A stretch of DNA of 63,561 nucleotides, counting the filler, from Basidiobolus ranarum (taxonomy: Eukaryota), in assembly GCA_040143965.1 (NCBI GenBank). It is 40 parts of 40 records of this genome, joined end to end, with 100 filler letters (N's around TTAATTAATTAA, not from the genome) between each part and the next. Parts side by side here need not be neighbours in the genome. Positions count along the whole stretch, not along the records: positions 44,630 to 46,117 come from JASJQH010011905.1; 39 more parts are not named here. One strand, given 5' to 3'. Under the pieces are notes generated by a model. It ran no database searches and had not been told where the DNA came from. It was given only the letters and a program-made list of their open reading frames with translations. The position numbers and the translations under genes were made by a program. Shown in pieces: positions 1-63,561 of this stretch (its first letter is position 1; each line of letters starts with the position of its first letter).

Positions 1-479
1 ACCTAGATGAGTGGATATTGATGGGAGTCCTGGTAAAATATGATGGTATCTTGATGTTATAAAGCATATTACCAACTAATTAAAACTTTGATCCTATCTC
101 AAATGGCTCATTCATATTGGATTTGCCACTATATAGCTGAGTAATATTAATGGACAGTTGTTGAATAGTAAGTGCATAGTGCCAAATGGGAAGCTCTGGC
201 TCCAGCTGATCCTCTGGAGCAATATAATCTTAGGCTTATGGCAAATACCAAGTTTGATGTCAGACTTACAATTTGGTGATTTAATATCAGTGATCATGTT
301 TAAATCTGACTGGGCTCTTGATGGTAAAATCATGGAGTTTAGTTTTGTATTTGGATAGTAGTAATGCAATGCCTGACAGAGTAAAATCCATGGATCTGAC
401 AAAAGCTACAGCAAGATAGTGCATTGTACCTGCAAAAACCTCCAAGTATACTGATGGCAGGAGTGTCACCAACACATAC
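1..479 (-). mobile_element. CACTA/EnSpm (Tnp2-family) transposase fragment, decayed
   Basis: Minus-strand translation with frameshift gives GDTPAISILGGFCRYNALSCCSFCQIHG...YYP and SWSQSFPFGTMHLLFNN, matching fungal Tnp2 motifs GDxPA..GHN..CRFC and FPxDxMH. Paralogous to 38680-39150. Confidence 0.75.
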
Positions 480-690
480 TGTCATGACTTGGATGTTGGC
501 ATCCTCATCCACTGCAAATACAACTCTTCTATTATTAGATTATGACAGCATATCTGATGTACCATCTCTTTTGGGCAATCTTGTGTTAGTTCATCCAGGT
601 TGTCTTATATGGAAGTAATATTCTTTCCAACATTCCACAAAACCTAACCAATAATGTCATCCCATGCATATTGTATTTCTGCAAAGACCT
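480..690 (+). mobile_element. 5' part of Ty3/gypsy LTR family C, inserted in the CACTA and cut by a copia LTR
   Basis: Starts TGTCATG and matches the reverse complement of the LTR at 29330-29864. Confidence 0.75.
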
Positions 691-1500
691 TGTTGAAGTT
701 TATTGTCTTTATCATATTTTTTAGCTCTATCATTATACACCTAACTATTACATATATCACATATAAGTTAGTTAACAATACTTAGTGAAATTTCACTTAA
801 CTAAAAACTGGAACATATACTCTATATTGATGTGAATAATATGAGAATTAGCAATTCTATATTGGAAATTTCAAACTCATTCAAATTACCCCAAAAATAG
901 TTCATTTTACTCTCACAGATGTTCTGAACACAACCCCAGTGTTAGTTTTCTGTTTATACACCAAAATGTATAAATGCTTTACTTCTGGACAACAAGTAAT
1001 TAATTTCACAAAGCTATTCACAACTCAACTTTTCTAAAGTTCCACCAAACAGCCCATATTTTCCCAATAGGTTATGAGCCCCATGCTCTAACCTTTGCAG
1101 CATGACAGAACCACTACAACCACTTTTATTAACTCAAGTGTTGAAAAGCCTGATGGAAAAAATTACAATTTCTGGAAGTTCAAGATGCAAATCATGCTGG
1201 AATACAAGGAGCTTTGGGATGTAGTCTCTGGAGATGATAAGCAACCTTTGGACCCTTCTTTACTGGAAGCTCATAAGAGAACAGACAAGAAGGCCTTCAA
1301 TGTCATATGTCAAAGTTTGTAGGATTCACAACTTGTGAATACTCAATATACAAAGACTTCCCATCAAGCTTGAAGTATATTGGAAGAGTGTTATGAAGCA
1401 AAGAGTCTTGCTAATAGACTCTTTCTCAGAAGAAAATTCTTCAATATAAAGATGGAAAAGTCTGACAGCATGGTTACTCATATTGCAAATGTGAGATCTT
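691..1500 (+). mobile_element. Ty1/copia 5' end: LTR family A (691-1069), PBS (1070-1081), decayed gag
   Basis: TGTTG...CCAATA LTR, then GGTTATGAGCCC, then gag motif DGKNYNFWKFKMQIMLEYKELWDVV with in-frame stops downstream. Confidence 0.9.
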
Positions 1501-2139
1501 NNNNNNNNNNNNNNNNNNNNNNNNNNNNNNNNNNNNNNNNNNNNTTAATTAATTAANNNNNNNNNNNNNNNNNNNNNNNNNNNNNNNNNNNNNNNNNNNN
1601 AATGTCACTTTCAACCTATTGGTTCTTGTTCATTTTTCTTCAAAACAAAGCACTTGTACAGTTACTTGCACTTCATCTTAATTGATTATTAAAGTTATTA
1701 TGAATTCTCTTGGAGTCATTAGTTGTACTCTTAATGAATGTCTCACCCAAACAAAGAAAAGGTAGGAGAAAGCAAAAGTGGCTAATCGTAGAACCAAAGT
1801 CAATGTCACAAACTAATGAGCACAATGGCCTAAATACCTTAATGGAGTACCACAACGTGAATTTGTTATTGGGTCGGAGGATTAGATGAAAAACAGGATT
1901 TAAGTGCATTAAATATCTTATCTATAACTGCTGTATTATCAATACAGACGCCACTAAACTGGGATTCCTGTGCTTTCCAGCAGCATACTACGAGGCAAAA
2001 GATAACATCAGGTATGGCCAAGACTTATTCAAGTGGACCCTGTCAATCCAAGTATTATCATCGAATAAACATTAAATCTTGACAAGTATGCTGTGAATGG
2101 GCAATACATGGTAAGCCATTGTTGTGTGCGACCTGTGAA

Positions 2140-3099
2140 ACTTTAATGAAGGATACGGTTCCAAGAAATGACGGGTATGGAAAACACTTGAATGAAGAGC
2201 CTACAAAGTGCTAAAAACGGTTGAAAAATGACAAAGGGTATAATGGCATCAAACGATGGTTATGGAAAACACTTGAAGGACAGTATAATGTAGTGCTAAA
2301 GACCACCGATAAGTGAGAAAGAGTATAGTGCCAAGAAAGAATGGGTATAGAGAGCACTTATAGAAGAGTTCACAAAGCAATACTGACTACCAACAAATGA
2401 TGAAGAGTATGATACCTAGAAATAATGGATATGGGAAGTGTTTAAGGCTGCGTTGACAAAGTGCTAAAGGTGCCTGGCAAACTACAGATAGTATGGTATC
2501 ACGTAATAACGGGTATGGGAATCATTTAAATAAAGTCTGCAAAGCTCCAACGACTACTGACTAATGACGAAGAGTATGATTCCAAGAAACAAGAGGTGTG
2601 ATAAACATTTAAAACAGACCTTACGGAGTGCTAACGACTACTGACAAATGACAAAGGGTATGGTGGTAACAAACAACATGTATGGGAAACACTTGAAGCA
2701 GAGTCTTCGAAGTGTTAAAGACTACTGACAAATGACGAAGGGCATGGTGATAACAAATGACGGGTATGCAAAATACTCAAAGGAAAGTCCACGCAGTTCT
2801 AAAGACTGCTGGAAGACAACAAAGGGTATGGTGCCAAGTAAGAAGCGGTAGGCGAAACACTTGAAAGAGATATACAAAATATTCAAGACTGCAGACAGAT
2901 AACAAAGGGTATGGTCCAAAGAAACGGCATGTATGCTTAACACTTGAAATAAAGTCTAAGCAGTGCTAACAACTGATGACAAATGACGAAGGGCGTGGTG
3001 CCAAGAAAAGAGCGGTATTACTAAGTGTCAGGAAAAGAGTGGTATTGAAATCACCTCACGGAGAGTCTACAAAATGCTAAAGACTGCTGACAAATGACA
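2140..3099 (+). repeat. Diverged tandem satellite, about 84-bp unit, about 11 copies
   Basis: GGGTATGG(G/A)AAACACTTG-like anchor recurs at about 2173, 2258, 2343, 2427, 2511, 2594, 2678, 2762, 2845 and 2929. Confidence 0.9.
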
Positions 3100-3199
3100 N
3101 NNNNNNNNNNNNNNNNNNNNNNNNNNNNNNNNNNNNNNNNNNNTTAATTAATTAANNNNNNNNNNNNNNNNNNNNNNNNNNNNNNNNNNNNNNNNNNNN

Positions 3200-4697
3200 A
3201 AATCTTGTCCAAAACACTTCCAAATCCCTTAAACACTTTTATCAGGTTATGAGCCCCAAGCTAGCTGTTAAAGGAATGTCTACCAGTACTATTACCAAAG
3301 TTTTTGCATCCACAGAGAAGTTTGATGGTGAAGACTTTCACCTTTGGAAGTTCAAGATGCAAATGGTGCTAGAAGACAAGGACCTTTGGGGATTTGTTAC
3401 CGGAGAAGAAATAGAGCCAAAGGGACCACCAGAAGCTATCCTTGCCTTTCACAAGAAGCAGTGGAAAGCACTCTCTACACTTTGTCTACATCTCAGAGAT
3501 TCTCAATTGAGGCATATACAATCAGCCAAAAATGTCCAAAATGCTTGGGAAACACTTAAGGGACTATATGAGACTAAAAGTCAGGCTAATAGGCTATATC
3601 TTTGGCAAAAATTGTTCACAATTTAGATGAATTCTGATGATCCTATGCTTAATCATATAAATTGGATAAAAACTATGGCAGATCAGCTCTCATCCATTGG
3701 AGCACCTCGAAATGAAGATGACTTAGTCATGACACTACTTAGGAGCCTGCCAGATGAGTTTGGGAACCTCATAATTGCCCTAGAATCACAATCTGAGCAA
3801 TTAACCATGGAATATGTTGGTGCTAGGCTTTTGAATGAAGAAATAAGGAAATCTAATTCTAAGCAAAATAATGCAGAATAAGCATTTTTTGGAGCTGTAA
3901 AATGTCCAACAGGCTTCAATAATGGTGCCCCTATTAGGTAATATATCATCTGCAGGTATTGCAAGAAACCAGGCCATTTAATCAAAGATTGCAGAAAAAG
4001 GATTTTTGCCAAAAAGCTAAAATTGGCACAAGCAAATCCAGTAAGCATGGATAGAGATCATCTATTTATGTCTGCCCCATCAGTAACCACTAAAGAAGAA
4101 TCAGAAACATGGTACATCAATTCAGGAGCTTCCCAGCATATGTCAAACAAGAAAGATTGGTTTTCCAACTTAAAACCAATCCAAACAAGGAAAGTCTACT
4201 TGGGTGATGACAATGCACTAGATGCAGTTGGTAAGGGCACAGTTAAACTCAATTGAGACCAAAATTCTGCTGCACCATCTGCAAATTAGACAATGTACTC
4301 TATGTACCAAATATAGCCAAGAATCTACTCTCAGCAAGCCAAGCAACAACTCAAGGATAAAATTTTGTGTTTAGTAAGGCTGGATGCCTTATCACAGATC
4401 AGAATAATACCAAATTAGCTACTGGGATCAATACCCAAAACTTATACAAGCTGGAATTTGACAAATTGCATATGGAGCATGCAAACATGGCCAAGACTGA
4501 TGAAATACATTGTCAAGCATGGCATAGAAGATTAGGCCATATTGAGGAACTAAAATTAACCCAAATGATCCAAAATCAGCATGTATCAGGCTTAGTAATT
4601 GGAAATATCATCAAATTGGATCTGTGTGAAGGTTGCACAGATTGAAAACATCACTGACAGCCGATTTCAAGCTCTGGAGAGATCAAATCCACCCAGA
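3200..4697 (+). mobile_element. Ty1/copia 5' half: LTR family D end, PBS, gag, zinc knuckle, protease, GAG-pre-integrase (pseudogenised)
   Basis: PBS GGTTATGAGCCC at 3245; FDGEDFHLWKFKM; CRYCKKPGHLIKDC; WYINSGASQHM; WHRRLGH; several stops. Confidence 0.95.
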
Positions 4698-5528
4698 NNN
4701 NNNNNNNNNNNNNNNNNNNNNNNNNNNNNNNNNNNNNNNNNTTAATTAATTAANNNNNNNNNNNNNNNNNNNNNNNNNNNNNNNNNNNNNNNNNNNNATT
4801 AGTATTTAAGCTAAATAAAGTCCACACCATCTGGTGCTTTTCATCCCCGCTAACCCCAACTATAAATTAATAAATTAGTAATAAATTCAAATTATTAAAT
4901 ATCTCAGAAATTTCACATAATTCATAAATATTACAAATATCCAAAAAGGCTGGGTTATAATATTGGAAACAGTGTCTTTTCCTCAGATATGTCAAAGGTC
5001 TGAGATCTGACCATTAGAAAACTTGGGCAAGCCCAATTCTTCCTATATGCTAGTAACTTGAGTGTATTGTGACAGAAGGGTGTACATGGGGGATGCAATC
5101 CCCCATACCCACTGCTTTCTTGTTATACTGACCCCTTCTTTTCATCCATACCCTCCCTTATCTTTACCACAATATCTATACCCTAAGCCTACCCCCTTTG
5201 CCCCTTAACACTATATTAACATCCTCAGAATTTAATTACATTGAACATCAAGTTAAGTATGGATATGATTTAGTATCATCACAATATTTAAAAGATTGAT
5301 GTCTTATATGTCATTTTGTTTGTATTACAATATAAGCTAAATAAATTCCATACCACCTGGTGCTTTTCACCTGCCTAATACAATTTAAGGGACACCAAGC
5401 TGGTACATATAATTATTGCTCAAATTCAATTCTTGTTAACCTGACTGTGTATTCTTGAACAATAAAAATGCACCTCAATGGTACATTCCCTGTCACCTAG
5501 AAGAACAAATCCAAAGGGATTCAAATAA

Positions 5529-6257
5529 CTAGATGAATATAAGAAATTTGTAGGCAATGTAGAAAGATAAAATAGCAAGACCAAGGTTGATCAGATTGCA
5601 CTCCCATATCGTAAACATATCCAGACCATATCGAACTAAAGCTTGTTCACCAGTACGAAAACAAATAGCAGCTTCAGGTCCCTCCTCCAGGCAAGAAAAT
5701 TTGAGACCGGTAAATTCATTCACACTAATTGCTTGTGTAAGGTAACCAACGGAGGAAATATAGCGAATCCATCTGAAATAGACAGGAATATCGTTGTTAT
5801 TCAGCACTCCTCCTCCAAATACCATTAAAGTCTGCATAAAGAATCTCGAAGGTAAATTATAGTCCAAAAGGAATTAGAAAATACTGGAGATTCCAAAAAA
5901 GTGGCACGATACCATAATAATAATTTGAGCAGCCACTTGTCCTATCCGCACAAACTCAATATCATGTCCAAGAACAAGACCAAGCTCAATAACAAGACCA
6001 ATTCCTAGCGCAGCCAGGACTTGGAACAAGTTTGCAGTTATATACAGAAAGTATTTCGATGCACCATATTGTAAATGTACCAAAAAATACACTATGGTAT
6101 TGAAGATAATGGTCGACACAAACAGAAGCGGAATTTCACTGACTAATTTTGCTAAGAAGAAGGAAGAGACTCGATAACTTCCAGCCTTTCGCTCTCTAAT
6201 CAAGACTCTACGTTGATGAGCAAATGTACCAACAAGAGGGAGTACGATACTAAAGGT
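5529..6257 (-). CDS. ABCG-family transporter, last two exons (ABC-2 membrane domain)
   Basis: RERKAGSYRVSSFFLAK and IPVYFRWIRYIS...NEF motifs. GT-AG intron 5912-5832 joins QIIIM to TLMVFGG in frame. Upstream acceptor AG at 6259-6258. Confidence 0.9.
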
Positions 6258-6395
6258 CTAATTTTAAAAAATGAGCTCAGCTCTCCTAGTGTGGANNNNN
6301 NNNNNNNNNNNNNNNNNNNNNNNNNNNNNNNNNNNNNNNTTAATTAATTAANNNNNNNNNNNNNNNNNNNNNNNNNNNNNNNNNNNNNNNNNNNN

Positions 6396-7893
6396 ACTAA
6401 GTCCACAGCAACAACAACAGCAGCACCACCAGATGCAGAAGATGTTAGGTCAACCATCGCAACAGTTGGGTCAAAATGTACTGTCTGGTGGACAAACACA
6501 GCAGTTATCTAGTTCACAGGTGGGTGCACAGAAAAACCAACCTAATCAAGCAACCAATCCTAATGTGAACACGCTTCGATTAAATTTAACTGCAAAGCCG
6601 AATTCACCAGTGATTAACACTACTTCGGTGACTAGTCAACATCCACAGAACCCAAATCCAGGATTCGGTGGACAAAATGTTTTTTCCCCTTCTCAAGCTA
6701 ATGCCCAACTCCCTGGAAATCAAATGAATATTGGTGATCATAATGCACAAACTTCCCAATCCCAAAACCCGCAAATGCAGGCTGGCGCTGGCGCTCCCGG
6801 TATGAGACCTGGTGCTACGAACCAAGTCATTTTGCAGCAAATCATGCATGGACTTGGCTTTGCGGGACGGGATATCAACTCTTTGAGTCCTAACGAGAAG
6901 GTAAACATCAGTTTAAACATTCCATTTTCAACTGGTTCTGACATGGTTCTTATCGTAGCAAATGATCTTGGCATTTATGAAAAAACCTCAAATCATGCAG
7001 CAACAAATTGCCGCACAGATGCAAAGACCGGGAGGGTAGGTGTTTTTGACATCTTTTTTGTCTGGTTGTTGTAGGTGACTTAATTTATTCTTCACATCGA
7101 TAGTGCTATGCCAGGTATGAGCGGAATGACCCCAGCTCAAATGGCTTTACAACAACAACAACAACAGCAGCAGGGTGGACAACCAGGCATGATGTCTCCA
7201 CCAACGATGGTTTGTAACATGGATCTTATTTCACCTACATGCCTACTTCTATCTTAACATGCATGCACTATTTCTATTTAGAATGCGGCGTTGGCAGCGT
7301 CTATGAGTGCTACTGGCTCACCACCTGATCCAAAAAGACCGCGTCCAAACTCCATGGGGCCCACATCACTCTCTGGATATTCCCCTATCATGGGACAAAA
7401 TGCTAATGCAGTCTCCAATGGGCCTCCTAATGTTGGACCTAACATGAATATGGCACAGTTTATTGGTATTACCGAGATTCACGGCTCTTAACATGAATTA
7501 TAATTGGTTATCTAACTTGACTTCTTCAAAGCAAACAATCCTGGACAAAATCCCAATCAAGCGCAACTCTTAGGGAAAGGCTGGCCACAGAATTTATCTC
7601 CACAGGTTGGTGGTTTGGCTTGTTTATACTTGAAATATTTTCCGATAATTAATCATCTCGAATATCCTTTTAGCAACTTCAAATTTTGCAAAGAAATATG
7701 TTGATGCAACAGCAACAACAACAGCAGCAAAATAATATGATGATGGGCGGTCAAAATATGCAACAAGCAGGTGCGGCCGGTAATATGTCCCCTCAAAATG
7801 CTGCCATGATGGGTGCAAATATGGGTAATATCAATCAAATGATGATGCAACAGCAGCAGTATATAAGAATGCAACAACAGAAGATGCAACAAG
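6396..7893 (+). CDS. Internal part of a Q/N/M/G-rich low-complexity protein, probably a nuclear regulator
   Basis: Five GT-AG introns (6901-6958, 7036-7103, 7210-7281, 7466-7531, 7606-7673) give one open frame with polyQ tracts and an NLS-like PDPKRPRP. Confidence 0.8.
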
Positions 7894-7993
7894 NNNNNNN
7901 NNNNNNNNNNNNNNNNNNNNNNNNNNNNNNNNNNNNNTTAATTAATTAANNNNNNNNNNNNNNNNNNNNNNNNNNNNNNNNNNNNNNNNNNNN

Positions 7994-8234
7994 AGATGTA
8001 AACAAACTAACATGTAGAATATGTTAAGGAAGGTCCCAGGAACATGTGTGCAAAGTTTGGGGCTTCTAGCACAAGTTTGAAAAATCTATATATCTGAGAA
8101 CTTCCAAGTTGGTAAAAATATTCTAAGTAAATTCCAATTGAGAATAATTGATAATATCTTAGTGAGTTATAAGATAACTAAGTACTAAGCTATATATTTA
8201 CTATATAGGTGTTTAGGCAATGCTAATTTCAACA
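7994..8234 (-). mobile_element. Copia LTR family B, partial
   Basis: Ends GCAATGCTAATTTCAACA, as do many other copies in the window. Confidence 0.9.
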
Positions 8235-9349
8235 CTATTCTCTTTTCCCTTATATCAGATCATATGGCCAATCACATGATCATTATCCAATCAGTATTAA
8301 CCTCTGAGTCATCTGCCTAGACACAAGTCAATATGAGTCACAAGATTCATAACCAAGGATCTTTCACTGCCAAGACTTCAGCAGATGCATGACTCACTTA
8401 TTGATCTATCTATCTATCCAATTACATTCTCTTTCATCAGAATTAGTCATCTAGTATTTTGGTACCAACAAATTCACTTTGCTATCAAAAAGTATAAATA
8501 AAGCTAGCTGAACCTTTTGGTTTAGTGTGTGTCTCAATGAATATAGAATCTTATCACATCTCAGTGTTTCTCAACAAATTCAATATTCCCTTCTCATTTC
8601 TATCCAAGCCTAGTATCCACAAGCACCTAGAGAACACCAAGCCTAGCTGCCTAGCAAACCTATTCTCTATCGTAACATAGCAACCCACTGCTATTCCTAA
8701 GACTTGTATTAGTTGGATCTGCTCTGCTGATATATCCTGCCTAAACAGTTCTAAGATTCTGCACTTAACTGTTTCTTTGGTTCAGTAAAGTGCAAGACTT
8801 TTTATCCATTTTTCTCTTTGGACAAAACATTTTTTTTGACTTGGACTGTTCAACCAAAATTGCCACTGTCAAAGATAAGAAGCAATCAACCAACCACCTT
8901 GATACTATTGAAGTACCCTTAAAACATAATGGTCACCAATACATAGCACTCTTGGATACTGGATCTACCAACTCTATTCTCTCACCCACAGTAGTAGAAG
9001 AACTCAATTTGGAAACAGAAAAACAACCTTGAAAAATTATTCTTGCAGCCAAAGATGTTTCTGCCCCAAGAATAGGAGTCACCAACTGTGTCAATATTCA
9101 ATGTGGAAATTCTGAAATTTCACCCCCCATGGAAGTCATGAATATCCATCATGGACCATTAGTTGTTATTGGTCCAGATATATTCTCTCAACTTGGCTTC
9201 AATATAGGAAGACTACCAGCCTCTTGTCCTGGATTCACCAAATCTCTACCAACTGATACTGGTCACAAACCGGAAGTAATATCAGAAAATCCTGAACAAG
9301 AAGAATTATCACCTTCCTTCCAAGCATATGCCTACTCTGTCAAAGTAGC
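8235..9349 (+). mobile_element. Ty3/gypsy LTR family E (to 8829), T8 run, then aspartic protease; gag absent
   Basis: LTR matches the reverse complement of 9646-10240. Protease motif YIALLDTGSTNSIL. Confidence 0.85.
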
Positions 9350-9491
9350 TGTCATGATAAGGAACTGGACAAGGACTGGAAACAACAACAAGAGGCTAGA
9401 AGGCAGGAGAGTACTTGGGTGTAGACCACAAGACAAGACAAGACAAGGAAGATACTTTGGCAAGAATCTTTATTGATAACTGGCATTGATC
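9350..9491 (-). mobile_element. 3' end of LTR family C
   Basis: TGTCATGATAAGGAACTGGAC matches 29330 onward. Confidence 0.85.
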
Positions 9492-9645
9492 NNNNNNNNN
9501 NNNNNNNNNNNNNNNNNNNNNNNNNNNNNNNNNNNTTAATTAATTAANNNNNNNNNNNNNNNNNNNNNNNNNNNNNNNNNNNNNNNNNNNNGCATTGGAA
9601 ATCAATAGAAGATGAGATGGTACTGTTGGGTAAAGCATTGGTGCT

Positions 9646-11089
9646 TGTTGTGTCCAAGAGAAAAGTTGATAAAAAGTCTTGAACTTTACTGAACCAAAGA
9701 AACAGTTAAGTGCAGAATCTTAGAACTGTTTAAGCAAGGTATATTAGCAGAGCAGATCTAACTAATATACATATTGGGAATAGCAGTGGGTTGCTATGTT
9801 ATAGTAGGGAGTAGGTTTGCTAGGAAGCTAAGCTTGGTGTCCTGTAGATGTTAGTGGATACTAGGCTTGGATAAAAATGAGAGGGGAATATTGAATTTGT
9901 TGAGAAACACTGAGAAGTGCTGTGATCCTATATTTGTTGAGACACACACTAAACCAAAGGTTCAGTTAGCTTTCTTTATACTTTTTGATAGCAAAGTGAA
10001 TTAGTCAGTGCCAAGATATTAGATGACTAATTCTGATAAAAGAAAATTTGATTGGATAGATAGATAGAGAGATAAGCGAGTCACGTATCAGCTGAAGTCT
10101 TGGCAGTGAAAGATCATTGGTTATGAGCGTTGTGGCTCATATTGACTTGTGTCTAGGCAGATGACTCAGAGGTTAATACTGATTGGATAATGATCATGTG
10201 ATAGGTCATATGATCTGATAGAAGGGATAAGCAAATAGATAGTTAGTCAGGTGATAGGTCACATGATAAAGTCACTGGATAAGGTCAGGTGACTAGTTAG
10301 CAAGAATGATAAACTAAACAGATATTCATGCAAGTTGTATAGATATGGCGTAAGTTAAACAACTTTGTATGTTGGTGCACAACATCATTCCCTCCCTGGA
10401 TGAGGACTCTTCTTAGTAGATGATCCTCTACGTTTCCAATATTGGTCAATGATAGAGATATCATCAAAGTGGCTATAGGGCTCCCAGGTGTTGTGTTTGG
10501 CATCGTAACCTTTCCACTTGACTAAGTAAAGGCAGTTGGGTTCTTCACCATCATGATCAACTATGGCTTCTACTTCATATGATTCTGTAGATATTGGATC
10601 TTGAGAAATAAGCTTAAGGGAAGATGGTGGAAAGTTCTTGGGTAGTAAGGCTCCAGTGTTGTCTTGAAGTATGTAAGATCCTCCAGTGGTTCTTCTGATA
10701 ATCTTGAAGGGACCTTCATACTTGGGATCAAGTTTGGATTGGCGGATGGGATCTAAAGTCATGACAAAAGAACCTTCAGGAAAACTAGTGGTCTTGTGCC
10801 TAGAAGTGTGCTTAGATATCATCTTCTGTTGACTACTTTGGCTTCTTGAGTTGATTTCAGGGTAGACTATATCTGTCAGAAATTGAAGGCATTTTACCAG
10901 GTCTCCAGTGTTAATTGGTTTGAGTAGAACATGTTGATAGCTCTGTAGTGGGTTGAACATTCTTCCAAACATGAGTGAGAATAGAGTGAATCCATAGAGT
11001 GCAGAAATCTTGGTGTTGATAGCATATTGAACCATTGGGATTGACTTGGCCCAATTCTTCTTGACTCCTTTGATAGATTTACGGATTAT
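9646..11089 (-). mobile_element. Chromovirus 3' end: integrase C-terminus, GPY/F, chromodomain (10385-11089), PPT and full 739-bp LTR-E (9646-10384)
   Basis: KLDPKYEGPFKI; YEVEAIVDH...YLVKWKGY...NTWEP; PPT GGGAGGGAA; LTR termini TGTTGTG...CACAACA. Confidence 0.95.
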
Positions 11090-11189
11090 NNNNNNNNNNN
11101 NNNNNNNNNNNNNNNNNNNNNNNNNNNNNNNNNTTAATTAATTAANNNNNNNNNNNNNNNNNNNNNNNNNNNNNNNNNNNNNNNNNNNN

Positions 11190-11690
11190 GATGTCGAGAA
11201 TTTTTTGTAGCTGCTCCAATACATTTAAAATATTGATCAATGATTGAGATATCATCATAGTGGCTGTAGGGCTCTAAGGTATAGTGTTTGGCATCATAAC
11301 CTTTCTACTTCACCAAGTAAAGGCAATTGAGTTCTTCACCATCATGCTCAACTATGGCTTTTACTTCATAGGATTCACTATATATTAGATCTTGTGAAAT
11401 AAGTTTCAGGGAGGATGATGGAAAGTTCACAGGTAGTAAGGCTCTGGTCTTATCTTGAAGTATATAAGATCCTCCAGTGGTCCTTCTGATGATCTTGAAG
11501 GGACCTTTGTACTTGGGATCAAGTTTGGATTGGCAGATGGGGTCTAAAGTCATGACAAAAGAACCTTCAGAAAACTAGTGGTCTAGTGCCTGGAAGAATG
11601 CTTAGAAATTATCTTCTGTTGACTATTTTTGCTTCTTGAGATGATTCCAGGGTAGAATATATCCATTAGAAATCAAAGACATTTGACTAT
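11190..11690 (-). mobile_element. Second, more decayed copy of the same integrase/chromodomain
   Basis: KLDPKYKGPFKI...YEVKAIVEH...YLVK* (W codon changed to stop). Confidence 0.9.
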
Positions 11691-12530
11691 GCCCAAATAT
11701 CCCATACTTGCAGTCAACAAATTGCCTGCTACCAGTAGATGTGTGATTGCTTGAATAGATTACCCCCTAGCTAAAACAATAATACTCCATATCCCAATCT
11801 ATCTCACCATGGAGCCTGTCTTGCAGCTTTTCTAGAAATACCACCAGATTATCACATGAATAAATTAGGCCAAATTTTAGATATGATTACTCTGTGTCCA
11901 TGGATTAGGGTTTGTTTCTGTAATTGTGCTCAAACAATACAAAAACTAATGAGCACATTGAATAGAGCCCTTTGTTGGAAGGTTAATATACTCTGGAGTC
12001 TCCTTAACCCATTGCATTACATCCTTCATCAATTTTGCTGATACATGTTTAATCAGATTAGCATACAGTAATACTGACAATTTTACATGGAGCTTCATTT
12101 CACCACAGGTGTGCTCCATTAAGAACTCCCAGAATGTATAGCAAAGGCCTATAATCTCTAAGCATTCTGAAAGATGAAGTAGGAAATGTATTGAATCTTG
12201 GCATCCATTCAGTCTATCTTCTTTAAATCCGTAATAAAGTCCTCATATCCAATTACAAAATCTTTGCACAGTTGCTGTATCTGCCTGAGATAAGTCATTG
12301 TGAGTTAATGCCATAAGAATATATCAACAATATCCACAAACAACTCCCAATGCTGCCAATACTCATCAGGGAGAAATTGTTTCAAGATTCCACTTGAATA
12401 TATACAAATTTTATACTTCCAGTATTTGCATTTGAACAAACACTTGCAGAAAGTAGCTTCAGAACAGGAATATTCAACTAGACATTCAGTCTGGTGTTGC
12501 CCATGCAGACATCTGGTAAGAACTTAGTAC
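11690..12530 (-). mobile_element. CACTA/Tnp2 transposase C-terminal region, decayed
   Basis: IHFLLHLSECLEIIGLCYTFWEFLMEHTCG matches the HxLLH...GP...WxFPMER motif. Confidence 0.75.
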
Positions 12531-12786
12531 AGGGTGGCACAATATTGCAAGGCATCCACCAGATAGCTAGAAGAATGTTGATTTTGTTAAAGTATTTGGG
12601 AGCCTGTTGGAAGTCGTTTGGAGAATTAGAGGAATTGGTGGTTTTCACTTATTGATTTATTGAGTAGAAAGTTGACATTTATAGTTNNNNNNNNNNNNNN
12701 NNNNNNNNNNNNNNNNNNNNNNNNNNNNNNTTAATTAATTAANNNNNNNNNNNNNNNNNNNNNNNNNNNNNNNNNNNNNNNNNNNN

Positions 12787-14282
12787 TAGCTTCTTATTTT
12801 TAGTGTCATACAGTCTGTACCCTTTTGTCCGGTCACAATATCCTAAAAAAAGACATTTCTGGCTTTTTAGGTCTAGTTTTGGTCTCTTCTGGTCTGGAAT
12901 CATTGTATATGCAGTAATTCCAAAAACTCTGAGATTAGCCACATTGGGTTTACTTCCAGAACAAGCTTGATAAGGTGTCATAGCCAATAGAGACCTAGAA
13001 GGACATTTATTCCTAACTTATACTGCAGTTGAATTTGATCTGGCCCAGAATTGTTTTGGTAAATATTGAACTTGAAGAATTGATCTTACCTTTTCCATGA
13101 TAGCTCTTTTTGCATACTTTGGATACTTCATTCTGCTGTGGGGAATGTGGCACTGTAGTCTGGTGTTTTATCCCATGTGTTGAGCAGAAGTTGGAGAAGA
13201 GTTTTGATATATATTCCCCTCCATTATCAGTACACATAATCTTAATTTTTAGACCTGTTTCAGGCTCCACCATTGCTTTGATTTTCTTGAAGGTATCAAA
13301 GGCTTCATCCTTACTGGCCAGAAAGTACACCCAAGTATATTTTGTCCTATCATCAATGAAGATCATAAAATACCTTTTTCAGCCTAAGGATTTTGTCTGC
13401 ATTGGGCCACAGAGATCTGAATATATCAGGCCCAATTCTTGATCAATTTTGCTCATCCCAGAGCCCAAAAACGGATGTCTGTGTTGCCTACCATATAGGC
13501 AACCTTCACATAGCTCCAGATCTAGTGAAATTACAAAATTTAGTCCCAAAACCAACTTGTTCTTAATTAAATTTCTTTTATTTTCAACTTGTAGATGTCC
13601 CAATCTCCTATGCCGGATTTTCCAGTCTATCTCTTCGGCTGTGGCAGTATTAGCTTGTTCGTATATTGACCTAATATAAAGAAGTTTGTACAAGTTATTT
13701 TGCTTAGCTCCAGAAGCTATATAATTCCCTTTTTGATCTCTGCTTGTACAGCCATTTAGATCAAAATTAAAGCTATATTGCTCAGATGTAGCTTTGCTCA
13801 CTGATAACATATACTTTGCTATCCCAGGCACATATAGCACATTTTTCAGTGTCAAATACATGTCCCCAGAGATGCCCCCAAGAGCCACTTCAGTTTCTCC
13901 CACTCCCAAAGCTTCTAGTGGCTGGTCATCACCAATATAAACCATCCTGTTTGTGTCAGTTTTGAGTGTCTTAAACCAGTTTTTTTGAATAGAGAAATGT
14001 TGAGAGGCTCCAGAATAAATATAACACAACCTAATATCTTGTTCAGAGGTCACTAATAGCAAAGAAATGAATAAAACTTCCTCTTTAGTTGATACCTGAT
14101 TTGCTTGTTCTGACTTCTGATTTTTGTTGTAATTTCTTGATTTGCAATCTTTTAACTGGTGTCCTGGTTTGTAACAACCATAGCATAAACCTGGTTTCCT
14201 TCTTTTGCAACCTTTGTGCTTGCCAAAGCTACATTTTTCTGCTCCATAAAGAGCCACTTCCTCAGATTCTTGTTTCAAATTC
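12787..14282 (-). mobile_element. Ty1/copia zinc knuckle, protease and integrase, decayed
   Basis: CYGCYKPGHQLKDC; SGASQH; HRRLGH; SDLCGPM; FIDD; TDNGGEY; CLFLGY. Confidence 0.95.
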
Positions 14283-15035
14283 NNNNNNNNNNNNNNNNNN
14301 NNNNNNNNNNNNNNNNNNNNNNNNNNTTAATTAATTAANNNNNNNNNNNNNNNNNNNNNNNNNNNNNNNNNNNNNNNNNNNNGATGTGGACTAGAATTAG
14401 ATGTATGATCATGATTTTAAACTGTGTTGAGCCAAGAAACTTGATTTGGTGTCTGCACTGGGCAGGCACAATGGTAATGTTATGGGAAACACATTGATTT
14501 CATCTAATAATTGTAACACCCATATTGTTCGTCGAACTCAAGCCACAGCAAGCCATGAAATGAAACTGCCGGCGAAACCTGAGTAAATAGATGGTATTGA
14601 AGATTGTGTTTCTCATATACATTCGTAAATCAAGGATGGAGTGATTGCCATCTACATACCTCGTGTTTCATCTATCTGTCAAACAACAGAATCCACAATA
14701 TCCTGCGATATACTGTAATCATCGCATATAATTACCCAGAGATCTGGCTAAATGTGAGGGGCTATGGACAAAAGCCACACATCATTGGAATTTGGCTTAT
14801 GTCATTTTAAACCGAGTCACATTGGGCTCTCAAAAGCGAAGGGTTACAACTAGTACAATACTACTGACTCCTTTTTACTCTCTGTTTCATTTCAAAAGTT
14901 TACCCTTCTCCCCCTCCTAACGTTGCTCTCATTTATACAGCAAACTTTAGTAAGAAAAGGCCCGATCGACTTGTGAACTAACTACTGCTTCTTGGAGAGT
15001 GTTGCGGCTCCTCAAACCTATCCCAATTACTCTGT

Positions 15036-15877
15036 ATGGAATCGAACACGTACAAACAAACTATTTCTCTAAATGCAGAGTCAACCGATAGTAATACCTA
15101 CAGCCATACCTCTACCAGAGGCACTTCTTTCAAGTCCAAATCTATGAGTTCAAAAAAGAAAGGAAGAGCAACTATTCGGAATGCGCAAGCTGGAAACACT
15201 AGTCGAAATGATACCTCGAAAGACAATAATAAAGCCGAAAATTTAGGGTAATTCATCTTGAAAGTTCCTGTGTTCTATTTATCCTGAAGGGTATACCCAA
15301 GCCTATGTACTCTCGAAACGCTTCTCATACAATTTATTTCAAGGAAAATATCTTCTAGTGCCAGCTTTAGGAAGCGGTTAAAAGAAAAATCCAGGTTTAT
15401 CGTGTCTTCTGAAGAGATTGGTAACTCTAAAGTAAAAAAGTAAATTATAGATTTATTAGCGAATTTCCGAGTCACGATTTGAATTTTAAAAAATCTCCTT
15501 CTACACAGAAACACCTGCGAAAAATCTAAGAAACTCAGAAATGTGCATCCTAATAAAGAGGGCCTATTCAATGGGCAAACTAGCATAGGAATCTCTAAAA
15601 AGAGAAAGAATTATTGGCACTCCCAAAGCTACAGTAAGCCTCTCTTGGAAAAAAAGAAATCTCGGAAAGATACGCAAAATTCAGAAAGGTTGAGCATCAT
15701 TTTTCCTGGCTACTTGCGTATTTTCAGCTAACAATTCACCTCCATCATAGTGAGGGAAGTGGAAAACAACCCAAGCAGGGGATTACCAGCACTTCAGAGA
15801 ATATTGAATCGAAACCCTCTCGGAGTTTCAGCCGTGAAACATTCAGTACTTCAAAGAAACCTAACTTGGACCACTAC
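15036..15877 (+). CDS. Possible 5' end of a spliced host gene with a basic, low-complexity N-terminus; exon structure unresolved
   Basis: ATG ORF running into a GTAATT donor, further donor/acceptor-like sites, CpG retained. No family recognised. Confidence 0.35.
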
Positions 15878-15977
15878 NNNNNNNNNNNNNNNNNNNNNNN
15901 NNNNNNNNNNNNNNNNNNNNNTTAATTAATTAANNNNNNNNNNNNNNNNNNNNNNNNNNNNNNNNNNNNNNNNNNNN

Positions 15978-16585
15978 TGTTTGGAGGAACTTTAGAAAAG
16001 TGGAGTTGTGAATAGCTTTTGTGAGATAATTGTTTATTGTCCAGAAATAAAGCATTTATACTTTTTGGTGGAAATACAGAAAACTAACTTATATGTGATA
16101 TATGAAATAGTTAGGTGTATAAAGATAGAGATAACAAATATGATAAAGACAATAAACTTCAACAGGTAATTGGTTCCATCCAATTTTCAGAAGAGGGAGA
16201 AGTTCCATATATTTGAGAAGTCAACATTACAGAGAGTGCAAGCTTGGGGCTCATAACCTGTTGGAAGTGGTTTAGAGAATTAGAGGAATTGGTGGTTTTC
16301 ACTTGTTGATTTATTGAGTAGAAAGTTGATATTCATAGTTTGTCAAGATGTCAACAAACTAACATGTAGAATTTGTTAAGGAAGATCTCAGGAACATGTG
16401 TGCAAGGTTTGGGGCTTCTAGCTCAAGATTGAAAAATTTATATAGCTGAGAACTTCTAAGTTTGTAAAAATATTCCAAGTAAATTCCTTATAGGAATAAT
16501 GGATAATATCTTAGTGAATTATAAGATAACTAAGTACTAAGCTATATATGACTAAATAGGCGTTTAGGCAATGCTAATTTCAACA
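15978..16585 (-). mobile_element. Copia 5' LTR-B (16259-16585), PBS (16247-16258) and gag start, interrupted by an LTR-A fragment (15978-16165)
   Basis: Reverse-complement GGTTATGAGCCC abuts the LTR. LTR-A matches 691-1050. Confidence 0.85.
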
Positions 16586-16659
16586 CTTTTAAAGCAATCT
16601 CTGCTTAAATAGCCAGTTCTTATACTATAATGACACAGTGTATTACTTTTCTTCTTTAA

Positions 16660-17472
16660 GTGCTTTTGATCTCTACAGGAAGAAAAAGATATTTAATCAC
16701 CCTTCTTGATGATTATACAAGAAACACTTCAGCCTACTATATGGAAAGAAAAGAAGAAGCTCTCTTTAACTTCAGAGATTTTAAAATACTTGTGAAGACT
16801 GAAAACAGAACTAAAAACAAGAAAATCAATAGTTATAATGGTGGAAAATATACTTCAACACTATTTAAGCACATTTGCAAAGTTCATGGATTTAAGCAAG
16901 AAACTACTGCCCTCTATTCATCTCAACAAAATGGAGTTGCTGAAAGAGCTAACAGGTCTATAATAGAAATGGCCAGATCTATGATAAATGCACAAAATTT
17001 ATTTCATAACTTTTGGGCAGAATCTGTTGCTACAGCTGTGTATCTGAAAAATTGGAGTATTACTTGATGTCTGTCTGACTCTACACCATATCACACTTGG
17101 TTTGGAGTTAAACCTGATGTAAAACATTTGAGGATCTTTGGATGAATTGCTTATGTCCAAATTATGACCAAAAATTGGTCCAAACATGATCCAAAAAGTA
17201 AGAAATGCATGTTTCTGGGTAATTGTACTCAAACTAAGGCACACAGGCTCTATGAAACCAAGATTTCAAAGTTAATCAAGTCCAGGGATGTTTAGTTTAA
17301 TCAAAGTGAAATATTTTCCCCCCAAAATGACATCAGATGATGGCAAAATTCAAATTTCTCCTGATCCAACCAATCCAATTGATTCAAACCAAAACAATGA
17401 GGAAAATAGCATACCTGCAGACCCTTCAACCAAACATTTGCCTTCTGAAGTGGCTAACACAATGCCAGCAGT
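16660..17472 (+). mobile_element. Copia integrase, decayed
   Basis: LDDYTR; NGGKY; QQNGVAERANRSIIEMARSM; FWAESVATAVYLKN. Confidence 0.9.
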
Positions 17473-17572
17473 NNNNNNNNNNNNNNNNNNNNNNNNNNNN
17501 NNNNNNNNNNNNNNNNTTAATTAATTAANNNNNNNNNNNNNNNNNNNNNNNNNNNNNNNNNNNNNNNNNNNN

Positions 17573-18145
17573 GCATATAACACAACTAAAAGAGGAAATG
17601 AACACTATGTACTTATGGCAACCTCTAAGTCAGGAAATGACTCTGCTGATGTATAGATTCTAGATTCTGGTGCAAGTGATCATGTGTGTCACAATAGAAA
17701 CATAATGCATGACTATAAGTGGATAGAACCTCTGAACATACAGTAGCTAGAAGAAACAAACTGGTTGCATATGGAATGGGAAAGGTCACACTTGACTTAC
17801 AAATAATAAAACCAAAAGTGTAATGGTAAATGTTGTGTCCAAGAGAAAAGTGGATAAAAAGTCTTGAACTTCACTAAACCAAAGAAACAGTTAAGTGCAC
17901 AATCTTAGATTGTTTAAGCAGGATATGTCAGCAGAGCAGCTCTAACTAATATATATCTTGCAAATAGCAGTGGGTTGCTATGTTACGGTAAAGAGTAGGT
18001 TTGCTAGGCAGCTAGGCTTGGTGTTTGGTAGGTGCTAGTGGATACTAGGCTAGGATAGTAATGAGAGAGGAATATTAAATTTGTTTGAGATACACTGAGA
18101 AGTGATGAGATCCTATATTTGTTGAGACACACACTAGACCAAAAG
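17573..18145. mobile_element. Copia protease remnant (+, to about 17830), then LTR-E fragment (-, 17831-18145)
   Basis: ILDSGASDHVCH; TGTTGTGTCCAAGAG as at 9646. Confidence 0.8.
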
Positions 18146-18879
18146 GAACATTATGATATCAAATTCAGCTAAGGAAAAGTAACATATACAAATCAAAGGC
18201 CTTGATAGTAGTAACTGGAACATGAATTGGGAATCTATGTCATCTGGTTATTACACCAATAACTGAAATTGTTTCTAGCTTTGCAACAATTACTTCTAGC
18301 AACTTGATGCACTAACAAAAATACAATCAATCTGATCCAAATCAAATACACCCTCCAAAATCGCAAAACCAACAGAGAACAGTCACTATATTGTTGGCTT
18401 GCATTCTGCCAGGGATTTTGATGGTGTGACAGTGGTTTCTTGATGGTTTCTTAACGGTATTAATATATGTTAAAATATTGATCCTCAAATTTGGCATGTG
18501 TTATTCAATATCCAGCAATTTTTGCAAAAATATAATTTTTGAATGGCAAATTACTGAGTTTACCACTGTAGGAATTTGAATCAATATGCTTGCCCTTATT
18601 TAGATATTTTAGGCTTTGTATTCTGCCATAATGAGAATCAAAAAATACAAGAATCTTGTTACGTTAAGTCTCTACATATGCACATATTTGACTGATTAGA
18701 CATAAAGCAACAACATCAATATGCTTTACCAGCAAACTAATGGTGGAAAAATTGCTAAGCATCTGAAATTTTGAATAGCACTGACACTTTGCAAATAGCT
18801 GACTTGTGTTACCATTCACAATGAGAATAATCTCTTGGAGTTTGGCAAATTTCCGTAAAGATTTCAGCCAATATATCCC

Positions 18880-19050
18880 CAACTTGCAGTCAACAAATGT
18901 CCTGCGACAAGTAGCAGTGTCATTGCTTGAATAGATTACCCCATGGCTAAAACACTAATACTGCATATCTCCATCTATCTCACCAAGAAGTCTGTCTTGC
19001 AGCTTTCCTAAAAATACCGTCAGATTATCACACAAGCAAATTAGTTCGAT
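18880..19050 (-). mobile_element. Fragment of the CACTA 3' region
   Basis: DNA match to about 11700-11880, which is contiguous with the Tnp2 C-terminus. Confidence 0.6.
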
Positions 19051-19166
19051 TATAAAGGTACTTACTNNNNNNNNNNNNNNNNNNNNNNNNNNNNNNNNNN
19101 NNNNNNNNNNTTAATTAATTAANNNNNNNNNNNNNNNNNNNNNNNNNNNNNNNNNNNNNNNNNNNN

Positions 19167-19503
19167 TCCTGGTGGTGGCAGACCCCCCGGTTACGATAGA
19201 CCTCCTGGTGGTGGCAGACCTCCTGGTGGTGACAGACCTCCGGGCGGTGGCAGACCCCCCGGTCACGATAGACCTCCTGGTGGTGAGAGACCTCCTGGTG
19301 GTGGCAGACCCCCCGGTTACGATAGACCTCCTGGTGGTGACAGACCTCCCGGTGGTGGCAATCCCCCTGGTTACGACAATCCTCCAGGTGGTGGCAATCC
19401 TCCCGGTTACGAAAATCCTCCTGGTGGTGACAGACCCCCTGGTGGTAACCAACCACCAGGCTACCCACCAACTGGTTATAACGGACGTAATCATTATGGG
19501 TAA
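19167..19503 (+). CDS. 3' end of a Pro/Gly-rich hexapeptide-repeat protein, not in the ORF track
   Basis: Frame from 19168: PGGGRPPGYDRPPGGGRPPGGDRPPG...NPPGYDNPPG...YNGRNHYG* (TAA 19501-19503). The 18-bp unit shows synonymous variation. Confidence 0.8.
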
Positions 19504-20879
19504 AATGATGGATATGGCAACAGTCACGGTTGTGGAAGTATTGAGAGAACTTAGTGTCGCGATTAAACTCTAACCATGCTTGGTACTCCTTTGGTACTGT
19601 ATTACTTGTTTGTCTTGCAGCTTCGGTTAACAATAAAGAAATAAATTTTCAACAAAACCAAACCTTATTACTCACCTATCTATCAATGGTTCCAGATATG
19701 TATTTCCTAGATAGTTGACTATTCAACAAGTGTAACACAGATACAACTTGTATATATAATAAATCCCTGTTCAAATGGTTTGAATTAATCTTTCCTTGAT
19801 GTGATACTCGAGATTCCAGGATCTCTAGGTTGTAGTCTAGCTAACAAAAAATGAATTCAAAATACTGTGCCGTCTATTCTCAACTATAATTCGATAGAAA
19901 TTAATAAAGCTTTTGTTTATTAAATACATAATTTATAGCACACTAGTGATTGCAATAAATCCTATCATATACTAGTATGTCGGTATTTCCCAAGTATTGT
20001 TTATATGTTCACTAGCATCACATACAGTATGTACATAACGCACAACACACTGAGTATTCGTGCTCGCCACTAAAAGAACAGATTGTTTGCCCACTCTCTA
20101 TAGTCTGCTATAACATCAACAACATTAAAACCAGGCGAATGGGAAAAGGTACACATTAATGTTCGTCGACTGGAGTAGTATTTTTTGATAAATCACTGTC
20201 TCAGTGCTAAAACTCTAACGCTAAACTGAGATCTCATCTAGGCATTGGGCGTGTAGAAAGAATGTAGAAGTGAGAACACTTTCCTGCAGTAGAACAGATT
20301 AGAATACACTTGCTATTCTTTACCAACTTGCCTAGCTTAATCTATTCTATTTGTACTTCAACTCAAGTTTACAATGAATAGTTTAACTTATAAATCAACT
20401 CCTATTTTTATAATAAAGTGAACCAATTCTATTACTTTTATCCGTACTTCATTGTGTGCTCACTCCTGTGCATGTTTTATGCCAATCGTCTTCTATTTAG
20501 TGATTTCAACATATGTATTCATCATTGAGGGCTCCAATTTCGTGGTAAAATTTGGACTTTGAAAACGAACTGTCGGGAAACTCATGAATGGAACACTGTT
20601 TACTTTACACAAAATTCGCTACTTCTTTAGTTCAGAGCAAAAGACAAATATTTTATTTTGNNNNNNNNNNNNNNNNNNNNNNNNNNNNNNNNNNNNNNNN
20701 NNNNTTAATTAATTAANNNNNNNNNNNNNNNNNNNNNNNNNNNNNNNNNNNNNNNNNNNNATATTCTAAGTAAATTCCGATTGAGAATAATTGATAATAT
20801 CTTAGTGAATTACAAGATAACTAAGTACTAAGCTATATATGACTATATAGGTGTTTAGGCAATGCTAATTTTAACAGTA

Positions 20880-20990
20880 TATATCCTTGATACATTCCAG
20901 CAAGAATTAACAGACCCGTAAGCAGCCAAAAGCTATGCTATTCTGGCAAGTACAAAGCTCACTATGTAAGATTCCTAACTTAATCAAATA
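20880..20990 (+). mobile_element. ISL2EU/Harbinger-like transposase fragment, following an LTR-B end at 20761-20877
   Basis: ILDTF/PARINRPVSSQKLCYSGKYKAH (one frameshift), homologous to 38055-38150. Confidence 0.55.
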
Positions 20991-21014
20991 ATGTTTTCTT
21001 CCAAATTTGTCCCA

Positions 21015-22254
21015 GTTGGCTACATTCAGGCAGACAACACAATAGAAGGTTATGGGAGAGGAAGTCTGCACCATATCTACAATCCCTAACAGAAATTTGA
21101 GGATTGTTATTGCAAGAAAACCATCACAATTTTAATCCATTTTAGAATTGACCATTTACTTAACATCATCAAATTGTCAAGTTAGATTTGATTTTAAACA
21201 ATTTCTTTGGTTTCAAGAGTGATATTTCAAGATCTCACAAAATAGTTGCTAATGATTGGCTACAATCTCAGAACACTATGGTCCAACACATGTGCAAAAA
21301 ATATAACTCAAATTTTACACATTTGCCACTAGAATGCTAATTTGTCACATCAAAAATCCCTAGTTTCTTTGATACATTCTCCAGAATATTTTTATTGAGT
21401 TCTTCATAGATAAGGTTTAGCTCATATCCAACATAAGTTTGTAATAATATCTCCATCAAAGCTCACCATTGTATTAATGTTGCTGAATTCACATTCTTCC
21501 AGCTATCTGGCAGATGCCTGCCCTAACAGAAATTTAAGGATTGCTATCATTGGAAAATCATCACAATTTTAATCTATTTATGTTGGCTACATTCAGGCAG
21601 ACAACACAATACAAGGTTATGGGAGAAGAAGTCTGCAACATATCTACAATCCCTAACAGACACTTGAGGATTATAATTGCAAGAAAACCATCACAATTTT
21701 AATCATTTTGGAATTGACCATTTACTTACCATCATAAAATTGTCAAGTTAGATTAGATTTTAAACAAATTCTTCAGTTTCAGGAGTGAAATTTCAAGATC
21801 TTGCAAAATAGTTGCACATGATTGGCTACAATCTCAGAGAACTATGGATCAACACATGTGCAAAAAACATTACTCAAATTTTAAACATTTATCACTTGGA
21901 TGTTAATTTGTCACCTTCAAAATCCCTAGTTTCTTTAATATATTCTCCTGAATATTTTATAGTGTTCTTCATACCCAAGGTTTAGATGATATCCAACACA
22001 AGTTTGTATCAATATCTCCATCAAAGCCCACCATTTTATTAATGTTGCTGAATTAACATTTTCCAGCTATCTGGCAGATACCCTGCAATATTGTCCCACT
22101 CTGTATCAAGTTCTTCCCAGATAACTGCATGGTCAACATCAGACTGAATGTCAAGTTGAATGTTCTTCTTCTGAAGCCACTTTCTGCAAACTTGCATAGC
22201 ATTTTTCACTTCATACTTTTGAAAATACTTCTCTAGCACTTTTACTATTTTTAT
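21015..22254 (-). repeat. Distal part of the CACTA-associated ORF2 region with a tandem duplication of about 567 bp
   Basis: 21015-21517 is repeated at 21582-22083. Both match 52565-53070. Confidence 0.75.
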
Positions 22255-22354
22255 NNNNNNNNNNNNNNNNNNNNNNNNNNNNNNNNNNNNNNNNNNNNTT
22301 AATTAATTAANNNNNNNNNNNNNNNNNNNNNNNNNNNNNNNNNNNNNNNNNNNN

Positions 22355-22501
22355 GATCAAGGCACCAGTAGAGGACATGACAGTTCCTGGCTCATAGTTG
22401 AGGGCATGCTCATAGAGTTGAGCGACAGAGAGATTTCGAAGGATTGGCTTGTTGTAGTCAATACCTGCCTCGGGGGCCAAGTGAAAGTCTTGATGAGTCA
22501 T
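22355..22501 (-). CDS. pck1: Phosphoenolpyruvate carboxykinase (ATP), N-terminus, copy 1
   Basis: AGIDYNKPILRNLSVAQLYEHALNYEPGTVMSSTGALI matches the fungal PEPCK N-terminal pattern RNxSVAxLYExAL...SSxGAL. Confidence 0.85.
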
Positions 22502-23698
22502 TGAGATTGAATAGCTAAAGTTGAATTGATAATTTTCAACGCAGACTGGAATTATTTTATAGAAGGCAAACGTATCACTGTGGAGTGATTTCCGGTATAC
22601 CCGAAATCAATATGAGACATGGCTTACTATCTAGAACTACGTAGTTCATAGTAGTTTAATGGAGGGGCTCAAGCAATCTGGATTCAATTCCGTAGTGGCT
22701 AACTTGAATAATTCGTAGTTAATGACTATGCAAGGCTTAGGCTCCAGAATTGGCTGATTTTGGCATGACATCTTCTCATGATATGACTTCATGTAAATTG
22801 ATATGGCAGTTGATGATGAGTGGCTTCCAATTTTTCGAAATAATAGCCAATATCCGGATTTAGCCTATAAAGAATTAAGCAGTCAAATCTAAGAGTCACT
22901 TTGATGATCCGCGATCTCTCATTCCGGTGCAGGATATATGGAAATATTCCAATTCAGTTAAGTTGCAGATCATGTGAAAGTCTAATGTCAAGACTTCGCC
23001 TGGAGCATTAGTAACATTGTACCTGTGAATCCAGGTTTAATTAATGTAAACTCTACTCAATTCTCGAGAACATGATCCACTCTAATTAGACCATGTTAAT
23101 TGAAAAACGTCAAAATGCAAATGTTGTATAAAGGGTACTTATTTGTGTCACAGTGTATTTGTTATCGAATGTGACATTATTGCCGCCACCAAGTTATTGA
23201 TGCCAGTCCCCAATTCCCAGCACGATTGATCAGACTTATTCCGGCAATGGACTGTTCTGTGCGGTGTAGACTAAACTTCGTAACGCCGCTAGCATCAGGT
23301 ATATTCATATAGTTCAGTTATCCAAAATAAACATTCTAGAATGAACAGATCAGTTTTCAATCCAATAATACCAAATAAGTCAAAAGGATCGTGAGAAAAG
23401 GAATCTCAAATTGTATGGTGTGGGAGTGAAACATGATTGTGGGGTTTTCAAAGCTTGTGGCTTAACAATACGATGGCTTTATTAGAATTCTTGACTTGAT
23501 CTGATAAAATCCCATAAAGAACATAGGATTTCACCTATTAAGACAGATTATTGAGACTGAGTAATATCGATTCCTACAATTTTAAATCACGAGTCTATTG
23601 TAAGTGATGAGCGAGCTCTAGACTAAAATTGTCTCAGACGTTGCTCATATAAAAGAAACATTCCGAATTATCATCCTGCAGTAAAAATCAAACACTAA

Positions 23699-23848
23699 AT
23701 GACTCATCAAGACTTTCACTTAGCTCCCGAAGCTGGCATTGACTACAACAAGCCAATCCTTCGAAATCTCTCTGTCGCTCAACTCTATGAGCATGCCCTC
23801 AACTATGAGCCAGGAACTGTCATGTCCTCTACTGGTGCCTTGATCACT
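23699..23848 (+). CDS. pck1: Phosphoenolpyruvate carboxykinase (ATP), N-terminus, copy 2
   Basis: Same amino acid sequence as copy 1, in divergent orientation. Confidence 0.85.
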
Positions 23849-23948
23849 NNNNNNNNNNNNNNNNNNNNNNNNNNNNNNNNNNNNNNNNNNNNTTAATTAA
23901 TTAANNNNNNNNNNNNNNNNNNNNNNNNNNNNNNNNNNNNNNNNNNNN

Positions 23949-25441
23949 ATTGTCCTGAAGTGAAGAAATCTCATCTGACATTGCTTTTTCCCATAACTTT
24001 GATTCTGGACACTCCAGAGCTTGATTTAGAGTCTGTGGCTTGTCACACATTGCTGCATAAGCATATAGAGCATCAATGGAAGTGTTCCACCGGTTTCCTG
24101 GCTTATTTCTCCTTCTGGATGATCTTGTGTGTCCTGAATCATCCTCTGATGTAATTGGGACTGGAATTTTGGGGAAATAGGGCTCAGATGAAGCTGAAAT
24201 TTTGTCAGAGACTTCCTGAATAGTGCTGATTATGTTTTCTGGATCAAGAACTGTGATTTGAGGTGAAAAAGTTTCTTTTTCATCAAAAATCACATCTCTG
24301 CACTTGATTAACCTCTGAATTTTGGTATCAAGCAGTTTGTAGGCCTTAGATCCATCACAGTCACCAAGAAATATGCATTTTCTGCTTTTGGGTTCCAGTT
24401 TAGAACATTTTTGAGCTGGAATTATGCAATATGCTGTGCCACCAAAGATTTGGAGATGATCCATACTTGGTTTTGATCCATATATGGCTTCAAATGGAGT
24501 AATATTTTGTAGCAATCTTGTTAGGCATCTGTTTTTGATATAGACTGCAGTGGAGACAGATTCAGCCCAACATTGGTAATCTAACTTTTGAACATGTAAC
24601 ATTGATCTTGCCATCTCCACTATGGTTATATTAGCATGTTCTGCAATTCCATTTTGCTGTGGAGTATAAGGTACAGTAGTTTGCTGCTTATTTCCATGTT
24701 TGGAACCAAAACTAGTGAAGTCTATTGAGCCGTAATTTCCACCATTATCACTCCTTAGTACCCTCATTTTTTTGGCTGATTCTTTCTCTACTATTGCTTT
24801 GTAGTGCTTGAACATAGCTAAGGCTTCAGATTTTATTTGAGGTAGAATACCCCTGTATATCTTTTTTGTCATCAATAAATGTCATAAAGTACCATTTCCT
24901 ACCTAGTGAGACATTCTTCATGGGCCCATATAGGTCAGAATGAATTAGGACAAAATTCTGAGTGGATATGATCTCTCCAGAGCTTGAAAATGGCTACCTG
25001 TGATGTTTTGCATATATGTAACCTTGCCACAGATCCAATTTAAAGATATTCCCAATTTCTAACCATGAAAGAAGCTGAATTTGGTTCATTTGGGTCATTT
25101 TTTGTTCCCCAATGTGGCCTTATAATCTATGTCACATTTGATAGCTTATTTCACTGGTGTTGGCCAAGCTTATATGCTAGGAATGCAATTTGTTGATTTC
25201 TAGTTTGCATAAGTTTTGAGTTTTGATCACAGTAGCTAATTTGGTATCATTCTGATCTGTGATAGTGCATCCAGCCTTACTGAACAAAAAATTGAGTCCT
25301 TGAGATTTTGCTTGGCTCACTGAGCGTAGCTTCTTGGCTATATTTGGTACATAGAGTACATCATCCAATTTTGCATATGGTGTAGCTAAATTTTAGTCAA
25401 ATTGAGTACAACTGAGCCTTTACCAACTGCACCTAGTGCAT
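23949..25441 (-). mobile_element. Ty1/copia protease end, integrase and start of RT
   Basis: LRSDNGGNY; TPQQNGIAE; KLEPKSRKCIFLG; RDVIFDE; WEKAMSDEISSL. Confidence 0.95.
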
Positions 25442-26814
25442 NNNNNNNNNNNNNNNNNNNNNNNNNNNNNNNNNNNNNNNNNNNNTTAATTAATTAANNN
25501 NNNNNNNNNNNNNNNNNNNNNNNNNNNNNNNNNNNNNNNNNACAATGAGCAAAACTATGGGAATTTGTAATCGATTGGAAACATCTACTCATCAGGGCGT
25601 AATATCGGTTAAAAAATCTCTGCTTACTCATCATTGGCTTGGTCTCTCCGAAATGATGGTAGTTTTGGTTAATGGCCTCAAGATTTTTAACCAGCAAAGA
25701 TATATATAAATATATATAGCTCTATTCATGTGATCTGAAATTAAATGCAGGATCTTAATAAATTAAATGATCACTCAAAATACAACGATTTCTTCGACCA
25801 TATATCAATAGTTGGGTCCATTATCTCATAGAATTGAAAAATCTCGCTATGTTTCCAAAGAACAATTGATATTTCCCTATGACAACATTGTCCTGAGAGC
25901 TTGATTGACTATCCAAGAAACGAGCTAGTATCACTCAGTAAATATATTGACTTGGTACGCGATACATTTGCCAGTGTGATCTAGAGTCAAATCCGCCAAA
26001 AATGGGATTCAGCTACAACTGGATAATTCCAAGCTCAGGATGGCGTTGAAGTTGAGACTATTCAGACTACAATGGTCGAGATTATTCAGAAGTCATTGCT
26101 AATACAAAAAGCGCCATCGGGTGATATTTGGATAATCTACCGCCTCTCAGGTTGGATCCCAGTCTGAGATGAATAAATATCCAATTCTAAATTTTACCTC
26201 AATATATTACCATTCCATACATTTGTCAGGAATGATTCGAATGGGCTTTTTTCGCCAAGAACATGGTATATCGAGTGTCCATTCGAAAGTTGATTAGCAA
26301 GCACTAGGTTTCTAGTCGAGCTCTAATACACTAAGATGAAAAACAGTCTCATGGACTTAGGTAGGTCTGAACGCGGAGTATCTTAGAACTCCCCATATGG
26401 ACCTGGTAAGGAATCGTTTTTGCTTGGACTCCTAATATAGAAATATGTCGTCACCATCCATCGAAAATAGATTTTTTTTACTCTTCCGCATACACTTGGC
26501 AATATCACGATTCCATTGTGATTTAATAGGCCTATATGTTTCACGGGAAATGGGCCCATCGACAAGACAAGGAGTGAATAGTATGATAATTTGATATTGT
26601 CAAGGCTTAAATTGCTGAGATTATAGTTGCCTATCTTTTTCACTCTGCTAGATTTACCTAACAACTTCAGTATGCATAATGTAATCAGGTGAGGTAAAAA
26701 AATTATATAAAAAGAGCTGTCGACTGTCACTGCGTTTCAAGAATATCTCATTTGTTTTTTACTACATCAATATCATAAAATCATACATCTTGAAGCTTTT
26801 ATCTAATACTTGCC

Positions 26815-27007
26815 ATGACCGACGATATGTTTTCAAACCAATCTAATCGTGTTGTATCAGAACTAGCAGCCTCAAATCTATTAAAGCAAATACGATCTCC
26901 CTCACAACGCAGAGTAGTTATGAACGCTGGAAAATATGACTCAGAAGTCAATTGTAACAGCTCGTCTAAACCCACGAGGAAACGACAACAAGTTAAGAAT
27001 GCATGTG
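26815..27007 (+). CDS. First exon of a Zn(II)2Cys6 transcription factor (QVKNAC type, Ert1/AcuK-like)
   Basis: KPTRKRQQVKNAC followed by GTGAGT donor at 27008; TATAAAA near 26705. Only the first Cys is visible. Confidence 0.7.
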
Positions 27008-27134
27008 GTGAGTGGTTATCTCCTACCTCCCTTCNNNNNNNNNNNNNNNNNNNNNNNNNNNNNNNNNNNNNNNNNNNNTTAATTAATTAANNNNNNNNNN
27101 NNNNNNNNNNNNNNNNNNNNNNNNNNNNNNNNNN

Positions 27135-27715
27135 CTGTGGCAAGCAACATTTGCCAATCAACTGTTCTAATAGTGTAAGAAAACCAATAAACACCTGGTT
27201 GCTAACATTGGATTGAAATCTCCACTCTTCAATAATCAAAGCTGCTTTCTTTACAGTAGGTGTTATGAGTGGACTAGTGTTTGCCAATAACAAAGAATCC
27301 ATAACAAAACCATCACCTTCTTCTTCAACTTCTGATATACTACCATTGGTACTGGAATAACCAAGGTCAACATCTAGCAGCTAGTCCTCAAAGTTGTCTG
27401 GACTTACTGGTTTGACCAAAGTTGAGTTTGGTCCTACATCATACTAGTCACAAAACTGTTGTAACTCCACAGTATCTTGACTTTGCGCAGTGTTACCAAA
27501 ACTTTGAGGCGAATTACAGTTAGTGGACTCAATGGGAAAAACTAAAGTTGATTTAGTGCGCTTATTACTGTTGTTATATACCAGGCTTTGTGCAGCTGGT
27601 GGCTTTGTACAGTGACCATGCTTGTGATTGTTTTTCTTTGAAGCCTCTGGCTTTCATAGCACTAGAATTTGTGACAATAAGAGCAGGGCTTCTTTAAACA
27701 TTTGTGTTGTGGCAT
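27135..27715 (-). mobile_element. CACTA/Tnp2 transposase N-terminus, decayed
   Basis: MPQHKCLKKPCSYCHK...WRFQSNVSNQVFIGFLTLL...LPQ. The expected continuation QTWYKC...CPNGCLAF...CTVC appears from 39764 downward. Confidence 0.65.
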
Positions 27716-27926
27716 GAGATTGATAGTGTAGAAAAAAGAACACCTCCTATGTAAGGGTGGTATTTTAGGTATAGCCCATGAATATCTTCAGCTGATTCTG
27801 AGACGGTGTCTCAGATAGGTCAGCAGGTGCTTTGCAAGATATTTACAGTAATGGATGGCAATTTTGGTTTATTACTAGCTGTTTCTAAGTAATTTCACCA
27901 CACTAAGTTTACCATCTGAAATTTCA

Positions 27927-28627
27927 ATGCCATTTGGAAAGCAATCAAAATCTAAATCAAAAGCAGCTTCCAAGCCAAATCCTGCTGGCACAAAAGGAAA
28001 AAAACCTGCAAGAACAGAGGACTTAATTGATGAGTAGTATAGCAATCCACTCTTCACTTTGGAAGGCACCAACATGCTGGAAACATACTCAAGTAATGAT
28101 GAAGCATTGATCATTTTACCATATGTGTTCCTTTCTAGCAATAGTGCAAGTGAAGAGATTGTAATCCCCCAATTATGTAGTAAAACAATAGTTGAGCAAA
28201 GTTCAACCAAAACACCATCAAGACCATCAACTTCCAAAATGGCTACTTTGCCCACCATTGAACAACCCTGCATAGAAAATTTGGAGAGAATTATTACAAC
28301 AAGTGAATCACAGGCAGAATACCGTAATGATTTGTATGCAATCATAAGTAAAAACTATGAAGTTGTTATACAGGCCATGACAAGCAATAATGCCACAATA
28401 TTGCAATTAATACATTGTTTGGAAGCAACTAGTCAACAGTTAGAGAGTTACTCAACAATGACAAAAGACTTCAGCATGCTGTACTTTAGCTACAGCAACA
28501 TGCTGCTCTCTCTGTCCATTCTCATAGAGGATTTTAATTAATCCCACACCATCCATGTGAACATCACCATAACAATCTAGCAGAGCAGAATATGTGTTTG
28601 ACCATTAAGCCTACACAACAACCTGAA
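27927..28627 (+). mobile_element. Divergent second ORF (ORF2) of the CACTA-like element, N-terminal part
   Basis: MPFGKQSKSK... starts 211 bp from the transposase ATG. Same layout at 32264/32476 and near 48907/49120. Overlaps 53790-54050 in reverse complement. Confidence 0.65.
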
Positions 28628-28727
28628 NNNNNNNNNNNNNNNNNNNNNNNNNNNNNNNNNNNNNNNNNNNNTTAATTAATTAANNNNNNNNNNNNNNNNN
28701 NNNNNNNNNNNNNNNNNNNNNNNNNNN

Positions 28728-29329
28728 ATTATATACATATGTGAATAATGTGAGAATTAGCAATTCCATATTGGAAATTTCAAACTCATCTAAATTGCCC
28801 CAAAGATAGCTCATTTTACTCCCACAGATGTTCTGAACTCAACGTAGTGTTAGGTTTCTGTATTTCCACCAAAATGTATAAATGCTTTATTTTGGGACAA
28901 CAAATATGTTGAAGTTTAGTATCTTTATCATATTTCTAATTTCTATCTTTATACACCTAACCATTTCATATATCACATATAAGCTGGTTAACATTTCTTA
29001 GTCAAATATCACTTAGCAGGAAGAAGATGTCATTATGAGTCTTTTAAGTAGTCTGTTTGAACAGTATTCAAACTTGGTCACAGCTTTGGAAGCAAGATCT
29101 GGCAAGTTGTCTTTGGAGTTTGTGGTGGCAAGACTAATGGATCAACACCTGAGAAGTAAGAATTTGGAAAAAGAATCTAAGGAAGTGGCTCTTTTTGGAG
29201 CTTGATAATGTAACTTTGGCAAGTACAAAGGTTACAAAAGAAGGAAACCAGGTTTATGCTATGATTGTAACAAGCCAGGACACCAGTTAAAAGATTGCAA
29301 ATCCAGAAATTCAACATAAATGAGAAGTC
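28728..29329 (+). mobile_element. Two LTR-A fragments and a copia gag/zinc-knuckle remnant
   Basis: Matches to 691-1000; CYDCNKPGHQLKDC. Confidence 0.85.
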
Positions 29330-30219
29330 TGTCACCATAAGGAACTGAACAAGGACTAGAAACAACAATAAGAGGCTAGAAGGTAGGAAAGTACTTGGGT
29401 GTAGACCACAAGACAAGACAAGACAAGACTGGACAGGGAAGATACTTATGTAAGAATATCAATTGATAACTGGCATTGGTCAGACTGAGGTCTGATCAAG
29501 GAATACATGGGGCTTATTTTGATATTGCAGAGTGAAATATAATATATTGAATAGGGAATATACTGGGGCAAGTTCAAGTGTTGGGGTGCTGGGGACTACA
29601 AGGACCAATACAAAGAGGGATGATGTAAGGATGATCAGGTGACCTTCTATGGAAGGTCTTGGTGGAAATACACTATGTGTGGGTTGACATGATTGGTTAG
29701 GTTTCATGGAATGTTCCAAAGAACATGACTTCTACAGAAAGTATCCTGGATGAACTAACATGAGATTGCCAAGAAGGGATGGTGCAGTGGATATGATGTC
29801 ATGATCTAATAATGGAAGAGTTCTATTTGCAGTGGATCAGTATACTGAGATTAGAATCAACACAGTATCCCCTTCTTTAGTGATGGCTTTCAGACAGCAT
29901 AGGGCCAGGTTTTTCTGGGTAGGCTTCATGAAGCTCCTGGTAAAGTTCCTTAGAATTGGAAAACTTTGTTGCTGGCTCCCATGATTGATCTTTGTTGAAT
30001 ATCCATTCCAGTCCACTAAATATTGCAATTTACGTTGATAAATTCTGGAATTTAGAACTTTGCTAACTTCATATTCAGGGTGTTCTTCCACTTGGATTGC
30101 TGAAGTTGGTTCAATGGATTGGCCCTGGAAGGTGTTTCTGGCATGTGGCTCTACAAGAGACACATGGTATACATTGTGGACTTTGAAATGGGCTGGGAGT
30201 TCAAGGCGGAAGGCTACTG
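29330..30219 (-). mobile_element. Chromovirus 3' end: chromodomain, PPT and full 535-bp LTR-C (29330-29864), nested in copia gag
   Basis: VHNVYHVSLVEP...EYEVSKVLNSR...YLVDWNGY; AAGAAGGGGATAC|TG...CA. Confidence 0.9.
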
Positions 30220-30319
30220 NNNNNNNNNNNNNNNNNNNNNNNNNNNNNNNNNNNNNNNNNNNNTTAATTAATTAANNNNNNNNNNNNNNNNNNNNNNNNN
30301 NNNNNNNNNNNNNNNNNNN

Positions 30320-30380
30320 TGCCGCCAAGGCCGAAGAATTGAAGAGCATCAACGAGTCTATGGCTGCTTATGGTTACTAA
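30320..30380 (+). CDS. Last codons of an unidentified host gene (AAKAEELKSINESMAAYGY*)
   Basis: Host-like codon usage, stop at 30378-30380, AT-rich 3' UTR with AATAAA. Confidence 0.5.
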
Positions 30381-31254
30381 GTTTTCCGAACTTGTCTTCA
30401 ATAATAAATAATAAATTAAATCCGTTTCAAGCAACAACCGCTGACCATATAATTCACAACTAACATTGAATATTTGTTATGGTAGCATGAATTGAGTGCT
30501 GTATACTAAAAATGATTCTTCAGGTACTCATTCCCATCCTCTAGATTTACTTGGTTTCCAGATTGGGAGAGCGTGATAGCTTATTGTTTCTCAGTAATCA
30601 CTCTCCAAAATCTCTTGATATTTATAGCAAAAGAGTGAGCAGAATTGTGCACTTTTGGTATCTACTCAGCTTTCCTCTCATTCTGAGTATCGTACATCTT
30701 GTAGACCTTTGGAAACATGTCACTATAGTGCTCCCTCCAAAACAGATTTAAAAGTTACCTCCGTCCAAGCATTTCCGGCTTCATTTCATTTATCTTTCTA
30801 TTGTATTCACTAGTATATACCATTTATAACCACCATAATTGATGCAAATAGGATTATCAATAGTTCAATTAGGTTTCTTAAATTTATAACCAGATGCAAA
30901 ATCCATGTTATGTTAGGCTGTTCCAAATCACTTATCATAACATGATGAATATTTCTGATTGATCCAAAACTCATCACAAGTAGTTCAATCAAATATGCTA
31001 GATTTCAACAACATTGAATTTAATATAATGCTCATTACAAATATCTAGTAAAATTAGTGATCACTCATACCATATCATTATTGTCAATACACAAGTGTAT
31101 ATTTGATTTGTTTATTCTTATTAGATTGATTCCTTGTCTTATTACATTCAGTTTAATCATAAGCGCAAGTAAACAAACTGAATCTTGTACACAATAATCT
31201 GTTTGCAAATCTTGAAGTTTTAGACCTTCTGTTCACTCTGTTATGCGCTTGCTA

Positions 31255-31810
31255 TTAAAGTATATTGGGAGTTTGTTGGAAGTGGTTTAAGAGAACTAAA
31301 AGAAATGGTGGTTTTTTATGTTGAATAGTCAATATTTATTTAACATCTTAGTTAACTTTAGTATGATACATATATCAGAAACCAAAGGCAACATATCTAT
31401 AGCTCCTATATTCTAATTGAGAATGTGTCTATATCTATACAACAAGTATGTCCTATTACTCCTACTTATCTATTATCTCCTATTATATAAACTCCTCAAT
31501 ATCTCAAACAATTGATTTACTTCTTTGCTATATAGGTAACCATATTCTCTTGAGAATTAAGCAACTACAACACTACCATAAGTTGCATCTAATATATAAA
31601 GTCTAACCCCATTATGTCTGGATCCCCAAACATTTTGCATATTCCTTTATTGAGTAGAAGGTAGATATTCATAGTTTTGTCAAGCTGTAAACAAAGGTGT
31701 AAGTGTTAAAGTATTTGGGAGCCTGTTGGAAGTGGTTTGGAGAATTAGAGGAATTGGTGGTTTTCACTTATTGATTTATTGAGTAGAAAGTTGACATTTA
31801 TAGTTTTGTC
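31255..31810. mobile_element. Stack of LTRs: LTR-B pieces and an LTR family F copy (about 31320-31632)
   Basis: LTR-F matches 44630-44827 and 56555-56870 in reverse complement. An LTR-B end lies at 31704. Confidence 0.8.
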
Positions 31811-31910
31811 NNNNNNNNNNNNNNNNNNNNNNNNNNNNNNNNNNNNNNNNNNNNTTAATTAATTAANNNNNNNNNNNNNNNNNNNNNNNNNNNNNNNNNN
31901 NNNNNNNNNN

Positions 31911-33401
31911 CAGATCCACATCAAGCAGCATGGCCTCAAAGTTGTCTTGCCTTACTTGTTTCACTAAACTGACTAATCTACCTCCATCATTCTGGTCATA
32001 TAACTGCTGTAACTCCATGGTTTCTTGACTTTCGGCCGTGTTACCAAAACATTGAGGCAATGTGCAGCCAGTGGACCCAGTGGGCAAAACTAAAGTCAAT
32101 TTTGTGCACTTTGTATTGTTGATATTTACCAGGCTTTGTGCAGCTGGTGGCTTTGTACAGTGACTATGCTTGTAATTATTTTCTCTATGGAGCCTCCAGC
32201 TTTCATAGCACAAGAGTTTGTGACAAAAATAGCAGGGCTTCTTTAAATGTTTGTGTTGCAGCATGAGAAGGATATTGTAGAAAAAAGAACACCTCCTATG
32301 TAAGGGTGTTATTTTAGGTATATCCCATCAATATCATCAGCTGATACTGAGATGTTGTCACAGAGAAGTCATCAGGGGATTTACAAGATATTTCTGGTGA
32401 AGGATGGCAATTTTTGTTTATTATAAGCTCTTTCTATGCAATTTCGTTGCACTAAGTTTACCATCAGAAAATTTCAATGCTATTCAAAAAGCATTGAAAA
32501 TCCAAATCAAGATGTACTTCCAAGCAAAAGCCTACTGGCACAAAAGGAAAACAAAGCCAGCAAGAACAGAGGACTTAATTGATGAGCAGTCTAGCAATCC
32601 ACTATCCACTTTGGAAGGCATTAACATGCTGGAAACTAACTTAAGTAATAATGAAGCATTAATCTGGTAATAGTGGAATTCAAGTGATTGTAATTCTCCA
32701 ATTATGTTGTCAATAAATAGTTGAGCAAATTTCAATGGAAACACCATTGTAGTTGTTTTACAGTGTAAGCAGCAACTACAGCAGCAATATCCTAAGGGTT
32801 TTATGAGGTGTTCAAACGGTGCAATAGCCATGGTTGAAAAACTCTGGGATGTACTGTGGTATGGGTCTGTCTCTTGCCTCTTGGGTCTGTGTGAAAGGGA
32901 ATCAAGCCTCTAGAAATGTCTTAGGACTGATGAACCACAATGCAGTGTCCAGCTTTCTGTTGAGTAATATGCTGGTACCTGACAAAAGAATATACTAGCT
33001 TCAATGTCCTTTGAGAGTGAACAGATCAAAGGAGTATATCCAATCAAAAACAACTGTAAACTCAGCCAGCAGGGTTTTGAATCAGGATGCACTGGTAGTG
33101 ATTTATGTAAGGATGCCAGTATATCTGACTCTGGAATTGCAGATCTTTGTAATGGTGTGAAGAATTTGTAAGTGGGACAGTAGAGCCTAAACTCACTGGC
33201 TCCTTGGCTTTTCCCTTGGGTTTATTAACTTCCTGCTCCTTCAGTACTTCTTTAGCTGCTTTTCTTTCTTTTCCAAGTCAATAATTGCGTACATTTTTGA
33301 GATGTTTCATGAATAGGTCTATACTAGCCCAATTGCCATTTGCTTGCAAAAACCCAGGATAAGCCACATGAGATAAGTCAAGAACCTTCAGAGTAACACC
33401 T
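31911..33401. mobile_element. CACTA transposase start (-, to 32264), ORF2 start (+, 32476), LTR-G fragment (about 32745-33070), inverted ORF2 piece
   Basis: DNA matches to 27370-28200, to 51045-51370 (reverse complement) and to 53320-53600. Confidence 0.7.
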
Positions 33402-33501
33402 NNNNNNNNNNNNNNNNNNNNNNNNNNNNNNNNNNNNNNNNNNNNTTAATTAATTAANNNNNNNNNNNNNNNNNNNNNNNNNNNNNNNNNNNNNNNNNNN
33501 N

Positions 33502-34992
33502 TTCATATATCTTAATCCTAACTTAAATCTTAATTCTTCAAATTTTGGCTTGGGTAATGGTTTGGTAAGGATGTCAGCAATCATGTCCTCAGTTGGACAG
33601 TACTCCAGTTGACATGCTTATTCTCAATAGCTTCCCTAATAAAGTAATGTTGAACATCAATGTGCTTACTTCTAGCATGAAATTTGGGATTTTTAGCTAA
33701 AGAAATACAATGTTGATTATCCTTATAAATTATGGTGGATGAACTTTGAAAAATGCCCAAGTCTTTAAACAGTTTCTTTAACCAGATAGCATCCTTTGTT
33801 GTATGTAATGCTGCCATGTATTCTGCTTCAGTTGTTGAAAGTGCTATGGTGAGTTGTTTCTTGCTATTCCAAGATATGGCTGCTTCACAGTAGAGAAAGG
33901 TATATCCAGTGATAGATCTTCTGTCCTCAATATCTCATCCCCATTCTGCATCACTAAACCCAATTATATCCTTATTCTCATAAGAATATGTGTATCTTAA
34001 TCCAAGATCAATTGTCCCCTTCAAATATCTGAGAATCTGCTTAACTGCTGCATAATGCTCAGATCCTGGGTTTTGCACATGTTGGGTAACTACTCCCACT
34101 GCAAAAGAAATGTCTGGCCAGGTTCCAGTCATAGCATAGATCAAACTACCTACCATGGATTATTAAGGAAACTCAGGGCTTTCAAATGACATATTTTGAG
34201 CCATATTTGGCCAATTTTCATCATTTTTGATGGGATTTTTTACTAGTTTCACACCTGGATCCATGAGAGTTGCTACTGGATTGCAATTCTACATCCTGTA
34301 ACATCTGAGAGTGTCTGAGATGTATTTAGATTGATTCAGAGTAATAGATTTGCTCAATATATCTGTGTGGATCTGCAGATCTAAAAAATATGTAAGTTCA
34401 CCTAATTTGTAACTTGAATTGAACTAATAGATCTCTTTTGATGTTCCTGAGAGCTTCATCATTAATGGTAGTTATAGTCAGATCATCTACCTATAAGGCA
34501 AGTATCACCTTACTGTCCTTATCTGTCTTAAAATAGATCCCAAAGTCAGCCATACTCTGTTTGAAATTAAGTGATTCCAAGTATTTGTCTATCTTGGTGT
34601 ACCAGGCCCTGGGTGATGGTTTAAGTCCATATAGTGATTTTTGTAGCTTACACACATCCTCAAGGTGCTCAGGATCCTCAAAGCCATCTTGTTGATCCAT
34701 GAATATATCCTCTTCTAAGTCCCCATTCAAAAAAGCAGTTTTTACTTCCATTTGATGGATTTTTACGCTGTGTTTTGCTGCTACTGCTAGAATGGTTCTG
34801 ATGGAATTAAACTTTGCTAAGGGAGCAAAAGTTTCATTATAGTCCACTCCTTCCATTTGAGAGTATCCTTTAGCCACAAGCCTGGCTTTATATCTCTCTA
34901 CAGATCCATCAGCTTGCTGTTTAACTTTAAACACCCATTTGCATCCAATTGATTTTTGGTCATCAGGTAACTTAACCAAAGTCCAAGTTTGG
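33502..34992 (-). mobile_element. Ty1/copia reverse transcriptase and RNase H, decayed
   Basis: IGCKWVFK; YKARLVAKGYSQ; KTAFLNG; KSLYGLK; FSDAEWG; FHARSKHIDVQHYFIRE. Confidence 0.97.
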
Positions 34993-35092
34993 NNNNNNNN
35001 NNNNNNNNNNNNNNNNNNNNNNNNNNNNNNNNNNNNTTAATTAATTAANNNNNNNNNNNNNNNNNNNNNNNNNNNNNNNNNNNNNNNNNNNN

Positions 35093-36583
35093 ATGACAGT
35101 AGAATGATCAGCAGCAATATGTGCTTCTTTGAATAAGCCAGACTTGATTCAAGCTCTAATATATGCATTTAAGATGGTGAGATCGCATCTTCCATTTTAA
35201 ACTTCTTTAGTATATCAAGGATATACTTAGACTGGTTTAATGTTATTGTTTTGATAGTTCCATCTATTTTAATTTGGATCCCAAGATAGTATGTCAGTTC
35301 ACCAACATCAGTCATTTTGAATTTGGCTGATAAGCTGGGTTTGGTTCTCTCCAAAGTCTTTGAGTCATTGGTTGCTATAATAGGGTCATCAACATATAAG
35401 GATAATAAAACTGGGTTTGTCTTATCTGGCCTGAAGTAGATGCTATAATCAGCATTGCTCTTTTGAAATTTGAGTGTTTCCCAAAAAATGACTATGTTGC
35501 TATTCCAAGCTCTTGAAGATTGGTTTAAGCAATAGAGTGTTTTCTAGAGTCTCCAAACTTTTTGAAGGTTTTTTGGGTCCACAAATACATCTGGCTAGTT
35601 CATATGAATCTCCTCAGCAGACACAACATTCAAAAAAGCAGCTTTAAATTTCATTTGAGGTATGATATACTGATAATCAGCTGGAATTATTGATATCAAT
35701 CCATTGTAGTAAAACTTTGCCGCAGGAGCAAAACTTTCAGCATAATCTATTCCTGGTGTTTAGGAAGAGCCTTTGGTGACCAGTCTAGCTTTTATCTCTA
35801 TATACTGTCATCAGTGTTGAATTTAACTCCTAACACCCATCAGCAGCCAATTAATTTTCTATTATCAGGTAAGTTAGTTAAAATCCAAGTTTGGTTATCA
35901 ATTAAGGCCTGGTACTTGTCTGCCATTGCAGATCTCCAAAATCTCATGTGAGGGCCATTCTGGGCCTCTTTTACAGACCATGGCTCATGTACTGCACTGT
36001 GCAGGCATAAGCCCAATTTTGGGACTCATTAATAAAGTAATCAGGGCGATTTCTGATTATATTTGATCTCCTGTTTTGGAATAAAGGTACCATAACATCT
36101 GGCATTCTATTGGGTACTTTGGTAGGCAGAGTTCTGGTTGAAGGGCTTGCAGGAGTGCTACTTTGTTCTTTGTCTTGGTTTGAATCAATTTAAATGTTAA
36201 GATCAGGAGAAAATTGATTTTCATTGCAATCAGAGGTCATTTTGGATTAAATTTTTCAATTTTCATTACACAAAACATCCCTGGACTTGATTAACTTTCA
36301 AAATTTAGTATCATAGAGTCTATAGGCCTTAGTGTGAGTACAACAACCCATCAATATACATTTCTTACTTTTTGGATCAATTTGGACCAATTTTTGTTCA
36401 TAATTTCAACATTAAAAATGCATTCTAAGATCTATTGGGAAAATATGGGCTGTTTGGAGGAACTTTAGAAAAGTGGAGTTGTGAATAGCTTTGTGAGATA
36501 ATTATTTATTGTCCAGAAATAAAGCATTTATACATTTTGATGCAAATACAGAAAACTAACACTGGGGTTGTGTTCAGAACATC
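35093..36583 (-). mobile_element. Copia integrase end and RT, heavily decayed, plus an LTR-A fragment (about 36434-36583)
   Basis: LYVDD; MTDVGELTYYLGIQI; LNQSKYI. Confidence 0.9.
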
Positions 36584-36683
36584 NNNNNNNNNNNNNNNNN
36601 NNNNNNNNNNNNNNNNNNNNNNNNNNNTTAATTAATTAANNNNNNNNNNNNNNNNNNNNNNNNNNNNNNNNNNNNNNNNNNNN

Positions 36684-37060
36684 TGATAGTGCCAGATTGT
36701 GCTGTATATATCATATTGGATAAAGTATTCTAAAATTTATGCGGCACAATTTGGCACTATCCATCACCCTCTGGCATGATCAATTTCAATCACAATTACT
36801 CTGATATATTGATCCAAGGTCTGACAAATCTTGGCACAATGGAACAAGTCCATTGTTCATATTTGGCTGACATACCATTAATTCCCTATCTTAAAGTTTT
36901 AAGGAAATCACCCTAATATAGATCATTGATCAAATACCAAATTACTCATCATGAATCTGATGGTATTACCAATATACTTGATGGATATCACTACCAGAAT
37001 CCAAAAAGTCAAGGTTTCTTTGAGATCACTTATGATCATGCATTTGCTGGTGTTGACTTT
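36684..37060 (+). mobile_element. CACTA/Tnp2 transposase fragment
   Basis: ITNILDGYHYQNPKSQGFFEITYDHAF, matching 39400-39560 in reverse complement. Confidence 0.65.
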
Positions 37061-37619
37061 TGTGTGGGTGATTTTGAAATGATTGTAGCTCCACCAATGA
37101 TTGATCAAATCCTGTGAATCTTGCATCGTTGCAAAGCTCTAATTAAGGAGTGTTTGATTGCAGCTCAAAGTATTGTAAAAAGCTAAGTATTGATGCACCT
37201 ATGAGTGATTGAATATACTTGTTCTTTATCTTGATCTGTAAAATATCACAAGATAGCAATAGATAATGTTCTTCCTACTTATTACATGCAAGATATTGTT
37301 AAAATATGTCTAACACTATAACATAACTACCATATATATTGATGATGTTAGACTTTATTGGTTTCAATCAGAATTGGGGATCTTTTTATATTATTGGTTA
37401 AAATGTCAAAGTTAATTTCCTATAGTGTGATCAAGCACAATACACTCTTCTTTGAGCCTTTTGATATGCATGCTAGTTAAGTTGATTTGAATCAAACTAT
37501 GACTAACTTTAATGATGCAGTTTATTATATAATTTCCATGCAATTACACATAATTGAAATATTTGGGAAAATAAAGGCAAACAGAAATTTTATTATACAG
37601 AATGTAGAGAATTTTACCA

Positions 37620-38174
37620 TGATAATGGAAACTCTTAGATAAATAACTCACACATGCCAGATTGATCAGTATCATGCCAGCTCAATACAAGATTCATATC
37701 ATGCTCTCCATCTACCCTAAATGGTCATTCCTCATTAATCCAAAAGCAACTACTGGCTTTCCTATCACTACCCTAGAAGCTATATTTGAGAAATACTGTA
37801 CCTCATATACTTCAATACCTACCAGAAAGCAGCTGGTCAATTTGTTTTGTTACTACAACAACTATTGTCCAATCAGATTTCAGTGCACTATTGATGGCAG
37901 CAAAAGTGGGAGAAAATTCCATAACAGGCTTCAAGTAAGTGAGAATTTTCTAGCTTTGGTGATCAATGATGTTAAAGGTGCCTGGGACAAAAGATTTAGA
38001 AACTCTATTTTCATTCCTTTTTCTTGAGTATTTGCCAACAGAATTTATATTGGAAGTATTCTTGACACATTTCTGGTTGGAATTAACAGGCCCAAAAGCA
38101 ACCAAAAGCCATTCTATTCTGCTAAGTACAAAGCCAACTGTGTAAAGTTCCAGGCTTTGACAGATTTGGAAGGA
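37620..38174 (+). mobile_element. ISL2EU/PIF-Harbinger-like (DDE_Tnp_4) transposase, N-terminal half, with stops
   Basis: ATTGF helix region, then ILDTFLVGINRPKSNQKPFYSAKYKANCVKFQALTDLEG, which fits the D..RP..Q..YSGK..K.Q...DG pattern. Confidence 0.65.
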
Positions 38175-38274
38175 NNNNNNNNNNNNNNNNNNNNNNNNNN
38201 NNNNNNNNNNNNNNNNNNTTAATTAATTAANNNNNNNNNNNNNNNNNNNNNNNNNNNNNNNNNNNNNNNNNNNN

Positions 38275-39764
38275 CCATTGCATTACATCCATCACTAATT
38301 TTGCTGATACATTGTTAATCAGATCAGCATATGGTAACACTGACAATTTCACACAGAGCATCATTTCATGGCAGGTGCACTCCATTGGGAACCCCCAGAA
38401 TGTATAGCAAGGGTCTATAATCTCCAAACATTGTGAACAATGCAGCAGGGAATGTATTGAATACTAGTATGGATTCAGTCTATCTTCTTTGAACCTGTAA
38501 TAAAGTTTTTCATATCTAATTACAAAACTCTGCACAATCACTGTATCTGCCATAAGAATATATTAAAAATATCAACAAACAACCCCTGATGTTGCCTATA
38601 CTTATCAGGCAGAAATCATTTCAAGATTCCACTTGAATATATACAAATCCAATTTCTACCAGTCTTTGCAATTGATTAAACACCTAGATGATTGGCTATT
38701 GATGGGAGTCTTGGTAGAATATGATGGTATGTTGACATTTTCAAACATTTTCTCAATCAATTCAAGCTTTGATTCTATCCCAAATGGCTCATTAATTATG
38801 AATTTTCCAGTATATAGCTGAGTAAGTAGTATTGGAATGCTGTTGAATAGTGAGTGAATGGTGCATAATGGGAAGCTCTGATTCCAGCTGATCTCCTTCA
38901 GCTATATAATATTAGGCTTATGGCTAATACAAAGTTGATGTTAGGCTGACTAATTGGTGAATTGATATCAGTGCTCATGTTGAAATCTGACTAGGCTCTT
39001 GATGGTAAAATTATGGAGGTTAGTGTTGTATTTGGATAGTAGTAATGCATATGCCTTTTAGAGTAAACTCCATTGGTTTGACAAAATCTACTTAGGCAAT
39101 ATTGTGCCAATGAAAACCTCCAAGCTCACTGATGGCAGGAGTGTCCCCAATACATCTAATGTTATTAGCTTTAATAAAATATTCACCCATCTAAACCCCA
39201 TTAGAAAACCATTCAAATTCTGCAATCAAAGGCTCCAAGAAGCTATCTATAAGCACTGATGATTTAGGTCCAGATATGAAGGATAGTATCAAAATATTAT
39301 GATGCTTATGCCGCTCAGAAGGAGGATGATTTAAGTTGATAAAATTATTGGCCAGCAAACCTTTCCAATGGCATATTTGTCTTGTGAGAAAGCATCCAGA
39401 GCCAAAGCAAATGCATGATCATATGTGTTCTCATATAAACCTTTACTTTTCGGATTCTGGTAGTGATATCCATCAAGTACATTGGTAATACCATCAGCTT
39501 TACAGTGAGTACTTTGGTATTGGATTAATAATCTATATTTGGGTAACTTCATCAAAACTTTAAGATGCAGAATCAATGGAACACAAGCTAAATATCAACA
39601 ATATTTCCCTGATACAGTGATTTCTGTGTGCAAACAGTACAGGACTTCAGGTTTTTCTAATCACTGGTGAAAGCCAAACAACCATTTGGACATGAAGGTA
39701 GTTTAATTACTGAAGGATTTTAAGTCATACAATTGACAAGTGTTTAGCACTTGTACCAGGTCTG
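38275..39764 (-). mobile_element. CACTA/EnSpm Tnp2 transposase core, decayed
   Basis: CPNGCLAF..CTVC; DGYHYQ; LALDAF; CWPIIL; SGPK..IDSFLEPLIAE; GDTPA; FPLCTIH; HSLLH..CYTFWGFPME, all in the expected order. Confidence 0.85.
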
Positions 39765-39864
39765 NNNNNNNNNNNNNNNNNNNNNNNNNNNNNNNNNNNN
39801 NNNNNNNNTTAATTAATTAANNNNNNNNNNNNNNNNNNNNNNNNNNNNNNNNNNNNNNNNNNNN

Positions 39865-41353
39865 TTTGGCAAGAATCTTTATTGATAACTGGCATTGATC
39901 AGACCTCAGTCTGATCAAGGAATACATGGGGCTTATATAGATATTACTGGGTGAAACATAATATACTGAATAGGGAATATACTGTGGCAAGTTCAAATGT
40001 TGGGATGTTGGGGACTACAATGACCAATATAAAGAGGGATGATATAATGATGATCAGGTGACCTTCCATGAAAGGTCTTGGTGAAAATACACTATGTGTG
40101 GGATGACATGATTGGTTAGGTTTCACGGAATGTTCCAAAGAATATGAGTTCTGTATAAGGTAACCTGGATGAACTAACACAACATTGCCAAGAAGGCATG
40201 GCACAGCAGGTATGATGTCATAATCTAATAATAGAATAGTTCTATTTGCAATGGATGAGTATGCCAAGATCAGAATTATGATAGCTATAAATGACTATGT
40301 AGGTGCTTAGGCAATGCTAATTTCAACACCCTTACCCTCACAAGTGTTGAAGTATTTGGGAGCCTGTTGGAAGTGGTTTGGACAATTAGAGGAATTGGTG
40401 GTTTTCACTTATTGATTTATTGAGTAGAAAGTTGACATTTATAGTTTTGTCAAGATGTAGGCAAACTAACATGTAGAATGTGTTAAGGAAGGTCCCAGGA
40501 ACTTGTATGCAAAGTTTGGGGTTTCTAGCACATTTTTGAAAAATCTATATGTCTGAGAACTTCTAAGTTGGTAAAAATATTCTAAGTAAATTCCAGTTAA
40601 GAATAATTGATAATATCTTGGTGAATTATAAGATAACTAAGTACTAATCTATGTATGACTAAATTGGTGTTTAGGCATTGCTAATTTCAACCCTCTCTCT
40701 CAACTAAATAGTCATAGAAACTAATCCTAATAAAGGTCTAAATTTCTCAAATTTCTGTCTAGCTAATGGCTTGGTTAATATATCAGCAATCATATCTTCT
40801 GTAGAACAATAAGTTGAGTCAATAAACTTACTCTCTATAGTCTCTCTAATGAAGTGATGCTTAATGTCTATATGTTTGCCTCTATTATGAAACATTAGAT
40901 TTTTAGCTAATTTGATACAACTTTGATTATTGTGAAATATTGTAGTTGGTGAATTTTTATAATAACTCAAATCTTTTAAGCATTTTCTTAACCATATTGC
41001 TTCTTTTGTTGCTTCACAGGCATCCATGTATTCAGCTTCTGTTGTTGAAAGTGCTATGGTAGGTAGTTTCTTTGAATTCCAAGAAATAGCTCCATTAGAG
41101 CAAAGAAACAAGTATACTATTGTAGATCTCCTGTCTTAAATATCTCTTCCCCAGTTTGCATCTGAATATCCCATCAGATCAAAATTTGATCCAGAATATG
41201 TGTATTTTAAGCATATAATTCACAGTACCTTTCAAATATCTGAAAATCTGCTTAACTGCTATGATTTGATCAGATCCATAGTTTTGAGGATATTGGCACA
41301 TAACTCCCATGAAATATGCAATATATGGCCATGTTTCAGCCATAATATATGTC
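39865..41353 (-). mobile_element. LTR-C fragment (39865-40285), 3' LTR-B (40345-40692) with PPT, and copia RNase H (40704-41353)
   Basis: AISWNSKK..IALSTTEAEY; KHIDIKHHFIRE; MIADILTKPL; purine tract before the LTR. Confidence 0.92.
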
Positions 41354-41453
41354 NNNNNNNNNNNNNNNNNNNNNNNNNNNNNNNNNNNNNNNNNNNNTTA
41401 ATTAATTAANNNNNNNNNNNNNNNNNNNNNNNNNNNNNNNNNNNNNNNNNNNN

Positions 41454-41571
41454 ATGTCTTGGTGGACCTTACTTCCAAATTTGTGGTAACGGAGGTGCTA
41501 CTCCATTCCGTATGAGATGCGCTCCTGGTACTACCTGCCATATTGTCTCTGGCCAAGCTGCTTGCTTCTAA
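41454..41571 (+). CDS. C-terminal Cys-rich chitin-binding-like (CBM19-like) domain of a host gene, not in the ORF track
   Basis: CLGGPYFQICGNGGATPFRMRCAPGTTCHIVSGQAACF*. Confidence 0.7.
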
Positions 41572-42538
41572 ATAGACGAGAGTTTTGGATGACAAGCTCA
41601 TCATAACTTTCAGATTTTTGGTAAATACCCTTTGGTTTTTTTTCTATAGATCCGATACTGTATAGATTTTAGGCTTTATAGTTTTTCATTTGTTCATTTT
41701 GTTTAATAAATGATATCATTTTCATATCCACATGCATCGTTTTGTTGTTCGAAATAAGTTATTCCTTATGATAGTTACATTCATTCATTATTAACATCTT
41801 GATAAATATTCAGGAGTACTCTTATCGCGATGAATACTCGTCTGTTCACCGAGGTACTACTTATATGTGTGTGGGAATCGGTATCCAAGTGGATGAAGTG
41901 GAAATTGAACATTAAATTAGTGTAAGAATTTATGAATGGGAAAGTGGATGAAAAACGCATACCGTTGAATATTCTCCATTATAATCGAATTTCATTGGTG
42001 GGAAGCATCCATTAAGTTGGAATTATGATGCGTCGCCAATTTGTCACCTCAATAATTGTTAAGCTTATTTCAACCCAATCGAATGTCAATTACCAACAGT
42101 GAAATTTCGGAGAAAAGTGAATTACTTTACACGTTTAATGATTTTAATCATTAATGGTTACTCCCGATTAGATAGTGGGAATATTCTATGATTCAAATTA
42201 ATTATTTCAACTACTCATATATGGTATCAATGCATAAGCTTTATATATTTTGAAATAAATCAAATTATATCCTTCCAAATCCAAATTATCTGACTAAGAG
42301 AAACGAATGCAAATGGATGAGGGAAAAGGAGAGGAAAGAAACTCTGTAAGAGTAAAGCATATACATTTTTCACTGAATTTTGATTCAGCATTGGCGTCAT
42401 CATATTGATAAGCTAATGCTTCGAAAGATACCGTAAGAGAGTAAAGTGGAAATTTTGAAACAAAGGAACCGTTGGAAGAAACACCTATACACATATATAT
42501 GGTCTATTTACCCATTTGATACAGTATTTTTGGCATTC

Positions 42539-42941
42539 TTAGAAACAGCCGGCTTGTCCTTCCACCATATGACAGGTGGTGCCTGGGGCACACTTCATAC
42601 GGAATGGAGTGGCACCGCCGTTACCACAAATTTGGAAGTCAGCTCCACCAAGACACTTGATCTCGCACTTTCCAGATGGTTGCGCGGGTTCAGGTTGGGG
42701 CTCTGGAGTAGGCTGAGGCTTCTTGTAGGGAGTGTCGGGTTGGGGCTCAGGTTTGGGATCCTCAGAGGGCTGAGGCTTCTTTGAAGGTTCTTTGGTAGGC
42801 TCTGGTTGAGGCTCAGGCTTAGGTTCTTCACCACCGGAGGTGTTGCCATTGGAGCAAGATGTGATGAATGGTCTTTTGTTGAAGAGATCAGTACCATCAT
42901 ATCCACCAGCAGTGAACTCGGGAATAGTAGGGTATCCAGCA
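42539..42941 (-). CDS. 3' part of a paralog: probable LPMO-like (AA11-like) domain end, P/E/K linker and CBM19-like domain, not in the ORF track
   Basis: GYPTIPEFTAGGYDGTDLFNKR...EPKPEPQPEP...CEIKCLGGADFQICGNGGATPFRMKCAPGTTCHMVEGQAGCF*. The LPMO assignment rests on one remembered motif. Confidence 0.7.
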
Positions 42942-43041
42942 NNNNNNNNNNNNNNNNNNNNNNNNNNNNNNNNNNNNNNNNNNNNTTAATTAATTAANNN
43001 NNNNNNNNNNNNNNNNNNNNNNNNNNNNNNNNNNNNNNNNN

Positions 43042-44529
43042 TAGCACTTTGTAGACTCTCCTTTGTGTCTTTTACATACCCGTCGTTTGTTATTACTGTA
43101 CCATTCTTCATTGGTCGTTAAACTTTATTACTGCGTGGAATTTGCTTTAAACATTTCTCATACCGTTCTTTCCCTGGCACCATACCATTTGTTGTTTGTC
43201 AGCAGTTTTTAATACTGCGTAGACTCTGCTTCAAGTGCTTCCATGCCCTTCGTTTTTTGGCAATTGGGAGATATCGCATTAGATTGAAATTGAAGTTTGT
43301 TTTACTCTTTCTTTGTTTGGATGAGATATTCATGAAGAGTTCAACTGTTGATTTGAATAAAAGTTAAAATAGCTATGATAATCAATTAAGATGAAGTGCC
43401 AATAACTTTGTTTCGAACAAAGTTAAACCAGAACCAATAGGGCGAAAGAGGAATCGTTAAGTCTTTGGCACTTTGTAGTCTTTTTTTTTATGTTTCCCAT
43501 ACCCGTCGTTTCATGGCACCATACCATTTGTCATTTTTCAGTAGTCTTTAGCACTTCGTAAACTCAACCTTAAACATTTTCCTTACCCATCGTTTACTGC
43601 TTGAAGTATTTCCCATACTCATTGTTTCTAATGTTTCCCATGCCCATTGTTTCTAATGTTTCTCATACCGCTTGTTTGTTATGACCATACCTTCCGTCAT
43701 GTCTCAGCAGTCTTTCGCACTTCGCAAACTCTCTTGTAAGTGTTTCCGATACTGCTCGTTATGTTTTCCAGTAGACTCTCCTTTAAGTGTTCCCATACCC
43801 GTTATTCCTGGCTCCATGCTCATTATCACTTGTCAGTAGTCTTTAGCACTTTGTTCATTCTCCTTTAAGTTTTTCCCACATCCGTCGTTGGTCATCACCG
43901 TACCATTTGTCACTTGTCAGTAGTCTTTAGCAATTCTTTATCACTTCGTAGACTCATTCTCCTTTTAGTGCCCTCCCAAACCCCACGTTTTGTATGACCA
44001 TACAGTTTGTCACATATCAGCTGTGTATACCTTTTCGTAGACTTTGCTATCAGTGTTTCCCATCGTCTCTAGCACTTTATAAACTCTTCTTTAAGCCTTT
44101 CCCATACCGGGCGTTTGTTATCACCATACCCTTTGTCTTTTGTCAGCAGGCTTTAGCTCTTAGTAGACTTCGCTATTAGTGTCTCCCGTACCCGACATTT
44201 GCTTGTCAGCAGTCTTTACGCTTCGTAGACTCTTCTTTAGGTAGTTCCCACGCCCAAAGTTTGTTATCATCATACCCTTCATCATTTGCCAGTTATCTTT
44301 AGCACTTTGTAGACTATCCAGTAAGTGTTTCCCCTACCCGTCGTTTGTTGCGGCACCCTACCATTTGTCGTTTGTCAGTAGTCTTTAGCACTGCGTAAAC
44401 TCTGCATTAAGTGTTTCCCTCACCGCTTGTTTCTTGGTTCATACCCTTTGTCATTTGTCAGTAATTTCTAGCCCTTCTTAGACTCTCCTTGAAGTTTTCC
44501 ACGCTCATTGTTTCTTGGTACCATACCCT
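43042..44529 (-). repeat. Same 84-bp satellite in the opposite orientation, with an unrelated insert at about 43262-43458
   Basis: Repeated TTTGTCAGTAGTCTTTAGCACTT...TTTCCCATACCCG, the reverse complement of the 2140-3099 unit. Confidence 0.9.
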
Positions 44530-44629
44530 NNNNNNNNNNNNNNNNNNNNNNNNNNNNNNNNNNNNNNNNNNNNTTAATTAATTAANNNNNNNNNNNNNNN
44601 NNNNNNNNNNNNNNNNNNNNNNNNNNNNN

Positions 44630-44827
44630 TCAATTGTTTGAGATATTCAGGAGTTTGTGTAATAAGATATAATAGATAAGTGGGGGTAATAAGACATACT
44701 TGTTATATAGATATAGTGATATTCCTATTTAGAATATAGGGGCTATAGATACGTTGCTTTCTGTTTCTGATATATGTATCATAACTAAAGTGAACTACAA
44801 TGTTGAATAAAGATTAATTATCCAACA
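44630..44827 (-). mobile_element. LTR family F inserted into a Ty3 gag
   Basis: Ends GATTAATTATCCAACA and matches 56680-56870. Confidence 0.8.
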
Positions 44828-45797
44828 GTTTTCTAACTGTGTTCTGAGGATGAGCTGGAAGTTGGGTGGTAAGAAGAAGGCTTTGATGTTGGTTTTGAAT
44901 GCACTCCAGCTAGGGAAAGCAGTAGTATTCTGAGCTTCTGCTTGGAGAAGTCTTCCGTGATACCAAGACAATGCTAGATCTTGGAGATAGCTACCTATTG
45001 CTGCCACCTTCTTGTCTTCACTGATTGATTTTGTATTAAAGGCCTGTTCTGTCTGTATTAACCATGCTACTACATTCTCACTTGGTGTGCCATGATATGT
45101 GGCTATCTTCACTGGAATCCTGGCCCCTTGTCCTGCTGCTTGTTCCTTTAGTTCCACAAGTATATCTGTTACTGTAGTCATCCATGCATCTGGCATTTCT
45201 GTGTTTCCTTGATTGCCTGACATTTTTTCTTGTCTTTTGCTTGTACTACTTTATATTCATTGTGCTTTCTTTGGTGGAGGATCTTTCTTAGTAAATCACT
45301 GCTACCATATATTGAGGCTGGTTCCTGAGGTGAGTGCAATTTTGGGACTTGATTCACTGATAAATTGACCAATTAATTCTATTTTGATGGTGCTATTTTT
45401 ATAGGGTTGATCAGGGAAAAATCAAGTGGCATTCCTGCTGGATTTGGGAGTGTGCTAATTTCAAAACATGTATATAATACTGACAGCCCATTTCCAATGT
45501 CTTGTAACTTTTGTCTCCATGGTTGGTTTGTTTTAAAATTTTTACCTGAAGTAGAATAATAACAGGGAATGATCTCCCTAAAGTGTAGTAATGATACGTC
45601 CAGTAGTTCTGGAGATATTTGCATTTCTTTGCTTGTTTTGGTGATTGCAAGACATGTACAAAATGCATAGATATGAAACTGGGTGACGGTCAAGGTTTGC
45701 TTATATGCTTTATGTGTATGAAATATTGTGTTAATTGAGACATTATGTTGTCTCCAAAATTGCCATCACTTTTGTCTGATAATCCAATTTCATAACA
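44828..45797 (-). mobile_element. Ty3/gypsy 5' end: LTR family H (45313-45797), PBS TGGTAGCAG (from 45307 downward), gag capsid (45223-44828)
   Basis: TG...CA termini, tRNA-3'-end-type PBS, and capsid-like YHGTPSENVVAWL...YLQDLALSWY...WSAFKTNIKAFF. Confidence 0.85.
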
Positions 45798-45808
45798 ATA
45801 GCATACAA

Positions 45809-45881
45809 GGATTGGTAGCTCAGTGGTTAAAGCACCTTGCTAGAGTGAAGAAGGTCCCAGGTTCAAATCCTGGTCAGACTA
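45809..45881 (+). tRNA. Degenerate tRNA gene/pseudogene; isotype uncertain (nominal anticodon AGA, Pro-like 3' half)
   Basis: A box TAGCTCAGTGG, B box GGTTCAAATCC, perfect T-stem CCAGG/CCTGG, tRNA-length spacing. Acceptor and anticodon stems are imperfect. Confidence 0.7.
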
Positions 45882-45906
45882 ATACTTCTCCCTAAATAAT
45901 TTCAAC

Positions 45907-46117
45907 AAAAGACTTTTTGTTCTTTTTTAACCTGAAGTAAAACTTTGGTTTCAGATAGTTTTGCATTGTTTTCTTCTCTTACTAACAGTGTCACAAAGTC
46001 CTTTTCCTTGCAGCAGCATTTTCATTTTAATTTTCCAAACTTGATAATTGGTTCCATCCAATTTTTCAGAAGAAGGAAAAGTTCCATGAATTTGAGAAGT
46101 AGACATTACAGAGAGTG
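45907..46117 (-). mobile_element. Copia gag start remnant
   Basis: Matches 54870-55062; LDGTNYQVWKIKMKMLL. Confidence 0.8.
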
Positions 46118-46217
46118 NNNNNNNNNNNNNNNNNNNNNNNNNNNNNNNNNNNNNNNNNNNNTTAATTAATTAANNNNNNNNNNNNNNNNNNNNNNNNNNN
46201 NNNNNNNNNNNNNNNNN

Positions 46218-47704
46218 TATATAGTCTCTCAAGTGTTTTCCAAACATTTTGGTTGTTATTGGCTGAGTTTATGTAGTGCAATTGAGAGTCTCCAAGATCA
46301 AGACTAAGTATGGAGAGTGCTTTTCTTAACTTCTTGCCAAAGGCAGGGATAGCTTCTGGTGGTCCCATGGGCTCTTTTTCTTTTCCTGTAACAAATCCCA
46401 AATGGTCTTTGTCTTCTAGCATCATGTGCAGCTTGAACTTCCAAAGGTCATATCCTCACCAACAAGCTTCTTTGTTGATGCAAAAACTTTAGGAAGAGTA
46501 TTGGTGGACATTCCTATAATAGCCAGCTTGGGGCTCCTATCCTGATATAAGTGCTCAAGGGAATTGGAAGTGTTTAGACAAGATTTTGATTTGTGAATTA
46601 GACACTTAAGATTTAATGAAAGGAATATGTTCCATTTATAACTTGCTACAAAATAGGTTTGCCAAAAAATTTATGATCAAAACAATCATACCCATAATGC
46701 CTATATGAAAAAAAGGGGTCTTGATAAATTTTGAGAAAATAGTGAGAAATTGACAAAGCAATCTATTTGATATGTTTACCAATTTGAGCAATAAACACAT
46801 TTTTGAGTGTCTGAGTTCAGTGGCAAATAGTCAGAGCATGAATCAACTAACTACTAAAAGATGAGTTGCTATTTACCTGATTTCATCAACCTGATGCTAG
46901 GTAAACTATGTAAGATTTCTATGAGCTTTAGAAGCTCAAAAACCACAAGTGACCTGTTATAAATAAGTAACGACAGTATTTCTTCACTGTGATTAGAAAC
47001 AAGAGATTGAAGTTCTCTTATATCTTGGATATGAGAAGCAGTCAAAATCAATTTGCCATTTTGAAAGAAATTGCTATATTGATTGAAGCCAGTATAAAGC
47101 AGCTGTAATGTGATGATTTACTCATTGGTTGTTAGAGAGAATTCCTTATGTAGTACAAACAGCCCACTGTAGCTTTGGCGTTGAAATTACGTAAGTAGCA
47201 ACTCATTATTTAGTAGTTAGATAACTCATATTCTGATTAATTAGCACTCCATTCCAAAAGTTGTGTATTTATTGCTCTAATCAATAGGAATAGCAATAAG
47301 ATCACTTTTACCAATTTTCACTATTTGCTCACAACTTCTCTAAATCACCTCAAATTTTCACCCATGCTTAACAGGCATATTTGTTATAGTCTAAGCACAC
47401 CTAATAGTTCTAATTTATAGTAAACTATAAATGGAAGATATTCAATTGAATAAAACTTAAGTGTCTAATTCACAAATCCAAATCTTGTTCAAAACACTTC
47501 CAATTCCCCTAAACACTTTTATCAGGTTACAAGCCACAAGCTGGCTGTTAAAGGAATGTCTACCAGTACTATTACCAATGTTTTTGCATCCACAGAGAAG
47601 TTTGATGATGAAGACTTTCACCTTTGGAAGTTCAAGATACAAATGGTGCTAGAATCCAAGGACCTTTGGGGATTTGTTACTGGAGAAGAAATAGAGCCAA
47701 AGGG
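46218..47704. mobile_element. Two back-to-back copia family D 5' ends (minus: LTR about 46544-46888; plus: LTR about 47179-47524), each with decayed PBS and gag start
   Basis: Both flanks match 3200-3570; FDDEDFHLWKFK and MMLEDKDHLGFVTG. Confidence 0.85.
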
Positions 47705-47804
47705 NNNNNNNNNNNNNNNNNNNNNNNNNNNNNNNNNNNNNNNNNNNNTTAATTAATTAANNNNNNNNNNNNNNNNNNNNNNNNNNNNNNNNNNNNNNNN
47801 NNNN

Positions 47805-49291
47805 CTATTAGTATTATCCCCTATTACTTCAGATTTATCAGTATTAACCCACATTAGCCCTATTATTTTCTGGAAAATTCTGCAATCTTTCAGCACATTC
47901 CACAAGATTCTTGGAATATTTGATGATTGATTAAGTCTTGACCAATCAAAACTTGATTTTGCCGGAACCATGCACAACTTTCTGGATTATTTTATAATCT
48001 TCCGGAACATTCCATGGATTACTAGTCTTATGATTTATGATGATATTATAACCACAGATCCCCACCAATAAAATTCTCTGGAGCTTTCCAGATATTCTCA
48101 TTAGTAATCATATATACCACCAGAAAAGTATAAATAGGAGCCATATCTTTTCAAATAAAAATCATTTGGGTTTTCAACTAACAATTACTACTTGTGATCA
48201 CCCCTTATTTTTATCACCGCTTATGAGACCTTTGAAGAGTAAGCTCAAGAGAGACTACTAGAGGCAGTTACAGGCTACTGAGTGACTAGAAAGGACTTGA
48301 CTGGCTTGAAGGAAGTACTGACAGGTAGGTGTTATACTTCTGATACTTTATATTTTTTCCCTAGCTTTGTCTGCTTAGGCAAGGAACTTTTCATATCCTT
48401 GGATAAATTACTACTAGCGTCACAATAAGGAACTGGACAAGGACTGGGAACAACAACAACAGGCTAGAAGGCAGGAGAGTACTTGGGTGTAGACCACAAG
48501 ACAAGACAAGACTGGACAAGTAAGATACTTTGGCAATAATCTTTATTGATAACTAGCATTGATCAGACTGAGGTCTGATCACAGAATACATGGAGCTTAT
48601 ATAGATATTGCAAGGTGAAACATAATATACTGAATAGGGAATATAATGTGGCAAGTTCAAGAGTTGGGGTGTTGGGACTACAAGGACCAATACAAAGAGG
48701 GATGATGCAAGGGTGATGTAAGGGCAATGTAAGGATGATCAGGTGACCTTCCATGGAAGATCTTGGTGGAAACACACTATGTGTGGGATGTGGCTTTGTA
48801 TAGTGACCATGCTTGTGTTTATGTTGTCTATGATGCCTCTGGCTTTCATAGCACAAGAATTTGCGGCAATAATAGCATGGCTTCTTTAAACATTTGTGTT
48901 GCAGTGTGAGAAGGATATTGTGGAAAAAAAAACACCTTCTACATAAGGGTGGTATTTTAGGTACAGCCTATCAATATAATCAGCTGATTCTGAGATGGTG
49001 TCACAGATGAGTCATCAGGGCATTTACAAGATATTTCTGGTACTGGATGGCAATTTTAGTTCATTATACGCTGTATCTAAGCAATTTCATTACACCAAGT
49101 TTACCATCTGAAAATGTCAATGCCATTCAAAAAGCATTCAAAATCTGAATCAAAATTGGCTTCCAAGCAAAGCCTGCTGGCAAAATAGGAAAAAAACCAG
49201 CAAAAGCAGAGGACTTGAATGATGAGCAGTCTAGCAATCTGCTATCCACTTTGGAAGGCATCAACATGCTGGAAACTAACTCAAATAATGA
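47805..49291. mobile_element. LTR-like family G (47805-48417), LTR-C (-, 48418-48790) and CACTA divergent-start region (48791-49291)
   Basis: TATAAATAG near 48129; 48378-48417 overlaps the start of the contig at 50979; DNA matches to 29330 and to 27600-28100. Confidence 0.7.
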
Positions 49292-49583
49292 NNNNNNNNN
49301 NNNNNNNNNNNNNNNNNNNNNNNNNNNNNNNNNNNTTAATTAATTAANNNNNNNNNNNNNNNNNNNNNNNNNNNNNNNNNNNNNNNNNNNNGTTTGATGA
49401 TGATCACTTATTGACTAACTGTCTTTGAATATATATTCATAGTACCAGCTAATAGACATTTACATATTCACTCAGAAAGTTTGACATTGTGTGGTAGCAT
49501 ACACTTGCTGATCCCATGTTCTTCACTTGATTTTTTCTCTGATGCAGATGAAAATATGTACACACCTAATTCCATGTAGATAA

Positions 49584-49930
49584 TGTTGAAATTAGCAATG
49601 CCCACATACCTATATAGTCATATATAGCTTGGTACTTTGTTTACTTATATTTAACTGCAAAACTACCAATTATTCTCATAAGGAATTTACTTTGAATATT
49701 CACACCAACTTAGAAGTCATCAGATATATAGATTTTCAAACTTGAGCTAGAAGCCCAAAACTTTGCACACAAGTTTCTGGAATCTTCCTTAACACATTCT
49801 GCATATTGTATTGTTTACATCTTGAAAAAACTATAAATGTCAGCTTTCTACTCAATATACCAATAAGTGAAAATTACCAATTTCCCTGATTCTCCAAACC
49901 TCTTCCAATAGGCTCCCAAATACTCTGACA
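49584..49930 (+). mobile_element. Solo LTR-B with near-perfect 5-bp target-site duplication
   Basis: TGTTG...GACA flanked by GATAA and GATAG. Confidence 0.85.
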
Positions 49931-50505
49931 GATAGATGGCTGTTTACCCATGTAAATAGACCAACTACAAAGTATTTAATACAATATCCAACTCATCTAA
50001 TCTATTTGGTTTATATTGAGCAACTTTAAGTTGCTATATTCATCACTAGGTAGAGCTCATTATAGAGTGTTGGGCTAAGTACCACTGTAGATTTCTATAA
50101 TTCTCATTCTTATTTAGGGCCTATTATATTAGATTTGCTCAGGTTAGCTCCCACCATATATCATGGTGCTACAACATCAAATAACTGATTTTGAAACTGG
50201 ACTAATGTGTATCTCATTTCAACTTGTACCAGTAATTGGGTGGAAATATGAAATCCATATGTTGTTGCAACTTACATGTGGGATAGACTAACCCTAGCCC
50301 ATTGCTACCTAAACAACCAGCCAACACTGATAAAATATGCTAAATCACATTTACACAAACTCATTGTGATGCTATTAAAGGTATGGGCTGCCTCATAAGA
50401 TATTGTATTCTACTGGCACACTTTGCAGCAGTTTTTTGCCCAATGCACATATGATATTAAGACATTGTTGTGGTAATAAAGACAGATACTTAAGGATGAA
50501 GCACA

Positions 50506-50850
50506 GGTAGGGTGGTAGCATATGTAATTGCTAGACAATTGGAAGCTCAGAATCAAAGGGTAGCTTTTGTTGGACTAGTAAACCTTCCACCTCAAATATC
50601 CTAAAATTGGAATGAAGGGTTCTTGAATTTATCTTACTTCTTAGACCTTATCACTAAAGAAGAGGCCAAGAAGATTTCTTCTCAACTTCACATCTTGACC
50701 CATGCAGAACAAATCAGTTTGGTCTGGTCAAAGGCCTTGGAGATTGCTCAGATTCAACTAGAAAAATGGGTTAACATTGCAAAGTCTTTGCTCAAATGTG
50801 GTCTTCATTATGAATCTAGTGGCAATGTAGAGCAAGTATCAGTATTTAGG
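50506..50850 (+). pseudogene. Thioesterase domain fragment of an A-T-TE NRPS-like enzyme (atromentin/quinone-synthetase type)
   Basis: One frame: GRVVAYVIARQLEAQNQRVAFVGLVNLPPQIS*NWNEGFLNLSYFLDLITKEEA...EQISLVW...LEKWVNIAKSLLKCGLHYESSGNVEQVSVF, with a stop at 50602. Confidence 0.75.
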
Positions 50851-50978
50851 CCATATATTTTACACCATACCTCTAACTNNNNNNNNNNNNNNNNNNNNNN
50901 NNNNNNNNNNNNNNNNNNNNNNTTAATTAATTAANNNNNNNNNNNNNNNNNNNNNNNNNNNNNNNNNNNNNNNNNNNN

Positions 50979-51600
50979 GGCAAGGAACTTTTTCATATCC
51001 TTGGATAAATCACTGCTAGTGCATCCTTGTTCAAGACCCTGCAGGCTGAGTTTACAGTTGTTTTTGATTGGATACACCCTTTTTATTTGATCATTCTCAA
51101 AGGACACTGAAGCCAGTATATTCTTTTGTCAGGCACCAGCATATTATTCAACAGAAAGCTGGACATTACATTGTGGTTTATCAGTCCTTAGACATTTCTA
51201 GAGGCTTGATTCCCTTTCACAAAGACCCAAGAGGCAAGAGACAGACCTATATTACAGTACATCCCAGAGTTATTCAACCATGATTATTGCACCCTTTGGA
51301 CACCTCACAAAACCCTTAGGATATTGCAGTTATAGTTGCTGCTTACACCCTAAAACAACTACAATGTACTGCCATGTGACTGCAGTCATGGCCACTTGAA
51401 AGAGATGAAGCTTCTACTGTGGTTGAAGAGACAACAACTGTTGAACATGAACCACAAGGTAGATGACTTGCTCCAACACGTACTGCCATATGACTGCAGT
51501 CATGGCCAGTTAAAACAGATGAAGATTCCACTGTGGTTGCAGAAGCAATAACTATCAAGCACAAACCTCAAGTGAGACATTCTGGGTCAATGTGTAGAGC
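50979..51600 (+). mobile_element. LTR-like family G 3' part (ends ...CACCTCACA near 51308), followed by a 114-bp tandem duplication
   Basis: Shared with 32745-33070 and 48378-48417. Repeat starts at 51366 and 51480. Confidence 0.55.
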
Positions 51601-52564
51601 TGCGCTCCAGCAGCAATGGCTGATTGACCCATTAAGTGAAGGCTCCACATCTGAAGAAGAGACTGTATATACAAACAAATCGCAAACTAGACTGGACAAG
51701 CCAATGCATATCACAGCACATTGACCTCAAGCCACAACTCATGCGGGCCAAGGTAGAGGAACTTCCGCAGGATTGAACTGACCAACTCAGCGCAGAAGTT
51801 CAAGCAAAGTTCCTATTGTGGAAATATCAAGGAGACAACAAAAGTAACAGAAGCAAATCAGCTTGTACTGCTTCAAACCTAGGCAACTGCTGAATACTCT
51901 TGTTAATACTCACATTATCCTATCTTTACTGTTTAGTGCATCATGCAAAATCAATATGGATTGCGGTTAAATATAGCATAAATTGCTTTAGTTTGATCAC
52001 AATTGCCTTTGTGTTTATGAAATGCTGATAGCATGAAATTTTCATACATCAAAAAAATCAATGATAGCCTGATAATACAAGCAATTTCACTACAATCAAA
52101 TGAAAAATGTCTGTCAATAAAAAGCTTGCGCAGCCATATTGGCTCAATGTGGCTCAATCCATTCACATTTTCACCCAATTAGAAGCTTACATGATTGAAT
52201 GAATAATTTGCTGATCTAAAAATGATGAATCATGCAATCCTGATCATTACTATCATATTGCAGATTGATCCATCATCAAGTGCTGTAATTTGTCACTAGT
52301 GTGCCAAAACTACTGGTGTTTTGTAATGCAGGAGCTGTTGTGCTCATTTGAAAATCAGGATACTGTGTTAGTGAGGGACAAATGATTGGCCTAAAAACAT
52401 GTGAATGTCTTGGTTATACATTTGATTGGGTAAGTTACAGTATCAATGGTTTATTGTTACACATNNNNNNNNNNNNNNNNNNNNNNNNNNNNNNNNNNNN
52501 NNNNNNNNTTAATTAATTAANNNNNNNNNNNNNNNNNNNNNNNNNNNNNNNNNNNNNNNNNNNN

Positions 52565-54050
52565 TTAGATTTGATTTTAAGCAATTTTTTCAGTTTCAGG
52601 TGTGAAATTTCAAGTTCTGGCAAGATTGTTTCCCATGATTGGCTGCAATATCAGAGAACTATGGATCATCATATGTGCAAAAAACACAACTCAAATTTTA
52701 CACAATTCCCTCTTGAATGCTAATTTGTCACTTTCAAAATCCCTTGTCTCTTTGATATATTCCCCTAAATATTTTTATAGAGTCCTTCATACCCATGGTT
52801 TAGCTCATGCCCAACACAAGTTTGTATCAATATCTCCATCAAAGCCCACCATTGTACTAACATTGTTGAATCAACATTCTTCCAACTATCTGGCAGATAC
52901 TCTGCAATATTGTGCCACTCTGCATCAAGTTCTTCCCAGATATCTGCACAGTCTACAATGGACTGAATGTCAAGTTAATTGTGCTTGTTCTGAAGCCACT
53001 TTCTGCATACTTGCTCTCCATTTTTTCCTTCATACTTTTGAAAATAATACTCAAGCACTTTGACTATTCTTGTATGTCCTTGTAGTGTGACACTACTGAG
53101 GGTGCTTTGCAGTGCTTGTGTGGCTTTTTGCTTGCCTTTACCTTTGGGGCTAATTTCAACCCTTTGAAGAGTACAAGTTGAGGTTGGAGAGCCGTGAGTT
53201 TTATTTGCTGGTTTTTTGGCTTCTTGAGAGGTGCCAGGTGTTGGAAAAACTTCCAAATTTAGCACTCATCCAACTGGTGTATCTGGTTCCATGATGAAAT
53301 TAAGCTTTTTTGCCAGTTTATCTGACTCTGGAAATGCAGATCTTTGTAATGATGTGTAGAATTTGTAAGTAGGACAGTAGAGTCTAAACTCACTTGCTCC
53401 TTTGCTTTTTCCTTGAGTTTACTAACTCCCTGCTCCTTCAGTACTCCTTTAGCAGCTTTCTTTCTTTTCCAAGTCAATAATTGTGTACAATTTTGAGATG
53501 TTTCATGAATAGGCATATACTATCCCAATTGCCATTTGCTCACAAAAACCCAAGATAAGCAACATGAAGTAAGTCAAGAACCTTCCAAGTAACACCTGGT
53601 TTTTGGTTTTTCCACAATTGGCTCAAATCCAGGTGATTTTGGGCAAGATTCCACACAGCTTCCAAAATGTTAAACCACTCATCTTCAGAGCAGGTGACAG
53701 CAGCTCTGACACTCAGAGCCTTTTGGTTTGCCAGTTTGCCTATGAGATCTCTACTTTCATGTGCCCTAGAAATTTTGGGTTGCTGTGTAGGCCTAATGGT
53801 CCAACACATACTCTGCTCTGCTAGATTGTCACAGTGTTGTTCATATGTATGGTGTGGGATTGATTGAAATCACATATGAGAATGGATGGAGAGAGCAGCA
53901 TGTTGCTGTAGCTCAAGTACAGCATTCTGAAGGTCTTGCATCATTGTTGAGTGACTCTCTAACTGTTGACTAGTTGCTTCCAAACACTGCATTAATTGCA
54001 ATATTGTGGCATTATTGCTTGTCATGGCCTGTATAGCAACTTCATAGTTT
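52565..54050 (-). mobile_element. CACTA-associated ORF2, central and C-terminal parts, decayed
   Basis: Continues 28355-28627; contains LWKNQKP...YLGFL*ANGNWDSICLFMKHLK; shared with contigs at 21015 and 33120. Confidence 0.65.
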
Positions 54051-54150
54051 NNNNNNNNNNNNNNNNNNNNNNNNNNNNNNNNNNNNNNNNNNNNTTAATT
54101 AATTAANNNNNNNNNNNNNNNNNNNNNNNNNNNNNNNNNNNNNNNNNNNN

Positions 54151-55424
54151 TTTTGATCAGTGATGGTGCATCCTGACTTATCAAAGTAGAATTTTGGCCT
54201 TTCTGAAGTAGCCTTGCATACAGATATTAAATTCTTGGCAATATCTGGAACATGTTATACACTCTTAAAAGTATACACTTTCTCTTCAGAAGCTTGTTTT
54301 AAATTGACTTGAATTGTTCCCATTCCAATGGCATCTAATGTATGGTCATCTCCCATGAAAATCTTTCTTGGGATTTCTTCATGATCCACAAACCAATATC
54401 TTTCATTTGTGAAATATTGGGAGGCTCCAGAATTAGTATGCCATATCTGAGATTTCTTGTGGGTCATCATAGATAGAGCAGATATGAACAAGTGATCTTC
54501 TGTGGTAACCACAATTCTAGATTCAGTATGTTATTCTTCTTTTACAATTGTTTTAAAGCAATCTTTGCTTACATGGCCAGTTCTCTTACAGTAATTGCAG
54601 AAAGTGTCCTTTCTCTTCTTGAAGTGCTTTTGCTCTTTGTAGGAAGGTTGCTCATAGCCTATTTAAGCATTTTGATTATTCTTTTGTTTAGATCCTAATT
54701 TGCATAAGTTAAAGAATTGTCTTCTTAGAAACATCTTCTTGATGGCATAACATGCTTGGTGGCTGTTTTCCAAGGCTTTCCATACCTTCTTGGCAGTTTT
54801 AGCTTTTGAACATTGAATTAGCAATTTGTATTTAACATTAAGGCAAATTGTGTTAAAGGTACTTTGTTCTCTTTTAACCTGGAGTAAAACTTTGGTTTCA
54901 TATATCTTGCATTGTTTTCTTCTCCTACAGCAATGTCCAAAAGTTCTTTTTCTTGCTGGAGCATTTTCATTTTAATTTTGCAAACTTGATCATTGGTTCC
55001 ATGCACTGTTTCAGAAGAGGGAAAAGTTCCATATATTTGAGAAGTAGACATTACAGAGAGTGCAAGCTTGGGACTGATAACCTGTTAAAGTATTTGGGAG
55101 CCTGTTAGAAGTGGTTTGGAGAAATAGAGAAATTGGTTGCTTTTACTTACTAATTTATTGAGTAAAAAGCTGACATTTTTAGTTTTGTCAGGATATAAGC
55201 AAACTAAAGCTTAAAATATGTTAAGGAAGGTCCCAGGAACAAGTGTTTTGGGGCTTCTAGTACAAGTTTGAAAAATCTACATATCTGAGAACTGCTAAGT
55301 TGGTAAAAATATATCAAGTAAACTCTGATTGAGAACAATGTGTAATATCTTGATGAAATATAAGGTAACTTAGTACTAAGCCATATATTACTATGTAGGT
55401 GTTTAGTCAATGCTAATTTCAACA
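54151..55424 (-). mobile_element. Copia 5' LTR-B (55083-55424), PBS, internally deleted gag, protease
   Basis: Decayed PBS GGTTATCAGTCCC; WHTNSGASQY. Confidence 0.9.
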
Positions 55425-55736
55425 GCAACATCCCCTGAATTCTCCTTTACCAAGCCTAGAATTGTTATGAATAGACTTTGGCATCTAAGTTCACCAATGC
55501 TGTGAATGGGACATTTACATTCTTTGCATATCATATCAAAGTAGAGCTGCTGAGAGTAAGACTGCTACTTTTACACATAAATTAGTAGAAAGGCAGTGAT
55601 CAAGAAGTGGCACTACCTGCTTGAATTCTATCTGACNNNNNNNNNNNNNNNNNNNNNNNNNNNNNNNNNNNNNNNNNNNNTTAATTAATTAANNNNNNNN
55701 NNNNNNNNNNNNNNNNNNNNNNNNNNNNNNNNNNNN

Positions 55737-57222
55737 CTTCATAATCCACAAACCAATGATTTTCATTTGAGAAGTGTTGGGAGGCTCCAGAATCCATATC
55801 TCATGTCTGAGAATCCTTCTTGGTAGTCATGGATAGAGAAGATATGATCAAGTGATCTTCTGTTGTAATAACATTTCCAGATTCAGTATGATTTTCTTCC
55901 TTTATATTTCTTTTAAATTAATCCTTACTCAAATGGTCAGTTCTTTTATATTAATCATGAAAAATGTTACTTTTCTTGTTAAAGTGCTTTTGACCATTAG
56001 AGGAAGGCTTCCCAAAGCCTATTAAATCATTTTGTTCATTAGTTTGGTGGGGTCCTAATTTGAATAAATCTTCATCCAGAAGTCCACCAAATATATAGTT
56101 TAAGGTCAAATTTTCAGTTCTTGATTATAGAGCCATTAATAGGCTCTGAAACTCATGTGGCATGCTATTCAGGACTGTAACTATGATATCCTGGTCAGTA
56201 GTAGTTGCTCCAATGCACTCCATTTCATCCACTAAAATAGTGACTCTATTAATTAGTGATATAATGTCTTCTCCTGGCTTCATCTTTAAGTTAAAAATTG
56301 TCCTCTTAAAAATATCTTGTTGGCAGCAGAACATATTTGGTAGATGTCTCCCAAGGCTTTCTGTAACATCTTGATGGTTTTAGCTCTTGAACATTGAATT
56401 AGAAATTTGTCTTTACCATTTGGATAAATTATGTTAAAGGCACTTTATTCTTTTTTTACCTGGAGTAAAACTTTGATTTCACATAGTTTTACATTGTTTT
56501 CTTCTCCTTCAACTGTGTGCAAAGTTCTTTTTCTTGCAGCAGTATTTTCAGCTTTGTTGGAGGATCTTGACATAATGGGGGTAGATTTTGTATATTAGAA
56601 GCAACTTATGATGGTGTGTTTTAGTTAAATTATTCTTAAGAGTATACAGTGACTTATATAGTAGAAGAGTAAATCAATTGTTTGAGATATTCAGAAGTTT
56701 GTGTAATAAGATATAAAGATAAGTGTTGGTAATAAGACATACTTTTTGTATAGATATAGAGATATTCCAATTTAGAGTAAAGGGGCTATAGATATATTGC
56801 TTTCTGTTTCTGATATATGTATTGTAACAAAAGTTAACTAAGATGTTGAATAAAGATTAATTATACAATAATTTTAATTTTCCAGACTTGATAATTGGTT
56901 CCATCCAATTTTTCAGAAGAGTGAGAAGTTCAAGAAGTTTGAGAAGTAGATATTACAGAGAGTGCAAGCTTGGGGCTCCTAACCCGTTAAAGTATTTGGG
57001 AGCCTGTCAGAAGTGGTTTGGAGAATTAGAGAAATTGGTGGTTTTCACTTATTGAGTTATTGAGTAGAAGGTTGACATTAATGGTTTTGTAAGGATGTAA
57101 ACAAACCAACATGTAAAATGTGTCAAGGAAGGTCCCAGAAACATGTGTACAAGGTTTGGAGCTTCTAGTACAAGTTTGAAAAATCTATATATCTGAGAAC
57201 TTCTAAGTTGGTAAAAATACTG
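55737..57222 (-). mobile_element. Copia 5' end (LTR-B from about 56985, PBS, gag, protease) with solo LTR-F at 56555-56870
   Basis: PBS GGTTAGGAGCCC; gag IFNLKMKPGEDI; DSGASQHF. Confidence 0.9.
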
Positions 57223-57322
57223 NNNNNNNNNNNNNNNNNNNNNNNNNNNNNNNNNNNNNNNNNNNNTTAATTAATTAANNNNNNNNNNNNNNNNNNNNNN
57301 NNNNNNNNNNNNNNNNNNNNNN

Positions 57323-57542
57323 TTCAACGTTGGGTTCTTGTTTGTCCTAATACATGTAATAATAGAATGACGAAAGAGTGGTTAGGTACGATGATAGAGC
57401 TCAATATGTTTGTTAATCTTACCTGTGCTCTTCTGGATAGGATCTTCACTTGGAAAGTACCACGTGCTAACAACGCTTGGACGATCAGGCTACCAAAGCT
57501 GCCATTACCGCCTGCGACTGCAATTACTTTGAAATCAGACAT
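57323..57542 (-). CDS. NmrA-like/isoflavone-reductase-family NAD(P)-binding protein, first exons
   Basis: KVIAVAGGNGSFGSLIVQALL...VKILSR Rossmann start; intron 57422-57347 (GTAAG...TAG); TATA-like element near 57605. Confidence 0.85.
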
Positions 57543-58030
57543 TGATACTTGTATGAAGATGGATTGTTTACTATTTACTAATCAACAAAGCCGAATACCT
57601 CCATTTTATATAAAACCATGAAGATTGCTAGTCTATTCGATGAATCAGCAATTACTAATGTACCTGCAATCGTATGATTATGGAAAGTACATTTTCGAAG
57701 TTTAGATCAAACCTTATTCGCGTTTAATGATCTTTTCGAACTCAATTCAATGTAGTGTAATGCCAATCTTTTTGAGAAATTAAAGTGATCGTTGATGGGA
57801 TAACTACAAATTGAATTAACGGGATAACCGGTGGGCGGGATCGGCGGGATAACTAAATCGAGGTGGAGAAACAATCTGTGATTCAAAGGGTGACTGATGC
57901 CTTGGGACTTCCAGATATATCGAGAACTTGAGCGGGGTTTGGATATTCGGAATAATCTAATGCCACACAAAATTTTAAGTTGGTATCAAATGTGTTTAGG
58001 TTCGAATTTCGAAAATATTCCTATGCAAAA

Positions 58031-58102
58031 TGGCCCGGGTGAAGTCGAATCCACAACTTTCTCTTCCGGCGGGAGACACTCTTTCTACTGAGCTACAGGG
58101 CC
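58031..58102 (-). tRNA. tRNA-Arg(CCG)-like gene, probably a pseudogene
   Basis: GGCCCTG TAGCTCAG...GAGT G TCTCC CGCCGGA AGAGA...GTGGATTCGACTTCAC CCGGGCC A, then TTTT. Acceptor stem 6/7 paired, anticodon stem 4/5 paired. Confidence 0.7.
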
Positions 58103-58113
58103 CGCTCTGTGTT

Positions 58114-58807
58114 TGTTACGAAATTGGATTATTGGACAAAAAGCGATGGCAATTTCGGAGACAACATAATGTCTCAATCAGCTCAATATATTGCACACAT
58201 ATAGTGCATAAGCAAACCTCAACCAAGTTTCATGTTCACACCTTTCCCACATGCCTCGCAATCACCGAGGCTCAATAAACATATTGTGACTGGCTCCTGA
58301 GATGAGTGCAATTTTGGGACTTGATTCACTGATAAATTGATTGATTGACTTTATTTCGCTTGTGCTATTTTTATAGAGTTGATCAGGGGAAACCCGGATT
58401 TGGGAGTGTGATAAATTCGAAACTGGTAAACAAAGGTGACAACTCATTTCCGATGTTTTGTAACTTCTGTTTGCGATGTCAGCTCGTTTCATAATTTGAA
58501 TCTATAGTAGCATAAAAGTATTTTATTTCGATTGCGTTATTTGCACAGGGGTGATCAGGGAAATGCGAGCGGCATTCCTGGCTGATTTAGGAGTGTTTAA
58601 AATTCGTAACTTGTGTGTAAGAACGTTAACATTCTACTAGTAAATACGTATTTACAGTGATAAGCATTAAGCATGCATTGAAGAAGATTAATGACGAACG
58701 AAAAATGATAGTGTTTATTATTATAAGTTTGCAAAAAATCCGTATTTTGCTTAGTTTTTGTCATTTGGTGAGTGATTTTCGACCAAGAATTCACTGAGTG
58801 TACTGAA
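58114..58807. mobile_element. Two LTR-H pieces: U3 end on plus (58114 to about 58270) and an inverted copy from its U5 end (58285 onward)
   Basis: TGTTACGAAATTGG matches the reverse complement of 45797 downward. TGTGACTGGCTCCTGAG matches 45313 onward. Confidence 0.8.
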
Positions 58808-58907
58808 NNNNNNNNNNNNNNNNNNNNNNNNNNNNNNNNNNNNNNNNNNNNTTAATTAATTAANNNNNNNNNNNNNNNNNNNNNNNNNNNNNNNNNNNNN
58901 NNNNNNN

Positions 58908-60392
58908 GACTATTTAGTTGAGGAAGAGTGTTGAAATTAGCATTGCCTAAGCACCTATATAGTCATATGTAGTTCAGTACTTAGTTATCTTATAATTCAC
59001 TAAGATATTATCAATTATTCTCAATCAGAATTTACTTACAATATTTTTACCAACTTAGAAGTTCTCAGATATATAAATTTTTCAAACTTGTGCTAGAAGC
59101 CCCAAACTTTGCACACATGTTCCTGGGACCTTCCTTAACATATTTTACATGTTAGTTTGTTTACATCTTGACAATACTATAAGTGTCAACTTTTGACTCA
59201 ATATATCAATAAGTGAGAACCACCAATTCCTCTAATTCTCCAAACCACTTCCAACAGGCTCCCAAATACTTTAACAGTCTTCACTTATTGATTTAGTGAG
59301 TAGAAAGTTGAAAATTATAGTTCTGTCAAGATGTAAACAAACTAACATGTAGAATGTGTTAAGAAAGGTCCTAGGAACATATGTGCAAAGTCTGGAGCTT
59401 CAGGTTCAAGTTTGAAAGATCTATATATCAGGGAGCTTTTAAGTTGGTAAAAATAAACCAAGTTTCAATTGAGAATAATGAGTAATATGTTGGTGAGATA
59501 TAAGATAACTAAGTACTGAGCTATATATTACTATATAGATGCTTAGGCAATGCTAATTTCAACACTCTCCCTCAACTATATAGTCATATAAATTAGTCCT
59601 AAGGAGGGTGTAAGTTTCTCAAATTTCTGTCTAGCTAATAGTTTGTTTAATATATCAGCAATCATATCTTCTGTAGAACAATAAGTTAAGTCAATAAACT
59701 TATTCTCTATTGTCTCTCTAATGTAGTGATGTTCAATATCTATTTGTTTGCTTTTATTAAGAAATATAGCATATCTAGCTAGTTTGATACAGCTATGAAT
59801 ATCTTGAAATATTTTAGTTGGCAAGTTTTGAGAATGGTCTAATTTAGATAAGAGTTTTCTCAACCGTATTGCTTCTGTTTTTGCCTCACAGGTAGCCATG
59901 TATTCCACTTCTGTTGTTGAATGTGCTATGATAGGTTATTTCTTCAATTTCCAAGAAGTAGCTCCTGTTAAAGTATTTAGGAACATGTTGGAAGTGGTTT
60001 GGAGAATTAGAGGAATTGGTGGTTTTCACTTAATGATTTATTGAGTAGAGAGTTGACATTTAAAGTTTTTCAAGATGTAAACAAACTAACGTGTAGAATA
60101 TGTTATGGAAGGTCCCAGGAACATGTGTGCAAAGTTTGGGGATTCTAGCACAAGTTTGAAAAATTTATATATCTGAGAACTTCTAAGTTGGTAAAAATAT
60201 TCTAAGTAAATTCTGATTGAGAATAATTGGTAATATCTTAGTGAATTATAAGATAACTAAGTACTGAACTACATATGACTATATAGGTGTTTAGGCAATG
60301 CTAATTTCAACACTCTTCCTCAACTAAATAGTCATAGAAGCTAATCCTAATAAAGGTCTAAATTTCTCAAATTTCTGTCTAAGCTAATAAAA
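58908..60392. mobile_element. Three copia 3' ends: LTR-B plus 58929-59276; LTR-B minus about 59280-59564 with RNase H 59576-59965; LTR-B minus 59966-60312
   Basis: Each LTR is preceded by a PPT (GAGGAAGAG or GAGGGAGAG); DMIADILNK motif. Confidence 0.92.
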
Positions 60393-60492
60393 NNNNNNNN
60401 NNNNNNNNNNNNNNNNNNNNNNNNNNNNNNNNNNNNTTAATTAATTAANNNNNNNNNNNNNNNNNNNNNNNNNNNNNNNNNNNNNNNNNNNN

Positions 60493-61403
60493 TTTTCACC
60501 TTTGTACTCGTCTGTAGGCTTGTTATCTCCCTTTGGCTTGTACTCCTCCTTACTCTTCTCGTTAGGCGCGTAGTCATCGGGCTGGCTTGGCTGATTTGGT
60601 TGCTGGTAAGCCCCAAGTGCTGGCTCAACATAGTCAGCTGGCTTACCATTGTGTGCTGGTGGCTGATAATCCGAGCCGAGATCAGGATGACTGGGCTGCT
60701 CGGGAGTGCTATGGTCGGGAGTGTAATCGGTGCCATGTTGGTCCCCATGTCCATATTTCTGAGGGGGAGTCGTGTTCTCAGGGTACTCGCCAGGGTTCTC
60801 TGAGGTTGAGGGCTTCGATGGAACGTAATCTTCTTTTACACCCTTGCCATGATCACCATCCACGGGAGTATATCCAGGTTGGTGATAGTCATCCTTAGCT
60901 GGTTGGGTCTCAGGGTAGTCATCTTTCTTAGGTTGAGACTCAGGGTAGTCGTCTTTCTTTGGGCGAGCCCCGGAGTAATCTTCTCCCTTTGGGTGAGCTT
61001 TGGAATAGTCATCCTTCTTGGGGTGATCTTCGGGGTAGTTATCTGGCATGGGTTGGATCTCAGGGTAGTCTTCGTTGTTAGGGTGAGTATTGGAGTAACC
61101 ACCGTTCTCGGGTTGAGCTTCATGGTAGTCATCCTTTTTACCATGGGCTTCGGGGTAGTCATTTTGCTTTGGATGAGATTCAGGGTGGTCATCCTTCTTC
61201 CCATTCTCCTCAGGGTAGACTTCATTCGAGGGATTCTTTGAGGAGTGTGGAGAACTGTATGGTCCTGGATTCCTATGACTACTGTACACAGGATCCTGGT
61301 AAGGGTCTTGGTATGGGGTGATGTTGGAGTCCTTTGGGATGTACATGATGCTTGCGGAGCAAGATGCAACTAGCAAAAGGGATCCAAGTGAGATGATTTT
61401 CAT
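60493..61403 (-). CDS. Secreted P/D/Y/K-rich protein with 10-aa repeats, 3' truncated
   Basis: Signal-peptide-like MKIISLGSLLLVASCSA, about 300 open codons, about 11 units of the (P/G)KKDDYPExH/Q type. Confidence 0.85.
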
Positions 61404-62077
61404 TTTTAGTATGATTCAATTCCGATTATTTAGAATGTCAAGTTGATGAATGCCTAGACAACTCAGCCAGCGCTTTTATTCTCATAAATTTCCACATTTC
61501 AAGTGTATCGCAACGAAAAGAAATTTCCTATGCACCTCCTTAATTAGCTTTGACAAGCAGTCGCTCAGCTGTACTCAATTTAATCAATTATTTTATTTAT
61601 TCTTTACAACCATGTTCGACCTGCTTAGTATACAGTAGGGGGCTTTGATTCCGGAAGATATTGAAATGCCTCAAGTGTATGTCAACACTTGCATTAGAGA
61701 TAGCACCTACTTTTAGTATATTATGCAGAAATCCACTTTTGTGGAGAGAGCCTGATCAGCTTGATTTATACTTCACTAGTAAAATACATAACCTAGCCCA
61801 TAATTGTCCATCATATTAGTCGAATAATATTACAACCAAGCATACGGTTTTCATTATAACCAGTGGCTTGTTTAAGAAAGTAGACAAACATTTTAAAGAG
61901 CAACATGGATATAGAGATAGACAGAGGCTGGAGCACCAATATACAACCACATTCCACTTGTCTAATAATCATACCGANNNNNNNNNNNNNNNNNNNNNNN
62001 NNNNNNNNNNNNNNNNNNNNNTTAATTAATTAANNNNNNNNNNNNNNNNNNNNNNNNNNNNNNNNNNNNNNNNNNNN

Positions 62078-62541
62078 TTGATTGCTTTTGGGCGTGTTAA
62101 TTCTGACAGGAAATGTGTCAAGAATACTTCTGATATCAACTCTAATGGCAAATACTCCTGGAAATGGAAGGAAATTAGAGTCTCCCAATCTTTTGTTGCA
62201 GGCCCCTTTGATATCATTCATCACTGAAGATAGATAATTGTCACTTACTTGAAGCCTGGTATGGAAGCTTCTTCCACTTTTGCTACCATTAAAAGTGCAC
62301 TGAATTCAGTTTAGAGAATAGTTTTTGTAGTACAAAACAAATTGACTAGCTGCTTTCTGGTAGGTATTGGAGTATGTGAGCCACAATATTTCTCAAATAT
62401 AGCTTCTCGGGTGGTCATAGGAAAGCCAGTAGTTGCTTTTGGATTAATGAGGAATGACCGTTTAGAGTAGATGGAGAGCATGCTGTTATTCTTGTATTGA
62501 GTTGGCACAATACTGATATATCTAAGAATTTCCATTATCAT
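62078..62541 (-). mobile_element. Second copy of the ISL2EU/Harbinger-like transposase
   Basis: ATTGFP...ILDTFPVRINTPKSNQ; upstream DNA 62545-62820 also matches 37340-37620. Confidence 0.65.
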
Positions 62542-63109
62542 GGTAAAATTCCCTACATTCTGTATGATAAAATTTCTGTGTGTTTATTATCCTAATTATT
62601 TCAATTATGTGTAATTGGATGGAAATTATATAATAAACTGCATCTGCAAAGTTAATCATAGTTTGATCCAAATCAATTTATTTAGCATACATACCAAAAC
62701 AGCTCAAAACAGAATGCATTATGCTTGATCCCACTAAAGAAAATTAACTTTGACATTTTTGACCATTAATAGAAAAAGATCCCTGATTCTGATTGAAAGC
62801 AATAAAGTCTAACATCATACATATGCATAATAGTTATGTATCATGTCAAAACAGATTCTTCCTGATTCACATCCTACTTTGGTATAGGAAACCACCACTT
62901 CCAAAATATTGCATATGCAGTCAAATGAAGGTGTGGGTGATGGAAAGCAGTGCATGCCTAATGATTTTACAGATGACCAGGTATTCACTATGAGTTCTTA
63001 CTTGGATATATTATAGTTATTGATAAACTTGATAGACGCTAGGGAAGAGGGCATCAGACAAAAGTGGAAGCACCTTTTGACTTGGCTTTGGAAAGAATAG
63101 TATTTCTTC

Positions 63110-63448
63110 ATGCCTTCAGAAGTCTGCAAGAAAATATACCATAAGACTCATGAGGATAGAAAGTGTGAATTGAGAAATAGGAATTTTGATTTTGAGTCCG
63201 CAAAGACACAATTTAAATTCCATTTTTGCTTGTATGGACCAGAAGCAACTGTTGTGGCCTTAACTTTAGAGGCAAAAGATGTTCTAAATAGATATCTACC
63301 ACTGCTCAATGAGACTTTGCAGCAACTGTTGATGGAGGTTGCAGAGTTCAAAACAACATTTCAGGACACTATGGCAAGAGTAATCAACAGAGGTGTAAAG
63401 AGAAAAGCAAGACAATTTATTGAATCAGAAGATATTCCCATAGGCTAA
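63110..63448 (+). CDS. Unknown ORF divergent from the transposase, possibly an accessory ORF
   Basis: 112-codon ORF in CpG-poor DNA, basic KRKAR motif, no family recognised. Confidence 0.3.
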   Translation: MPSEVCKKIYHKTHEDRKCELRNRNFDFESAKTQFKFHFCLYGPEATVVALTLEAKDVLNRYLPLLNETLQQLLMEVAEFKTTFQDTMARVINRGVKRKARQFIESEDIPIG

Positions 63449-63561
63449 TTGGAGCAGTCTAGATTGTTGCAGAGACATACTAGATCACTCCAAATTGAAG
63501 AGACTCCTGACGAGGTATCTATTTCACAAGAAGAATCTACACAACCCACCACTAGAATTGA

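Follow-up and report, generated by a model that had tools for sequence, protein, structure and literature searches.

Two copies of a long terminal repeat of Basidiobolus ranarum, LTR-H, start 11 bp upstream of two different tRNA-like genes. [quoted passage not shown] This adjacency of LTR-H and tRNA-like genes is real and non-random. The LTR-H element is probably a Ty3/gypsy retrotransposon whose insertions take place at a set distance upstream of Pol III genes. Tested against the present data, tRNA-directed integration is partly supported, and with n = 2 it has the standing of a well-founded hypothesis.

The window, i.e. the whole stretch of DNA that was analyzed, has a length of 63,561 bases and consists of 40 separate contigs of 1,484-1,500 bp each, which are joined by N/TTAATTAATTAA spacers. 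Window-wide counts cover its 59,661 non-N bases. The two contigs with LTR-H junctions, contig 29 and contig 37, and the features of importance are compiled in Table 1.

Table 1. Positions of contigs, LTRs, tRNA-like genes and coding fragments in the window.
Feature	Position	Strand	Remarks
Contig 29	44630-46117		carries tRNA1 and LTR-H with PBS and gag
LTR X end, unrelated to LTR-H	44630..44827	minus	TGTTGGA...TCCAACA; truncates gag after codon 132
gag N-terminus, Ty3/gypsy-type	44828..45223	minus	132 codons, then broken by LTR X
Primer-binding site (PBS) TGGTAGCAGTGA	45296..45307 (45307->45296)	minus	5 nt past the CA end of the LTR
LTR-H as 5' LTR, contig 29	45313..45797	minus	485 bp, TG...CA; start TGTTATGAAATTGG at 45797, end ...CTCA at 45313
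Spacer, LTR-H terminus to tRNA1 +1	45798..45808		11 bp
tRNA-like gene 1 (tRNA1)	45809..45881	plus	ARAGORN Ser(AGA); Rfam tRNA 42 bits vs gathering score 29
Ty1/copia-type gag N-terminus fragment	45907..46117 (from ~46107)	minus	abuts the 3' side of tRNA1
Contig 37	57323-58807		carries tRNA2 and two LTR-H pieces
tRNA-like gene 2 (tRNA2)	58031..58102	minus	Rfam 34.3 bits, E 5e-05 (contig searched alone)
Spacer, tRNA2 +1 to LTR-H terminus	58103..58113		11 bp
LTR-H copy 1, contig 37	58114..58284	plus	just the first ~171 bp; start TGTTACGAAATTGG
LTR-H copy 2, contig 37, inverted, 3' part	58285..58620	minus	CA end at 58285; nested in copy 1
ABC-transporter fragment	5877-6257	minus	69% identity to a Basidiobolus ranarum protein

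The LTR-H termini and their tRNA-like neighbors

The LTR-H terminus TGTTAYGAAATTGG was found twice, at 45797 in an element on the minus strand and, on the plus strand, at 58114. The sequence-only reading of this DNA had reported a TG end at 45797 with tRNA +1 at 45809, and a second LTR end at 58114 with the +1 of a minus-strand tRNA at 58102, each with a gap of 11 bp, and both sets of coordinates turned out to be right. The spacers measure 10 bp instead if the T that precedes TGTTA in both loci is counted as part of the LTR. When each contig was compared with the window by blastn, LTR-H was confined to contigs 29 and 37. Two out of two LTR-H 5' termini thus sit 11 bp from two out of two tRNA matches, a count that applies to the 59,661 non-N bases of the window.

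Script alignments of the two loci were used to locate the border of homology. In the initial portion of the LTR, 122 of 152 positions are identical, and in longer stretches of it 133 of 170 and 182 of 231 (~78-79%). Agreement is limited to 4 of 11 positions in the spacers and to 38 of 68 in the tRNAs; the latter value is the level of identity expected between unrelated tRNAs. Because the LTRs are about 80% identical and the spacers and tRNAs match only at these levels, homology starts at the TG of the LTR, plus or minus the one shared T. That it ends at the TG terminus argues for two separate insertions and against a single duplicated block. The targets were also independent, in that the two junctions have different tRNA genes and different spacers. 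These values bear out the earlier statements that the spacers are unrelated and the tRNAs differ, and the break of the LTR homology at a canonical TG end agrees with the view that the tRNA is unlikely to be part of the element. TG...CA bounds were observed as well: both copies start with TGTTAYG, and the ends read ...CTCA (45313) and ...TCACA (inverted copy, 58285). Both ends of an insertion are present in neither contig 29 nor contig 37.

The two tRNA-like genes deviate from standard tRNAs. tRNA1 has a body of 73 bases with intact A and B boxes, four non-standard stem pairs and no CpG, and it is devoid of a long variable arm. Eukaryotic serine tRNAs have a long variable arm, and therefore the AGA anticodon misfits the class of tRNA1. 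tRNA2, which was absent from the ARAGORN output and from both whole-window Rfam scans, has well-preserved A and B boxes. Three of its pairs are non-standard, and its T loop, at 6 nt, is one base short. Read by eye, it is Arg(CCG)-like, with G33 where U33 is expected, and a TTTT run follows immediately 3' of it. The sequence GTAGCTCAGT is identical in both genes at positions 7-16, in the A-box region. Rfam yielded no further tRNA match in the window at E<=1. Both tRNA1 and tRNA2 may be decayed genes or pseudogenes, or they may be SINE-like heads. In the ~60 kb of the window, no second copy of either tRNA-like sequence or of its 3' flank was present, so that the multi-copy head with a common body or tail that typifies a tRNA-derived SINE was not observed.

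On its other side, tRNA2 is bordered by non-repetitive DNA with a normal CpG content. An ATG-led ORF, noted by eye and unscored, starts ~490 bp from tRNA2; we take this ORF to be NmrA-like. tRNA1 is flanked on both sides by assorted transposon pieces instead of unique DNA. The copia-type fragment at its 3' side was labeled by eye and without a score, from a KLDGTNYQVWK-like start, and the label is unconnected with the Pfam hits, which concern another contig. Homology of this fragment to two other copies (54790-55062 and 56365-56964) is lost 14-26 bp past the end of tRNA1. The edge of the fragment is not a simple insertion boundary, because the sequence is internal to gag and is not an LTR end. 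As tRNA1 is wedged between transposon fragments, with the copia gag piece following after 14-26 bp, it is doubtful whether it is a resident gene.

The arrangement in contig 37 is interpreted as an insertion of one LTR-H within another copy. The inverted copy carries an internal tandem duplication of ~100 bp, and 58350-58391 and 58522-58563 match each other. The U5 end of this copy (58285) is 183 bp away from tRNA2; it falls within the first LTR and not at -11, and hence not every LTR-H end is located at -11. The final 187 bp of the contig, which follow the inverted copy, had no match in the window.

Structure and relatives of the LTR-H element

Judged by its sequence organization, contig 29 carries the 5' LTR-PBS-gag portion of a truncated Ty3/gypsy-type retrotransposon (Metaviridae). 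The sequence-only reading had the LTR lead into a PBS, and TGGTAGCAGTGA is indeed present 5 nt after the CA end. We take this PBS to base-pair with the 3' end of initiator tRNA-Met. The Ty3 capsid that had been claimed to follow was recovered through relatives, a PDB profile and Atlas rows, but not through a direct Pfam match, since the gag ORF of contig 29 gave none at E<=0.01. An exhaustive phmmer search with the gag retrieved 227 relatives at E<=1e-3, the best of which had 42% identity. Retrotrans_gag and Ty3_capsid were found in all nine relatives that were scanned. All four long relatives scanned, which are remote, had the order PR-RT-RNaseH-IN, one of them with a chromodomain. For a profile built from 29 family members, the best PDB matches were the Ty3 Gag-Pol chains 7q5b (E 4.9e-14) and 6r22, and the Atlas structural rows for the gag were Ty3_capsid. 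A word-index search at near length returned only the window's own protein, and a search among longer proteins returned nothing.

No second copy of the gag was detected in the window by tblastn with the gag itself and three of its relatives. This result and the truncation after gag codon 132 place the pol of the element outside the window, and its integrase and RNase H likewise. Two integrase C-terminal fragments on the minus strand, at 10436-11056 (with a chromodomain) and 11206-11565, are chromovirus-type, and no link between them and LTR-H could be established. The LTR X that interrupts the gag belongs to a family of ~310 bp; other copies are located at 56551-56870 (blastn match 56674-56875) and 31319-31515, and LTR X also interrupts a copia gag in contig 36.

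Members of the closest gag family were compared at 32 metagenome loci from soil, with gag identities of 31-44%. The motif TGGTAGC occurs upstream of gag in 20 of these 32 loci, and in the seven loci displayed it lies 2-3 nt past a ...TTACA LTR end. This placement after the LTR end indicates that the family anatomy matches that of LTR-H. For four loci, L011 (308), L015 (57), L031 (447) and L041 (322), the 5' LTR boundaries were set by comparing copies. Their LTRs start with TGTAAC... or TGTAAGG... and end with ...TTACA, and their PBS is the 12-base TGGTAGCAGCGG/TGGTAGCAGCAG. The upstream flanks of the four loci are AT-rich or unremarkable and contain no Pol III gene.

The search for tRNAs next to these relatives gave uniform results. 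ARAGORN detected a tRNA in none of the 32 metagenome loci, and Rfam (E<=0.1) detected neither a tRNA nor another Pol III gene in the 20 loci with the most upstream DNA. Among the four defined 5' LTR junctions (L011, L015, L031 and L041; the flank of L015 comprises only 56 bp), none was tRNA-adjacent. These counts indicate that the relatives lack the habit, and they are silent on LTR-H itself. LTR-H DNA was absent from all 32 loci, and a 22-base LTR-H motif had no match in metagenome contigs and none in viral contigs. A 19-base terminal motif matched 10 times in prokaryotes and was discarded, because by our estimate about 9 matches are expected by chance.

Explanations for the common position of the two junctions

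Position-specific targeting of Pol III genes, as put forward in the sequence-only reading, gained support from several sides: the same distance and orientation were found twice, the homology breaks sharply at TG, the tRNAs and spacers differ, the gag is of the Ty3/gypsy type and the PBS is of the TGGTAGC type. However, the sample is n = 2, two randomly oriented junctions would agree in orientation in 50% of cases, and the gag relatives are without tRNAs. The mechanism that we favor would consist of an LTR-H retrotransposon that is primed from its TGGTAGC-type PBS and whose integration is directed by the Pol III transcription machinery assembled on a tRNA gene. Pol III factors seated at the A and B boxes (TFIIIC/TFIIIB), rather than the sequence of the neighboring DNA, would presumably define its position. 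By analogy, the contact could resemble that of Ty3 integrase with TFIIIB, or that of DGLT-A RNase H with TFIIIC. The LTR-H family would then be expected to target tRNA genes genome-wide.

Guidance by proteins has to be weighed against guidance by DNA, in which the integrase, or its DNA-binding part, would recognize conserved tRNA-gene DNA such as GTAGCTCAGT and cut at a fixed distance, without Pol III factors. The geometry would be the same in both cases, the candidate motif is shared by the two tRNA-like genes at 7-16, and degenerate tRNAs would remain targets under direct recognition. Yet the spacers at the cut sites are unrelated (4/11), and we know of no tRNA-targeting LTR element that works by recognizing a DNA motif. 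The tRNA-targeting elements are described as making protein contacts with TFIIIB, TFIIIC or Pol III (PMC5911963; PMC6101501), and we regard targeting by a DNA motif as unlikely. The same holds for the idea that the tRNA-like sequence and LTR-H form one composite repeat, or an old segmental duplication, in which the tRNA part has diverged or been converted and the adjacency was inherited. The degeneracy of both tRNA-like sequences, and the location of tRNA1 in a transposon patchwork that lacks unique DNA on either side, would be consistent with such a unit. What makes it improbable is that identity drops from ~80% to 4/11 and 38/68 exactly at the TG end, that just 5 nt separate a matching CA end from the PBS, that the far side of tRNA2 is unique genic DNA, and that the window contains no more tRNA-like copies.

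A looser, regional preference would also bring LTRs close to tRNA genes, be it for accessible, nucleosome-free DNA around Pol III genes, as in the case of Ty1, or for clusters of transposons, and the value of 11 bp would then be coincidental, as it would be under pure chance. The third LTR-H terminus, 183 bp from tRNA2, the nested transposon fragments around tRNA1 and the gag relatives without tRNA association could be accommodated in this way. But a preference that extends over hundreds of bp would give the same distance and orientation twice only about once in several hundred cases, and for a chance coincidence of both termini our rough overall estimate, made for 59,661 bases, is ~1e-7; a regional or accidental origin is thus quite unlikely. 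That the junctions are assembly artefacts, generated by mis-joining of short repeat-derived contigs, seems very unlikely. All contigs are ~1.5 kb long, the majority of them are repeats, and the inversion of one LTR into another in contig 37 is odd, but random mis-joins would hardly be the same to the base, and the LTR copies differ by ~20% and also have different flanks. All four alternatives, i.e. recognition of a DNA motif, a composite repeat, a regional preference and an assembly error, are less likely than fixed-position integration upstream of Pol III genes. The notion that the tRNAs are by-products of reverse transcription was rejected, because sequence copied from a primer tRNA ends up at U5, on the side of the PBS, and the tRNAs at both junctions face the start of U3.

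Known tRNA-directed elements and the genomic setting of LTR-H

A small number of retrotransposons that integrate at specific positions next to tRNA genes have been characterized, in budding yeasts, fission yeast and social amoebae (PMC5006619; PMC5911963). Insertions of Ty3 are located 1-4 bp from the start site, ~15 bp before the mature tRNA, and involve contacts between integrase and TFIIIB (PMC5006619; PMC5911963; PMC6101501). For DGLT-A, the distance to the tRNA coding sequence downstream is 13-33 bp, with a mean of 15 (PMC5006619; PMC5911963), and insertion occurs in either orientation (PMC5911963); its targeting involves the RNase H and the N-terminal part of the integrase, which bind the TFIIIC subunit Tfc4 (PMC6101501). 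The distance is 6-30 bp for Tca8/beta, and Tj1 inserts 1-10 bp upstream of the start site (PMC5006619; PMC5911963 Table 1). The behavior of Tj1, Tca8/beta, Tyl3, Ylt1 and Tyl6 is described as similar to that of Ty3 and DGLT-A (PMC5006619; PMC5911963; PMC6101501). In P. pallidum, DGLT-A.1-3 and DGLT-A.4 differ in the tRNA trait (PMC5006619). Judged by the distances of these systems, an LTR end at -11 fits the tRNA-targeting class.

LTR-H resembles Ty3 (Saccharomyces cerevisiae; Ty3p of S. paradoxus) in that it is Ty3/gypsy-type, Ty3 Gag-Pol being the best solved relative of the gag family, and in its PBS of the TGGTAGC type. The PBS of Ty3 itself is of the TGGTAGC type. In contrast to Ty3, the distance of LTR-H is 11 bp, the gag identity is remote and detectable only by profile, and the host is an early-diverging fungus with many CpG-depleted repeats instead of a yeast with a compact genome. 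DGLT-A (Dictyostelium and other dictyostelids) is likewise Ty3/gypsy-type and located upstream of tRNAs, and its trait occurs in some lineages and is missing in close relatives, which parallels the tRNA-free gag relatives of LTR-H. It differs from LTR-H by its amoebozoan host and by insertion in either orientation. Tj1 (Schizosaccharomyces japonicus), Tca8/beta (Candida albicans) and Tyl3/Ylt1/Tyl6 (Yarrowia lipolytica) differ in having Ascomycota yeasts as hosts.

The review table of tRNA-targeting LTR elements comprises only budding yeasts, Schizosaccharomyces japonicus and dictyostelids (PMC5911963). A search of full-text literature, mostly from outside the subscription journals, revealed no description of tRNA-directed elements in Basidiobolus, Zoopagomycota, Mucoromycota or early-diverging fungi. 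In the Entomophthora genome paper, tRNAs are mentioned just as an annotation step. If confirmed, LTR-H would represent a known class of tRNA-targeting element in a new and unexpected type of host, and an early-diverging fungal case, from sampled DNA that consists mostly of decayed repeats, would widen the phylogenetic range of the class. Two sources give adaptation to a compact genome as the usual explanation of tRNA-adjacent integration (PMC5006619; PMC5911963). Targeting by LTR-H, if true, would run against this account of a safe haven in gene-dense genomes and would put the compact-genome explanation to the test. It would also add a third or fourth independent way to recognize the Pol III machinery, beside those of Ty3 (TFIIIB) and DGLT-A (TFIIIC). 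We tentatively consider it possible that an early-diverging fungus with many repeats and CpG methylation (Basidiobolus-like) hosts a Ty3/gypsy lineage that integrates precisely at Pol III start sites, perhaps also at those of decayed tRNA-like units that bind TFIIIC. This would constitute a further independent origin of tRNA targeting, outside compact genomes, an origin to which the lack of the habit in the nearest gag relatives points.

Basidiobolus ranarum belongs to the phylum Basidiobolomycota (NCBI taxonomy). By our count from the composition table, the observed/expected ratio of CpG is below 0.15 in 26 of the 40 contigs of the window, and these are mostly retroelement fragments. Contigs that look genic have ratios of 0.4-1.0, and the ratio of contig 37 is 1.02. 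In the alignment of the LTR-H copies, all 11 sites at which the contig 37 pieces have a CpG are occupied by TpG or CpA in contig 29. It follows that the LTR-H of contig 29 has undergone CpG decay, as have most repeats of the window. This pattern suggests repeat-directed CpG decay that is either methylation-driven or RIP-like.
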